Positions 1 through 64,000 of a stretch of 64,000 bases of DNA are shown here, piece by piece (the stretch's first letter is position 1; each line of letters opens with the position of its first letter). Location: the NCBI GenBank assembly GCA_038087875.1, contig CM075991.1, positions 2,356,001 through 2,420,000 of the forward strand, written 5' to 3'. The notes beneath the pieces were generated by a model. The model had not been told where the DNA came from. It made no database searches and was given only the letters and a program-made list of their open reading frames with translations. The position numbers and the translations under genes are program-made. The stretch comes from Malacoraja senta (taxonomy: Eukaryota).

Positions 1-459
1 ATGATGAGTTTTAAGAAATTCTCAATGTGTCGTCAATGCATCGATCTACATTCCTCAGTAAATGTAATTGTGTTTTGACCAAGTATTAATGACGTCGCTT
101 TTGAATAAAATTCACAGGGCGTCATTAATACTTGGTCAAAACACAATTACATTTACTGAGGGAATGTGGATCGATGCATTGATGACACATTGTATAACTA
201 CTTGTTAACTACTGGTTGTTAACAAGTGCTACAGTAGCAGTTAACAAATTGTTTTTGTCTGATGGCCGGTGCAATGGTTTTTATCCATGTTCGTTTAAAA
301 AACAATCCGTATTTAACAAGGCGAATTTAAAAAAAAAAATTGTATTTAGCAACGCAAATTCGTATTTCCGTACGAAATACGGAAAATTAGCGCGGGGCCC
401 CCCATTGGCGCGGGGCCCAATTGGGAGCAATCGGTCCAATCGGCTTAAGGCCAGTCCTG
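1..459. mobile_element. Right end of a non-autonomous DNA transposon (hAT-like terminus) with an internal long palindrome
   Basis: Ends in ...GGCTTAAGGCCAGTCCTG (reverse complement CAGGACTGGCC...), preceded by GC-rich subterminal GCGCGGGGCCC repeats, then switches abruptly to a Penelope fragment at 460. The other end is outside the window. Confidence 0.5.
25..191. repeat. Inverted repeat, ~72-bp arms with ~20-bp spacer
   Basis: AATGTGTCGTCAATGCATCGATC...TATTAATGACG (25-95) is the near-perfect reverse complement of CGTCATTAATA...GATGCATTGATGACACATT (120-191). Confidence 0.9.
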
Positions 460-710
460 AATGCCGGGGTTACTTGAAGTTAGAGAAATCAATATTCATA
501 CCACTGAGCTGTAAGCTGCCTAAGCAAAATATGAGATGCTGTTCCTCCAATTTGCGTTTAGCCTCACTCTGACAATAGAGAGACCTAGGACAGAAAGGTC
601 AGTGTGGGAATGGGAAGGAGAATTAAAGTGTTTAGCAACCGGGAGATCAGGTTGGTTCAGGCGGACTGAGCGACGGTGTTCAGTGAAGTGATCGCCGAGT
701 CTGCATTTAA
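460..710 (-). mobile_element. Penelope-like element fragment (GIY-YIG endonuclease C-terminus)
   Basis: Minus strand reads RKLEEQHLIFCLGSLQLSGMNIDFSNFK*; the same segment recurs at ~22790, 23610, 41600 and 47670. Confidence 0.8.
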
Positions 711-1765
711 ACTAACATATGATTTTGATCCAGTAATGATGGGGGACTGAATTTTAGTTAAGGCTGTGCATGACTTGGAGGGAAATTAGAGGTGATGATA
801 TTCTCAAAGCTGGCCAGATCATCTGAGAAACAAGTTAAGATGACACTGTCAGTTCCATTCAAAGCAAAGTTATATTGGAGAGATCGACACAAAATGCTGG
901 AATCTCAGCCCGTTCCGTTGAGTTATTCCAGCATTTTGTGTCTATCTTTGGTTTAAACCAGCATCTGCAGTTCCTTCCTACACAATGTAGAAACAGAGAA
1001 AAATAGGTGCAGGAGTAGGTCATTCGGCCCTTCGAGCCATTCAATATCTAGAATCAGTATCCCGTTCCTGCTTTCTCCCCATATCCCCTGATTCCGTTAG
1101 CCCTAAGAGCTATATCTAACTCTCTCTTGAAATATATATTGGAGAGATGATCTACAGTCATAGCTTCGCATTGGAGATCGACACAAAATGCTGGAGTAAC
1201 TCAGCGGGTCAGGCAGCATCTCTGTCCCGCTGAGTTACTCCAGCATTTTGTGTCGATCTCTCTGGTGTAAAGCAACATCTGCAATTCCTTCCTACACAAC
1301 GTTTCACATTTATTGACACTTCTGCACTAATACAAATGTGCACAATAGTGTGGCTACAGGTAGTGATCACTGCAGTGGAACTCCACAACACTGCTGATGT
1401 ACGCAAAACTTTGATAAAACGACAAGAAGGGTTTTATTACAATGACTCGACTAAGTGGGACCCGTTGGGTCCCAGCATCACACGGGAGGGCTGGTCACCC
1501 AACGCAATATTCCACCTCTCCACCAATTCCAATATTGCTCGCCAGTGGGGGGAGGGGGGGGGGCTTTCTGTTGCGCTAGTATGGGTGTTGTGGGCCGAAG
1601 GTACTGGTTTCCAGAGGGCTAGTATAGACATTGTGGGCCAAATGGATTCTTGGGCTTGCAGCTCAGTCACTGAGGCCTGGTAGTAGTCACTCGGGCCTGC
1701 CAAGCTGGCAGCTGAGAAACTGCCCAAAACAGGTGACAGACTGTGAGAGAGGAGGGGGAGATTAT

Positions 1766-1910
1766 TGGGCTGGCAGTTCAGTCACTTACGGCTGGTGGGC
1801 TGGCAGTTCACTTACTCACGGCTGGTGGGCTGGCAGTTCACTTACTCACGGCTCGTGGGCTGGCAGTGCAGTCACTCAGACCTGGTATGCTGGCAGTTCA
1901 GTCAGTCACC
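1766..1910. repeat. 30-bp minisatellite (~4.5 units) inside the Helitron
   Basis: GGGCTGGCAGTTCA(G/C)T(C/T)ACT(T/C)ACGGCTGGT repeated head to tail. Confidence 0.9.
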
Positions 1911-2319
1911 CCTGCTCCCTTCACCCCCCCCCCCCTCTACTCCTTGCCATACCCTTCCCCCCACACATTCAGTGCATCTCCCCACAACCTCCCCCCATGC
2001 ACTCTTAGTGGCTCTCCCACAGAGCAGCCATTTCTGCCCATTAGGTTCCCATTGTGATGAAGAACACACAGGCATCAAAAGTGCAAAAAGGATTTATTAA
2101 AGTTTAAATTGTGAATGATTCTTAAAATATTAGAACAATTTAAATGTTAAAGATGAGAATTATTCAGTTCTTTCTTGTTGTGTCTCTTGTTGTGTTCTGT
2201 TGCTCACTGCCTCTTGATGACTATTTCCTGTTGATAAAAAGAGACAATTTTAATATAGAGAGATTCAGCAGTCAAATTTTAAGAAAGAAAATCTGAGAAT
2301 TTATCTCAGAAGCCATTAT

Positions 2320-4006
2320 TCAACGAAGCACGCTTTTAATGACAACATTCTTGGTCGATGTTCCATCCTTCAGGAAAACCTTGACATTTCCCTTCATCTT
2401 TCCTTGGCTAAGAGCCACATATAGTTGTCCATGCTGAAATACCGGTTTGTTGAGGTAGATCAACACCTTCCGCATTGTTTGTCCTTGTGCTTTATGGATC
2501 GTCATAGCAAAACTTGATTGAATGGGGAATTGGGTCTGCTGAAGGGGAATGTCTTCACCTTCTGTCAAAATGAGTGCTATCCTAGGAATGAGAACAATGT
2601 AATCTTTGAAGGCTCCCATGTTGATTCTTGCAACGATCAGATTATTGTGTAGCTCTTCCACAATCATCCTCGTTCCATTGCATAGCTTTGGCAGTTCCAA
2701 GTTTCTCATTAATATGATTGGAGATCCTTTTTTCAACTCCAATTTGTGTGGTGGTAATCCAGAGAGCTCAAGTGAATCGAGGAATCCTGTTGGGAAGTGA
2801 GTATCATGAGTTCCCTCAGTGACAGCATTGAAAGAAAAGTACTCCTTAATGATTCCAGGAAAGCGTTTGATGCATGTAGAATTGATGCTTCTCATGGTAT
2901 AGTTGTGAGGAACCAAGATACAATTGTTGGAGAATAATTCTGCAGGATTGTCAAATGTGGGATAGATGAAATCAATACAATCCTTCAGTGTTTCTGCTGA
3001 TAGAAGCATGTCTTGTGGGATTTCAATTTCATCGTCTTCATTCTTTAAAATCTTGTCTTCTCCAACTTTCAACAAAAATTGAGAATAGTCGCCTTCTCCC
3101 TCTGTCAATCGCGTATTTGTGTGCAATTGAAACTTGGTGAAAAGTCTCCACAAGTACGATTTCTTGATGCAGGCATTTTCAACATCAGCATAATTTCCCC
3201 TTTTCACCACAGCAAGTAGTTGTCGACAATCGCCACAACAAACGATAAGAATGCCGCCAAAAGGCTTAGTGTTGCTGAAGACATCTTGAAGAGTTCTGAC
3301 CACCACTTCAAAGCTTTCTCGCCTAATCATTGGACATTGATCCCAAACAAGGACTTTCACTTGCATCATGAAATGTGCCGTCTTAGAGTTCTTCTCGATG
3401 TTGCAGAATGTATCCTCGGCCACTTGGATGGGTATCTTGAATCGAGAATGTGCAGTTCTTCCACCAGGCATTAATGTAGCTACTATCCCAGAGGATGCTA
3501 CTATGTTGACCTCTATAGTTGACCTACTATAGTTGACCTCTAACTATGGAGAGGATCAAATTGGTGATAAATGTTTTTCCTGTTCCTCCTGGTGCATCAA
3601 TGAAAAACATTGAATGGAGATTCCTTTTCAAGGAGTTGTACACCTGGTCATACACTGCTCTCTGCTCATCATTCAGCAGAGGCTCATTCTCCTCAACAAA
3701 CTGCTGTTGTTCATTTCTTTCGTATTGCAATTCCTGCAGCAATTCTGGATTGTCACCATCAAGGTGCATCCTTCCATTTCTTGGTTGTGGCAAATTAAAG
3801 AATTCCATTGTTTTGTTGTAATTCTCAAGCTTGTCTTGAATATACAACAGAGCCTGATCATGATGCTTTTCTTCAATCACGATATTAGGATCATTCATTG
3901 TTCTCCGTTCTCCTTCAAGGTAATCTTTAGACATTGAATTCTTGAAGTGATCCCATAATTGTCGAGGATCGTTGATCTCAGTATTCGTCAACAAAACAAC
4001 AAACAA
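2320..4006 (-). pseudogene. Helitron RepHel helicase domain (Pif1 family), disrupted
   Basis: ORFs 3527-4006 (FFIDAPGGTGKTF, Walker A) and 2320-3471 (GGRTAHSRF, FGG..GDCRQLL, LCNGTR, QFP..FAMTIHKAQGQT, HGQLYVALS). Break at ~3506-3541; non-canonical DQ (Walker B) and LSQ (motif VI); truncated upstream at a CA repeat (~4010). Confidence 0.92.
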
Positions 4007-4162
4007 ATCTCACACACACACACACAATCACACACACAATACTAAAATGTCAAGTAACTTCAGAACGTGGTGAATATACAGTGTGTAAAACAAATGTTTA
4101 AAGCCTCCTGTCGAAGCTCCTGCTGAAGTAAAAACGTGCTTTAAATAACATCCAAGAAACAC

Positions 4163-4323
4163 ACTCACCATAGACAGAGCAGTCAGCTCGCTTGAATTAT
4201 TCAACAGCGCCTGCACTCGGCGCCATCTTGAAGTCACCCTCTCGCTTCTTGCCACAAACCGGAAATGACACACTCAGCGCCAGCATGCCACTAACTGGAA
4301 ATGACATCATCGGCGCCATCTTG
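4163..4323 (-). promoter_or_regulatory. Putative Helitron promoter and first exon (two YY1-type sites, ETS-like site, ATG|GTGAGT donor)
   Basis: CAAGATGGCGCC on the minus strand at 4219-4230 and 4312-4323; CCGGAAAT at 4259-4266; ATG at 4171-4169 followed directly by GTGAGT. Confidence 0.45.
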
Positions 4324-4439
4324 CAACTAAGCGAAAATCACAGAATGAGCCCCAATTTTGAAATTAAACACAGTTCTGATCTAATAAAAATGTTTATTCA
4401 CGCATTATCCATCCGAAAACTGTTGCAAACAAGCCCTTT

Positions 4440-4702
4440 AAAAGTCAAGCCAATTGGGCAAAAACACTTAGCAAGCCAACAAAAGACATTTGTTTTGCTG
4501 AAAGCACTTTAAAAAGTAAATTAGGGCAAAAACACTTAGCAAGCCAACAAAAGACATTCGTTTTGCTGAAAGCACTTAAAAAAGCCAATTAGGGCAAAAA
4601 CACTTAGCAAGCCAACAAAAGACATTCGTTTTGCTGAAAGCACTTAAAAAAGCCAACTGGGCAAGAACACTTAGCAATCCCACAAAACACATTTGCTGAA
4701 AA
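4440..4702. repeat. ~65-68-bp tandem repeat (~4 units) inside the Helitron
   Basis: GGGCAAAAACACTTAGCAAGCCAACAAAAGACATT..TTTTGCTGAAAGCACTTAAAAAAG repeated. Confidence 0.9.
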
Positions 4703-5337
4703 CCACATCCTGGGGACTCACCGTGGAGTAGACGTGTGTTCAGTGTTATTCGCAGCTCAGAGAGCCGTGACCCTCTCACTTTCACATCTGTCAGAGACTG
4801 AGTGAGGCATGACACTTCCGGGTTTTATAGTCCCTCTCCATGCCGCCAGCGGTTGCAGCAGAGAGAATGGCGAATTTTTAAAAAACATTAATATCTCTCT
4901 GATTTTTCAACGATGGGAAAAATCCTCTGGTCCAGGCAGGCGGAGGGGGGCTCTGTGCGAGGTGGCCAAAAACGACGGCCGTAGGTGGCGGCGTTCTCTC
5001 GGATATCAAAGCAAAGCGAGCCAAAAGCGGTCAAGATCTTACTTTTTTTGTAATATAGATAGATGTAAGAGCAATAAACTGCAGATTTCGCATAAATATG
5101 ATCTTAGTTTACTGTGAGGGAAATCTTTGTTTTATGATAACTAATTTAGAATGTAAGATACTTACACCATGGAACAGTTTAAGAAAGAACTGCAGATGCT
5201 GGAAAAATGTAAGGTAGACAAAAATGCTGGAGAAACTCAGCAGGTGAGGCAGCATCTATGGAGCGAAGAAATAAGTGACCTATAGCCCAGTGACATTAGG
5301 TTAGACGAACTAAGTACCAATGTCTGACTATGGGACG

Positions 5338-5672
5338 ACAGATGGCGCAATGGGCTAAGTGTTCGGCTGGCAACCGGAAGGTAGCCGGTTCGAATCCCGC
5401 TTGGAGTGCATACTGTCGTTGTGTCCTTGGGCAAGACACTTCACCCACCTTTGCCTGCGTGTGAATGTGTGTGAGTGATTGGTGGTGGTCGGAGGGGCCG
5501 TAGGCGCAGATTAGCAGCCACGCTTCCGTCAGTCTGCCCCAGGGCAGCTGTGGCTACAGAAGTAGCTCACCACCACCGAGTGTGACTGAGGAGTGAATGA
5601 ATAATGCGATGTAAAGCGCCTTGAGTATTAGAAAGGCGCTATATAAATCCCATCCATTATTATTATTATTAT
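5338..5672 (+). mobile_element. tRNA-derived SINE with L2-type 3' tail (AFC-like)
   Basis: A box TGGCGCAATGG, B box GGTTCGAATCC, central TGTGTCCTTGGGCAAGACACTTCACCC, tail GTAAAGCGCCTTGAG..AGAAAGGCGCTATATAAAT plus (TTA)n. Flanked by duplicated TATGGGA; absent from the right TIR arm. Confidence 0.88.
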
Positions 5673-7149
5673 TATGGGAGTGTGCAGGGGGTCACCTGAA
5701 ATGAACGGAATTGGGAGTCTGCCGGGTACCACCCGCTGCGTGTAGACCTGGGGGGCCGCCCCAAGGGGCCAAAAAATAGGTACTGAATAGATGAATGAGG
5801 TACCACTTAAATCCACTATCATGGTGTGCTCACTGCCACGCCTATATCAACAACACAAACGGCAGACATTTTTCTGGCTGCAAAAGGCTCGCCAGACCCC
5901 CCCCACAAAGGGCCTAAACAATGGGCTAGCATATAGACATATATAAAAATGATGCCAAATGAACAAGTTGAGTTCATAGAGTACAAAATGGGTTATGCCA
6001 GACAAATAGTCCGCTGCACTAGAGGTACCAGACACCCCAAAAATGGACATCCTAGACCCTGCTGTCCAACTAGGCTAGCCTAGATATTGTGGGTACCAGC
6101 TAAAACCAAGTTTAAATGATCTATCACACCTTGGGGAATATAAAATGACCTATGACAGAACAATTATCCGCTGCCTTGGGTCTACCAGACCCCCTAAATG
6201 GGCCCTTGGGCCCATCTAGGCTAGCCTAGATATTAATGGTACCAGCTAAAACCAGGTTTAGACAATCAATCACAGCCTAGGAAATACAAAATCACCCATG
6301 CCAGAATGATACCCATTGCCTTGGTCCTACCAGACTCACCAAATAGTCCTTTAATTGCCCAACGGGGGGGGGGGGGGGGGAGGGGGTATGATCGGTACAA
6401 GGCAACAGATAATTGCTCTGGCATCGGTCATTTTGTATTCACCAAGGTGTGATTGATCATTTAAAGGAAACATTTTGCCCGATGGCAAACATGTGGTCCA
6501 AAATTGACATGCTGGTCCCAAGCTCATTTGTATATGGCCCAATGTATTTTTAAAGTTTATTATTAATATACTTGTGTAAGGAATGATTCATTAAAGAATA
6601 ACAGACTCAAATGTTAACCCTACCCCTAAGGAAATTTTATTTCGTTATGTTACATAGTTACATTAAACCTTTAAATTTGGAAGATATTAACTCCAAATTG
6701 TGTAACATATTCTGTACTTCAATATGTTTACCTGAGAATAATTCTGAAAAGAAAACTGGGTCTACCGTTACTCAGTTCTTAGGTATGTCCATTTTAAAAC
6801 ACACAGTCTGCACCAAAAGCAGTCTGAAGTTGTCATTAGCAAAATTGGCAAAAAGTGAACAGCTGGGACATTTTTTTGCAATGAGAAAAAAATTTGTTTG
6901 ATAACTGTTTCTAAGTTTTATATATGTTTTAATATAGATGATATGATCTTCACAACCATGTGGAAAATTTAATGGGTTGTGCATCGAGATGTTAAGAAAA
7001 ATCACAAATATACCCCAAAATGCTCATTTTTGCATTTATTTCAAGCTCATTGCATGCTATGATATCCCGGTAGCGTAATGGAATGGTAAACCATCATTAC
7101 AGTTTACTGGACCCTCCGTGTACATTGCCTTACTACTAGTACTAGCTAG

Positions 7150-7251
7150 TAGTAAGTCTGAAGAAATGTTTCGGCCCGAAACGTTGCCTATTTCATTCGC
7201 TCCATAGATGCTGCCGCACCCGCTGAGTTTCTCCAGCAATTTTGTCTACCT
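7150..7251 (+). mobile_element. Short Penelope-pLTR-derived element with degenerate hammerhead motif
   Basis: CTGAAGAAATGTTTCGGCCCGAAACGTT; 13-bp TSD TAGTACTAGCTAG at 7137-7149 and 7252-7264. Confidence 0.8.
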
Positions 7252-8436
7252 TAGTACTAGCTAGGTTTGGTAATTTGCCGATGATAATATTAGCCTGCAC
7301 TGTACTAACAAGCTTTTAACGGGAGAACAATGTGGACTAAAAATACTCTCCTTGAAAGGTTGTTCCTCCATTTGAATGTAGAAAAATTAAAAAACCGAGG
7401 TCATCGAAGTATTTTTTTTATTAGTTTGGTTCAGGGTGGTAAACCTAACAAACATAAACAACAAATCATCAGTTTATGAATCACTAAAAAATTAACATTA
7501 TTGTAGCAATTATCTTCCTGATCTGTGATATAAGGTAAGTAAATATTGCAAATGTTCCAAAATTCATAAGAGGATAAGAGGTGGTGGGTTTCTTAAATGT
7601 GTGAGCAGAGAGACAGAGGGGTGTCAAATGAGGGTAGAAGCAATAGGTAGCAAGGTGAAAAGTAAAAGTGGCAGGCAGCAAAATCCAGGGCAAAAATCAA
7701 AAAGGGCCACTTTTCAACATAATTGTATAAGGGGTAAGAGCGTTGTAAAAACAAGCCTGAAGGCTTTGTGTCTCAATGCAAGGAGCATTCGTAATAAGGT
7801 GGATGAGTTGAATGTGCAGATAGCTATTAATGATTATGATGTAGTTGGGATCACGGAGACATGGCTCCAGGGTGACCAAGGCTGGGAGCTGAACATCCAG
7901 GGATATTCAATATTCAGGAGGGATGGACAGAAAGGAAAAGGAGGTGGGGTAGCATTGCTGGTTCGAGAGGAGATTAACGCAATGGAAAGGAAGGACATTA
8001 GCTTGGAAGATGTGGAATCGATATGGGTAGAGCTGTGAAACACTAAGGGACAGAAAACACTAGTGGGTGTTGTGTACAGGCCACCTAACAGTAGTAGTGA
8101 AGTTGGGGATGGCATCAAACAGGAAATTAGAAATGTGTGCAACAAAGGTAAAACAGTTATAATGGGTGACTTCAATCTACATATAGATTGGTTGAATCAA
8201 ATTGGCAGGGGTGCTGAGGAAAAGGATATCTTTGAATGTATGCGGGATAGTTTTCTAAACCAACATGTAGAGGAACCAACAAGAGAGCAGGCTATTCTAG
8301 ACTGGGTATTGAGTAATGAGGAAGGGTTAGTTAGCTGTCTTGTTGTGCGTGGCCCCTTGGGCAAGAGTGACCATAATATGGTTGAGTTCTTCATTAGGAT
8401 GGAGAGTGACATTGTTAATTCAGAAACAAGGGTTCT

Positions 8437-11400
8437 TTTTTTTTTTAATTATTATTTTTATTAGAAGTACGGTAAATTACAATAATACACAGGACATATA
8501 TCTTAATACATTTTTTGTACCGCTTCATTTTTTTGAGCTTTAAGAAAGAGATAGAAGTAAGGAAAGTAAAGAAAGTGCGCAAGAGTCGTGAAGTGCAAGA
8601 GAGTGTTGGGAAAAGAAAGCCCCTTAGAAAAGAAGTTAGAGAAGGAAGTAAAGTAAGAAAGTAGACCCTAGAAAAGAAAGAAAAAGAAAGTAGGAACAAT
8701 CGCTCTATTATGACATTATACTCCGCAGAAAGGGGACTACCAACCAAGTCTGTTTTTGTTGTTTTACCTCCCATTACCAGGTCCTGATACCATTTATTTA
8801 TTTATTTATTTTTACAATTACTATTGCACCTCATGCTTGTAATAGGTCCAGAAACGTAGACCACGTCTTTTGGAATTTGTCTGCTTTACCTGCTAAGAGG
8901 AATCTCATCTCTTCCAGATGTAATGTTTCAAACATATTTGATGTCCACATTTTTATTGTTGGTGTGGGCGCATTTTTCCAGAATTTAAGTATGAGCTTTT
9001 TTCCCATTATTAGCCCGTAATTGAATAAATTCTTCTGATACACGTTTAATTCAGGGATACCTTCCGATATTCCAAAAATGATCCATTCTGGTTTTGGTAC
9101 CAGTTTTATTTTAATTAATTTTGAAAAAATATACAAATATTTCGTACCACAATTTTTGGATTTTTGTACAAAAAACAAAAGAATGCGCTATGGTAGCTTC
9201 TTGACACAGACATTTATCACAGATTGGTGAAACATTAGGAAAGATTTTATTTAATTTCATTTTTGAATAATATAGTCTATGTAATGTTTTGAATTGGATG
9301 AGCGTATGTCGTACGTTGATCGAACATTTATGCACCTGTAGTAAATGATTATCCCAGCTCTCTTTTGAAATTTTTATAGCTAATTCTTGTTCCCAGTCTC
9401 TTCTAATTCCATCTGTTGTGGGTATTTCTATGTTTAAAATGATATTATATAAGTACGATATTAGATTAGCTGATTCCGCCTTTGTCTTTATTGCTTCATC
9501 TAGTAAGTCGGAAGGCATATTATGATAGTCTTTTGTGTATTTTTTCAGATAATCACGAATTTGAAGATATTTAAAATATTGGTTATTTTCAAATTATATT
9601 TCAGTTGTAGTTGTTGAAATGATAGTAATTTTCCCAATTCATACAGATCTTCGAGCGTTTTGATTCCCATTCTTTCCCATTGTATAAATGATTTGTCTAT
9701 GATTGAAGGTTTAAACGATGGGTTATTGACTATTGGTATTGAGAGAGATAGGTTTCTTAATTTTAGATTCTGTTTTATTTGTTTCCATGTTCTAATTGTG
9801 CTATATATAATTGGATTTTTATTATAATTTTTATTATTCAAATTTATTGGAGAGAGGATAATCGCTCCTATATTACTCGGGGAGCAGTCCCCTTTTTCCA
9901 TTATAATCCAGTCCGCCTGCTGGGCAGAATTGTCGAGCAGGTGAATCATATTTTTAATATTTACTGCCCAATTATAATACATAAAGTTAGGGAGCGCTAG
10001 ACCCCCCAACTCTTTTCGTTTATCAAGGTGTGCACTTTGTATTCTATGGGATTTATAATCCCATATAAAATTTGTAATGTCTGAGTCCAATTTTTTGAAA
10101 AACTTTTTTGGGAGATATATAGGTATTGATTGAAATAGGTATAGGATTTGTGGTAAGAAAATCATTTTTATAGCATTTATTCTGCCTATTAAGGACATCG
10201 GAAGTGTTTTCCAGAATTTAATCAAATTATTTAATTTCTTAAGTAAGGGATTATAATTGGCTTTAAACATATCCTGGTAATTTCTAGTAATTTCAATTCC
10301 TAAATATTTGAATTTTTCTGTAGCTATTTTAAAGGGGAATTTCCTGAGGTGTGTTGAGTCTTTTGGTTTTATCGACATAATTTCACTTTTGTTCCAATTT
10401 ATTCTATATCCTGAGAAGGATCCAAAGTCCTCAATTAAATTTAATATATTTGGTATACTAATTTGTGGTTTTGTGATGTACAGTAGTACATCATCGGCAT
10501 ATAGGGATATTTTGTTATTTGAATATTTTGTATTATAACCGTAAATATCCAGGTGTGTTCTTATTTTTTCAGCAAGGGGTTCAATTACCAAAGCAAATAA
10601 CAGCGGTGATAATGAACATCCTTGTCTATTGCCCCTTGATAGTTCAAATTTCAGCGATAATATATTATTAGTTAGTATTCTAGCCGTAGGTTTGTTATAT
10701 AATAGTTTTATCCATGCAATGAAGTTCTCTCCCAATTGGAATTTTTGCAATACTTTAATCATATAATCCCATTCTACTTGATCAAACGCTTTTTCTGCGT
10801 CCAGTGAGATGATAGATAACTCTTCGTAATGAGATTTATGTGAGTGCATTATGTTAAGCAAACGTCTCAAATTATTGAATGAATGTCTCTTAGGTATAAA
10901 TCCTGTTTGATCCTCATTTATTAGTCTACTAACATACCTGCTTAGTCTACTGGCTAGTGTTTTCGCTATTATTTTTTGATCCGTATTTAACAAAGCAATA
11001 GCTCTATATGATCCTGGTTCTTCTATATTTTTAATCTTTTTTAAGTATTAATATGATCGTTGATTCTGCTGGTGTTTCAGGTAAGCTTTGCTCTTTAAAA
11101 GCATATGTATACATTTTCTGTAATCGTGGAGTAACTATGTCGTAAAAAGATTTATAAAATTCATTACTGAATCCGTCTTTTTCCATTCTTTAGTGTTTTT
11201 ATTGTGTCTTCTATCTCCTTAGAAGTAATTTGTGCTCCCAGTTCCTCTTGTTCCCTCAGTTCTAATTGTGGTAGGTTACAGTTATCTAGAAATTATTATT
11301 GTCTATTAACGTTTTAGATGTGTATAGATTCTGGTAAAATTGAGCAAATCTTTTATTGATATCCTTGGGTAATGTTAATAATTCCCCTCTGTCTGATTTA

Positions 11401-13327
11401 ATCTTTAATATTGCATTCTCTTTTTCCCATTTTTTCAGTTGGCGTGCTAGGAGTTTGTGGGGTTTGTCCCCGAATTCGAAGTGTTCTTGTTTTGTGATTT
11501 GAAATAATGTTATAACTTTCTCTGACAGTAATTTATTTAGCTTGAATTTCAATAGTAGGATTTTATTATGTTTATCCATAGTTGGATCTTTAGCATTATC
11601 TGTATCTAATTGTTTTATTTGTTCTTCTAAATGTCTTTGTTCATTCTTATTCTTTTTATTTTGATAAGCTTGAAATGAAATAATGACTCCTCTAATAAAT
11701 GCTTTGAAGGATTCCGATAATTCTGGTGTATCATTTATCTCAAAAAATAGATCCATCTGTTTTTTTAGATATATACTCCCTTGTGGGTCTTTTAAAATTT
11801 GCGAGTTAAACCTCCAGAACGATTTATTCATAGACATTCATAGACATTCCTTCTAGTTTTAAAACAAAAGTTAACGGAGAGTGGTCTGAGATCGCATTAG
11901 TGTGGTATTTAGGGTTCATAGTGTGCGGAATTAATTTTGTATCCACAAGAAAGTAGTCTATCCGTGAGTATGTTTTATGCACCGTTGAATAAAACGAATA
12001 ATCCCTTCCCGTCAGGTTTGCAATCCTCCACACATCTGCTATATTTGTGTTTTCCATATATGTATGTAAAAGTTCACTGGTTTTAGATTTCATATTACCT
12101 TTTTGTTTTTGCATCGATTTATCTAGATAAGGGTCTAAAACACAGTTAAAGTCTCCTCCAATTATAACATTTTGATAATTAAATTCTGCAATTATATTCA
12201 GAATTTTATTAAAAAATTAAGGGTTATCAAAATTGGGCGCATATATGTTTACCAGCGTAATTGGCGTATTATTGATCTCTCCTGCTACTATAAGGTATCT
12301 CCCTTCCTTATCTGAAATAGTATTCTTTGATTTAAATGGAATTCCTTTACGAATGATGATTGCAGTACCTCTAGATTTGGAAGTGAATGAAGAGTGAAAT
12401 GTTTGTCCTATCCAGTTCGCCCTCAGTCTCGTCTGATCTTGATGTTTAAGATGCGTTTCCTGTAGAAACGAAATGTCCATGTTGTATGATTTCAACTGAG
12501 CTAGTATCTTGCCCCTTTTAATAGGTTCATTAATACCCCTTATATTCCAACTACATTGTGTGATTCCTCCCATTTTCTTTTGATTGTCGTCATACATTTT
12601 TACCAATTTTGATGACCTTCTTTATTATGGTGCATTCATACCTCAGGACTGTGGTTATTTTGGGGGCATTTCTATTATAGACTTCCTTGGTAGTTCCCCT
12701 CTGCGATTGCCCTTGAAAAAAACCCACATAGATGTGACATATTGTGATTAAAAAAAAAAGTATATCAAATAAATTTACGGTGTCTGAGTTTCCGACACCG
12801 TAGTGAGTGCCCCACTCGTCTGTGGGGTACGACATCGATATCGCTTCCGGCGTAGATGTTATGAGGTTAGCCCAGCTGCCTTTATTACCCAAAACCTAGG
12901 AGGTCTGTACCAAATCAGTTCTATTTCACCCAGTTGCAGTATATATATATGTTTCATTCCGACTTCAAATGTATTCAGTTACATATATTCCTCACTCTTT
13001 ATCTCTTAACTATTTGTAATTGGTTTTAGTATTGTTAAAAGTGAGCTGTTCGCTGAAAGGGTTAACCGGAGTCAGGCTCCTGGAATTATGCCAGGTGCCT
13101 AGTCTCCTCTCCTCCCCACTCGAGCTGCGGAACATATGTAATTACTGTTGTCTGCGTTATAAAGCAGGCAACACATTTTTATCAGTTTCAATTGCTATTT
13201 CCATATTAGTATTGTTAATTATTAATTATTATTGATTCTCAATATTTTGTAAAACTATATAAGCCATGTGATGTTTTTCGCTCTCAGCACAGCAGATCGT
13301 CACTCCCATGTTATCAGTCTTTCCTCG
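8437..13327 (-). mobile_element. L1-clade LINE, 5'-truncated, with poly(A) tail and 15-bp TSD
   Basis: Poly-T at 8436-8446; TSD AGAAACAAGGGTTCT at 8422-8436 and 13328-13342; ORF2 pieces span endonuclease to C-terminal Cys-rich domain. Confidence 0.95.
8831..12606 (-). pseudogene. L1 ORF2 (APE endonuclease, reverse transcriptase, Cys-rich C-terminus), frameshifted
   Basis: SWNIRG..FLQETH..NIYAPN; YSRIDYF..SDHSP; SLDAEKAFD..RQGCSLSPLLF..LYADD..KYLG; CDKC..H..C; split over ORFs 12217-12606, 11824-12114, 11286-11837, 9545-10993, 9111-9518 and 8831-9178. Confidence 0.93.
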
Positions 13328-15583
13328 AGAAACAAGGGTTCTGAACTTAAAGAAAGGTAACTTTGAGGGTATGAGACGTGAATTGGCCAAGATTGACTGG
13401 CAATTGATTCTTAAAGGGTTGACGGTGGATATGCAATCGAAGGCATTTAAAGACTGCATGGATGAACTACAACAATTGTTCATCCCAGTTTGGCAAAAGA
13501 ATGAATCAGGGAAGGTAGTGCATCCGTGGATAACAAGGGAAATCAGGGATAGTATCAAAACAAAAGATGAAGCGTACAAATTAGCCAGCAAAAGCAGCCT
13601 ACCAGAGGACTGGGAGAAATTCAGAGTCCAGCAGAGGAGGACAAAGGGCTTAATTAGGAAAGGGAAAATAGATTATGAAAGAAAACTGGCAGGGAACATA
13701 AAAACTGACTGCAAAAGTTTTTATAGATATGTGAAGAGAAAGAGATTAGTTAAAACAAATGTAGGTCCCTTGCGGTCAGAAACAGGTGAATTGATCATGG
13801 GGAACAAGGACATGGCAGACCAATTGAATAACTACTTTGGTTCTGTCTTCACTTAGGAAGACATAAATAATCTGCCGGAAATAGCAGGGGACCGTGTCAA
13901 ATGAGATGGAGGAACTGAGTGAAATCCAGGTTAGCCGGGAAGTGGAGTTAGGTAAATTGAATGGATTAAAGGCCGATAAATCCCCAGGGCTAGATAGGCT
14001 GCATCCCACAGTACTTAAGGAAGTAGCCCCAGAAATAGTGGATGCATTAGTGATAATTTTTCAAAACTCCTTAGATTCTGGAGTAGTTCCTGAGTATTGG
14101 AGGGTAGCTAATGTAACCCCACTTTTTAAAAAGGGAGGGAGAGAGAAAACAGGGAATTACAGACCAGTTAGTCTAACATCAGTAGTGGGGAAACTGCTAG
14201 AGTCAGTTATTAAAGATGGGATAGCAGCACATTTGGAAAGTGGTGAAATCATTGGACAAAGTCAGCATGGATTTACGAAAGGTAAATCATGTCTGACGAA
14301 TATGCACTTGCTGATACTTGATCCTAACCACGTGTCAGTCATTGTACCTCTCTGCAGGCCATGTGCTCTGGGCATGGCATTGACCCAAGGCATTGGTTTT
14401 CATGTAAATTATCAACTGAACACTATAACTGAATCATGCATGATATCCCTGCATTATAATAGCAAACTATAACTATGTAGCAAAGTAAAACAACTTACCT
14501 CATTCAGCCTTACAGTGATTCTTTACTGCAAAAACCACCATCCAATCCGATGTTGATATATTGTTTGGCTGCAGCGAAGGAGAGCTTGTCACCGCATTCA
14601 GCCAAATGGCCAAATATATAGAAAGCCAAATAGGACACTCCAACAGTTTATACCCACTCTTGTCCCTCTTTTCTCATTGAAATGGGCTTTTGTGGAAATG
14701 GTCGATAAAGTGATTAATTTTTTGACATGAGTCACTTTGTATTCACCAGCTGAAGGTTGTGGTTGATCAAATAAACCTGGTTCAGCTCATATCTTTAATA
14801 CCTAGACCAGCCTACTTGGGCCCAAGGACTTATGAGGGGGGGGGGGGGGGTCTGGTAAGGCCAAGGCAATGGGTTATCATTCTGGCATGGGTCATTTTGT
14901 ATTTCCTAGGCTATGATTGATCATCTAAATGTTATTTTTAGCTGGTACCTTTAATATCTATGCTAGCCTAGATTGGCCCAAGGGCCCATGGTCCAATGTA
15001 TTAGATAATTGTTCTGTCATAGGTCAATTTATATTCCCCAAGGTGTGGTAGATCATTTAAACTTGGTTTTAGCTGGTACCCACAATATCTAGGCTAGCCG
15101 AGTTGGACAGCAGGGTCTAGGGTGTCCATTTTGGGGGTGTCTGGTACCTGTAGTGCAGCGGACTATTTGTCTGGCGTAACCCATTTTGTACTCTATGAAC
15201 TCAACTTGTTCATTTGTCATTATTTTTGAGTGGTACCTTGCTCGTCTATATGCTGGCCCATTGTTTAGGCCCTTTGTGGGGGGTCTGGCAGGCCTTTTGC
15301 AGCGGGAAAAATGTCTGCCGTTTGTGTTGTTGATACAGGCGTGGCAGTGACCATGGTAGTGGATTTAAGTGGTACCTCACTCATCTATTTAGCACCCCAT
15401 TTTTGGTCCCTTGGGGGTCCCCCAGGTCTACACGCAGTGGGTGGTACCCGGCAGACTCCCAATTCCGTTCATTTCATGTCACCCCCTACACACTCCCATG
15501 GACAGACATTGGTACCTAGTTCGTCTAACCTAATGTCTCTGGGCTGAAGGTCAAAAGGTGACGTTTTGGGTCGAGACCCATGG

Positions 15584-15870
15584 AACTGGTGGAGCTGCTG
15601 CCTCAAAGCACCAGAGACCCACGTTCAGTCCCGACCTCGGGTGCCGTCTGTACAGTTTGCACCTTCTCCCTGTCACCACATGAATTTCATTCCGGGTGCT
15701 CCGGTTTCCTTCCACATTCCAAAAGGCTAATTAATTAGCTTCAGTAAAATTGCCCCAAGTGTGTAGGGAGTGGATGAGAAAGTGGGATAACATAGAACTA
15801 GTGTGAATGGGTGCTCGATTGTCGATGTGGACACAGCGGGCCAAAGGGCCTGTTTCCATGCTGTATCTAA
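15584..15870 (+). mobile_element. HE1/V-SINE-like tRNA SINE, diverged
   Basis: tRNA-like head, central GGGTGCTCCGGTTTCCTTCCACA, tail GGGCCAAAGGGCCTGTTTCCATGCTGTAT shared with CR1/HER1-like 3' ends. Confidence 0.75.
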
Positions 15871-16024
15871 CAACTTTCATTATCAAAATAACCATTTTGT
15901 TTGCTTTGCTGTATAGTTGTCATGCTTTCACTAATAGTGTCCAATGTAGCTAAGCAATACTTCCAAAAACAACATGTAATTTTTGTTTCACCCATTCATT
16001 TTCTGGGATTTGTGTGTCACTGGT

Positions 16025-16392
16025 ATAGACAATTGGTGCAGGAGTAGGCCATTCGGCCCTTCAAACCAGCACCGCAATTCAATGTGATCATGGCTGATCA
16101 TCCCCAATCAGTACCCTGTTCCTGCCTTCTCCCCTGACTCCGCTATTTTTAAGAGCCCAATCTAGCTCTCTCTTGAAAGCATCCAGAGAACCCGCCTCCA
16201 CCGCCCTCTGAGGCAGAGAATTCCACAGATTCACCACTCTCTGTGAGAGAAAGTGTTTCCTCGTCTCTGTTCTAAATGGCTTACTCCTTATTCTTAAACT
16301 GTGGCCCCTGGTTCTGGATTCCCCCCAACATCGGGAACATGTTTCCTGCCTCTAGCGTGTCAAAGCCCTTAACAATCTTATATGTTTCAAGA
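16025..16392 (-). mobile_element. CR1 LINE 3' fragment
   Basis: ETYKIVKG.DTLEAGNMFPMLG.. plus the 3' UTR CGAAGGGCCGAATGGCCTACTCCTGCACC motif. Confidence 0.85.
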
Positions 16393-16561
16393 GATATAGA
16401 TATCATAGAGATAGAGTCATAGAGCACAGAAACAGGCCCTTCGGCCCATCGTGTCCGTACTGAATGGGATGCCCCGCCGAAGCTAGTTCCATTTGCCCAT
16501 GATTGGTCCATATCCCCCTCAACTTTTCTATGCATTTACCAGTCCAAATATCTTTTAAATG

Positions 16562-16883
16562 TTTAGAGTTTAGAGATACAGCGCAAAAACAGGCCCTTCG
16601 GCCCACCTTGTCCGTGCCGACCAACAATCCCCACACATTAACACTATCCTACACCCACTATGGACATTTTTTTACATTTACCCATTTTTACAATTAACCT
16701 ACAAACCTGCACGTCTTTGGAGCGTGTGAGGAAAGTGGAGATCTCGGAGAAAACCCGCGCAGGTCACGGGGAGAACGTACAAAGTCCGTACAGACAGCAC
16801 CCGCAGACGGGATTGAACCCGGGTCTCCGGCGCTGTATTCGCTGTAAGGCAGCAACTCTACCGCTGCACCATTGTGGCCGCCC
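16562..16883 (-). mobile_element. HE1/V-SINE-like tRNA SINE
   Basis: Minus strand GGTGCAGCGGTAGAGTTGCTGCCTTACAG..GGTTCAATCCC..TGTATCTCTAAAC tail. Confidence 0.8.
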
Positions 16884-17953
16884 AGTTATCATACTTTCCC
16901 CAACTACTTCCTCTGGCATAAAACACCAAGTGCTGGAGTGACTCAGCGGCTCAGGCAACATCTCTGATGGACATGGATAGGTGACATTTGTGGTTGGGAC
17001 CTCAGTCTGAAGAAGGGTCTCCACCTGAAACGTCACCTATCCATGTCCTCCAGAGATGCTGTCTGACCCGCTGAGTTACTCCAGCACTTCGCCTTCTATG
17101 CACAAATTCCAGCCTCTGCACTTCCTTGTTCCTCTACTTCCTCTGGAAGTTCATTCCATCCACCAAGCAAGCTCAGTGTGAAAAACGCACCCTTCCGGTT
17201 CCTATTAAATCTTTCCCCTCTCAACTTAAACCTAAACCCTCTGGTTTTAGATTCCCCTACTCTGGGAAAAGGGACCGGCAGATCAGCGGGACACGTGAAG
17301 GGGGGCATCGACAGCGGTGGGGCGTCGGCACTGGTGGGGCGTCGGCGGCGGTGAAGCCTCGCGGTGGTAGCGATGCTCCGCGGTCGACGCGAGCGTGGGG
17401 GGGGGGGGGAGGGGGAGGGGTAGGGAAGAACAATGGATGATGGGGAGGGAGGGAGAACAAAGGACAATGGGGGCCCGCCATGAGTGTGACGATGGGTAGA
17501 ATATGAGGGGGAGCCGGCGTGCTTCGTAACTTTGTCAGCGCCGTAGGTTGCCGCTATTTGCACACATTGTCTATGCAAGCAACGAATCTCACTGAGCCCA
17601 GTCAAATGCGACAATAACGTATTCCATCCCATCCCAACTATTCCCCCTCGTGATTTTATACATCTCTGGAAGATCATCCCTCAGCCTCCTGCGCTCCAAG
17701 GAATAAAGTCCAAGCCTGCCCAAATGCTCCCTGTAGCTCAGGCCTTCAAGCTTGGTGTGGCCAGCAGTTATCGCCCATGCAAAATTGCCCTCGAGGAGGT
17801 GCTGGTGAACCAACCCCTTAAAACGCTGCAGCCTTTCTACTGAAGGCACTCCCACAGTGCGGGTCGGTAGATGGTTCCAGGATTGAGATTCTATTGGAAG
17901 ATATTTTACAATTATTATTTGCGGTGATGCTATTGCGTTTGTTAATTCCACAG

Positions 17954-18043
17954 CCGTGGGCAGCGGCAACATTTAGTACACTGCCCTTCAGCAATCTCAT
18001 GTTCAACATGTACAAGCTGAACAAAGGCACTCGACACAACTCC
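17954..18043 (+). CDS. Candidate isolated 90-nt coding exon of an unidentified host gene (PWAAATFSTLPFSNLMFNMYKLNKGTRHNS)
   Basis: TTTGTTAATTCCACAG| acceptor, |GTGAGT donor, length a multiple of 3, only frame 0 open, non-repetitive context. Protein not recognised. Confidence 0.3.
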
Positions 18044-18724
18044 GTGAGTTAAAAAAGGCACTTACAATGGCTTTACAATTGCAGCACACAATGTTAGATT
18101 TCAGAAGATCCTTTTGTTCCCACAATGTACATTGTTAGTACCTTTCACTTACAATCCAGTCTGCAATACACTCCCACTATATGTTACTTTAAAAATATAC
18201 CGCATGAACCCACACAGCAGTTGTTTAGTTCAGGTTTGAGATACAGCATGGAAACAGGCCCTTTGGCCCACCCACTCCACATTGATCACCCATTCACACT
18301 GGTTCTATGTTATCCCACCTTTTTATCCCCTACACGCCAGGGGCAATGTTCAGAAGCCAATTAGCCTACAAATGCACAAGTCCATGGGATGTGTGAGGAA
18401 ACCGGAGCACTCGAAGGAGACCCACGCGATCACAGGGAGAATGTGCGAACTCCACACAGACAGTACCCGGGGTCAGGATCGAGCCCGGGTCTTTGGCGCT
18501 GTGAGGCGACAACTCTATCATCTCTCATCCCTGGGGGATGTCTTTCACCTGAACGATAAGTAGGCAAAGGCAGACACCAAATGCTGGAGTGACCCATTGG
18601 GACAGGCAGCATCTCTGGTGGGAAGGAATGGGTGACGTTTCAGGTCGGGACCCTTCTTCGGACTGGAGACCCAAAACATCACATATTCCTTCTCTCCAGA
18701 GATGCTGCCTGTCCTGCTGAGTAA

Positions 18725-18913
18725 AAGACCTGTCCCACTTGGGCGTCATTTGCACGTCACGTAGATGGCGCGCAAAGATTTTGTACGTCCCAAAATCCTG
18801 GGGCGCCACATGCGACCGCGCGTCACCACGCACCATGCTCGCGTCGTGCGTCGTGACGTGTAAATGATGTCGCGTAAATGACGCGCAAATAACGCCCAAG
18901 TGGGACGGGCCCT
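18725..18913. mobile_element. PIF/Harbinger-type MITE
   Basis: TIRs (AAGA)CCTGTCCCACTTGGGCGT... / ...ACGCCCAAGTGGGACGGGCCCT, flanked by TAA/TTA; splits a pLTR repeat. Confidence 0.8.
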
Positions 18914-19505
18914 TTACTCTGGCATTTTGTGTCTATCTTCGGTTTAAACCAACATCTGCAGTTCCTTCCTACACAGAAGTAGGCGAGTGCAATTCTTCAC
19001 ATCTGGAAAACGCAAGAGAGAAGGAGCTGGCAGGAACTACAGATGTTGAAGAAGGGCCACAGGCTCTGAGTGTGGGTCAGTGATAGAATCTCAGGAAGTC
19101 AATGGGAATGTGGAGGAAAGAAAGTGGGATTGATGTAAGATTAGTGTAAACAGCTGGTTGATGTTCTTCACGGATGTGGGTGCTGTATGTCTTCATGATA
19201 TCGGTGGTGAACTACTCCCAGATGCATGCAGAGTTGATAAGGTGCTTCACACACCTCTTCATGGAGGATAGTTAGCTTTGATTGAAGAATGACCTTGGAG
19301 GAGCTTCTACGATGGTAACATCTTCAAGGTTAAAACACAGATCCTGTTCGATCCCGACTATGTCTGCTTGTCTGTACGGGGTTTGTACGTTCTCCCTGTA
19401 ACCTGCGTGGGTTTTCTCCGGGTGCTCTGGTTTCCTCCCAGACTCCAAAGTCGTACAGGTTTGGAGGCTAACCGGCTTGGTATAATTGTAAATTGTCCCA
19501 ATGTG

Positions 19506-19720
19506 TAAGAAAGAACTGCAGATGCTGGTTTAAACTGAAGGTAGACACAAAATGCTGGAGTAACTCAGCGGGTGAGGCAGCATCTCTGGAGAGAAGGAAT
19601 GTGTGACGTTTCGGGTCGAGACCCTTCATCTGAAGAAGGGTCTTGACCCGAAACGTCACTCATTCCTACTCTCCAGAGATGCTGCCTATCCTACTGAGTT
19701 ACTCCAGCATTTTGTGTCGA
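19506..19720. mobile_element. Fold-back pair of Penelope-pLTR-derived repeats with hammerhead motif
   Basis: Minus copy then plus copy; CTGAAGAAGGGTCTTGACCCGAAACGTC at 19630-19657. Confidence 0.8.
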
Positions 19721-19943
19721 TCCTCATGGTCATCCATTTTGTTTCTCCTCCCCAACCAAACTCATCACCCTGTTACCCACACACTCCACTAACTGGGTCC
19801 TCTCACCCCTACCCCCGACTGTTCTTGTACGACCACCACCATCAGTCCCAAATTTGGTCTCACTCCACCTTTCTTATCAGATTCCTAATCTACACCCTTT
19901 GTTGTTACTTCTTCTGGTATAGACACAAAGTGCTGGGGTAACT

Positions 19944-20243
19944 GGGGTGGCCACGGTGGCGCAGCGGTAGAGTTGCTGCCTTACAGTGCTTGCAGCGCCA
20001 GAGACCCGGGTTCAATCCCGACTACGGTGCTGTCTGTACTGAATCCCGTGACCACGTGGGTTTTCTCCGAGATCTTCAGTTTCCTCCCACACTCCAAAGA
20101 TGTACAGGTTTGTAGGTTGTGTAAGTGGTTGTATAAGTGTAAATTGTCCCTAGTGTGTGCAGGATGATGTTAGTGTGCGAGGATTGTTGGTCGGTGCGGA
20201 CTCGGTGGGCCGATGGGTCTGTATCTCTAAACTAAACTAAACT
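19944..20243 (+). mobile_element. HE1/V-SINE-like tRNA SINE
   Basis: GGTGGCGCAGCGGTAGAG (A box), GGTTCAATCCC (B box), (CTAAA)n tail. Confidence 0.8.
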
Positions 20244-20729
20244 CAGCGGGTCAGGCAGCCTCTCTGGAGAACATGGATAGGTGACGTTCCAGGCCGGGGA
20301 AGAAAGGTAGGGGTGGGACAAAGCCTGTCAAGGGATAGGTGGATACAGGTGAGGGGGGTTTCAATTGGCAGATGGGTGGGAAAAGGCAAGAAATGAAAAG
20401 AAGACAAAAGCTGCAAGATAAAAAGAGGAATGAAATGTGAAGCCAGAGGAAGGGATGTAGGTGAAAGGTGACCGAGAAACAGGTCCTGACCCGAAACGTC
20501 ACCAATCCACGTCTTCCAAAAATGCTGCCTGATCCACTCAGTAACTCCAGCACTTTGTGTTTTTAAGGTACAATGATGGTCAAGTTTGTAGTGGCAGAAA
20601 ACTTCCCCAAATCCCTTCAATACAAAACACTGCAATGATTCGAATATTTGCATCTTGCACAGCATTACAAAATCTTTACTAAACTCATGTCACTTTTTTC
20701 ACTTACAGCAAAAAGCTCTAGAATTGGCA

Positions 20730-21000
20730 GGACTTGATTTGAGAATTAAGGGACAGAAGTTTAGGGGTAACATGAGGGGGAACCTCTTTACTCAGAGAGT
20801 GGTAGCTGTGTGGAATGAGCTTCCAGTGGAAGTGGTGGAGGCAGGTTCGATTTTATCATTTAAAAATAAATTGGATAGTTATATGGACGGGAAAGGAATG
20901 GAGGGTTTTCAGTCTGAATGCAGGTAGATGGGACTAGGTGAGAATAAGTGTTCGGCACGGACTAGAAAGGCCAAATGGCCTGTTTCCGTGCTGTAATTGT
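20730..21000 (+). mobile_element. CR1 (HER1-like) 3' fragment
   Basis: DLRIKGQKFRGNMRGNLFTQRVVAVWNELP; its (ATGGTTAT)n tail is displaced to 21774 by an insertion. Confidence 0.85.
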
Positions 21001-21773
21001 AGCTGCAGCGGCTCATCGGCAGTCCTGTTCGTGTTTTTTGTGTTGTTTATTTCGTTTTGGTTAGTCTAGTTTTTGGTTTTTAGTTTGTGTTTTGGGGGGG
21101 TGGGGGTTTGTAACGGGGTTTGCAGTCTCTCCCTGCGGGGGGATGCGACTTTTTGTCGTATTCCCCTTCTCTGCCTCCGTCTGCGCTGAGGCCTAATGGA
21201 GGTGGCGACCTCGAGGCTCCGGAGGCAGAGCCCATCAGGACTCGCCCTAAGCTCACTCCCGTGAGGGTGGTCCGGCTCAGGGCTGGAACAGTGCTCCCGT
21301 GAGCGCCCAAGTCGGGGCGGCCCGGCCCGGGGGAGAAGCGACGCCCATGTCGGAGCGGCCCGGCCCGGGGGAGGTTCGGCGCCCATGTCGGGGCGGCCCA
21401 GCCCGAGGCTGAAGACGGCACGGTACTCACGTGAGGGTGGCTAGAACGGTGTTCTGGCGGTGGTGGCCTGAGTCCAGGGTTCGGCCGCAGGCCAGCGGCT
21501 GCGTCTGCAGGACTGGTGGGCGGCAGCTTCGACCACCCCGGACCACGGTGTTTGAGCCACGGGAAACATCGCCCGGGGGGTATCGCTTCAGGGCAGAGGG
21601 AGAAGAGGAGGGAAGAGACTGCAGACCTAAGACTTTTGCCTCCATCACAGTGAGGAGATGTTGGGTGGACTCACTGTGGTGGATGTTAATATGTGTTTAT
21701 TGTTGTTTTATGTATGACTGTTGCAATTTCGTTCAGACTTCGGTCTGAATGACAATAAAGGGCTATCTAATCT
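21001..21773 (+). mobile_element. GC-rich non-coding retroelement with Rex1/Babar-like 3' end
   Basis: T-rich tract near 5' end, GC-rich body, subterminal CCATCACAGTGAG..CTCACTGTGGTGG hairpin, AATTTCGTT..AATGACAATAAA plus simple-repeat tail; related to 46514 and 57142. Confidence 0.65.
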
Positions 21774-22581
21774 ATGGTTATATGGTTATATGATTGAATG
21801 AGGAGCTGGTAAAATACCTCCCCAAGACGCTTCCATCTTAGATGATGATGGCTCTGCGATTTGAGCTAAAATGCAGGTCTGAATAGTCATCTGCTGGATC
21901 TAATTCCACGCTTTAGCTCACTGGTTGGTTCAGCTAATCACATATTGAGAGCAGTTGACTGAGCACATTGCAAGAATCTATTGCTTAGAGATGCAGTAGT
22001 AAAGGAACTGTTCTTTATGCCCTCATAATTTGGACATAACTCCACAGTTCCCTCTAGACAAACGACTTCGAAGAAAAGTAAAATTAATGAAAGGTATTGG
22101 GATTTAAGAAATGAAACAAGAATGATAGCCAATATCTATTCACATATGAAATAAGGAGGCAGGTACGCTTAACTTGTGTTCCAATACAACGAGCCAGAGG
22201 AGGAAGTAGTGAAATTAAAGGGCATACACCTGATTGTATTAGTCTTATTTCCAGAACCTTTATAAGGCGCTGGTCAGACCACATTTGGAGTATTGTGAGC
22301 AGTTTGGGGGCCCATATCAGAGGAAGGATTTGCTGGCTCTGGAGAGGGTCTAGAGGAGGTTCACGAGAATGATCCCAGGGTTGATTGGGTTAACATATGA
22401 TGAGCGTTTGACAGCACTGGGCCTGTACTCACTAGAGATTATAAAGAAGAGGGGGGACCTCATTGAAACTTACTGAATAGGGAAAGGCCGGGATAGAGTG
22501 GATGTAGAGAGGATGTTTCCACTAGCGGGTGAGTCCAAGACCAGAATACATAGTTTCAGAATAAATTGACGTACCTTTAGA

Positions 22582-23035
22582 AAGGTAGACAAAATTGCTG
22601 GAGAAACTCAGCGGGTGAGGCAGCATCTATGGAGAGAAGAAATAGGCGACGTTTTGGGTCGAGACCCTTCTTCAGACTGATGTCGGGGTGGGGGGGGGGG
22701 CGGGAAAAAGAAAGGAAGAGACGAAGACAGTAGGCTTGTGGGAGAGCTGGGAAGGGAGGGGGAAGGAGGGAGAAAGCTAGGATTATCTGAAATTGAAGAA
22801 GTCAATGTTGATAGCGCTGGGGTGTAAACTATCCAAGCAAAATATGAGATGCTGTTCCTCCAATTTGCACTGGGCCTCACACTGGCAATGGAGGAGGCCC
22901 AGGACAGAAAGGTCAGATTCGGAATGGGAGGGGGGAGTTGAAGTACTGAGCCACCGGGAGATCAGGTTGGCTAGTGTGAACTGAGCGGAGGAGTTGGGCG
23001 AAGCGATCGCCAAGCCTGCGCTTGGTCTCGCCGAT
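22582..23035 (-). mobile_element. Penelope-like 3' end (GIY-YIG plus pLTR) inserted in a CR1 fragment (22230-23290)
   Basis: IGETKRRLGDRFA..PVAQYFNS..KLEEQHLIFCL, followed by the pLTR with CTGAAGAAGGGTCTCGACCCAAAACGTC. Confidence 0.85.
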
Positions 23036-23607
23036 GAGGAGGAATTGCTTTAGACAGAGCATGATGAATCTGTGGAATTCATTGCCACGGAAGGCTGTGG
23101 AGGCCAAGTCAATGGATATATCTAAGGTGGAGACTGATATAGGTTATTGATTAGTTGGGGTGTCGAGGTGTGGGGAGAAGGCAGGAGAATGGGGATGAAA
23201 GGCGACGATGGATCAGTCATGATTGAATTGCGGAGTAGTCTTGATGGGCCAAATGGCCTAATTCTGATTCTGCAACTCATGAACTTATGAAGAGCCTTTA
23301 ATAGCCTGTCAATAAAGAGCCCCTTTGCAACACACATAAATGCAGAATGTATATAGTAATTGGACAATGCATCATAGTCTTAGAGATGATAGAAAAGAAC
23401 AAGCAGTTAATTAAATCAGGCATCATCTCTTGAGTCAAATTTTCTGCAATAAAAATGTGGTTCATGAATATAGCAATAAAATTAATAGCAATGTGATAAT
23501 GCAGACCATAAATAAAAAGTGATTGTCACAAATTTTGATATACCTTAAACAAATCAATTCTGTGGTAAAATTTATCATTGCTGCATGCTGCATACCACTG
23601 ATAATCG

Positions 23608-24070
23608 ACCTGGGCCTCCTCCACTGTCAGAGGGAGGCCGAACGCAAATTGGAGGAACAGCACCTCATATTTCGCTTGGCCAACTTACAACCCAGTGGTA
23701 TGATTATTGATTTCTCTAACTTCAAGTAACCCTTGCATCCCCACTCTCCACGTCCCTCCCCTCACCCTAGTCATCATACTAGTTTCACTGTCGTCTTGGT
23801 GAGTTGCACTGACTACCCGTATAACTCGATATCATCTAGCCCACAGCCAACAATGGACCATTGTGAGTTCCAGCTTTCCTTGATCTTCATCCAATTTTGC
23901 ATATCTTTCATTCATTCGTTCCATATCTCTCTATATCAACGGCAATATCTCACGTTTCCCTTTCCCCTGACTCTCAGTCTGAAGAAAGGTCTCAACACAA
24001 ATGTCCCCTAATCCTTTTCTCTAGAGATGCTGCCTGATCTGCAGTTACTCCAGCTTTGTGTGTCTATCTC
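23608..24070 (+). mobile_element. Penelope-like 3' end (GIY-YIG C-terminus plus pLTR)
   Basis: LGLLHCQREAERKLEEQHLIFRLANLQPSGMIIDFSNFK* followed by a degenerate pLTR. Confidence 0.82.
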
Positions 24071-26169
24071 TGATCTCTGTGGGTCTAATATGATTACACT
24101 TTAATCATATTTTCTACTTAGCTATTCCCTAATCTCTAATTGTTCTCATGCGTTTGCTGAACCAGGTCTAGCTCAGCTATTAAAGAATAAAAACCATGGC
24201 TCAAGGTACAGATTCTGCACTTCATGCATGATAAAATGTACAACTACACCCAGATTTGAGAGCACATAGTCTACTCATGGCATGATGATGTCCTTGGCAG
24301 GACATTGCTTTGAATCTATGAGCTGTAACAAAATATACAGTACAATCCACAGTAAGCAAAATACAGTGGACGCAAGAAACATGAAGTAAAATCTCAGTAC
24401 AGTAACATGGGGGAAGGGAAGGTGGCCATTCTGCCCATTATCTGCTATAACCAAGTGAGGGATTACCTAGTATTGGAATATCATTGCGTAAGTAGCAGAA
24501 ACAAAGAACGAATAACTCAGCGGGTCAGGCAGCATCTCTGAAGGACATGGACAGGTGACGTTTTGGGTCGAGACCCTTCTTCAGACTCTCGGTCTGGAAC
24601 TGGGCCTGGAATCCAGGTGAGTTGAGGTGAGGATTGGCGGAGTCAATGGTCGTGGCCCGCGGGGGGCCGGAGTGCGGGGGGCCGGGATGCGGGTAAGGGT
24701 TGGCGGTGTTTATACATCTCTGGAGAACATGGATAGGTGATATTTTGAGTGGAGACCTTTCTTAGACTCAAGAAACATCACCTATCCATGTTCTCCATGG
24801 AAGTCACCTGAAACGCAGTTACTCCAGCACTTTGTATCAATGTTTGTAAACCAGCATCTGCAGTTCCTTGTATCTCATTGCGAGTCCATACTCCACAAGG
24901 AAATAAGAACACAGATTTCGATATGAAGTTACTGATACATGCTTCCGTCTTCTTCTGAGTTCTACATACATGACTGCCAGCTTATCCCAGCCAACTGAAT
25001 TTGACCTCACACCGACCTGAAATACCGCCTGTCCATTCCCTCCCCAGATGCTGCCTGACCCAGTGAATTCCTTCAGCACATTGTGTTTTGCTCCAGATTC
25101 CAGTACCGGCAGTCTCTGTGTCTGCATAGATAAGGCGGATGGTTAAACGTTAACAGTGCTGATCTTACTCTTTATTTTTGCCGTGGAGATTCTCTGTTCC
25201 TATAGGGCTACCACACTACAGTATATTCCGCATTGACTATCCGCAAACCTACAAACCTATACGTCTTTAGAGTGTGGGAAGAAACCAAAGCTCTCGGAGA
25301 AAACCCACGCGGGTCACGGGGTGGACGTACAAACTCCACATAGACAGCACTCGTAGTCAGGATCGAACCCGTGTCTCCGGCGCTGCAAGCGCTGTAAGGC
25401 AGCAACTCTACCGCTGCGCCACCCAATATAGTCGAAGTGGCTGTGGGAGGCAGTAAATTTATAGAAGATGTTAGTGGATTGTTTGTCTCCTGAGGAGGAG
25501 ACAGAGAAATGCAGAAAATGGAGTGTTGAGAATGGTACAAAATCTGTAAAGCATTGAATTATATAAAATATTGTTCTCAAATTACAACTATGAATGTTGA
25601 ATATTAAAATCCTGCAAGTTATTGGGTGACAATAGACAGTAGACAATAGGTGTAGGAGTAGGGCATTTGGCCCTTCGAGCCAGCACCACCATTTACTAGT
25701 TCTATAACTTATAATAAAACCTACAGAGAACAATATTTGTGTACAGAGACAACAGATTAGATTAGACAACAGATTGACAACAGACAGCAGGCAACAAATC
25801 AGTATATCTATTGCAAATGATTTGATCCATTCCACTGCCTGATTTTATCCCCGGCCTGTGAGAGGTTTAACATTTTGAATCAGCTCTCAATGGCAATTCA
25901 TCTACACATTAGAAGAAACTGGATTAGTCAAATGGCCAACAGCAAATGAATCTGCACAGGAGCTTAGAGTTTAACTAGACTAAGTGGGACCCGTTGGGTC
26001 CCAGTCACACGGGAGGCCTGGTCCCCCAACGCAACCCATTCTGCAAAGCAATGTTCCCCCAACGCAACCCGTTCCCCCAACGCAACATTCCACCACTCAC
26101 CCATAGCCCCTAACTGCGCAGGCTCGGCTCATTTCCCCTCAACCCCCAGCACTCCCTCCCCCTCCTCTT

Positions 26170-26760
26170 CATGTTTGGAAGGGGAGGGGGGAAGGGAAGT
26201 GGGGTGGGAAAGGTAGTGGGGTGTGTGGCGGGGGGGGGTGGTGGGGGTGTGGGGTGAGGAGGAGGGGAGGGGAGGTGCGTGTGGGCGGGGAGTTGTTGGA
26301 GGAGGGGAGAGGGTGGTCTGGGGGGAAGGGGGGTGTGGGGGAGGGGGGGTGAGGTGAGGGGGGTGTGGGGTGGGAGGGGAGGTGTGTATGTGGGCTGGAG
26401 AGGTGTGGTAGGAGGGATGTGGGAAGGACGGAGGGGTGGTGTGGGGGAGGGGGTGTGTGGGCGGGGGAGGTGTGTGGGGGCGAGGTGTTGGGATGGGGAC
26501 AGGGGTGTGGTGGCAGGGGAGGGGTGTGGGGGCATAGGGGGGTTGTGGGGGGAATGGGTGTGTGAGCGGGGGGGGTGTTGTGGGGGGAGAGGAGTGTGTG
26601 GGTGGATGGGGGGAGAGTGCCGTGTGGGTCAGGGCTGAAAGGGGAGGAGAGAGCTCGAAGAAAAGACGAGGAAGAGCCATGGGGGAGAGGTGGTATCATG
26701 GGGGAGGGGGGCAGGAGCCAGCGAGGGGGACCAGAGGAGAAGGGGCTGGAGCACGCAGTG
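26170..26760. repeat. G-rich low-complexity tract
   Basis: Dense runs of GGG/GGGG separated by T, A and GTGT. Confidence 0.9.
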
Positions 26761-27224
26761 CAATGTGGACTCACAGTGGGCGCTGGGCGCTCTCCTCCGC
26801 CGGGATCAGAGTCTCCGCTTTTGGTTTGGCGACTCCGACTCCACGTCGCACCACGCAGTTCTGGGTCGGGCCGGGCTGAGCTGAGCTGGGCCGCTTCTGG
26901 TCCCTCCGAAAATTGTGTCCGGTTGGAGACCTCCGCCAGGCACCCTCAGCTCCAGTAAAGACACGATGGCGCAAGAAGGGGCGGACCGTCCCGGGGAGTG
27001 ACAGGAGAAGAGACCAATCCGAGCAGCGCTGACTGGCAGGAGAGGAGATCGATCAGCACACGCACGTTTTTTACGATTTTTAAACCTCGCTAACTTTTAC
27101 AATATGCCACTGATCGGAATAAAACGTAGTGCACTCGCAGCACAGGAGAACGGTGAGTGAGCTGGCAAAAAATCGTAGCGCAATCCCGTACCGTTTTTGC
27201 GCAAATAGAAAAACCGCACAAACC

Positions 27225-27932
27225 AGTCTATGAAAGTAAGCATGCAGATACAGCAGGCAGTGAAGAAAGCGAATGGCATGTTGGCCTTTATAACAAGAGG
27301 AATCGAATATAGGAGCAAAGAGGTCCTTCTGCAGTTGTACAGAGCCCTAGTGAGACCACACCTGGAGTATTGTGTGCAGTTTTGGTGCCCTAATTTGAGG
27401 AAGGACATTCTTGCTATTGAGGGGGTGCAGCGTAGGTTTACAAGGTTAATTCCCGGGATGGCGGGACTGTCATATGCTGAGAGAATGGAGCAGCTGGGCT
27501 TGTACACTCTGGAGTTTAGAAGGATGAGAGGGAATCTTATTGAGACATATAAGATTGTTGGACATATAAGGGCGTGGACACTTTAGAGGCAGGAAACATG
27601 TTCCCGATGTTGGGGGAGTCCAGAACCAGGGGCCACAGTTTAAGAATAAGGAGTAAGCCATTTAGAACGGAGACGAGGAAACACTTTTTCTCACAGAGAG
27701 TCGTGAGTCTGTGGAATTCTCTGCCTCAGAGGGCGGTGGAGGCAGGTTCTCTGGATGCTTTCAAGAGAGAGCTAGATAGGGCTCTTAAAAATAGTGGAGT
27801 CAGGGGATATGGGGAGAAGACAGGAACGGGGTACTGATTGGGGATGATCAGCTATGATCACATTGAATGGCGGTGCTGGCTCGAAGGGCCGAATGGCCTA
27901 CTCCTGCACCTATTGTCTATTGTCTATTGTCT
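27225..27932 (+). mobile_element. CR1 LINE 3' fragment
   Basis: [37 protein letters not shown]; (CTATTGT)n tail; TSD AAACC. Confidence 0.9.
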
Positions 27933-27964
27933 AAACCGAATGATAACAAGATCAGAGTTTTATG

Positions 27965-28063
<99 letters not shown>

Positions 28064-28064
28064 G

Positions 28065-28128
<64 letters not shown>
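27965..28128. repeat. (GATA)n microsatellite
   Basis: About 40 near-perfect GATA units. Confidence 0.98.
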
Positions 28129-31100
28129 CATAGAAATTAGGTGCAGGAGTAGGCCATTCGGCCCTTCGAGCCTGCACCGCCATTCAATATGATCATGGCT
28201 GATCATCCAACTCAGTATCCCGTACCTGCCTTCTCTCCATACCCTCTGATCCCTTTAACCACAAGGGCCACATCTAACTCCCTCTTAAATATAGCCAATG
28301 AACTGGCCTCGACTACCCTCTGTGGCAGAGAGTTCCAGAGATTCACCACTCTCTGTGTGAAAAAAGTTCTTCTCATCTTGGTTTTAAAGGATTTCCCCCT
28401 TATCCTTAAGCTGTGACCCCTTGTCCTGGACTTCCCCAACATCGGGAGCAATCTTCCTGCATCTAGCCTGTCCAACCCCTTAAGAATTTTGTAAGTTTCT
28501 ATAAGATCCCCTCTCAATCTCCTAAATTCTAGAGAGTATAAACCAAGTCTATCCAGTCTTTCTTCTTAAGACAGTCCTGACATCCCAGGAATCAGTCTGG
28601 TGAACCTTCTCTGCACTCCCTCTATGGCAATAATGTCCTTCCTCAGATTTGGAGACCAAAACTATACGCAATACTCCCGGTGTGGTCTCACCAAGACCCT
28701 GTACAACTGCAGTAGAACCTCCCTGCTCCTATACTCAAATCCTTTTGCTATGAAAGCTAACATACCATTCGCTTTCTTCACTGCCTGCTGCACCTGCATG
28801 CCTACTTTCAATGACTGGTGTACCATGACACCCAGGTCTCGCTGCATCTCCCCTTTTCCTAGTCGGCCACCATTTAGATAATAGTCTGCTTTCCTGTTTT
28901 TGCCACCAAAATGGATAACCTCACATTTATCCACATTATACTGCATCTGCCAAACATTTGCCCACTCACCCAGCCTATCCAAGTCACCTTGCAGTCTCCT
29001 AGCATCCTCCTCACAGCTAACACTGCCCCCCAGCTTAGTGTCATCCGCATACTTGGAGATATTGCCTTCAATTCCCTCATCCAGTTCATTAATATATATT
29101 GTAAATAGCTGGGGTCCCAGCACTGAGCCTTGCGGTACCCCACTAGTCACTGCCTGCCATTGTGAAAAGGACCCGTTTACTCCTACTCTTTGCTTCCTGT
29201 TTGCCAGCCAGTTCTCTATCCACATCGATACTGAACCCCCAATGCCATGTGCTTTAAGTTTGTATACTAATCTCTTATGTGGGACCTTGTTGAAAGCCTT
29301 CTGGAAGTCCAGATACACCACATCCACTGGTTCTCCCCTATCCACGCTACTAGTTACATCCTTGAAAAATTCTATAAGATTCGTCAGACATGATTTACCT
29401 TTCATAAATCCATGCTGACTTTGTCCAATGATTTCACCACTTTCCAAATGTGCTGCTATCCCATCTTTGATAACTGACTCTAGCAGTTTCCCCACTACCG
29501 ATGTTAGACTAACTGGTCTGTATTTCCCCGTTTTCTCTCTCCCTCCCTTCTTAAAAAGTGGGGTTACGTTTGCTACCCGCCAATCCTCAGGAACTACTCC
29601 AGAATCTAAAGAGTTTTGAAAGATTATTACTAATGCATCCACTATTTCTGGAGCTACTTCCTTAAGTACTCTGGGATGCAGCCTATCTGGCCCTGGGGAT
29701 TTATCGGCCTTTAATCCATTCAATTTACCCAACACCACTTCCCGACTAACCTGGATTTCACTCAATTCCTCCAACTCCTTTGACCCGCGGTCCCCTGCTA
29801 TTTCCGGCAGATTATTTATGTCTTCCTTAGTGAAGACGGAACCAAAGTAGTTATTCAATTGGTCCGCCATATCCTTGTTCCCCATGATCAACTCACCTGT
29901 TTCTGACTGCAAGGGACCTACATTTGTTTTAACTAATCTCTTTCTTTTCACATATCTATAAAAACTTTTGCAGTCAGTTTTTATGTTCCCTGCTAGTTTT
30001 CTTTCATAATCTATTTTTCCTTTCCTAATTAAGCCCTTTGTCCTCCTCTGCAGGTCTCTGAATTTCTCCCAGTCCTCCGGTATGCTGCTTTTTCTGGCTA
30101 ATTTGTGCGCATCATCCTTCGCTTTGATACCATCCCTGATTTATAGATATATAGATATATATAGACAACAGGTGCAGGAGTAGGCCATTTGGCCCTTCGA
30201 GCCAGCACCGCCATTCAAAGTGATCATGGCTGATCACCGCAATCAGTACCCCGTTCCTGCCTTCTTCTCATACCCCTTGATTCCGTTAGCCCTAAGAGCT
30301 CTATCTAACTATTTTTTGAATGCAGCCAGTGAATCGGCCTCCACTGCCTTCTGAGGCAGAGGACTCCACAAATTCACAATTCTCTTTGTGAAAAAGTTTT
30401 TCCTCATCTCAGTTCTAAATGGCCTACCCCCTTATTCTTAAACTATGGCCCCTGGTTCTAGACTCCCCCAACATCGGGAACATGTTTCCTGCATCTAGCA
30501 TGTCCAATCAACTTAATAATGTTATATGATTCTATAAGGTCCCCTCTCATCCTTCTAGAGCTGCACTCCCACAATACCAAGAATGTCCTTCCTAACGGAT
30601 ATTTTTGAACGGCCGTGAGGGTTTAAAGCACGCCTTACTGATGAGTCATAAATCTGAAACAAGGAATTATCAAGAATATTTCCCTTGATAAATTATTTTT
30701 ACAGTATTTGTCGAAATAAAGTGCCTTGGGAATTTCCCTTGTTATCCACGGATGCACTACCTTCCCTGATTTATTCTTTTGCCAAACTGGGATGAACAAT
30801 TTTTGTAGTTCATCCATGCAGTCTTTAAAGGTCTTCCATTGCATATCCACCGTCAACCCTTTTAGAATTAATTGCCAGTCAATCTTGGCCAATTCACGTC
30901 TCATACCCTCAAAGTTACCTTTCTTTAAGTTCAGAACACTTGTTTCTGAATTAACAATGTCACTCTCCATCCTAATGAAGAACTCAACCATATTATGTTC
31001 ACTCTTGCCCAAGGGGGCACGTACAACAAGACTGCTAACTAACCCTTCCTCATTACTCAATACCCAGTCTAAAATAGCCTGCTCTCTCGTTGGTTCCTCT

Positions 31101-31468
31101 ACATGTTGATTTAGATAACTATCCCGCATACATTCCAAGAAATCCTCTTCCTCAGCACCCCTGCCAATTTGATTCACCCAATCTATATGTAGATTAAAGT
31201 CACCCATTATAACTGTTTTGCCTTTGTCGCACGCATTTCTAATTTCCTGTTTGATACCATCTCCAACTTCACTACTACTGTTAGGTGGCCTGTACACAAC
31301 ACCCACCAGCGTTTTCTGCCCCTTAGTGTTTCGCAGCTCTACCCATACCGATTCCACATCCTCGAAACTAATGTCCTTCCTTTCCATTGCGTTAATCTCC
31401 TCTCTAATCAGCAACGCTACCCCACCTCCTTTTCCTTTCTCTCTATCCCTCCTGAATATTGAATATCT
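28129..31468 (-). mobile_element. CR1 LINE, 5'-truncated, near-intact ORF2 (endonuclease part, RT, 3' UTR)
   Basis: ORFs 30635-31414, 28662-29951 ([22 protein letters not shown]) and 28212-28517; inserted within the (GATA)n array. Confidence 0.95.
30143..30731 (-). mobile_element. CR1 3' fragment with ~137 bp of non-CR1 sequence at its 5' end, nested in the larger CR1
   Basis: Host TCCCTGATTT|CCCTTG is split with ATTT duplicated; 30143-30593 is CR1 3' end, 30594-30731 is unassigned. Confidence 0.75.
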
Positions 31469-31599
<131 letters not shown>

Positions 31600-32039
31600 G
31601 TTTAGCACCAAGCAGAAGAGGAAAAAGTAATCAAAACTCAGGATATAAACTTTTTTAATCAAATTGTCTCCATGGTGTTTTGATTTTTGAGGCAAGCATT
31701 CTTATGCCTAGAACTTTGTATTGATCAATACATACAACAGTTAGGTGAGATGCAGAGCCTTATGTCCAGGATTATGAATTATATATATTGAGTTATTTTG
31801 GGACCAAATATGAATTAATATTCAATGGTAGGAAGCTTCTCACCATTGGTACAGCACGCCAACACTTTTTCTGTGAATTATTAACAGCATCCCACTGTAC
31901 CTTAATAAATCACATTATTCCCCCAACAAATCTGGTGCTTTATTAAATGGAAGAGTTTGCTCTCTCATAATAACAGGCATGGTTATTTTACAGAAACACA
32001 AAAGAGACTGCTTGTGTTTACAGAAACACAAAAGAGACA

Positions 32040-32745
32040 TGGTCCACCAACACCATCTCCCTAGTCAAGAAAGCACAGCAACGCCTCCACTTCCTTCGAC
32101 GGATGAGGAGAGCCGACCTCCCCCCTTCTGCCCTCACAACTTTTTACAGGGGTGCCATTGAGAGCATTCTTACCAGCAGTCTCTCAGTCTGGTATGGCAG
32201 TTGCTCTGCTGCTGTCCAGAAGGCCCTACAGAGAGTGGTGAGGACAGCGGAGAAGATCACTAGATCACCCCAACCAGCAATTCAAGACTTATACCCATCT
32301 CGCTGTCGCAAGAGAGCAACCAATATCATCAAAGACACCACCCACCCAGCACACAAACTGTTCACCCTCCTACCATCCGGCAAGCGCTACCGCAGCATGC
32401 GGAGCAAAACCACAAGATTCAAAAACAGCTTTTTCCCTCAGGCCATCAGACTACTCAACACACTCAAGAAAATTCCATGAACATGACACAAAGACCAACT
32501 GACTGTCAAATTAACTTTAACCCAATGTCTGCAGTATGCTACTTGCACAGTATGCTATATTGCACCTTTTATTAATGAATATTTTATATAATGTATATGC
32601 CCATTGTCTACTTTTATTGGTACACTGTCTGTCTGTGTTATAAATATTACTTGCACATTGGAGTATGGGGAAACGCAATTTCAATCCTCTGTGTAACTAC
32701 TCGTTACATTATGTGAATTGACAATAACATTACTATTACTATTAC
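32040..32745 (+). mobile_element. Rex1/Babar LINE 3' fragment
   Basis: LTTFYRGAIESILT..WYG..LQRVVRTAEKI..HPAHKLFTLLPSGKRYRS..FKNSFFPQAIRLLN; TGACAATAA plus (TTACTA)n tail. Confidence 0.88.
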
Positions 32746-33470
32746 TTGTGAGAAAAACAAATAGCTGGAGGAACTCACTGGGCCAGGCGACATCTGCGGA
32801 GGAACAGTGATGGTTGATGTTTCTGGTGGAGACCCTGCATCAGGACTGACAGTGTAGAAGGATGATAGGCAGTGAGGAGAAAGGGAGGAGAATGGCGGGG
32901 GCTGGTAGATAATAGTGGAATCAAATAAGGGGAGGGGGGGAAAGGAGGTGATAGGGAGAGGGAGCCAGGACGGGGAGGGGATAGGATGGGTGGGCCAGAG
33001 TGATCGATGCACGTATGATGGGCAGATGGAAATGTGAAAGGTGAACAAAGGGAGAGAGGATCGTAGAGCACGGAAAGAGAATTGCCGTGCATGGCGGCAG
33101 ATAGCCAGTCGGTATCGAGAGTCCGGGTTGGGTCTGAACTGGGAGGTGGGGAACTGGAACTGGAAATCATGAGGTACCAAGATGGAGGCGCAGGCAAGTC
33201 CCGAGAAAGCAAACGTGGCTGTGGTATTGGGTCTGGGTTAGGATGTGGTCGTAGAGTTGGAGGGAAGGGGGAATCACAGAGGGAGGGCAGTGAGAGAGGA
33301 GGTCGTTAAACTGTCTTCGGAGGGAGGAGGAGAACTTCTTCAAAGTAGGCATTCCTTGAGGAGATTTCGCAGTGGAGTAGACAAAATGTTTAAGAAGGAA
33401 CTGCAGATGCTGGAAAATTGAAGGTAGACAAAAATGCTGGAGAAACTCAGCGGGTGAGGCAGCATCTATG

Positions 33471-35071
33471 TGAGGTAAGGGAAACAAGCAGAGTAGCAAT
33501 GGAAACTATGAGATTCAAAGAAGAGGAGGTGCGGACACTTTTGAAAAAGATGAAAACGGATAAGTCTCCAGGTCCTGACAGGATATTCCCGAGGACATTG
33601 TGGGAAGTTAGTGTAGAAATAGCAGGGGCTATGACAGAAATATTTCAAATGTCATTAGAAACGGGAATAGTGCCGGAGGATTGGCGTACTGCGCATGTTG
33701 TTCCGTTGTTTAAAAAGGGTTCTAAGAGTAAACCTAGCAATTATAGACCTGTTAGTTTGACGTCAGTGGTGGGCAAATTAATGGAAAGGATACTTAAAGA
33801 TAATATATATAAGCATCTGGATAAGCAGGGTCTGATTAGGAACAGTCAACATGGATTTCTGCTGGAAGGTCATGTTTGACTAATCTTCTAGAATTTTTCG
33901 AAGAGGTTACTAGGGAAATTGATGAGGGTAAAGCAGTGGATGTTGTCTATATGGACTTCAGTAAGGCCTTTGACAAGGTTCCTCATGGAAGGTTGGTTAA
34001 GAAGATTCAATTGTTAGGTATTAATGGTGGAGTAGCAAGATGGATTCAACAGTGGCTGAATGGGAGATGCCTGAGAGTAATGGTGGATGGCTGTTTGTCA
34101 GGTTGGAGGCCGGTGACTAGTGGGGTGCCTCAGGGGTCCGTGTTGGGTCCACTGTTGTTTGTCATGTACATCAATGATCTGGATGATGGTGTGGAAAATT
34201 GGATTAGTAAGTATGCAGATGATACTAAGATAGGTGGTGTGGTGGATAATGAAGTAGATTTTCAAAGTCTACAGAGAGATTTAGGCCATTTGGAAGAGTG
34301 GGCTGAAAGATGGCAGATGGAGTTTAATACTGATAAATGTGAGGTACTACATCTCGGCAGGACAAATCAAAATAGGACGTACATGGTAAATGGTAGAGAA
34401 TTGAGGAATGCAGTTGAACAGAGGGATCTAGGAATAACTGTGCATAGTTCCCTGAAGGTGGAATCTCATGTAGATAGGGTGGTAAAGAAAGCTTTTGGGG
34501 TACTGGCCTTTATAAATCAGAGCATTGAATATAGAAGTTGGGATGTAATGTTAAAATTGTACAAGGCATTGGTGAGGCCAATTCTGGAGTATGGAGTACA
34601 ATTTTAGTCGCCTAATTATAGGAAGGATGTGAACAAAATAGAGAGAGTACAGAGGAGATTTACTAGAATGTTGCCTGGGTTTCAGCAACTAAGTTACAGA
34701 GAAAGGTTGAATAAGTTAGGTCTTTATTCTTTGGAGCGCAGAAGGTTAAGAGGGGACTTGATAGAGGTCTTTAAAATTATGAGCGGGTTAGACAGAGTTG
34801 ACGTGGATAAGCTTTTTCCATTGAGAGTAGGGAAGATTCAAACAAGGGGACATGACTTGAGAATTAAGGGACAGAACTTTAGGGGGAACATTAGGGGGAA
34901 CTTCTTTACTCAGAGAGTGGTAGCTGTGTGGAATGAGCTTCCAGTGGAAGTGGTGGAGGCTGGTTCGATTTTATCCTTTAAAATAGATTGGATGGGTATA
35001 TGGACGGGAAAGGAATGGAGGGTTATGGTCTGAGTGCAGGTAGATGGGACTAGGGGGAAGTATTTATTTAA

Positions 35072-35104
<33 letters not shown>

Positions 35105-35175
35105 GTTCGGCACGGACTTGAAGGGCCGAGATGGCCTGTTTCCGTGCTGTAATGGTTATATGGTTATATGGTTAT
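33471..35175 (+). mobile_element. CR1 (HER1-like) LINE, RT to 3' end, inserted in a pLTR repeat
   Basis: [38 protein letters not shown]; (ATGGTTAT)n tail; ATCTATG duplicated at both junctions. Confidence 0.92.
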
Positions 35176-36054
35176 ATCTATGGAGCAAAGGAAATAGGCA
35201 ACGTCTCGGGTCCTTGATGGACTGATGTAAGAGCGATGTGAAAGACACCTGGGGTGTGGCGTACCTGAAATTGCTAAATTCAATGTTGATACCACCGGCA
35301 CAGTGGCACAGCTGGTAGAGCTGCTGCCTCACAATGCCAGAGAACCTGGTTCGGTCCTGACCTCCAGTGCTGTCTATGTGTTATGATGGTTTGCCAGATG
35401 CTGAGACAAGTAGGGCGACAAGATGCGCTACCATGGGTGGCGCAGCAGTAGAGTCGCTGCCTTACAGCGCTTGCAGCCCCAGAGAACCGGGTTCGATCCC
35501 AACTACGGGTGCTGTATGTACATAGTTTTCCTGCACGAGATCTTCAGTTTCCTACCACATTGCAAGTTAATTGGCTTGGTGTATGTGTAAATTGTCCCTG
35601 GTGTGTGAAGGATAATATTACTGTACAGGGATCACTGGTGGGTGCGGACCCGGTGGGACAAAGGGCCTGTTTGCACGCTGTATCTCTAAACGAAACTAAT
35701 ACTGAGAACCATATACAGCACTTTTATCTTCCCCATTGCTCTATCTATTTAACTTGAGTTTCATCTGATTGTACGTATGTCTGATTCGGTTGGACAGCAT
35801 AAGAAACAAATCTTTGCACTGTACTGTTGGACAAGTGACCATAATAAACTTAAACCTACATTTCAGGGTAATTTTGAACTGAGTGGCAAAGGAAAAAGAG
35901 GAATATAGAATATGGTTACTATCTTGGTCACAACAAAATCTTCTCAAACTTGCACACAAGGCATCAGTCTGAAGAAGGGTCCTGACCCAAAATGGCGCCT
36001 ATCCCTGTTCTCCAGCAAATCTGCCTGACCCGCTGAGTTCAAGTACACAAGTTT

Positions 36055-36580
36055 TCGGTGTAGAATTAGGCCATTCGGCCCATCGAGTCCACTCTGCCAT
36101 TCAATCATTGATATCTGCCTCCTAATCCCACTTTCCTGCCTTCTCCCCATAACCCTTGACACCCGTTCTAATCAAGAATTTGTCTATCTCTGGCTTAAAT
36201 ATATCCACTAACTTGGCCTCCACAGCCCTCTGAGTTCCACAGATTAACTACCCTCTGAATAAAGAAGTTCCTCCTCACCTCCTTTTTAAAAGAGCGCCCT
36301 TTAATTCTGAGGCTGTGACCTCTGGTCCTAGACTCTCCCACCAGTGGAAACATCCTCTCCACATCCACTCTATCTATGCCTTTTATAATTCTGTGAGTTT
36401 CAATGAGGTCCCCCCTCAACCTTCTAAACTCCAGCGAGTAGAGGCCCAGTGCTGTCAAGCGCTCATCATATGCTAACGCACACATTCCTGGAATCATTCT
36501 TGTAAACCTCCTCTGGACCCGCTCCAGAGCGAGTTCATCCTTCCTCCGATATGGGGCCCAAATTTGCTAACAGTTCCTCC
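36055..36580 (-). mobile_element. CR1 LINE 3' fragment
   Basis: LGLYSLEFRRLRGDLIE..SRTRGHSLRIKG..FFIQRVVNLWNS. Confidence 0.85.
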
Positions 36581-36799
36581 AGCATTTAAAATAGAGAGAG
36601 CAAAGGGTAAGATACAGAGTGCAGAATGTGGTTCTCAGCATTGTACGGCATCCTTCTTCAGTATCCCATTCCCCTTTCCTCATTTGGTCTCTGAGGCACC
36701 GTTGTCCCTCTAAGCTGGTGAGCAGTTTGTCCATTTATGGACACAAACCAGCATCTGCAGTTCCTTGCTTCTGCACAAGGCATAGTGTGGGAAGCTTCT

Positions 36800-37520
36800 G
36801 TATGATACACTACGACAGAACTTTTTTTATCCCGGAAGGAAATTGGTCTGCCAACAGTCATAGAAACACAAGATTCATGAAACATGAAATTAAAGTGACG
36901 AGTGGAAAGGATTGGGGATGTGCAAAGATTGGGGAGGGGGGTTGCGGGGAGTCAGTCTACCCCATGACAGAAGGTGGAGGAGTTGTACAGTTTGATAGCC
37001 ACAGGGAAGAAGGATCTCCTGTGGCGGTCTGTGCCGCATCATGGTGAAACCAGTCTGTTGCTGAAGGAGCTCCTCAGGTTGACCAGTGTGTCATGGAGGG
37101 GGTGAGCTGTATTGTCCAGGATGCTCCACAGTTTTAGGAGCAACCTCCCCTCCAAGACCACCTCCCGTGAATCCAACACCAACTCCGCCCCCAGGACGGA
37201 GCCAGCCTTCCTGATGAGTTTGTTGAACCTATTGGCGTCCGCTGCCCCAGCACATGGCAGCGAAGAAGATGGCACTGGCTACCACCGGTTGGTAGAACAT
37301 CTGCAGCATCTTACTGAAGATGTTGAAGGAGCGGAGCCTTCTCAAAAAGTACAGCCGGCTCTGTCCCTTCTTGTACAGGGCCTCAGCATTCCTGGACCAG
37401 TCCAGTTTACTGTCCAGATACACTCCAGGGTATTTGTACTCCCTGGTAAACTGCACATCCACACCATTAATGGAGATAGGGGACGGGGGTGATCCTCTAC
37501 TCCTAAAGTCCACCACTAAC
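36800..37520 (-). mobile_element. Rex1/Babar LINE 3' fragment
   Basis: VVDFRS..ISINGVDV..YKYPGVYLDSKLDWS..SRLYFLRRLRSF..MLQMFYQ; same family as 61070-62280. Confidence 0.85.
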
Positions 37521-38459
37521 TCCCAGTGTAGGCAGACACTGGAAATCGATGAAAACCATCCAAGCCAGAGACAATGAGTCAGTCAGTGTTGTATTCTGCA
37601 TGGTCTGGTGTTCACAGAAACTGCAGGGTGGCGAGGGCAGCATTGGAAAGAGTCTGAAGGTCACAAAATGGTCTTAAATCACAGCAGCAGCAGCATGACA
37701 CAACTCTGGCTCAATCTGCAGCCTCTTTACTCATTGCATTCTTTAGTTCATATTTTAAATAAAGAATTAACGGCGTTACTAAATGCAAAAATATTCAAAA
37801 TGAATATGCAAGTCAATGAGGTTGTTCAATCAGCAGCAGGTGAATATGTCCACAAAACATCACGGTAACTGATCACCACATCCAAACTTTACATTGGTGA
37901 TGTTCAAGGACATTTATTAATAGATGTGATAAGTCTTTTGCAATACATTTAAATACTATTTGCAATTGCATTTTAATTGCAGACAATTCCCAAGGCTTTC
38001 AGCATTTAGAAGATCCAATAAAGAGGTTATACCGGGAGCTGTTAAAGAGCCTGTATAAAGAGCCGGGATGGCGTGGCAGCGCAGCGGTAGAGCCACTGCC
38101 TCACACCGTCAGAGACCCAGGTTCGATCCTGACTACAGGTGCTGTCAGTGTGGGGTTTGTACGCTCGACCTGTGACTGTGTGAGTTTTCTCCGGTTTCAT
38201 CCCACATCCGAAAGATGTGCAGGTTTCTAGCTTAAGTAGCTACTGTTAAATTACCCCAGTGTACAGGATACGAGAGTGGGATAACATAGAACTATTGCAT
38301 GGGATATCGATGGTAGATGCGGACTCGGTGGGCAAATGGGCTTATTTCCATGCTGTATTTCCAAATGAAACCTATCAATTCTCTATAGAATCCTACAGTA
38401 TGGAAACAGGCCTTTCGGCCCAACTTGCCCACACCGACCAAGGTGTCCCATCTGCACTC

Positions 38460-39514
38460 GTCACAATGGCAGGCAGTGACTAGTGGGGTACCGCAAGGCT
38501 CAGTGCTGGGACCCCAGCTATTTACAATATATATTAATGACCTGGATGAGGGAATTGAAGGCAATATCTCCAAGTTTGCGGATGACACTAAGCTGGGGGG
38601 CAGTGTTAGCTGTGAGGAGGATGCTAGGAGACTGCAAGGTGACTTGGATAGGCTGGGTGAGTGGGCAAATGTTTGGCAGATGCAGTATAATGTGGATAAA
38701 TGTGAGGTTATCCATTTTGGTGGCAAAAACAGGAAAGCAGACTATTTTCTAAATGGTGGCCGACTAGGAAAAGGGAAGATGCAGCGAGACCTGGGTGTCA
38801 TGGTACACCAGTCAATGAAAGTAGGCATGCAGGTGCAGCAGGCAGTGAAGAAAGCGAATGGTATGTTAGCTTTCATAGCAAAAGGATTTGAGTATAGGAG
38901 CAGGGAGGTTCTACTGCAGTTGTACAGGGTCTTGGTGAGACCACACCTGGAGTATTGCGTACAGTTTTGGTCTCCAAATCTGAGGAAGGACATTATTGCC
39001 ATAGAGGGAGTGCAGAGAAGGTTCACCAGACTGATTCCTGCGATGTCAGGACTGTCTTATGAAGAAAGACTGGATAGACTTGGTTTATACTCTCTAGAAT
39101 TTAGGAGATTGAGAGGGGATCTTATAGAAACTTACAAAATTCTTAAGGGGTTGGACAGGCTAGATGCAGGAAGATTGCTCCCGATGTTGGGGAAGTCCAG
39201 GACAAGGGGTCACAGCTTAAGGATAAGGGGGAAATCCTTTAAAACCGAGATGAGAAGAACTTTTTTCACACAGAGAGTGGTGAATCTCTGGAACTCTCTG
39301 CCACAGAGGGTAGTCGAGGCCAGTTCATTGGCTATATTTAAGAGGGAGCTAGATGTGGCCCTTGTGGCTAAAGGGATCAGAGGGTATGGAGAGAAGGCAG
39401 GTACGGGATACTGAGTTGGATGATCAGCCATGATCATATTGAATGGCGGTGCAGGCTCGAAGGGCCGAATGGCCTACTCCTGCACCTAATTTCTATGTTT
39501 CTATGTTTCTATGT
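38460..39514 (+). mobile_element. CR1 LINE 3' part with open RT C-terminal frame
   Basis: ORF 38425-39414 ([14 protein letters not shown]) nearly identical to the copy at 28129; (CTATGTTT)n tail. Confidence 0.93.
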
Positions 39515-39555
39515 CCCACCTGCCTGTGTTTGGCAAAATGCCATGCCTTTTCTTA

Positions 39556-40000
39556 AGGGCTTGTCCCACGGGCATGCGACTCCATGCGGCAAGCGCGACT
39601 GAACCGCAAGCAGGGGCCGCGCGGAGGTCGCGGGGCCGGTCCCACTTCGATCGCCGGAGCCGTATGGAGTTGTGCGGAGCTGGTCCCGACATCGCGCGGG
39701 GCTCCGAAAAACTGACACTGTTCAAAAATTCCGTGCGGCAGCGGCCTGCTGCCCTGCAGCCGCATCGAGGCCGTGCGCACCGCATCGACGGCCGTGCGCA
39801 CCGCCTCGCCGCCGTATGCACCGTCTTGACGTCACTCGACCTCCGCGCGGCTCCCGCTTCCGATTTGGTAGCGCTTGCCGCATGTAGTCGCATGCTGGTG
39901 GGACCGTCCCTGTACGGGTATCACTTGACCTCCGCGCGGTCCCCGCTTGCGGTTAGGTCGCGCTTGCCGCATGGAGTGGCATGCCCGTGGGACAGGCCCT
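39556..40000. mobile_element. PIF/Harbinger-type MITE with TTA TSD
   Basis: TTA|AGGGCTTGTCCCACGGGCATGCGACTCCATGCGGCAAGCGCGAC ... GTCGCGCTTGCCGCATGGAGTGGCATGCCCGTGGGACAGGCCCT|TTA. Confidence 0.88.
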
Positions 40001-41356
40001 TTAGCAATCAAACAAGTAGCTTGAGGCAGCATAAACAAAATCACCAACTGCAAATTAGTTTTCATGTTTACTTTAATGTTTCCTTTATAGAACACACAAA
40101 CCTTGAGGGAATTTAAAAAATATATTGATATTCTGAATTTGCATACACAGAAACAAAGAAAATAGCTGCAGGAGTTGAACTTTATTTCGCCTTCCATCAC
40201 AGTGAGGAATGTGGAGGAGTCACTGTGGTGGATGTTCATGTTAAAATGTGTTTTTTTGAGTGATCTGTTACTTTTAATTGTATGACTGACCTGGCCAATG
40301 AAATGCCTCGTATGTTGCAAAACATACTTGGCGAATAAAGTGTGATTCTGATTCTGATTCTGATCTGAGTAGACCATTCGGCCCATCGAGCCAGCTCGAT
40401 CATGGCTGATCATAAAAAATCAATACCCCGTTCCTGCTTTCTCCCTTGATATCCCTTGATTCCGTCAGCCCTCGGAGCTATATTTAACTCTCTTGAAAAC
40501 ATCCAGGCAATTGGCCTCCGCTGCCTTCTGTGGCAGAGAATACCATAGATTCACAACTTTCTGGGTGAAGACGTTTTTCTTCATCTCAGTCCTAAACGGC
40601 CTACCCCATTTTCTTAAATGGTGACCCCTGGTTCTGGACTCCCCCAACATCGGGAACATTTTTCCTGCATCAACCCTGTCCAATCCCTTAAGAATTGTAT
40701 AAATACCGAGAGTCATACAGCACAGAAACAGGCCCTTCAGCCCAACCTGTCCCTGTTGACCAAGACGCTCCATCTGAGCTAGTCTCATTTGCACGTGTTT
40801 GGCCCATATCCCTCCAAAGTTTCCTAGCCATGCACACGTCCAACTAATGAAAACTCTTGAAAACTCAGCAGATCATGCGGCTGCACTGCAGAGTATTTCA
40901 AATGTTTTGCTTTGTTAGTTTCAGATTTACAGCTTACATAGTGGTTTGTTCGTCTCCTCCAAACACAACAGATTCAGCACAATATTTAAACTGATGTTTT
41001 AAGGTCATTCTGAGCAAGATCTACAATATTAGAGCCGTCAAGGCAATTAACCAACCCTAAACCTGATTCACTAAACGTATTTCAAGGTCTTTCACCTCAT
41101 TGCATTAGCGTATTGTTTTGTGAACAACATACATTTGTCAACATTACATTTGTCAACAGTTGTAATGCATCAAAGGTACACCAAAGTGCTGGAGAAACTC
41201 AGCGGGTGCAGCAGCATCTATGGAGCGAAGGAAATAGGCAACGTTTCGGGCCAAAACCCTTCTTCAGACCCATAATGCATCCGTCATTCGTCATTTACAC
41301 ATATTATGCAGTATTATATGTATAGATATTAAAACATATAGATGTGTGTGTGTGTG

Positions 41357-42390
41357 TTGGAAAGAACTGCAGATGCTGGTTTAAATCGAAGATAGACACA
41401 AAATGCTGGAGTAACTCAGCAGGGCAGGCAGTATCTCTGGAGAGAAGGAATGGGTGACGTTTCGGGTCGAGACCCTTCTTCAGACTGATGTCAGGGGAGT
41501 GGGCGGTGCAGAGGTAAAATATAGTCGGAGACAGTAAGACTGGTCGGAGAACTGGGATGAAAGAGGGAATGGAGAGAGAGGGAAAGCAAGGGGCTACTTG
41601 AAGTTAGAGGTCAATGTTCATACCGCTGGGGTGTAAGCTGCCCAAGCAAAATATGAGGTGCTGTTCCTCCAATTTGCGCTGACAATGGAGGATACCCAGG
41701 ACAGAAAGGTCAGTGTGGGAATGGGATGGGGAGTTAAAGTGTTTAACAACTTGGAGATCAGGTAGGTTTCGGCGGACTGAGAGGTTCAGTTCAGCGAAAC
41801 GATCGCCGAGCCTGCGCTTGATCTCGCCAATATATAGGAGTCCACACCTGGAACAGCGGATACAGTAGCTGAGGTTGGAGGAGGTGCAAGTGAACCTCTG
41901 CCTCAGCTGGAAAGATTGTCGGGGTACTTGGACGGAGTCGAGGGGAGAGGTGTAGGGACATGTGTTGCATCTCCTGCGGTTGCAGGGGAAAGTACCTGGG
42001 GAGGGGGTGGTTTTGGTGGGAAGGGACGAGTTGACCAGGGAGTTGCGATGGGAACGGTCTGTGAGGCACTAAAAACTGGTCCCACTGTGGTAATTCCTTC
42101 TTCTCCCCGATCCCACCAGGCAGAAGATACAGAAGCTTGAAAGCCCACACCACCAGACTCAGGAACAGCTTCTTCCCCTCTGTTATCAGGCTGCTGAAAG
42201 GTCCTTCCATAATGGGAATGGGAGGGGTGTTAAAGTGTTGAGCAACTGGAAGATCAGGTAGGTTTAGACGGACTTAGCGGAGGTATTCAGCGAAACGATG
42301 GCTGAGTCTGCGCTTGGTCTCACCGATATATAGGAGTCCACACCTGGATACAGTGGATGCAGGAGGTGCAAGTGTGCCTGTCTCGCTGAG
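41357..42390 (-). mobile_element. Penelope-like 3' region (GIY-YIG plus pLTR with intact hammerhead motif), with a Rex/Babar piece at ~42063-42210
   Basis: Minus strand encodes pieces of the Cys-rich linker and YIGE.KRRLGDRFAE; pLTR CTGAAGAAGGGTCTCGACCCGAAACGTC on the minus strand at 41483-41456. Confidence 0.82.
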
Positions 42391-43511
42391 TTCCCGATGT
42401 TGGGGGAGTCCAGAACCAGGGGCCACAGTTTAAGAATAAGGAGTAAGCCATTTAGAATGGAGACGAGGAAACACTTTTTCTCACAGAGAGTGGTGGCGAG
42501 TCTGTGGAATTCTCTGCCTCAGAGGGCGGTGGAGGCCGGTTCTCTGGATACTTTCAAGAGAGAGCTAGATAGGGCTCTTAAAAATATCAGAGTCGGGGGA
42601 TATGGGGAGAAGGCAGGAATGGGGTACTGATTGGGGATGATCAGCCATGATCACATTGAATGGCGGTGCTGGCTCAAAGGGCCACATGGCCTACTCCTGC
42701 ACCTATTAATAATCATAAACTTTGTTTCGGACTCAAGGTCCAGACAAGGGGCAACATTACATAAAAATGCATTGCATATTAAAAAATATCATAAAGTACA
42801 TATAAAATCTGAGTATATCACTTATAAGGGAATACAGAGAACAGAGGGAGTATAGAGAAGGTTCACCAGACTGATTACTGGGATGGCAGGACTTTCATAT
42901 GAAGAAAGACTCAGCTTGTACACTCTACAATTTAGAAGATTGAGGGGGGATCTTATAGAAACTTTCAAAATTCTTAAGGGGTTGGACAGGCTAGATGCAG
43001 GAAGATTATTCCCGATGTTGGGGAAGTCCAGAACTAGGGGTCACAGTTTAAGGATAAGGGGGAAGTCTTTTAGGACCGAGATGAGAAAATCATTTTTTAC
43101 ACAGAGAGTGGTGAATCTGTGAAATTCTCTGCCACAGAAGGTAGTTGAGGCCAGTTCATTGGCTATATTTAAGAGGGAGTTAGATGTGGCCCTTGTGGCT
43201 AAAGGGATCAGGGGGTATGGAGAGAAGGCAGGGATGGGATACTGAGTTGGATGATCAGCCATGATCATATCGAATGGCGGTGCAGGCTCGAAGGGCCGAA
43301 TGGCCTACTCCTGCACCTATTTTCTATGTTTCTATAAAAGCTCATAAATTATATATTTAAAAAAAACACAATACATGAATTAAAATCCAGAATAAAAAAG
43401 AATGATCAATGTCCTACACCGAGACAACGATACCAGTGTCTCCACAACTGGGATTCGTAGCGTGTAGTGCTAAACCTTATGTTTGACAAGGCTTTGGTCT
43501 ATTGTCTATTG
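42390..43511. mobile_element. Nested LINE ends: CR1 3' (+) whose tail is split by a minus-strand LINE 3' end (42709-43495, possibly RTE-X), itself split by a CR1 3' fragment (42843-43335, +)
   Basis: CR1 tail CACCTATT..CTATTGTCTATTG is separated; the intervening minus strand ends LSNIRFSTTRYESQLWRHWYRCLGVGH* followed by an AT-rich UTR. Confidence 0.6.
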
Positions 43512-44443
43512 AGTTACTCCAGCATTTTGTGTCTATCTTCTCTCCCACATGTATATATCTTTTAGTTTAGTTTTAGTTTCGGGATACAGCATTTTATTGG
43601 GAGGAAATGTCTCACCGTACCATAACTAGCCAGAAACTGAAACGCAACTGCAAAGGTGGGCGAAAAGTAGACAGCAGCGTAGAGGAAAGAAAAGAGCAGG
43701 ATTGGAAAGGAGGAGAGGAATGAGGAAATGATTGGAATTAGGCTTGGGGTGTTGATGGAATCAGATGAGAGGAGGCAAGGGTGAAGGTGGCTTGGGTTAG
43801 GAGCCAAAAGATAAATGGTTCTGATGGAGGATAAACGTCAAAACGTTCAGAACATCACTGCAGGAGTCCCTCGGGGCAGAGATTTGGGTTGAACCATCTT
43901 CTGCTGCTTCAACGGTCTGCTTCCATCTACATGTGAGAAGGGGGATGTTTAATCTCATTCACAAGGCTTCAGCAAAATGAAGCAATCACCTATATGCTCC
44001 CGACAGCATTCAGGCATGGCTTGGTAAGTGGCAAGGAATATTTGTGCCACGGAAGTGCCAACAAGAGAGATGTGTAGAAAAGAATTGCAGATGCTGGGTT
44101 AATTCGAAGATACACATGAAATTCTGGAGCAACTCAGCAGGACAAGCAGCATCTCTGGAGAGAAGGAATGGGCGACGTTTCGAGTCGAGACCCTTCTTCA
44201 ACACCCATTGCTTCTCTCCAGAGATGCTGCCTGAGTTACACCTGCACTTTGTGTCTATCTTTTCCAACAAGAGAGATGCCAAGACTATCAACATCCTGAA
44301 GGCCACCATTGATCAGCAACTCACTAGCTAAGCAACATAGATATTGCAGTGCTGGAGGTCAGCGGCTGGGTAGTCTGTAGTGAGCGAGTCATGTGTAGTC
44401 ATCTCACCATTTTTCCAGCATTTCCGAGTCGCACCAGGAGTGT

Positions 44444-44978
44444 TTTTTTAATTTATTTTTTTATTATTATTTTTATTAGAAGCAATTGTACAAGAATAAA
44501 ACATTCGGCATGTAAAATTATACAATTATTGTACAGCTTCAATTTTAATCTTTTAACCTGAAAATGAGAAAAGAAGAGAGAAAGAACAAGAGAGGGAAAA
44601 GGTGAAAAGTGAAAAGATAGGACCCCTGGACTACCAAAGTAGTGTGGCCAAAGAGGGAATACAGATATAAGAGAGAGAAAAAAAAGGAAAAAGAAAAAAG
44701 AAAAAAGTGGAGATATACCTGCCCCTCGTCCCCCTCGTCCCCCTCGTCTCCCCCCCGCCCACCTCACCCAACCCAGAATTGGATTTAAATCCAAAGTTGT
44801 GTTACGCCATACTATCCTTGTAAGAATTCGGTAAAGGGTGTCCATGTCTTGAAAAATTGATCTGGTTTTTCTGCCAAGACAAGTCTAATATTTTCCAAAT
44901 GTAGTGTCTCGGATATGTTTGTAATCCACATCTTCACTGTAGGGACTGACGTGTATTTCCAAAATCCTGTTCCTGTTA
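44444..44978 (-). mobile_element. L1 3' end (second family) with 12-bp TSD, inside an old degenerate LINE (~43815-45350)
   Basis: PTVKMWITNISETLHLENIRL..FFKTWTPFTEFLQG* is homologous to the C-terminus at 8831; TSD CACCAGGAGTGT at 44432-44443 and 44979-44990. Confidence 0.88.
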
Positions 44979-46513
44979 CACCAGGAGTGTAACAGGAACA
45001 TGATGGAATACTCTCCACTTGCCCGACTGAGTGCACTTACAGCAATGTTTGAGAATCTCAACATGATGCAAGACACCTATTTGAATGGTGCATCATCCTA
45101 CACTCTAAACATCCATTCCCTCCCCCTCTGACACACATCATCTCCAATACATACCATTTACAAAATTCACCCTAATTGTGCACCTGGGTCACTCTGATAC
45201 CTTGCACTTCATCACAGGGAATAAATCCTGGATCTCCATAAGTAACTGTACTGTGGCAACATCTTTATCAAGAGGACTGTCGCAGTACAAGGAGGCAGCT
45301 CCCCAGCCACTCAAGGGCAATAAGGGCTGAGCAATAAATACTGGCCTCAGTATAGGAAGGAACTGCAGATGCTGGTTTACTCCCATTCCTTCTCTCCAGA
45401 GATGCTGGCTGTCCCGTTGAATTACTCCAGCATTTTGTGTCTAAATACTAGCCTCTCAATCATGGACACCTTGCCCAAAATATTACACCTACAGATCCCA
45501 GAGAACAGAAGACCAAGCATTTATTCAATGGCAGCAACACAATTGGGAATAATCATATGGAGGGTTTCGTGGTGGGGATTGGGGTGAGGAGCTAGAGTTC
45601 AGATAGACCAGCGGAGGGGCCACCATGAAATCAGAAGGCATTATTTCCAATGAAACATACCCAATTTTCCCCAGCTACTTTTCAGAGATAGACACAAAAA
45701 GCTGGAGTAACTCAATGGGACAGGCAGCATCTCAGGAGAGAAGGAATGGGTGGCGTTTCAGGTCGAGACCCTTCTTCAGACTGGCTAGGGATAAGGGAAA
45801 TGAGAGATATAGACGATGATATGGAGAGATAAAGAACAATGAATGAAAGATATGCAAAAAAGTAACGATGATAAAGGAAATAGGCCATTGTTGGCTGTTT
45901 GTTGGGTGAAAACGAGAAGCTGGTGCGACTTGGGTGGGGGAGGGATAGAGAGGATGTCTCCAGAGATGCTGCCTGTGCCGCTGAGTTACTCCAGCTTTTT
46001 GTGTCTATCTTTGGTTTAAACCAGCATCTGCAGTTCCTTCCTATATGTTTAGGAGATCACCAAGTAGCCTTGATGGGAAAAGTGAACAGTTAGAAACAGG
46101 TCCTGTGTCTTAACGATAAACTGATGAATAATAACGTGATGCTTTTCAGAAGAGTGTTCTACTTGAGATATTTCCCACTGGAAACAACTAATGGGCCAAA
46201 TTAGAAATGATGACTCTGTCTGTTTGAGTATCGTCACCAATCAAATTAGTTACATTTAATAGAAAAATAACACAGTTGATTTTCAATGGATCGATATTTT
46301 TGATTTGCTTGAGCACTGAAAATGTCTGCAAATTCTGCATGCAAATAACATTTCAAAGATAAATGGTTTAGACAAATACAGATATGATGAAAACCACAAC
46401 CACTGAATTTATTAGTGGGGCAGCGTAGCTAAATTAATTTTGATTAGTTGGTTGAAAAAGGTCATGTAATATTAAATACAAACTAGGAGAAAAAAGCACA
46501 GTATTCCAAGTAA

Positions 46514-47345
46514 AGGAGGAGGCGCTGTCCAGAACGGCTGCCTGTCCTGCAGCTGTCCGTTTTTTCCCTTATTTTTTATTATTTTTAGTACGTTGAGTGT
46601 GTAGTCAGGGGGCCTAATCTTTTTATGTGTGGGGGGTGGTGGGGGGGAAGGGGGAAACTGTTTTTCGAGTCCCTACCTGGTCGGAGGGGTTGCCTTCCTC
46701 CGAGCAGCGCCTTCGACCTGTCCTTGCGGCCTACCAGCGGGTCCTGGAGCGGCGTTTCCCTGGGGGACCTGGCCAAAACATCGGCTTTAGCGGCGGCGCA
46801 GAACATCGGCTTTGGCGGCGGTGCAGCGCTGGAGCGCTGTCGTGGAGCGGGCGATGCCTTTCCTGGGTCGCTGCGCTGGAACTCCAGTATACTGGGACCG
46901 CCGATGAGAACATCGTGGAGCAGCGGTTCTGTGGAGCGGCCAGCTGCGACGCTGAACGGTACATCCCGGAGCCTGGGATCTCTTGCTGAGATTGCCAGTG
47001 TGTGGAGCTCCGTCTGTTGGCTTGGAAGCCGCGGTCTCCGGTGGGAAGGCGGCCGTTCCTGGTACCCCAAGCCGCTGGGGGTTCTCCCGATGCCGGAGCA
47101 CCATCACCCGGCGAGAACATCGGGTGCCGTGGCGGCGACTGTGGAGGCCTCAGTGGGCCCGACTCTGGGTGGACAAGAGGATGGGGACTGGACTTTGTGC
47201 CTTCCCCCACAGTGGGGACCACTGTGGGGGGATGTTTTGGTGTTGAACTTCTTTTTAATACTATGTTGTATTTTATTAGTGTGCTGCAAGGACATCTGAA
47301 TTTCCCCTGAATAAGGGGATTAATAAAGTCTAATTCAATTTATTG
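46514..47345 (+). mobile_element. GC-rich non-coding retroelement with Rex1/Babar-like 3' end
   Basis: Same architecture as 21001 and 57142, including the CCCCCACAGTGG..CCACTGTGGGGG hairpin and GAATTTCCCC..GGGGATTAATAAAG end. Confidence 0.65.
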
Positions 47346-47442
47346 TCAAACATGTACGGTGAGCACAGGTGCAATGAACATTTTTCTTGCAACAGCAGCA
47401 TGGGCACATATTCAGACAACACACAATAGCATACATCTCATG

Positions 47443-47873
47443 TTCAAGAAGGAACTGCAGATGCTGGAAAATCGAAGGTAGACAAAATTGCTGGAGAAAC
47501 TCAGCGGGTGCGGCAGCAACTATGGAGGGAAGGAAATAGGCGACGTTTCGGGCCGAAACCGTTCTTCAGACTGATGCAGGGTGGAGGGGGGGGGAAGAAG
47601 AAAGGAAGAGGAGGAGCCAGAGGGCTGAGGGAAAGCTGAGAAAGGGAGGAGACAGCAAGGGCTACCAGAAATTGGAGAAGTCAATGTTCAGGCCACCGGG
47701 ATGCAGACTGCCCAAGCGGAATATGAGGTGCTGCTCCTCCAGTTTCCGGTGGTGCTCACTCTGGCAATGGAGGAGGCCCAGGACAGAAAGGTCGGATTCG
47801 GAATGGGAGGGGGAGTTGAAGTGCTGAGCCACCGGGAGATCAGGTTGGTTAATGCGGACCGAGCGTTACATCC
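47443..47873 (-). mobile_element. Penelope-like 3' end with pLTR and 15-bp TSD
   Basis: TSD AGCATACATCTCATG at 47428-47442 and 47874-47888; GIY-YIG C-terminal codons plus pLTR. Confidence 0.88.
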
Positions 47874-48177
47874 AGCATACATCTCATGCCACACTGACAT
47901 GTCACCGTGTCACATACAAGCCATGCACTAATCACATAGAACTGTGCAACACAGGAACAGGCTCTTCAACCCACAATGTCCATGCTGAACATGATGCCAA
48001 GATAAACTAATCTTGTTTGCCTGCACGTGATCCATATCCCTCCATTCCCTGCATACCCAGGTGCCTATCCAATATCCTCTTAAACACTACTGTCATATCT
48101 ACCTTTACCACCACCTCTGGCGGCATGTTCCAGGCACCACTATTCTCCATGTGAAAAACTTGCCCCACATATATCTC

Positions 48178-48632
48178 AATAGACAATTGACATTAGGTGC
48201 AGGAACAGGCCATTTGGCCCTTCGAGCCAGCTCCGCCATTCAATGTGATCATGGCTGATCATCGCCAATCAGTGCCCCGTTCCTGCCTTCTCCCCATATC
48301 CCCTGACTCTGCTATTTTTAAGAGCCCTATCTAGCTCTCTTGAAAGCATCCAGAGAACCTGCCTCCACCACCCTCTGAGGCAGAGAATTCCACAGACTCA
48401 CCACTGTCTGTGAGAAAAAGTGTTTCCTTGTCTCCGTTCTAAATGGCTTATTCCTTATTCTTAAACTGTGGCCCCTGGTTCTGGACTCCCCCAACATCGG
48501 GAACATGTTTCCTGCCTCTAGTGTGTCCAAGCCCTTAACAATCTTATATGTTTCAATGAGATGCCCTCTCATCCTTCTAAACTCCAGAGTGTACAAGCCC
48601 AGCTGCTCCATTCTCTCAGCATATGACAGCCT
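48178..48632 (-). mobile_element. CR1 LINE 3' fragment
   Basis: ORF 48327-48611 plus typical 3' UTR. Further CR1 fragments lie at 40365-40705(-), 50543-50860(-), 51262-51500(+), 51720-52200(-) and 63702-63958(+). Confidence 0.87.
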
Positions 48633-51600
48633 CCTTTAAACTTTTTCCCTCTCACCTTCAAGTTACGTCCTCTAGACTTTAACATTTGCACCCTGGGGAA
48701 CAGGTTCTGACTGTTTACCCTATCTATGCCTCTTATCATTTAATGTACTTTCATCACGTCTCCCCATCAACCTCCAGCATAGCAGAGAAAACAATACAAG
48801 TTTGTCCAATCTTTCTTTATTGCAAAAAAGACTAAATTAAACAATCCATGAGTGGAAAACATAATTAGTGAACACAAGTCCATGGTAGTGCAAAATGTGG
48901 TGCATAGTGTTTCATTGCCAATGTAGGGTTAGGATTATGCACAAAGATAGACACAAAAAGCTGGAGTAACTCAGCGGGACAGGCAGCATCTCTGGAGAAA
49001 GGGAACAGGTGAGGTTTTGGGTCAAAACCCTTCTTCAGACTGAGAGTCAGGGGAAAGGGAAACAAGAGATTGAGAAGGTGATATAGAACGAATGAATGAA
49101 GACAAAAATCCTGGAGAAACTCAACGGGTGAGGCAGCATCTACGGAGCGAAGGAATAGGTGACGTTTCTGCGCTGTATCTCTAAACAGTAAAAAAAAACT
49201 AAAAAAAACTTTTCTCTCACTGCCACTTTGCTGTGCTAACGCCACATCATTTAATTACCTTGGTTTTCAAATTATTGCTAAGATCGGGAACAAAAAAAGA
49301 AATCTTGCACCATTCCACTAGACAATACTCGAGGCAAGAACAAATGAATGGATGGGGGAATTCATTAGCAGATGAGGTGAGATATAGAATCAAGCAATGT
49401 TAGGAATGTGAAATGGGGAATCCTAGTGATAAATTGGATTCATGACCAGTATATAACAATTCATACTGTCAGTACGCGGACTCAAGCTGAAGATTTATGG
49501 AGATGCATCGTTTACCTTGCTGATGCAGGCACTAGATGCTCCATTTCTCTCAATACCTTTGTACCATTTTGCAATTTTAGCAACTTACCGTACTGAAAGT
49601 TGGGACACACAAGACAGGTCTAGCTAACAGAAGATTTTATGGCCTATTTTTTGAAGTGGGCAATAGTAGGAAGGAAATTAAGGAAATAGAGAAGAAATTT
49701 CTTGGAGATGCAAGTCGGCAGCATACATAGATAAATCCATTATGGAAAAGTCACAATAAACAAAGGAATTCTAAATCAACTTGAAAATTCAAGGACTATG
49801 CAACGTGTAGAAAAAGAAACTGATTTGAACGTTTTAGGTGTTTATTAGAACTCATTACTCCACAGTGGGACAAGTGGTGGAGCTGCTGCCTCACAGCACC
49901 TGACACCCGACTTTAATCCTGACAGTGTGGGTTCCTCTGTGTGTTCTGTTTCCTCCCACATCCAAAAGACATGCAGGTTTGTAGGTTCATTGGCCTCTTC
50001 TACAATGGCCCCAATCTGTAGGGAGTGGATGCGAATGTGGGATAACATAGAACTGGTGTGAGCGGGTGATCAATGGTCAGCGTGAACTCGGTGGGTCGAA
50101 GACCAGCCTGTTTCCATGATGTATCTTTTAATCAATCAAAGATATTGCTTACCAATTTCTCTGGAGTTTCAAAGGATGAGGTGACACCCGATAGAAATAT
50201 ATAAAATTATGACATGCATAGTTAAATTTCACAGTCAGAACCTTTTTTCCCTTAGGGTGGAAATGAATGTCAAAGGCTAGAGGGCAGAGCGTTAATGTGT
50301 GAGGCAGAGTTCAAAGGGGAGGTATGGTTCAAAAAGCGGTGGGTGTCTGGATCACATTGCCACAGCCGGTGGAAGCAGATATGAGAGTAGTTGTTAAAAG
50401 GCTTTTGGATAGGCACATGGCTATGCACGTGTAGGCAGAGGAGATCAGATTAACTTGACATCGTGTTCGGCACAGATGTCATGGGCCACTGGCTCTCCTG
50501 TTCTATGAGCATATCTAGCATTTTTGGCTTTTTCTCAAAATGGACAATAGACAATAGGTGCAGGAGTAGGTCATTCGGCCCTTCGAGCCAGCACCGCCAT
50601 TCAATGTGATCATGGCTGATCATTCCCAATCAGTACCCCGTTCCTGCCTTCTCACCATATCCCCTGACTCCGCTATCTTTAAGAGCCCTATCTAGCTCTC
50701 TCTTGAAAGTATCCAGAGAACCGGCCTCCACCGCCCTCTGAGGTGGAGAATTCCACAGACTCACAACTCTCTGTGAGAAAAAGTGTTTCCTCGTTTCCGT
50801 TCTAAATGGCTTACCCCTTATTCTTAAACTGTGGCCCCTGGTTCCGGACTCCCCCAACATGGAGCCATCATTAATGCTGCAATTTATACCAGAGTAGCAG
50901 GAGAACCTCGATGTGCAAATCAAAAATACAATTACAGTTGTCAAGAGACATGTTTTTTTCTCTGGATGACAGGGAATACAAAAGCAAGAGATAATATTGA
51001 TCTCTGTCAGGCACAGGTAAAATACCATTAAAAGCATGGAAGCGTCACAAAATAATGACCGTTGTACACCTTTTCGCGAAAAGGAAGACAAAATTAAAGA
51101 TGGGGGTGGGTTGTACACTGAGCATCCACAAGTCCAATGTCTTCCATCAACCCTGCCCTGCTGGTACCACTCTGCTCTGAAGGCAGCATGGAATTATTAG
51201 CCACAAGTCTAATATTGTGGCTAAATCCTTCATTTTTATTCTTTCCAAATTAAAGTTAATTAAATGAGGGAGTGCAGCGTAGGTTCACCAGGTTAATTCC
51301 CAGGATGGCAGGACTGACATATGATGAAAGAATGGATCGACTGGGCTTGTATTCACTGTAATTTAGAAGGATGAGAGGGAATCTTATACAAACATATAAA
51401 ATTCTTAGAGGATTGGACAGGATCGATGCAGGAAAAATATTCCCCATGTTGGGGGAGTCCAGAACCAGGGGCCACAGTTTAAGTATAATGGGTAGGCATT
51501 TAGATGGACAAGGGCCGAATAGGTTTAGTCAGCATGGGTTTGTACATGGGAGGTCGTGCCGCACAAATCTGATTGAGTTTTTGAAGACGTGACCAAAAAA

Positions 51601-52593
51601 TGTTAATGACGGCAGAAGTGTAGATGTACATATGGACTTCAGCAAAGCATTTGTCGAGGTTCCGCATGGTAAGCTGCTCTGGAAGGTTAGATCGCATGGG
51701 ACCCAAGGAGACAGGCATTTAGAAACATAGAAACTAGGTGCAGGAGGAGGCCATTCGGCCCTTCGAGCCAGCACCACCATTCATTGTGATCATGGCTGAT
51801 TGTCCCCAATCAATAACCCGTGCCTGCCTTCTCCCCATATCCCTTGATTCCACTAGCCCCTAGAGCTCTATCTAACTCTTAAATCCACCCAGTGATTTGG
51901 CCTCCACCCCACTCTGTGGCAGGGAATTCCACAAATTCACAACTCTCTGGGTGAAAACGTTTTTTCTCACCTCAGTCTTAATTGGCCTCCCCTTGATTCT
52001 AAGACTGTGGCCCCTGGTTCTGGACTCGCCCAACATTGGGATCATTTTTCCTGCATCTAGCTTGTCCAGTCCTTTTATAATTTTATATGTTTCTATAAGA
52101 TCCCCACTCATCCTTCTAAACTCCAGTGAATACAAGCCTAGTCTTTTCAATCTTTCATCATATGTCAGTCCCGCCATCCCAGGGATCAATCTCGTGAACC
52201 TGTGGGGGAAGAACTGGAATCTAAGATCCTGCTTTTGGACACCAAAGGGTTGATCCTGTGTAGCAACTTCAAACAGATCGCAGGAAATGTGTTGAAAGAG
52301 GAAACACGAGGGGCATTAAATAGAAAGTACTGGTTTGTCTGAAATAATGAATGTATCGATTTAATGATACACAAATGTAAATGGAGACAAATACCGATTG
52401 GACTGTATTTCCAACATGTGATTTTAGGATTAAAGTTTATTTTTGAAATATTGCAAAATCCCTGTGCCGACGTGTTTCTGGCAGCTGGATATTCATCAGG
52501 AGGTGATCTCAAGGCAAACACCATCTCCATAACAACCTCCAAACTCATTGGGAATACAATGCCACATTCTACCACAGGCCACCATCCTCAGCA

Positions 52594-52815
52594 CAAAGAT
52601 AGGCACAAAATGCTGGAGTAACTCAGCAGGGCGGGCAGCATTTCTGGAGAGAAGGAATGGGTGACGTTTCGGGTCGAGACCCACTTCAGACTGAAGTCTG
52701 AAGGTGGGTCTCTTCAGTCTGAAGAAGGGTCGAGACCCGAAACGTCGCCCATCCCTTCTCTCCAGATATGCTGCCTCATCCGCTGAGTTACTCCAGCATC
52801 TGTAGTTCTTTTCTT
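52594..52815. mobile_element. Fold-back pair of pLTR-derived repeats with hammerhead motif
   Basis: Minus copy then plus copy; CTGAAGAAGGGTCGAGACCCGAAACGTC at 52719-52746. Confidence 0.8.
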
Positions 52816-53378
52816 GCACATACTTCCTATCCTCTCTATCTCTGGATCCCACAATGGTCTCAGTCAACATACGACCAGCACGGTGGCACAGCAGTGCAGC
52901 CTCACAGCACCAGAGACCCATGTTCTATCGAGAGTAGGGGTGTTGTCTGCACGGAGTTTGTACGCTTTCCCTGTGACAGCATAGGTTTTCTCTGGGTGCT
53001 CCAGCTTCGTCCTACATTCAAAAGGCATGCAAATTGCCCCTAGTGTGTAGAATAGAACTCGTGTATGGGCGATCACTAGTTAGCACAGACTCGGTGAACC
53101 AGAGGGCCTGTTTTCAGGCTGTAATTCTCAACTAAAACTAAACAACTCACAAATACAGAGAAGCAAGAATACAGTCCTGAGGGACCTCAAGCTATTTCAA
53201 GTGGGCGTGTGGGATTAATAGTCCACATCCTGTGTAGCAGCAGATTTTTATATCGTTCAAGAGATTACTCCCTCTAGCCGCTACGTGGACTACATTGTTA
53301 AGGGGAATATCTTAATACGCATGCGAGCTCTCCATCAGAGACCTTCAGAGCTTCTTCACAGATAAATCTTCATAACAC

Positions 53379-53512
53379 GTGTTAAAGAAGGAACTGCAGA
53401 TGCTGGAAAATCGAAGGTACACAAAAATGCTGGAGAAACTCAGCGGGTGCAGCAGCATCTATGGAGCGAAGGAAATAGGTAACGTTTCGGGCCGAAACCC
53501 TTCTTCAGACTC
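53379..53512 (-). mobile_element. 134-bp pLTR-only element with hammerhead motif and 14-bp TSD
   Basis: TSD AATCTTCATAACAC at 53365-53378 and 53513-53526; minus strand begins GAGTCTGAAGAAGGGTTTCGGCCCGAAACGTT. Confidence 0.88.
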
Positions 53513-53904
53513 AATCTTCATAACACAGTCCTTTGATTAATAAATTGTTTATTGTTGATGACAAACAATAAGATACATCCAAACTTCTTCCGACTCTTAC
53601 ACTATAATCTTCATCGAACTCCAGCTTATCGCTTTAAAGGTTAGAAAACTCCTTGTGTCTCCGTTACGCTTCGCATGGTCAAAGGGTATGCCATCCCCAT
53701 GCTGGTCTAAAACTAAACTAACAACTAACCTTCTGCGGAAGAAACTTAGCTCCAAACACGCACTAAAATACGTCCTAAATCCCACCCACAATATAACGGG
53801 CAGTCTAAAATGTAAAGACACATGCCATCATTAATGACACACAAAACAAGCCAAATGGCCACTACATCCTTCACTAAACCTTATGTCCAAATTACTCTTA
53901 CCAA

Positions 53905-55180
53905 AAGCATGATCTCATGCCTTAATGACTACTGCCCAGTGGCCTTGACATCCACCATCATGAAGTGCTTTGAGAGGCTGGTTATGGCACACATTAAATC
54001 CAACCAAGCAAGCAGCCTTGATCCACTGCAGTTCACCTGAAGATGCCATCTCCCTGGCACAATCCTCATCCCTGGAACACCTGGATAAGAGAGACACCTG
54101 TGTCAGTCTCCTATTCATAGCCTGGCTCTGCTTTCAACTCCAAGCTCATCTCCAAACTCACGGAACCTGGAGTCAGCACTCCCCTCTGCAACTGGACCCT
54201 CGACTTCCTGACCCACAGACCACCATCAGCGCGGATAGGTGACAAATCATCCTCCACACTGGTGCCCTGCCAGGATGCATTCTCAGCACCCTTCTATACT
54301 CCTTATACAATGACAACTGTGCAATCACATACCAATCCAAGGCCAGTTACAAGTTTGCAGACGACACCATCGTAGTGGGCCCAGATATCAAACAATGACG
54401 AGACTGAGAAACTTAAAACTGATGCCAAGACATCAACCTCTCCCTCAATGTCAGCAAGACAAAGGAAATCGTGATCGACTTCAGGAAGTCAAGCCGCACA
54501 TACATCATACACTGATGGTGCCAAAGTGGGGATTGATGAAATTTTCAAGTTCCTCAGAATAAATATCACCAGCAATTTGTCCTGGACCAGCCTCATCGAA
54601 GCCATGGCCATGAAAGCTCACCACTATCACACATTCCTCAGTAAGCTTAGTAAGTTCAGATTGTCCGCAACAGCCCTCACCAACTTCTACATATGCGCCA
54701 CAAAGAGCATTTTATCAGGATGCATCACAGCCTGGTTTGGGAACAGCTCCATCCAAAACCGCATGAAGATGCAGGGTGTACTGGACATAGCCCAGACCAG
54801 CACAAACCAACCAACCTTCCATTGACTCCATCTACACTCCATGCTGCCTCAGCAAGGCCAGCAGTATAATCAAGGCCCGTCTCACTCCCTCTTCTCCTAT
54901 CAGGCAAGAGGTACAGAAGTTTAAAAATGCATACGTCCAGTTTCTTTCCGGCTGTCATCAGGCAACTGAACGGTCCTCACATCAGCTAGTGTGTGGTTCT
55001 GACCCATCTACAGCACTGAAGACCTTTCGACTATCTTTAATCGGACTTCATCTTGCACTAAATGTTGTACACTTAATCCTGGATGGTTTGATTGTAATCA
55101 TGTGCACTCTTTTCTTTGACTGGATAGTACACTAAAGCTTTTCACTACCTCAGTACAGGGGACAATATTAATAAACTGAA
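53905..55180 (+). mobile_element. Rex1/Babar LINE, RT to 3' end, degenerate
   Basis: [50 protein letters not shown]; many frameshifts. Confidence 0.85.
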
Positions 55181-55849
55181 CAATGTGGAAGGTTCCCTGA
55201 AGACCTGTTCCAAACACAGGATATCATTAGTCACCTTGAAGTGACAGGAAAAAAGGTAATGTTTGCAAATTATTCCACGTTTACTTGCAGTTCGCATGCA
55301 GTGAAATCATTTGCATGTCAACAGTGATGATAACCAAAAAGCCTTCAGCCTGATGGTGCAAGGAATTTACATTTTATTGACTGATATTAATTGCAGAAAG
55401 GTGTTAGATGTCAAGGAGTTTGAACTGATTGAAACTTGATTTTTTGCTTACAAAAAGGCCAGCAACATCCAAAGGACCTCGTGCTTTACCAAGGCAGGAG
55501 TGTTTTGCATCAGTGGCCTCTCATCTACCTCTTGTACGCAATTTGACAGAGAGTTGCGTGACGCCTTCAGCGACCCTGCAGGTGGGCCCCAGTTGCGTTT
55601 CACCTGGTCGAGGTCGGACGGTTCAGATAGACTTCCTCTTCATGTTAAAGGCTGTCACGGTCAGACACACCGACCTCTGACACACCGATCTCTGACCACT
55701 GCCTCCTTCAGGCTTCCTGTCACCTTCAGGAGGACCGGAAGGCAGGCATGGAGACGTGGAAGTTAAATGTGAAGCTGTTGACCCCAGAGAACATTGAGGA
55801 GCCAAAGAGGGACTACACATGTTGGAGAATGGTGAAGCCCCTCTTTGAC

Positions 55850-56819
55850 AAAGAGTAGGGATTAACGGGTCGCTTTCAGAATGGCAGGCAGTGATTAGTG
55901 GGGTACCGCAAGGCTCGGTGCTGGGACCGCACCTATTTACAATATACATCAATGATTTAAAGATGAAGNNNNNNNNNNNNNNNNNNNNNNNNNNNNNNNN
56001 NNNNNNNNNNNNNNNNNNNNNNNNNNNNNNNNNNNNNNNNNNNNNNNNNNNNNNNNNNNNNNNNNNNNNNNNNNNNNNNNNNNNNNNNNNNNNNNNNNNN
56101 NNNNNNNNNNNNNNNNNNNNNNNNNNNNNNNNNNNNNNNNNNNNNNNNNNNNNNNNNNNNNNNNNNNNAGCGAATGGCATGTTGGCCTTTATAACAAGAG
56201 GAATCGAATATAGGAGCAAAGAGGTCCTTCTGCAGTTGTACAGAGCCCTAGTGAGACCACGCCTGGAGTATTGTGTGCAGTTTTGGTCCCCTAATTTGAG
56301 GAAGAACATTCTTGCTATTGAGGGAGTGCAGCGTAGGTTTGCAAGGTTATTTCCCATGATGGCGGGACTGTCATATGCTGAGAGAATGGAGCAGCTGGGC
56401 TTGTACACTCTGGAGTTTAGAATGATGAGAGGGATTCTCATTGAAACATATAAGATTGTTAAGGGCTTGGACACGCTAGAGGCAGGAAACATGTTCCCGA
56501 TGTTGGGGGAGTCCAGAACCAGGGGCCACAGTTTAAGAATAAGGAGTAAGCCATTTAGAACGGAGACGAGGGAAACACTTTTTCTCACAGAGAGTGGTGA
56601 GTCTGTGAAATTCTCTGCCTCAGAGGGCAGTGGAGGCAGGTTCTCTGGATGCTTTCAAGAGAGAGCTAGATAGGGCTCTTAAAAAATAGCGGAGTCAGGG
56701 GATATGGGGAGAAGGCAGGAACGGGGTACTGATTGGGGATGATCAGCCATGATCACATTGAATGGCGATGCTGGCTCAAAGGGTCGAATGGCCTACTACT
56801 GCACCTATTGTCTATTGTC
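55850..56819 (+). mobile_element. CR1 LINE 3' part nested in the Tx1 and spanning the assembly gap
   Basis: [10 protein letters not shown] before the gap, ANGMLAFI.. after it; (CTATTGT)n tail; host CTCTTTGAC|TCCCCG is split. Confidence 0.88.
55969..56168. other. Assembly gap (200 N)
   Basis: Run of exactly 200 n. Confidence 1.
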
Positions 56820-57141
56820 TCCCCGACACACTGGTGGGAAGTAACCAAGGAGAACATCAAGAGGCTCTTCATATTTAAAGGGGTTCATGGAGCAAGACAG
56901 AGTCAGAGACAATTGTGTCAACTCCAGACAGATTTGCTGCAACTGTTCCTTCTGCAGTCGAGAGGGGTGGATGTGAGGGAGGAACTTAGAGAGGTGAAGG
57001 ACCGGCAAGCTCGGCTCTTTACCTCCGAATCCTCCAAGATCATCTTCCGATCCAGGGTCCACGTGGAGCAGGATGAGATGTGTTCACGCTTCTTCTTCCA
57101 TGTCAGGCTTCACGCTTCACGTGTTCACGCTTCTTCTTCCA

Positions 57142-58012
57142 TGTCAGGAAGTGGCGGCGCCGAACGGCAGCGGCTCGACTGCAGTCCGTCTGTCTTTTTA
57201 AAATTTTTTGTCTAGTTAAATGTATTTGTTTGTGTTTTTTATACTGTTTTTAATTGTGTATATGTGGGGGGCGGGGAAACTTTAAAAATCTCTTCCCTGT
57301 ACAGGAGACCTGACCTTTTCCCTGTCGGGTCTCCGTTGTCGTTGGGGCCTAGCTCCGTGGAGCGGCCTCCGACCGGGGCGACCTGGGGGCTCCAGTCGCG
57401 GAGCTGCGGACTTACCATCGTGGGGCTGGCCGGCCTCGGAGCGTGAGGAGCGGTGGTGGCACGCTGCTGCGGCCCGACTCCGGAGCTCCAGCTGCAGCTG
57501 CAGACCCGTGGACTGTGATATCGGGAGCTCGCGGGTCCAGGTGAGAGACCGCTTTCCGGAGCTCCCACAATGCAACTTCTCCCGCCCGTGTCGCGGGGTT
57601 GGAACGACCCGGAGCGGGGCCGTAAATCGCCCGGCGCGGCTTTAATGGCCGCGGGACATTCCAGCGCCCGCCGGGGGCTCCAACTTGTGACTTTTGGGCC
57701 CGGAGCGAGGCTGTATACCGCCCGGCGCGGCCTCAACGGCCGTGGGACTTAACATTGCCCGCCTGGGGCTTCAACATCGGGAGAAAAATGGTGCAGGGGA
57801 GAGAAAAGACTTTGCCTTCAATCACAGTGAGGAGGAGATTCACTGTGATGGATGTTTGTGTGAATTGAATTGTTTGTGTGTCGTGTAGGAATTGTTTTGT
57901 TTGTAATTGTTTTGTTTGTATGGCTGTGGAAATGGAATTTCGTTTGAGCCTCTTTGAGGTTCAAATGACAATCAAAATCTAATCTAATCTAATCTAATCT
58001 AATCTAATCTAA
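57142..58012 (+). mobile_element. GC-rich non-coding retroelement with Rex1/Babar-like ends and (AATCT)n tail
   Basis: Starts TGTCAGGAAGTGGCGGCGCCGAACGGC; subterminal ATCACAGTGA..TCACTGTGAT hairpin; ends AAATGACAATCAA(AATCT)n; splits the Tx1 frame at SRFFF|HKVH. Confidence 0.75.
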
Positions 58013-59159
58013 TAAGGTTCACAGGGGGAGCTCTGTGATGAACAGCCTTAGGGAGGAGGACGACTCGGTAACATCCTCGCAGACGGATATGCTGAGGATC
58101 TGCAAATCCATTTACACGGATTTGTATGACAGAAAGGCCACAGACAGCACCGCCTCCCAGAACTTCCTGTCCTCTATCACGGAGGTCTTGGAGGACAGCA
58201 AACTGGAGAGTCTGGACCAACCACTGACCCTAGAGGAGCTGACTGGCTCCATCCGTTCCTTTGACTCGAGTAAAACTCCTGGAAGCGATGGCTTACCGGC
58301 CGAGTTGTATTCGGCTCTGTGGGACTGGGTGGGCCCGGACCTGCTGGAAGTGTACAACGACATGCTTCTAGCCGGCAGCATGTCAGACTCCATGCAGAAG
58401 GGCAGCATCACCCTAATCTACAAGCAGAAGGGGGAGATGAATGACATAAGGAATTGGAGAGCCATCACATTGTTGAATATTGATTACAAGATCCTGTCTA
58501 AGGCCATCGCCAACCGGGTCAAGTCTGCTTTGGGACAGGTGATCCAAACCTGTGCTGTACCTGGCAGGAAAATCTCAGAGAGCCTGGTGCTGCTGAGAGA
58601 TACCATTGCCTACGTGCAGAACAGACGGGTGGATGCCTGCCTAATCAGCTTGGACCTGGAGAAGGCCTTCGACAGGATATCGCACACGTACATGATTGAC
58701 GTGCTCTCCAAAATGGGCTTTGGGAAGAGAATCAGGAATTGGATCCAACTGCTATACACCAATATCTGTAGTGCAGTCCAAATCAATGGGTGGGAATCAG
58801 ACAGCTTCCCCGTCAGGTCTGGAGTCAGGCAGGGATGCCCTCTCTTCTCTGTCTTGTTCGTCTGTTGTATTGAACCTTTTGCCGAGTCCATCAGGAAGGA
58901 CGTGAGCATAAGAGGAATGACATTGCCAGGCAGTGGGGTTATCAGGTCAAAATCTCCCTGTACATGGTCTAAGGTAGACAAAAATACTGGAGAAACTCAG
59001 CGGGTGAGGCAGAATCTATGGAGTGAAGGAATACTACACAGCTGTGTCTCCTCCACAGTCCAACGGTCCCACAACTGCCTGCTGACCCCGGTCCAGATGC
59101 TTTACCTGCTGCTTCGCTTCCCCAGCCGCTGCCGAGGTCTCCATCCTCACCCTCAACAC

Positions 59160-59672
59160 TGGTTAGACCTGCGGTTTTACTCTCTCTTCTATTCAATCTC
59201 CGGTGAAGGGAAGAAACGGTTGGTACCGTACGCGCGCAGGTCGGGTCTACAAGCCGAATCCAGAGTACAAGGTCTCTGTTTGAACTGACTGTGAACTGTC
59301 TTCTCACTTGCTGCTCCCAGCACACAGTACACAAAGGAAAGCGCACTCCCCCCATATTGGTGTTTTCCTATATACTCCACTAAATGCGTGTTTAATTATG
59401 ATTTGCTTCTTTAAGAGGAAGGGTGTAGATCAACCATATTAATCTCTGTCAATATAGCCTTCACCACATATATTATGCATGATACACATTCCACCGTGTA
59501 ATCCAGTCCGGGATTTGAGTAGGGCTGCAGATACTGATAACAGCCCGCTCGTCCCTTAGTTTGATAGTCTGAAAGTTAATGCGATGAGTGTAACAGTACA
59601 TATTGTTCTCTCTGCATGGGTTTTAATAAATGCTTTGTGGTTCACCCAATGCTTTGTAATGGTTTGATTACA
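59160..59672. mobile_element. Probable solo LTR
   Basis: TG...CA termini (TGGTTAGAC ... TTTGATTACA), flanked by CAACAC/AAACAC, central TATATA, no coding motifs; orientation unresolved. Confidence 0.5.
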
Positions 59673-60248
59673 AAACACCAGTCAAGACTGCAGGAGCACG
59701 TGCTGAGGGACGCACTGAAGCTCGGTGCAGATAATGCAAAAGCTCTGTGGGGGAGGACCACAGTCTAGGGTCCTTCTGTTGCTGGGAATTGAGGGGCAGA
59801 GCCTGCGAACGTGTGTCTGATGTGTAATCTTCCTTTCATGTCTCGTCTATCACAGAACATACAGTAAGTACAGCACAGGAACAGGCCCTTTGGCCCACAA
59901 TGTAGGTGCTAAACTAATCTCATCTGCATGCACAAGATACACATTGCTCCATTCTCCATTCCCTAACTAGCGCCGGAGACCCGGGTTCGATCCCGACTAC
60001 GGGGTACTGTTTAGTTTAGTTTAAAGATACTGAGCAGAAACAGGCCCTTCGGCGATTCCCGCACACTAACACCATCCTACACCCACTAGGGACAATTTTT
60101 ACATTTACCAAGCCAATTAACCTAGAAACCTGTACGTCTTTGGAATGTAGGAGGAAACCCAAGATCTTGGAGAAACCCCACGGGGAGAACGTATAATCTC
60201 CAACGCATGTTCTCCCCGTGACCTCCGTGGGTTTGGGTACAAGGATGA

Positions 60249-60467
60249 AAGTAGATAAAAATGCTGGAGAAACTCAGTGGGTGAGGCAGCATCTATGGAG
60301 CGAAGGAAAAGGTGACGTTTCGGGTCGAGACCCTTCTTCAGACTGATGGGTCTCGACCCGAAACGTCACCTTTCCCTTCGCTCCATAGATGCTGCCTCAC
60401 CCGCTGAGTTTCTCCAGCATTTTTATCTACCTTTGATTTTTCCAGCATCTGCAGTTCCCTCTTAACA
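60249..60467. mobile_element. Fold-back pLTR-derived element with ~85-bp arms and 13-bp TSD
   Basis: TSD GGTACAAGGATGA at 60236-60248 and 60468-60480; 60249-60333 is the reverse complement of ~60348-60432. Confidence 0.9.
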
Positions 60468-61069
60468 GGTACAAGGATGAGATTAGTATAGCCAGACATC
60501 ATGTTCAATACATACGTTGTGGGCCAAAGGGCCTGTTTCTGTGCTGTATTTTTATAAGCTGTAATAGACAAGGCATGGAAGGATGACTAAACAGACACAT
60601 CCACAGAAAGAAAACTTCCACTGTGTACAATGCATATTAAATAATGCACTTATTTAAAAAACTGAATTGAAGACAAACTAGCAAGTGAAATAAACATTTG
60701 CACAAATCTAGGTTACATGTACAATTGCAATACACGAGGAAACAAAGAATATTTGGAATAATATATGAAACATTCAAAGTACTGAAGAAACGCTTACAAA
60801 TAAAAGGAATCAGTAGCCTCACATTTTTAATTTAAAAATGGATGCAAGTGAAATAGCTATTTTCATCCAGGACTATAAAACGTGTCAAACACAATAACAG
60901 CACAAACTTTTTAATAAACACAAAGGTATTACCCATCCATTTGCACTCAAGTTTTATGATTTAAGTATTCACAATGCTATGTAAAATTTGTAACTGGAGA
61001 GCTTCTGCACTGAGAATCATCAACATGCAATTTCGAACATTGCTTCACAGTCTAACCAGATTTATTATG

Positions 61070-62280
61070 AACACACATCATGAAATCTCTGGAGAGGCTG
61101 GTGCTCACTCACCTGCGTCTCCTGGTTAAACCCTACCTGGACCCCCTGCAGTTCGCTTACCAAACAAAGATGGGGGTTGAGGACGCTATCATCCACCTAT
61201 ATTGTCCTATGCTCACCTGGATAAGCCGGGAAGCATTGAGTCATGTTTTAGACTACTCCAGTGCTTTTAACACCATCCGTCCACCACTGCTAAGCAGCAA
61301 ACTGACGAAGATGCTCCATTGGTGTCCTGGATCACCAACTACCTGACTTGACAGAACTGTGTCTCGGACATGGTAATGAGTAACACAGGGACCCCACAGG
61401 GAACGGTCCTCTCTCCCTTCCTGTTCACAATCGACACCTCGGACTACAGATATAACTCGGACTCCTGCCACCTGCAGAAGTTTTCAGATGACTGCCATTG
61501 TGGGTGCATCAGTGAGGGGAGGGAAGCTGAATACAGAGGTGTGTGTAGTCAACTACTTTGTTTAATGGTGTGAGCTGAATCACCTGCAGCTAAGGTGCTA
61601 AAGAGTAAGGAATTAATGGTGGACTTCAGGAGGAAAGGAACACCTCTGCCACCTGTCTCGATCAATGGTGTGGATGTGTAGTTTACAAGGGAGTACAGAT
61701 GCCTTGGAGCGTACCTGGACTGGTCCAGGAACGCTGAAGCCCTGTACAAGGGACAGAGCCGGCTGTACTATTTGAGATGGCTCAGCTCCTTCACCGTCTG
61801 CAGTAAGATGCTGCAGATGTTCTACCAATCGGTGGTAGCCAGTGCCATCTTCTTCGCTGCCGTGTGTTTGGGCAGCACGGCAAACACCAATAGAATGAAC
61901 AAACATATCAGGAAGGCTGGCTCCGTCCTGGGGGCGGAGTTGGATTCACGGGAGGTTGGTCTTGGAGGGGAGGATGCTCCTCAAACTGCAGAGCATCCTG
62001 GACAATACAGCTCACCCCCTCCATGACACACCTGAGGAGTACCTTCAGCAAGACTGGTTCCACCAAGATGCAGCACAGAACGCCACAGATCATTCTTTCC
62101 TGTGGCTATTAACCTGTACAACTCCTCTCCCTTCTATCACAGGGTACTGAGACTGACGCTCCCCAATCTTTTCCACTCGTCAGTTTAATTTCATCTTTCC
62201 TCTCTTTGTGTTTTTTTATGTTTTTATGACTCAGATCAATTTCCTTCTGCGATAAATAAAGTTCTATCGTATCGTATCGT
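61070..62280 (+). mobile_element. Rex1/Babar LINE, RT to 3' end, degenerate
   Basis: MKSLERLVL..LDPLQFAYQ..VEDAI..DYSSAFNTI..GTPQGTVLSPFLF..QKFSDD; AATAAAGTTC(TATCG)n tail. Confidence 0.87.
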
Positions 62281-63961
62281 AAAAGCGGCAGGTAGCTGAA
62301 ATGTTATGTCAAGGCATACGAGAAACATTCGATTTATCTGGGCGCAGGGGCAATGTGGAATGGGCTTGCACCATCATAAAATAAACTTTAAACACTGTCA
62401 CGCATTTTACAATCCTTGAGCAGACTTTAATATAAAACTATTTACTCGTTGGTTTGTTATTTATTCAATATAGTGCAGAAACCATCAGAATGAAAAATTG
62501 AGAATTTTGCGCACAGTAAAATTTGATGACGCTCAAGTGGGTGCCGAAAAGATTGAAGGATCTTGCCTGGATTGGCAAGTGATAAAAGATTGGAGAGGCT
62601 TGGCCTGTTTTCTCTGGAGCAAAGGAGGCTGAGATAGCTTAATTTATGAGTGGCGTACATGGGGAAGGCAGGTAGATGTTTCCCCAAGTAGGGAATAGGT
62701 TTAGGTATGAAGGGGATCTGAGGGGTAGATTTTTCACGCAAAGAATATTTGTTATTTAGAATGAGCTGCCAAAGATGGTGGAAGAGGAAGGAACATTCAA
62801 GATGTATTTGGACAGTATTTTAATGAGCAGGGCATAGAGATATATAGAATGAATGCAGACAATTCATCCCCAGAGCTATAGCTGCTCTGAACCGGCCCTG
62901 CTGAGTGCCCCCCTCATGAACTGTCTCCCTCGGATGGTCACGTCGCACATCGACCCGGCACAGACCTATTTGCACTTTATACTGTTTTACTGGGGTTTTT
63001 TAAATCTTGTTTTTCTGAGTGTCTAAATTTGTAGTTAATTAAGTTATTACATCGGATGGAAGCTGCATACCAAATCTCGTTGTACCTCTGTGCAATGACA
63101 ATAAAATATATCATTATTATTATTATTTAGATAGTCATGGTCAGGATAACTGCAGTGGGCTGAGGGCCTTTTTATGATGTGCAACTCTGTTTCAATGTAT
63201 ATTGGTTACAGACAGCAAACATTTCAACTCCAATGTGGAAAGTCAATAAACGGTAGATATTGAAAAATGAAAAGAAAATGCTGGAAACTGCCAGGTCAGG
63301 CAGTGTCTGTGGAAAAGGAATCCAAGTTAACATTTCAGATCAGAGAACCCTTTGTCAGTTTCCAGCATTTTCTGGTTTTAATTTCAGTTGTTAGTATTCA
63401 CAAATGAACAGCTATCTTTGTTCAGATCTCTGGTGCTGTCTGTGTGGCATTTGCATATTCTCTGCAACCATCTGGGTTTCCTCGAGCTGTTTGGTTTCAT
63501 TCCCAAGATGTACTGGCTATAAATTACCCCGAATATACATAGCTGGTGGGAGAATCAGGAGGATGTTAATCGACACAAAAGAGAAACCAGGTTGCACAAA
63601 ATAGTGGGGGTATGGAAAACATATAAAACTACAATGCGGCAAGCAGAAAATACCTGCTTCAAGCTGAAGCTCAATTCTTCAAGAAAAAAACCTGTTTCAA
63701 ACTATTGTGCGCAGTTTTGGTCTCCCAATTTGAGGAAGGACATTCTTGCTATTGAGGGAGTGCAGCGTAGGTTCACAAGGTTAATTCCCAGGATGGTGGG
63801 ACTGTCGTATGTTGATAGAATGGAGTGGCTGGGCTTGTATACTCTGGAATTTAGAAGGATGAGAGGATATCTTATTGAAACATACAAGATTATTCATGCT
63901 AGAGGCAGGAAACATGTTCCCGATGTTGGGGAGTCCAGAACCAGGGGCCACAGTTTAATAA

Positions 63962-64000
63962 AGGGCCTGTCCCACTTGGGCGCCATTTGCGCGTCACGCA
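63962..64000. mobile_element. Left TIR of a Harbinger-type MITE, running off the window
   Basis: TAA|AGGGCCTGTCCCACTTGGGCGCCATTTGCGCGTCAC, same family as 18725. Confidence 0.75.

Follow-up and report, generated by a model that had tools for sequence, protein, structure and literature searches.

A probable decayed foldback DNA transposon whose terminal inverted repeats consist mostly of degenerate ~145-bp units

Structure of the locus

The element occupies positions 5277-15552 of the window (the whole 64-kb stretch of DNA that was analysed) and carries inverted arms of ~700 bp, the left (5277-6335) split by a SINE-like insertion and the right at 14850-15552, with ~8.5 kb between their inner ends. 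The element interrupts a dispersed host repeat and has itself since received four retroelements and lost one segment by deletion (Table 1). An element with a PIF1 helicase lies 1.3 kb upstream. Self-comparison found no other copy in the 64-kb window.

Table 1. Features of the element and its flanks, with positions in the window and the evidence for each
Feature	Position	Strand	Evidence
Host repeat, 5' half	5177-5276	+	BLASTN to many window copies; register against 25 copies
Putative target-site duplication, left copy, 7 bp, AATAAGT	5270-5276	+	Host-repeat register; contig-defined end
Left TIR, outer 59 bp, GACC start	5277-5335	+	6/59 substitutions against 15494-15552
Insertion with ATT tail, presumably SINE-like	5336-5672	+	Perfect 7-bp duplication 5329-5335 / 5673-5679; absent from right arm
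Left TIR, remainder	5673-6335	+	Self-BLASTN; unit comparison
Left unit L2	5763-5905	+	
Left unit L3	5906-6055	+	
Left unit L4	6056-6201	+	
Left unit L5	6202-~6350	+	
Extra inverted unit just inside left arm	6362-6490 (core 6381-6465)	-	z 12-31 against units 4-6
Left interior, AT-rich, 32-33% GC, right border approximate	6466-7560		No protein match
Second copy of presumably pLTR-like repeat, later insertion	7150-7251	-	Perfect 13-bp duplication 7137-7149 / 7252-7264
Nested LINE (presumably CR1-type), endonuclease part, 5' border approximate	7560-8436	+	Pfam Exo_endo_phos; 94% to second window copy
Second LINE (presumably L1/Tx1-type), inserted in first LINE	8437-13327	-	Pfam RVT_1, Exo_endo_phos, zf-RVT; perfect 15-bp duplication 8422-8436 / 13328-13342
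Nested LINE (presumably CR1-type), remainder, ending inside reverse transcriptase	13328-14301	+	RVT_1 positions 5-55 of 205 only
Right interior, 40% GC	14302-14689		No protein match; contig-covered from ~14349 in 4/4 runs
Extra unit R6 and junction	14690-14849	-	z 12-27 against units 4, 5 and inverted unit
Right unit R5	14826-14985	-	
Right TIR, 703 bp, GGTC end	14850-15552	-	Self-BLASTN; contig ends; unit comparison
Right unit R4	14986-15116	-	
Right unit R3	15117-15273	-	
Right unit R2	15274-15412	-	
Right terminal segment R1	15413-15552	-	
Putative target-site duplication, right copy, AAAAGGT	15553-15559	+	Host-repeat register
Host repeat, 3' continuation	15553-15581	+	Register against window copies

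Self-BLASTN aligned 5674-6335 with 15499-14850 (87.4% identity over 674 columns, gaps included) and the outer segment 5276-5335 with 15553-15494 (90% of 60). Substitutions alone amounted to 46/636 in the inner stretch and, with the outer segment added, to 52/695 (7.5%). The symmetry of the arms reached the last base, and the terminal bases were identical, GAC...GTC. Five of the contig pieces listed passed 15540; three of the five, from three organisms, stopped at 15552 and carried 60-244 unaligned letters beyond it, and one contig among the pieces listed continued to 15556, all within the best 32 of 29,486 pieces. Because contigs of three organisms stop at 15552, the element ends were set at GAC...GTC (5277/15552). 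An earlier sequence-only reading had described long reverse-complement arms ~8.5 kb apart, which self-BLASTN bore out; its span of 5276-15553 holds overall, with the ends shifted to 5277 and 15552 by the contigs, and its ~730-bp TIRs are long arms measuring ~703-715 bp. The termini it named, TGACC or YAGCCCAG, had to be given up, since contigs from three organisms end at GACC: position 15553 is absent from the contigs, and with a YAG terminus the host repeat would not rejoin. A hAT-like YAG start further in can be excluded, as the conserved end is found 6 bp outside it.

Degenerate units of ~140-157 bp (~145 bp) make up most of each arm, so that their earlier assignment to the inner part only was too narrow. 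Each arm comprises four related units with one extra unit inside the arm, and a fifth unit perhaps lies at the arm tip. Units 2-6 were mutually related: compared with shuffles, z rose to as much as 40, while the control segments stayed mostly <2 (maximum 3.7); comparison with the mirror partner gave z 46-63, against values of up to 40 for neighbouring units. The core of the inverted unit showed 83.5% identity over 85 nt. R6 has the orientation of the right arm, to which contigs 2 and 27 join it, and is without a mirror partner on the left side. All the units noticed before are present, namely those starting at ~6070 and ~6217, the partial one in inverted orientation and the extra right unit (near 14690-14825). 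A GGTACC palindrome recurs in the units; 12 of its 20 sites in the window fall in the arms, which make up ~2% of the window.

Insertion site

The two halves of the host repeat, which we take to be pLTR-like, have the same orientation and were in register with 25/25 window copies covering the insertion site, in agreement with the earlier view that the element splits a repeat and was inserted as a unit. With the ends at 5277/15552 the halves overlap by 7 bp (5/7 identical), or by 8 bp should a base have been lost; the overlap, read at this single locus, is likely a target-site duplication. Given the divergence of the arms, a match of 5/7 has a probability of ~9%. With these ends, 60% identity was reached only by overlaps of 6-7 bp; for a 9-bp overlap the end would have to be placed 1 bp further in, a position less well supported by the contigs. 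The majority sequence of the insertion site in the host repeat is AATAGGT, and the right version of the duplication occurs naturally in 2/25 window copies. One degenerate duplication cannot tell 7 from 8 bp.

Interior and protein searches

After removal of the insertions 3076 of 10276 bp remained, matching the ~3 kb estimated previously. Past 14301 the second window copy of the nested LINE continues differently, as do 117-133 contigs in each of three runs. Since the nested LINE is without its 3' end, a deletion removed part of the interior, and the ~3.1-kb core is a remnant, not the original element length. A search of the element interiors for nested TIR elements found none, and Rfam (positions 1-30000) returned no hammerhead and nothing meaningful.

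Pfam searches with 14 frames of the region matched only the nested LINEs, and with 18/18 read-through interior frames gave two chance-level matches and no THAP, P or MULE transposase. There were 0 matches with phmmer against 1.84 billion proteins (one of six right-interior frames) and 0 in word searches against longer proteins (two further right-interior frames and a 99-codon left-interior frame); two frames of 52-56 aa scored at best 0.87 and 0.81 in the ESM Atlas (lead level 0.9). The 99-codon frame was borderline (length reached in 15/300 shuffles) and the longest right-interior frame ordinary (210/300). As the interior is deleted, the absence of a protein match says little.

Occurrence in other organisms

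The family was found in at least eight organisms, 18 sequencing runs from eight organisms holding 0.24-0.28 of the words. Contigs covered the right arm and right interior in 4/4 runs, with a single variant in up to 45 contigs; from ~14349 the right interior is shared with copies in other organisms. Summed contig depth, which is not a copy number, was several-fold greater across the arm than in the interior. The contig pieces listed were ≤1684 nt long and none among them spanned the whole element. No RNA run carrying the family was among the runs listed; run X20 is probably DNA. The terminal and arm motifs had 0 matches in metagenome contigs, viral contigs and prokaryotic genomes. Unaligned flanks at contig ends suggest that the family also inserts at sites other than this one.

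Relation to described transposons

The locus is very probably one decayed cut-and-paste DNA transposon of foldback architecture, inserted as a single unit, and the earlier description of a fold-back TIR DNA element belonging to a multi-species family agrees with its occurrence. This copy is non-autonomous and cannot move itself. Mobilisation would have been by a DDE transposase, acting in trans or produced from the interior before its deletion, that bound at many sites along the units (by analogy with Galileo), paired the ends, excised the element and inserted it through a staggered cut of 7-8 bp. The units may derive from an old tandem duplication and have been held mirror-matched between the arms afterwards.

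Elements of the P superfamily end in CA...TG, and hAT elements usually in YA...TR with short TIRs, those with 7-bp duplications being named hATw. Academ and Sola3 have long TIRs, and Sola3 targets TTAA. Polintons end in AG...CT; both Polintons/Mavericks and Helitrons may hold long or ~150-bp internal repeats, and Helitrons are not known to duplicate their target or to carry long TIRs. Among the signatures compared the termini matched no superfamily exactly, as had been claimed, and the family may be undescribed, as was also suggested earlier. The hAT families with 7-bp duplications share the duplication length, whereas the YA...TR ends and short TIRs of hAT are not seen here; the long TIRs are shared with Academ and Sola3, and the flanks are without the TTAA of Kolobok and Sola3. 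The existence of hAT families with 7-bp duplications is implied in an excerpt of PMC4455052, and the literature consulted on hATw stated no duplication length.

Unit-built long TIRs are a known foldback design and not new, since Galileo and Tetris already have long TIRs holding 140-220-bp tandem units (220 bp in Tetris of D. virilis; PMC4079207, excerpt). Within the foldback reading the mobilising superfamily is most likely Mutator/MuDR-like, with a chance somewhat short of even. Foldbacks are mostly assigned to Mutator (PMC4079207, excerpt), and MULEs have G/C-rich ends and TIRs of up to 1193 bp (PMC13359780, excerpt), which the GAC end and ~700-bp TIR fit, although this is weakly diagnostic. 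Tetris (PMC4079207), Tm1/Phantom (PMC3169594) and Rehavkus (PMC6446971) likewise have, in excerpts of these reports, long composite TIRs with tandem units, a non-coding middle and ends starting with G; in contrast to the 7 (or 8) bp here they make duplications of 8-10 bp, the units of Tm1 are 14 bp against ~145 bp, and none is vertebrate as described there. MULE duplications are 8-11 bp, and the same paper detected no MULE transposase in vertebrates (PMC6446971, excerpt); the duplication here is 7 bp without an indel and 8 bp with one lost base. No MULE DDE transposase was matched in the frames searched here, which says little given the deletion in the interior. Literature searches on foldback transposons in vertebrate or shark genomes and on MuDR with GR..YC ends gave no match, and chondrichthyans were not mentioned in the transposon literature among the matches listed. 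As other mobilisers within the foldback reading, an unrecognised lineage is a minor possibility and a P/Galileo-like one a smaller one, while a hAT with 7-bp duplications and all others together are each doubtful.

The best-placed alternative, though unlikely, is a lineage to which no described superfamily signature applies, marked by ends in GAC...GTC, 7-bp duplications and TIRs that consist of ~145-bp units nearly throughout. Judged against published signatures, it is favoured by the misfit to the 8-11 bp of MULEs (PMC6446971, excerpt), to the 3-4 or 9-10 bp of Academ (AcademX/AcademH) and the 6 bp of IS3EU (PMC10045372, excerpt), and to the TTAA target of Kolobok, whose purine-purine ends are alike (PMC9587614). 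No protein match was obtained in the interior frames searched, but with a deleted interior this says little, and 7 bp cannot be separated from 8 bp by one degenerate duplication.

Rather unlikely is a Galileo-like foldback of the P superfamily with a THAP-domain transposase and 7-bp duplications: 7 bp is the simplest reading of the duplication here and a putative 7-8-bp duplication, though degenerate, is present, but GAC...GTC is not CA...TG, and no THAP or P transposase was matched in the 18/18 interior frames (interior deleted). Galileo, a P-superfamily element of Drosophila whose TIR tandem repeats hold transposase binding sites (PMC3688188, excerpt), resembles the element in having long TIRs with internal repetition, duplications of 7 bp (sometimes 8 bp), tandem units of ~140 or ~210 bp, deletion derivatives and nested insertions; its target consensus GTANTAC is unlike AATAGGT (PMC4168063 and PMC3573991, excerpts). 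Here, unlike in Galileo, the units fill most of the arm.

That the locus is not one insertion, but arose from two solo arms inserted independently in opposite orientations or by recombination between two copies that lay in different host-repeat copies, is improbable. Chimeric Galileo copies with non-matching 7-bp flanks are known (PMC4168063 and PMC3573991, excerpts), the duplication is imperfect with a right version natural in some host-repeat copies, and the interior deletion and the depth difference between arm and interior (not a copy number) point the same way. Against this, a single repeat in one orientation supplies both flanks, with an overlap of only 7 bp; and since the unaligned contig flanks suggest that the family also inserts elsewhere, it is improbable that one position was hit twice independently. 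A Polinton/Maverick-type or Helitron-related relic with surviving terminal repeats is barely credible: internal repeats of this kind and the neighbouring PIF1-helicase element would suit it, but Polintons have 6-bp duplications (PMC10045372, excerpt) and different ends, Helitrons are known for neither duplications nor long TIRs, the helicase frames stop at 4009 and do not reach the split host repeat, and viral contigs gave 0 matches.

As it stands, the decayed foldback transposon joins the unclassified non-autonomous TIR families and is of use in repeat libraries. It is a minor possibility that the element represents a vertebrate DNA-transposon lineage not covered by described signatures (GAC...GTC, 7-bp duplication, TIRs consisting of ~145-bp units nearly throughout) or, for a vertebrate group, the first Mutator-type foldback family to be well defined. 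On that view at least eight species would still carry its traces, and a parent with a transposase could be recovered from their genomes. Long copies with an unfamiliar transposase would define a new lineage; with a MULE transposase they would bear on whether MULEs are truly absent from vertebrates (PMC6446971, excerpt). The fixed end and the spread over eight organisms make both questions easy to address with a genome assembly. Ectopic recombination between long foldback arms can moreover give rise to inversions, as is the case for Galileo (PMC4168063 and PMC3573991, excerpts).

Arms and units

In self-BLASTN of the window, 5674–6335 matched the reverse of 14850–15499 at 87.4% over 674 columns, and 5276–5335 paired, inverted, with 15494–15553; substitutions alone affect 46/636 and 6/59 positions. 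As the left-arm gap is a later SINE-like insertion (flanked by a perfect 7-bp duplication), these blocks give a right arm of ~703 bp and a left arm of ~715 bp, separated by 8.5 kb, which bears out the reverse-complement arms with scattered changes proposed in the sequence-only reading. Its tandem ~147-bp units were also recovered: counted in bp from the right end, the palindrome GGTACC lies at 37, 177, 316, 473 and 604, a spacing of 140, 139, 157 and 131 bp (the last is 146 bp in the left arm, where 15 bp are not deleted), two more sites fall between the periodic ones, and the arms hold 12 of the 20 sites of the window. Units 2–6 are alignable when the arms are cut at this period. Unit length (140–157 bp) is near nucleosome core length.

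Unit similarity was scored as z against 100 dinucleotide shuffles. Neighbouring units (L, left arm; R, right arm) reached ~10 (R2–R3), 11–13 (R3–R5) and 15–40 (units 4–6), with weak pairs at 2–3 (R3–R4) and 0.1–0.2 (L2–L3); two control segments scored mostly <2 (maximum 3.7), and the terminal segment was borderline (2.4–3.4). The best partner of every unit is its mirror unit in the other arm (z 46–63); divergence of the units thus preceded the copying of whole arms. Each arm is followed on its inner side by a further unit, which on the left is inverted. G runs stand at the place of the C-rich block in the inverted unit and R5; since contigs of organism B carry other letters at 14836–14854, the run may be an expansion peculiar to the window copy.

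Copies in other organisms and element ends

No further copy of the element was found in the window. Words of 14302–15560 were contained at 0.24–0.28 in 18 of the 23 listed sequence runs (from eight coded organisms) and at 0.11 in two; three contained none. When 14200–15640 was aligned to contigs from four runs (organisms B, C, D and F), arm and right interior were covered in all four, up to 45 contigs shared one variant, contigs connected right interior, extra unit and arm, and several omitted up to 1110 bp, as expected of deletion derivatives. Among the 32 pieces listed of 29,486, at least five go past 15540: in three, from organisms F, C and D, the alignment stops at 15552 and leaves 244, 60 and 102 further letters unaligned (taken from record coordinates), one reaches 15556, and in one the contig itself ends at 15549. 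Because listed contigs from three organisms stop at 15552 with unaligned flanks, the element ends are GAC...GTC at 5277 and 15552, in place of the TGACC or YAGCCCAG termini suggested earlier. On the inner side of the arm, one 1684-nt contig has another 795 letters, left unaligned against the right interior; they are compatible with a left-type arm and are no proof of arm pairing.

Target site

The element sits in a dispersed pLTR-like repeat, to which both flanks belong, as had been proposed; in the 25 window copies that span the site, the majority reading is AATAGGT, then GACG. Here AATAAGT closes the left flank, and AAAAGGT followed by GACG opens the right one. The two halves thus share a 7-bp overlap in which either version departs from the majority by a single change; at the divergence of the arms, two mismatches over 7 bp have a ~9% chance. 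An 8-bp duplication with one base lost takes the same number of events, but substitution is commoner than base loss. There is a small chance that the element is a recombinant of copies, AAAAGGT being natural in 2 of the 25 copies.

The repeat (7150–7251 and ~25 other copies) contains CTGAAGA and GAAAC, motifs reminiscent of a hammerhead ribozyme core; Rfam gave no hammerhead match in it (1–30000), and one copy, when folded, did not look like a hammerhead.

Interior

LINE insertion starts from the 3' end, and the first LINE (presumably CR1) stops inside its reverse transcriptase; a later deletion therefore took its 3' end and probably part of the element too. Of the earlier estimate of ~3 kb after removal of insertions, the size stood (3076 bp), as a minimum only, the deletion having cut the interior. 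This first LINE, nested in the element, differs by 5.6–6.0% from another window copy of it, slightly below arm divergence, in keeping with the nesting order.

Searches of the interior for a transposase by Pfam (18/18 frames), phmmer (one frame), word search (three frames) and Atlas (two short frames) found no trace of one; Pfam was the sole search for three right-interior and most left-interior frames. The 99-codon stop-free frame of the AT-rich left interior was matched by 15/300 shuffles, with no homologue in Pfam or word search.

Coordinates of the element and associated features
Feature	Position	Strand	Remarks
Element	5277–15552
Left arm	5277–6335
Right arm	14850–15552
Host repeat halves	5177–5276; 15553–15581
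G runs	6365–6388; 14835–14850
Left interior	6466–7560
Stop-free frame	6602–6901	+	99 codons
Palindrome	7129–7156		CTAG-rich, 11-bp perfect arms; target of second pLTR-like insertion
Second pLTR-like copy	7150–7251		13-bp duplication
First LINE	7560–8436; 13328–14301	+
Second LINE	8437–13327	−	inside first; presumably L1/Tx1; perfect 15-bp duplication; near full-length; 500-codon reverse-transcriptase frame; no second copy in window
Right interior	14302–14689
pLTR-like pairs	16916–17101; 19536–19726		head-to-head; near-perfect hairpins, 86–95 bp arms
PIF1-like helicase frames	2320–4009	−	E 1e-44 and 9e-9
Tandem arrays	1766–1909; 4447–4693		30 bp; 68 bp; flank helicase frames

Affinity and mechanism

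The element behaves as a foldback and cannot be assigned to a superfamily. P-type elements have CA ends, unlike the GAC...GTC of the element. Galileo duplications are 7 bp, sometimes 8 bp, and its units ~140 or ~210 bp (PMC4168063, PMC3573991), but its target consensus is not the same as the element's site. Foldbacks are mostly assigned to Mutator, as is Tetris (~220-bp units, 8–10-bp duplications; PMC4079207); duplications are 9 bp in Tm1 (PMC3169594), 8–11 bp in MULEs, whose presence in vertebrates is doubted (PMC6446971) and whose ends are G/C-rich (PMC13359780), and 3–4 or 9–10 bp in Academ (PMC10045372, citing another paper); Kolobok targets TTAA (PMC9587614), and hAT families that duplicate 7 bp are present in Repbase (PMC4455052). 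Of single superfamilies, a Mutator-like one is tentatively favoured.

The element was very probably a cut-and-paste foldback, moved by a DDE transposase that would have had binding sites repeated along both arms and made staggered target cuts of 7–8 bp. Binding along the arms is suggested by analogy with Galileo, where the THAP domain of the transposase binds the TIR tandem repeats (PMC3688188); the GGTACC blocks are candidate binding sites.

Foldback architecture with unit-bearing TIRs is already known. With its symmetry, units, fixed end, insertion in a host repeat and later decay, the element is real; its family was not found in the literature searched, which could not reveal an entry in Dfam or Repbase, the libraries expected to list a family of this sort, and is probably new within that architecture. 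It is unlikely to be a Mutator foldback of vertebrates or a lineage set apart by a signature of its own.

Neighbouring sequence

The helicase region has the appearance of a Helitron remnant that stops short of the host repeat (from 5177).
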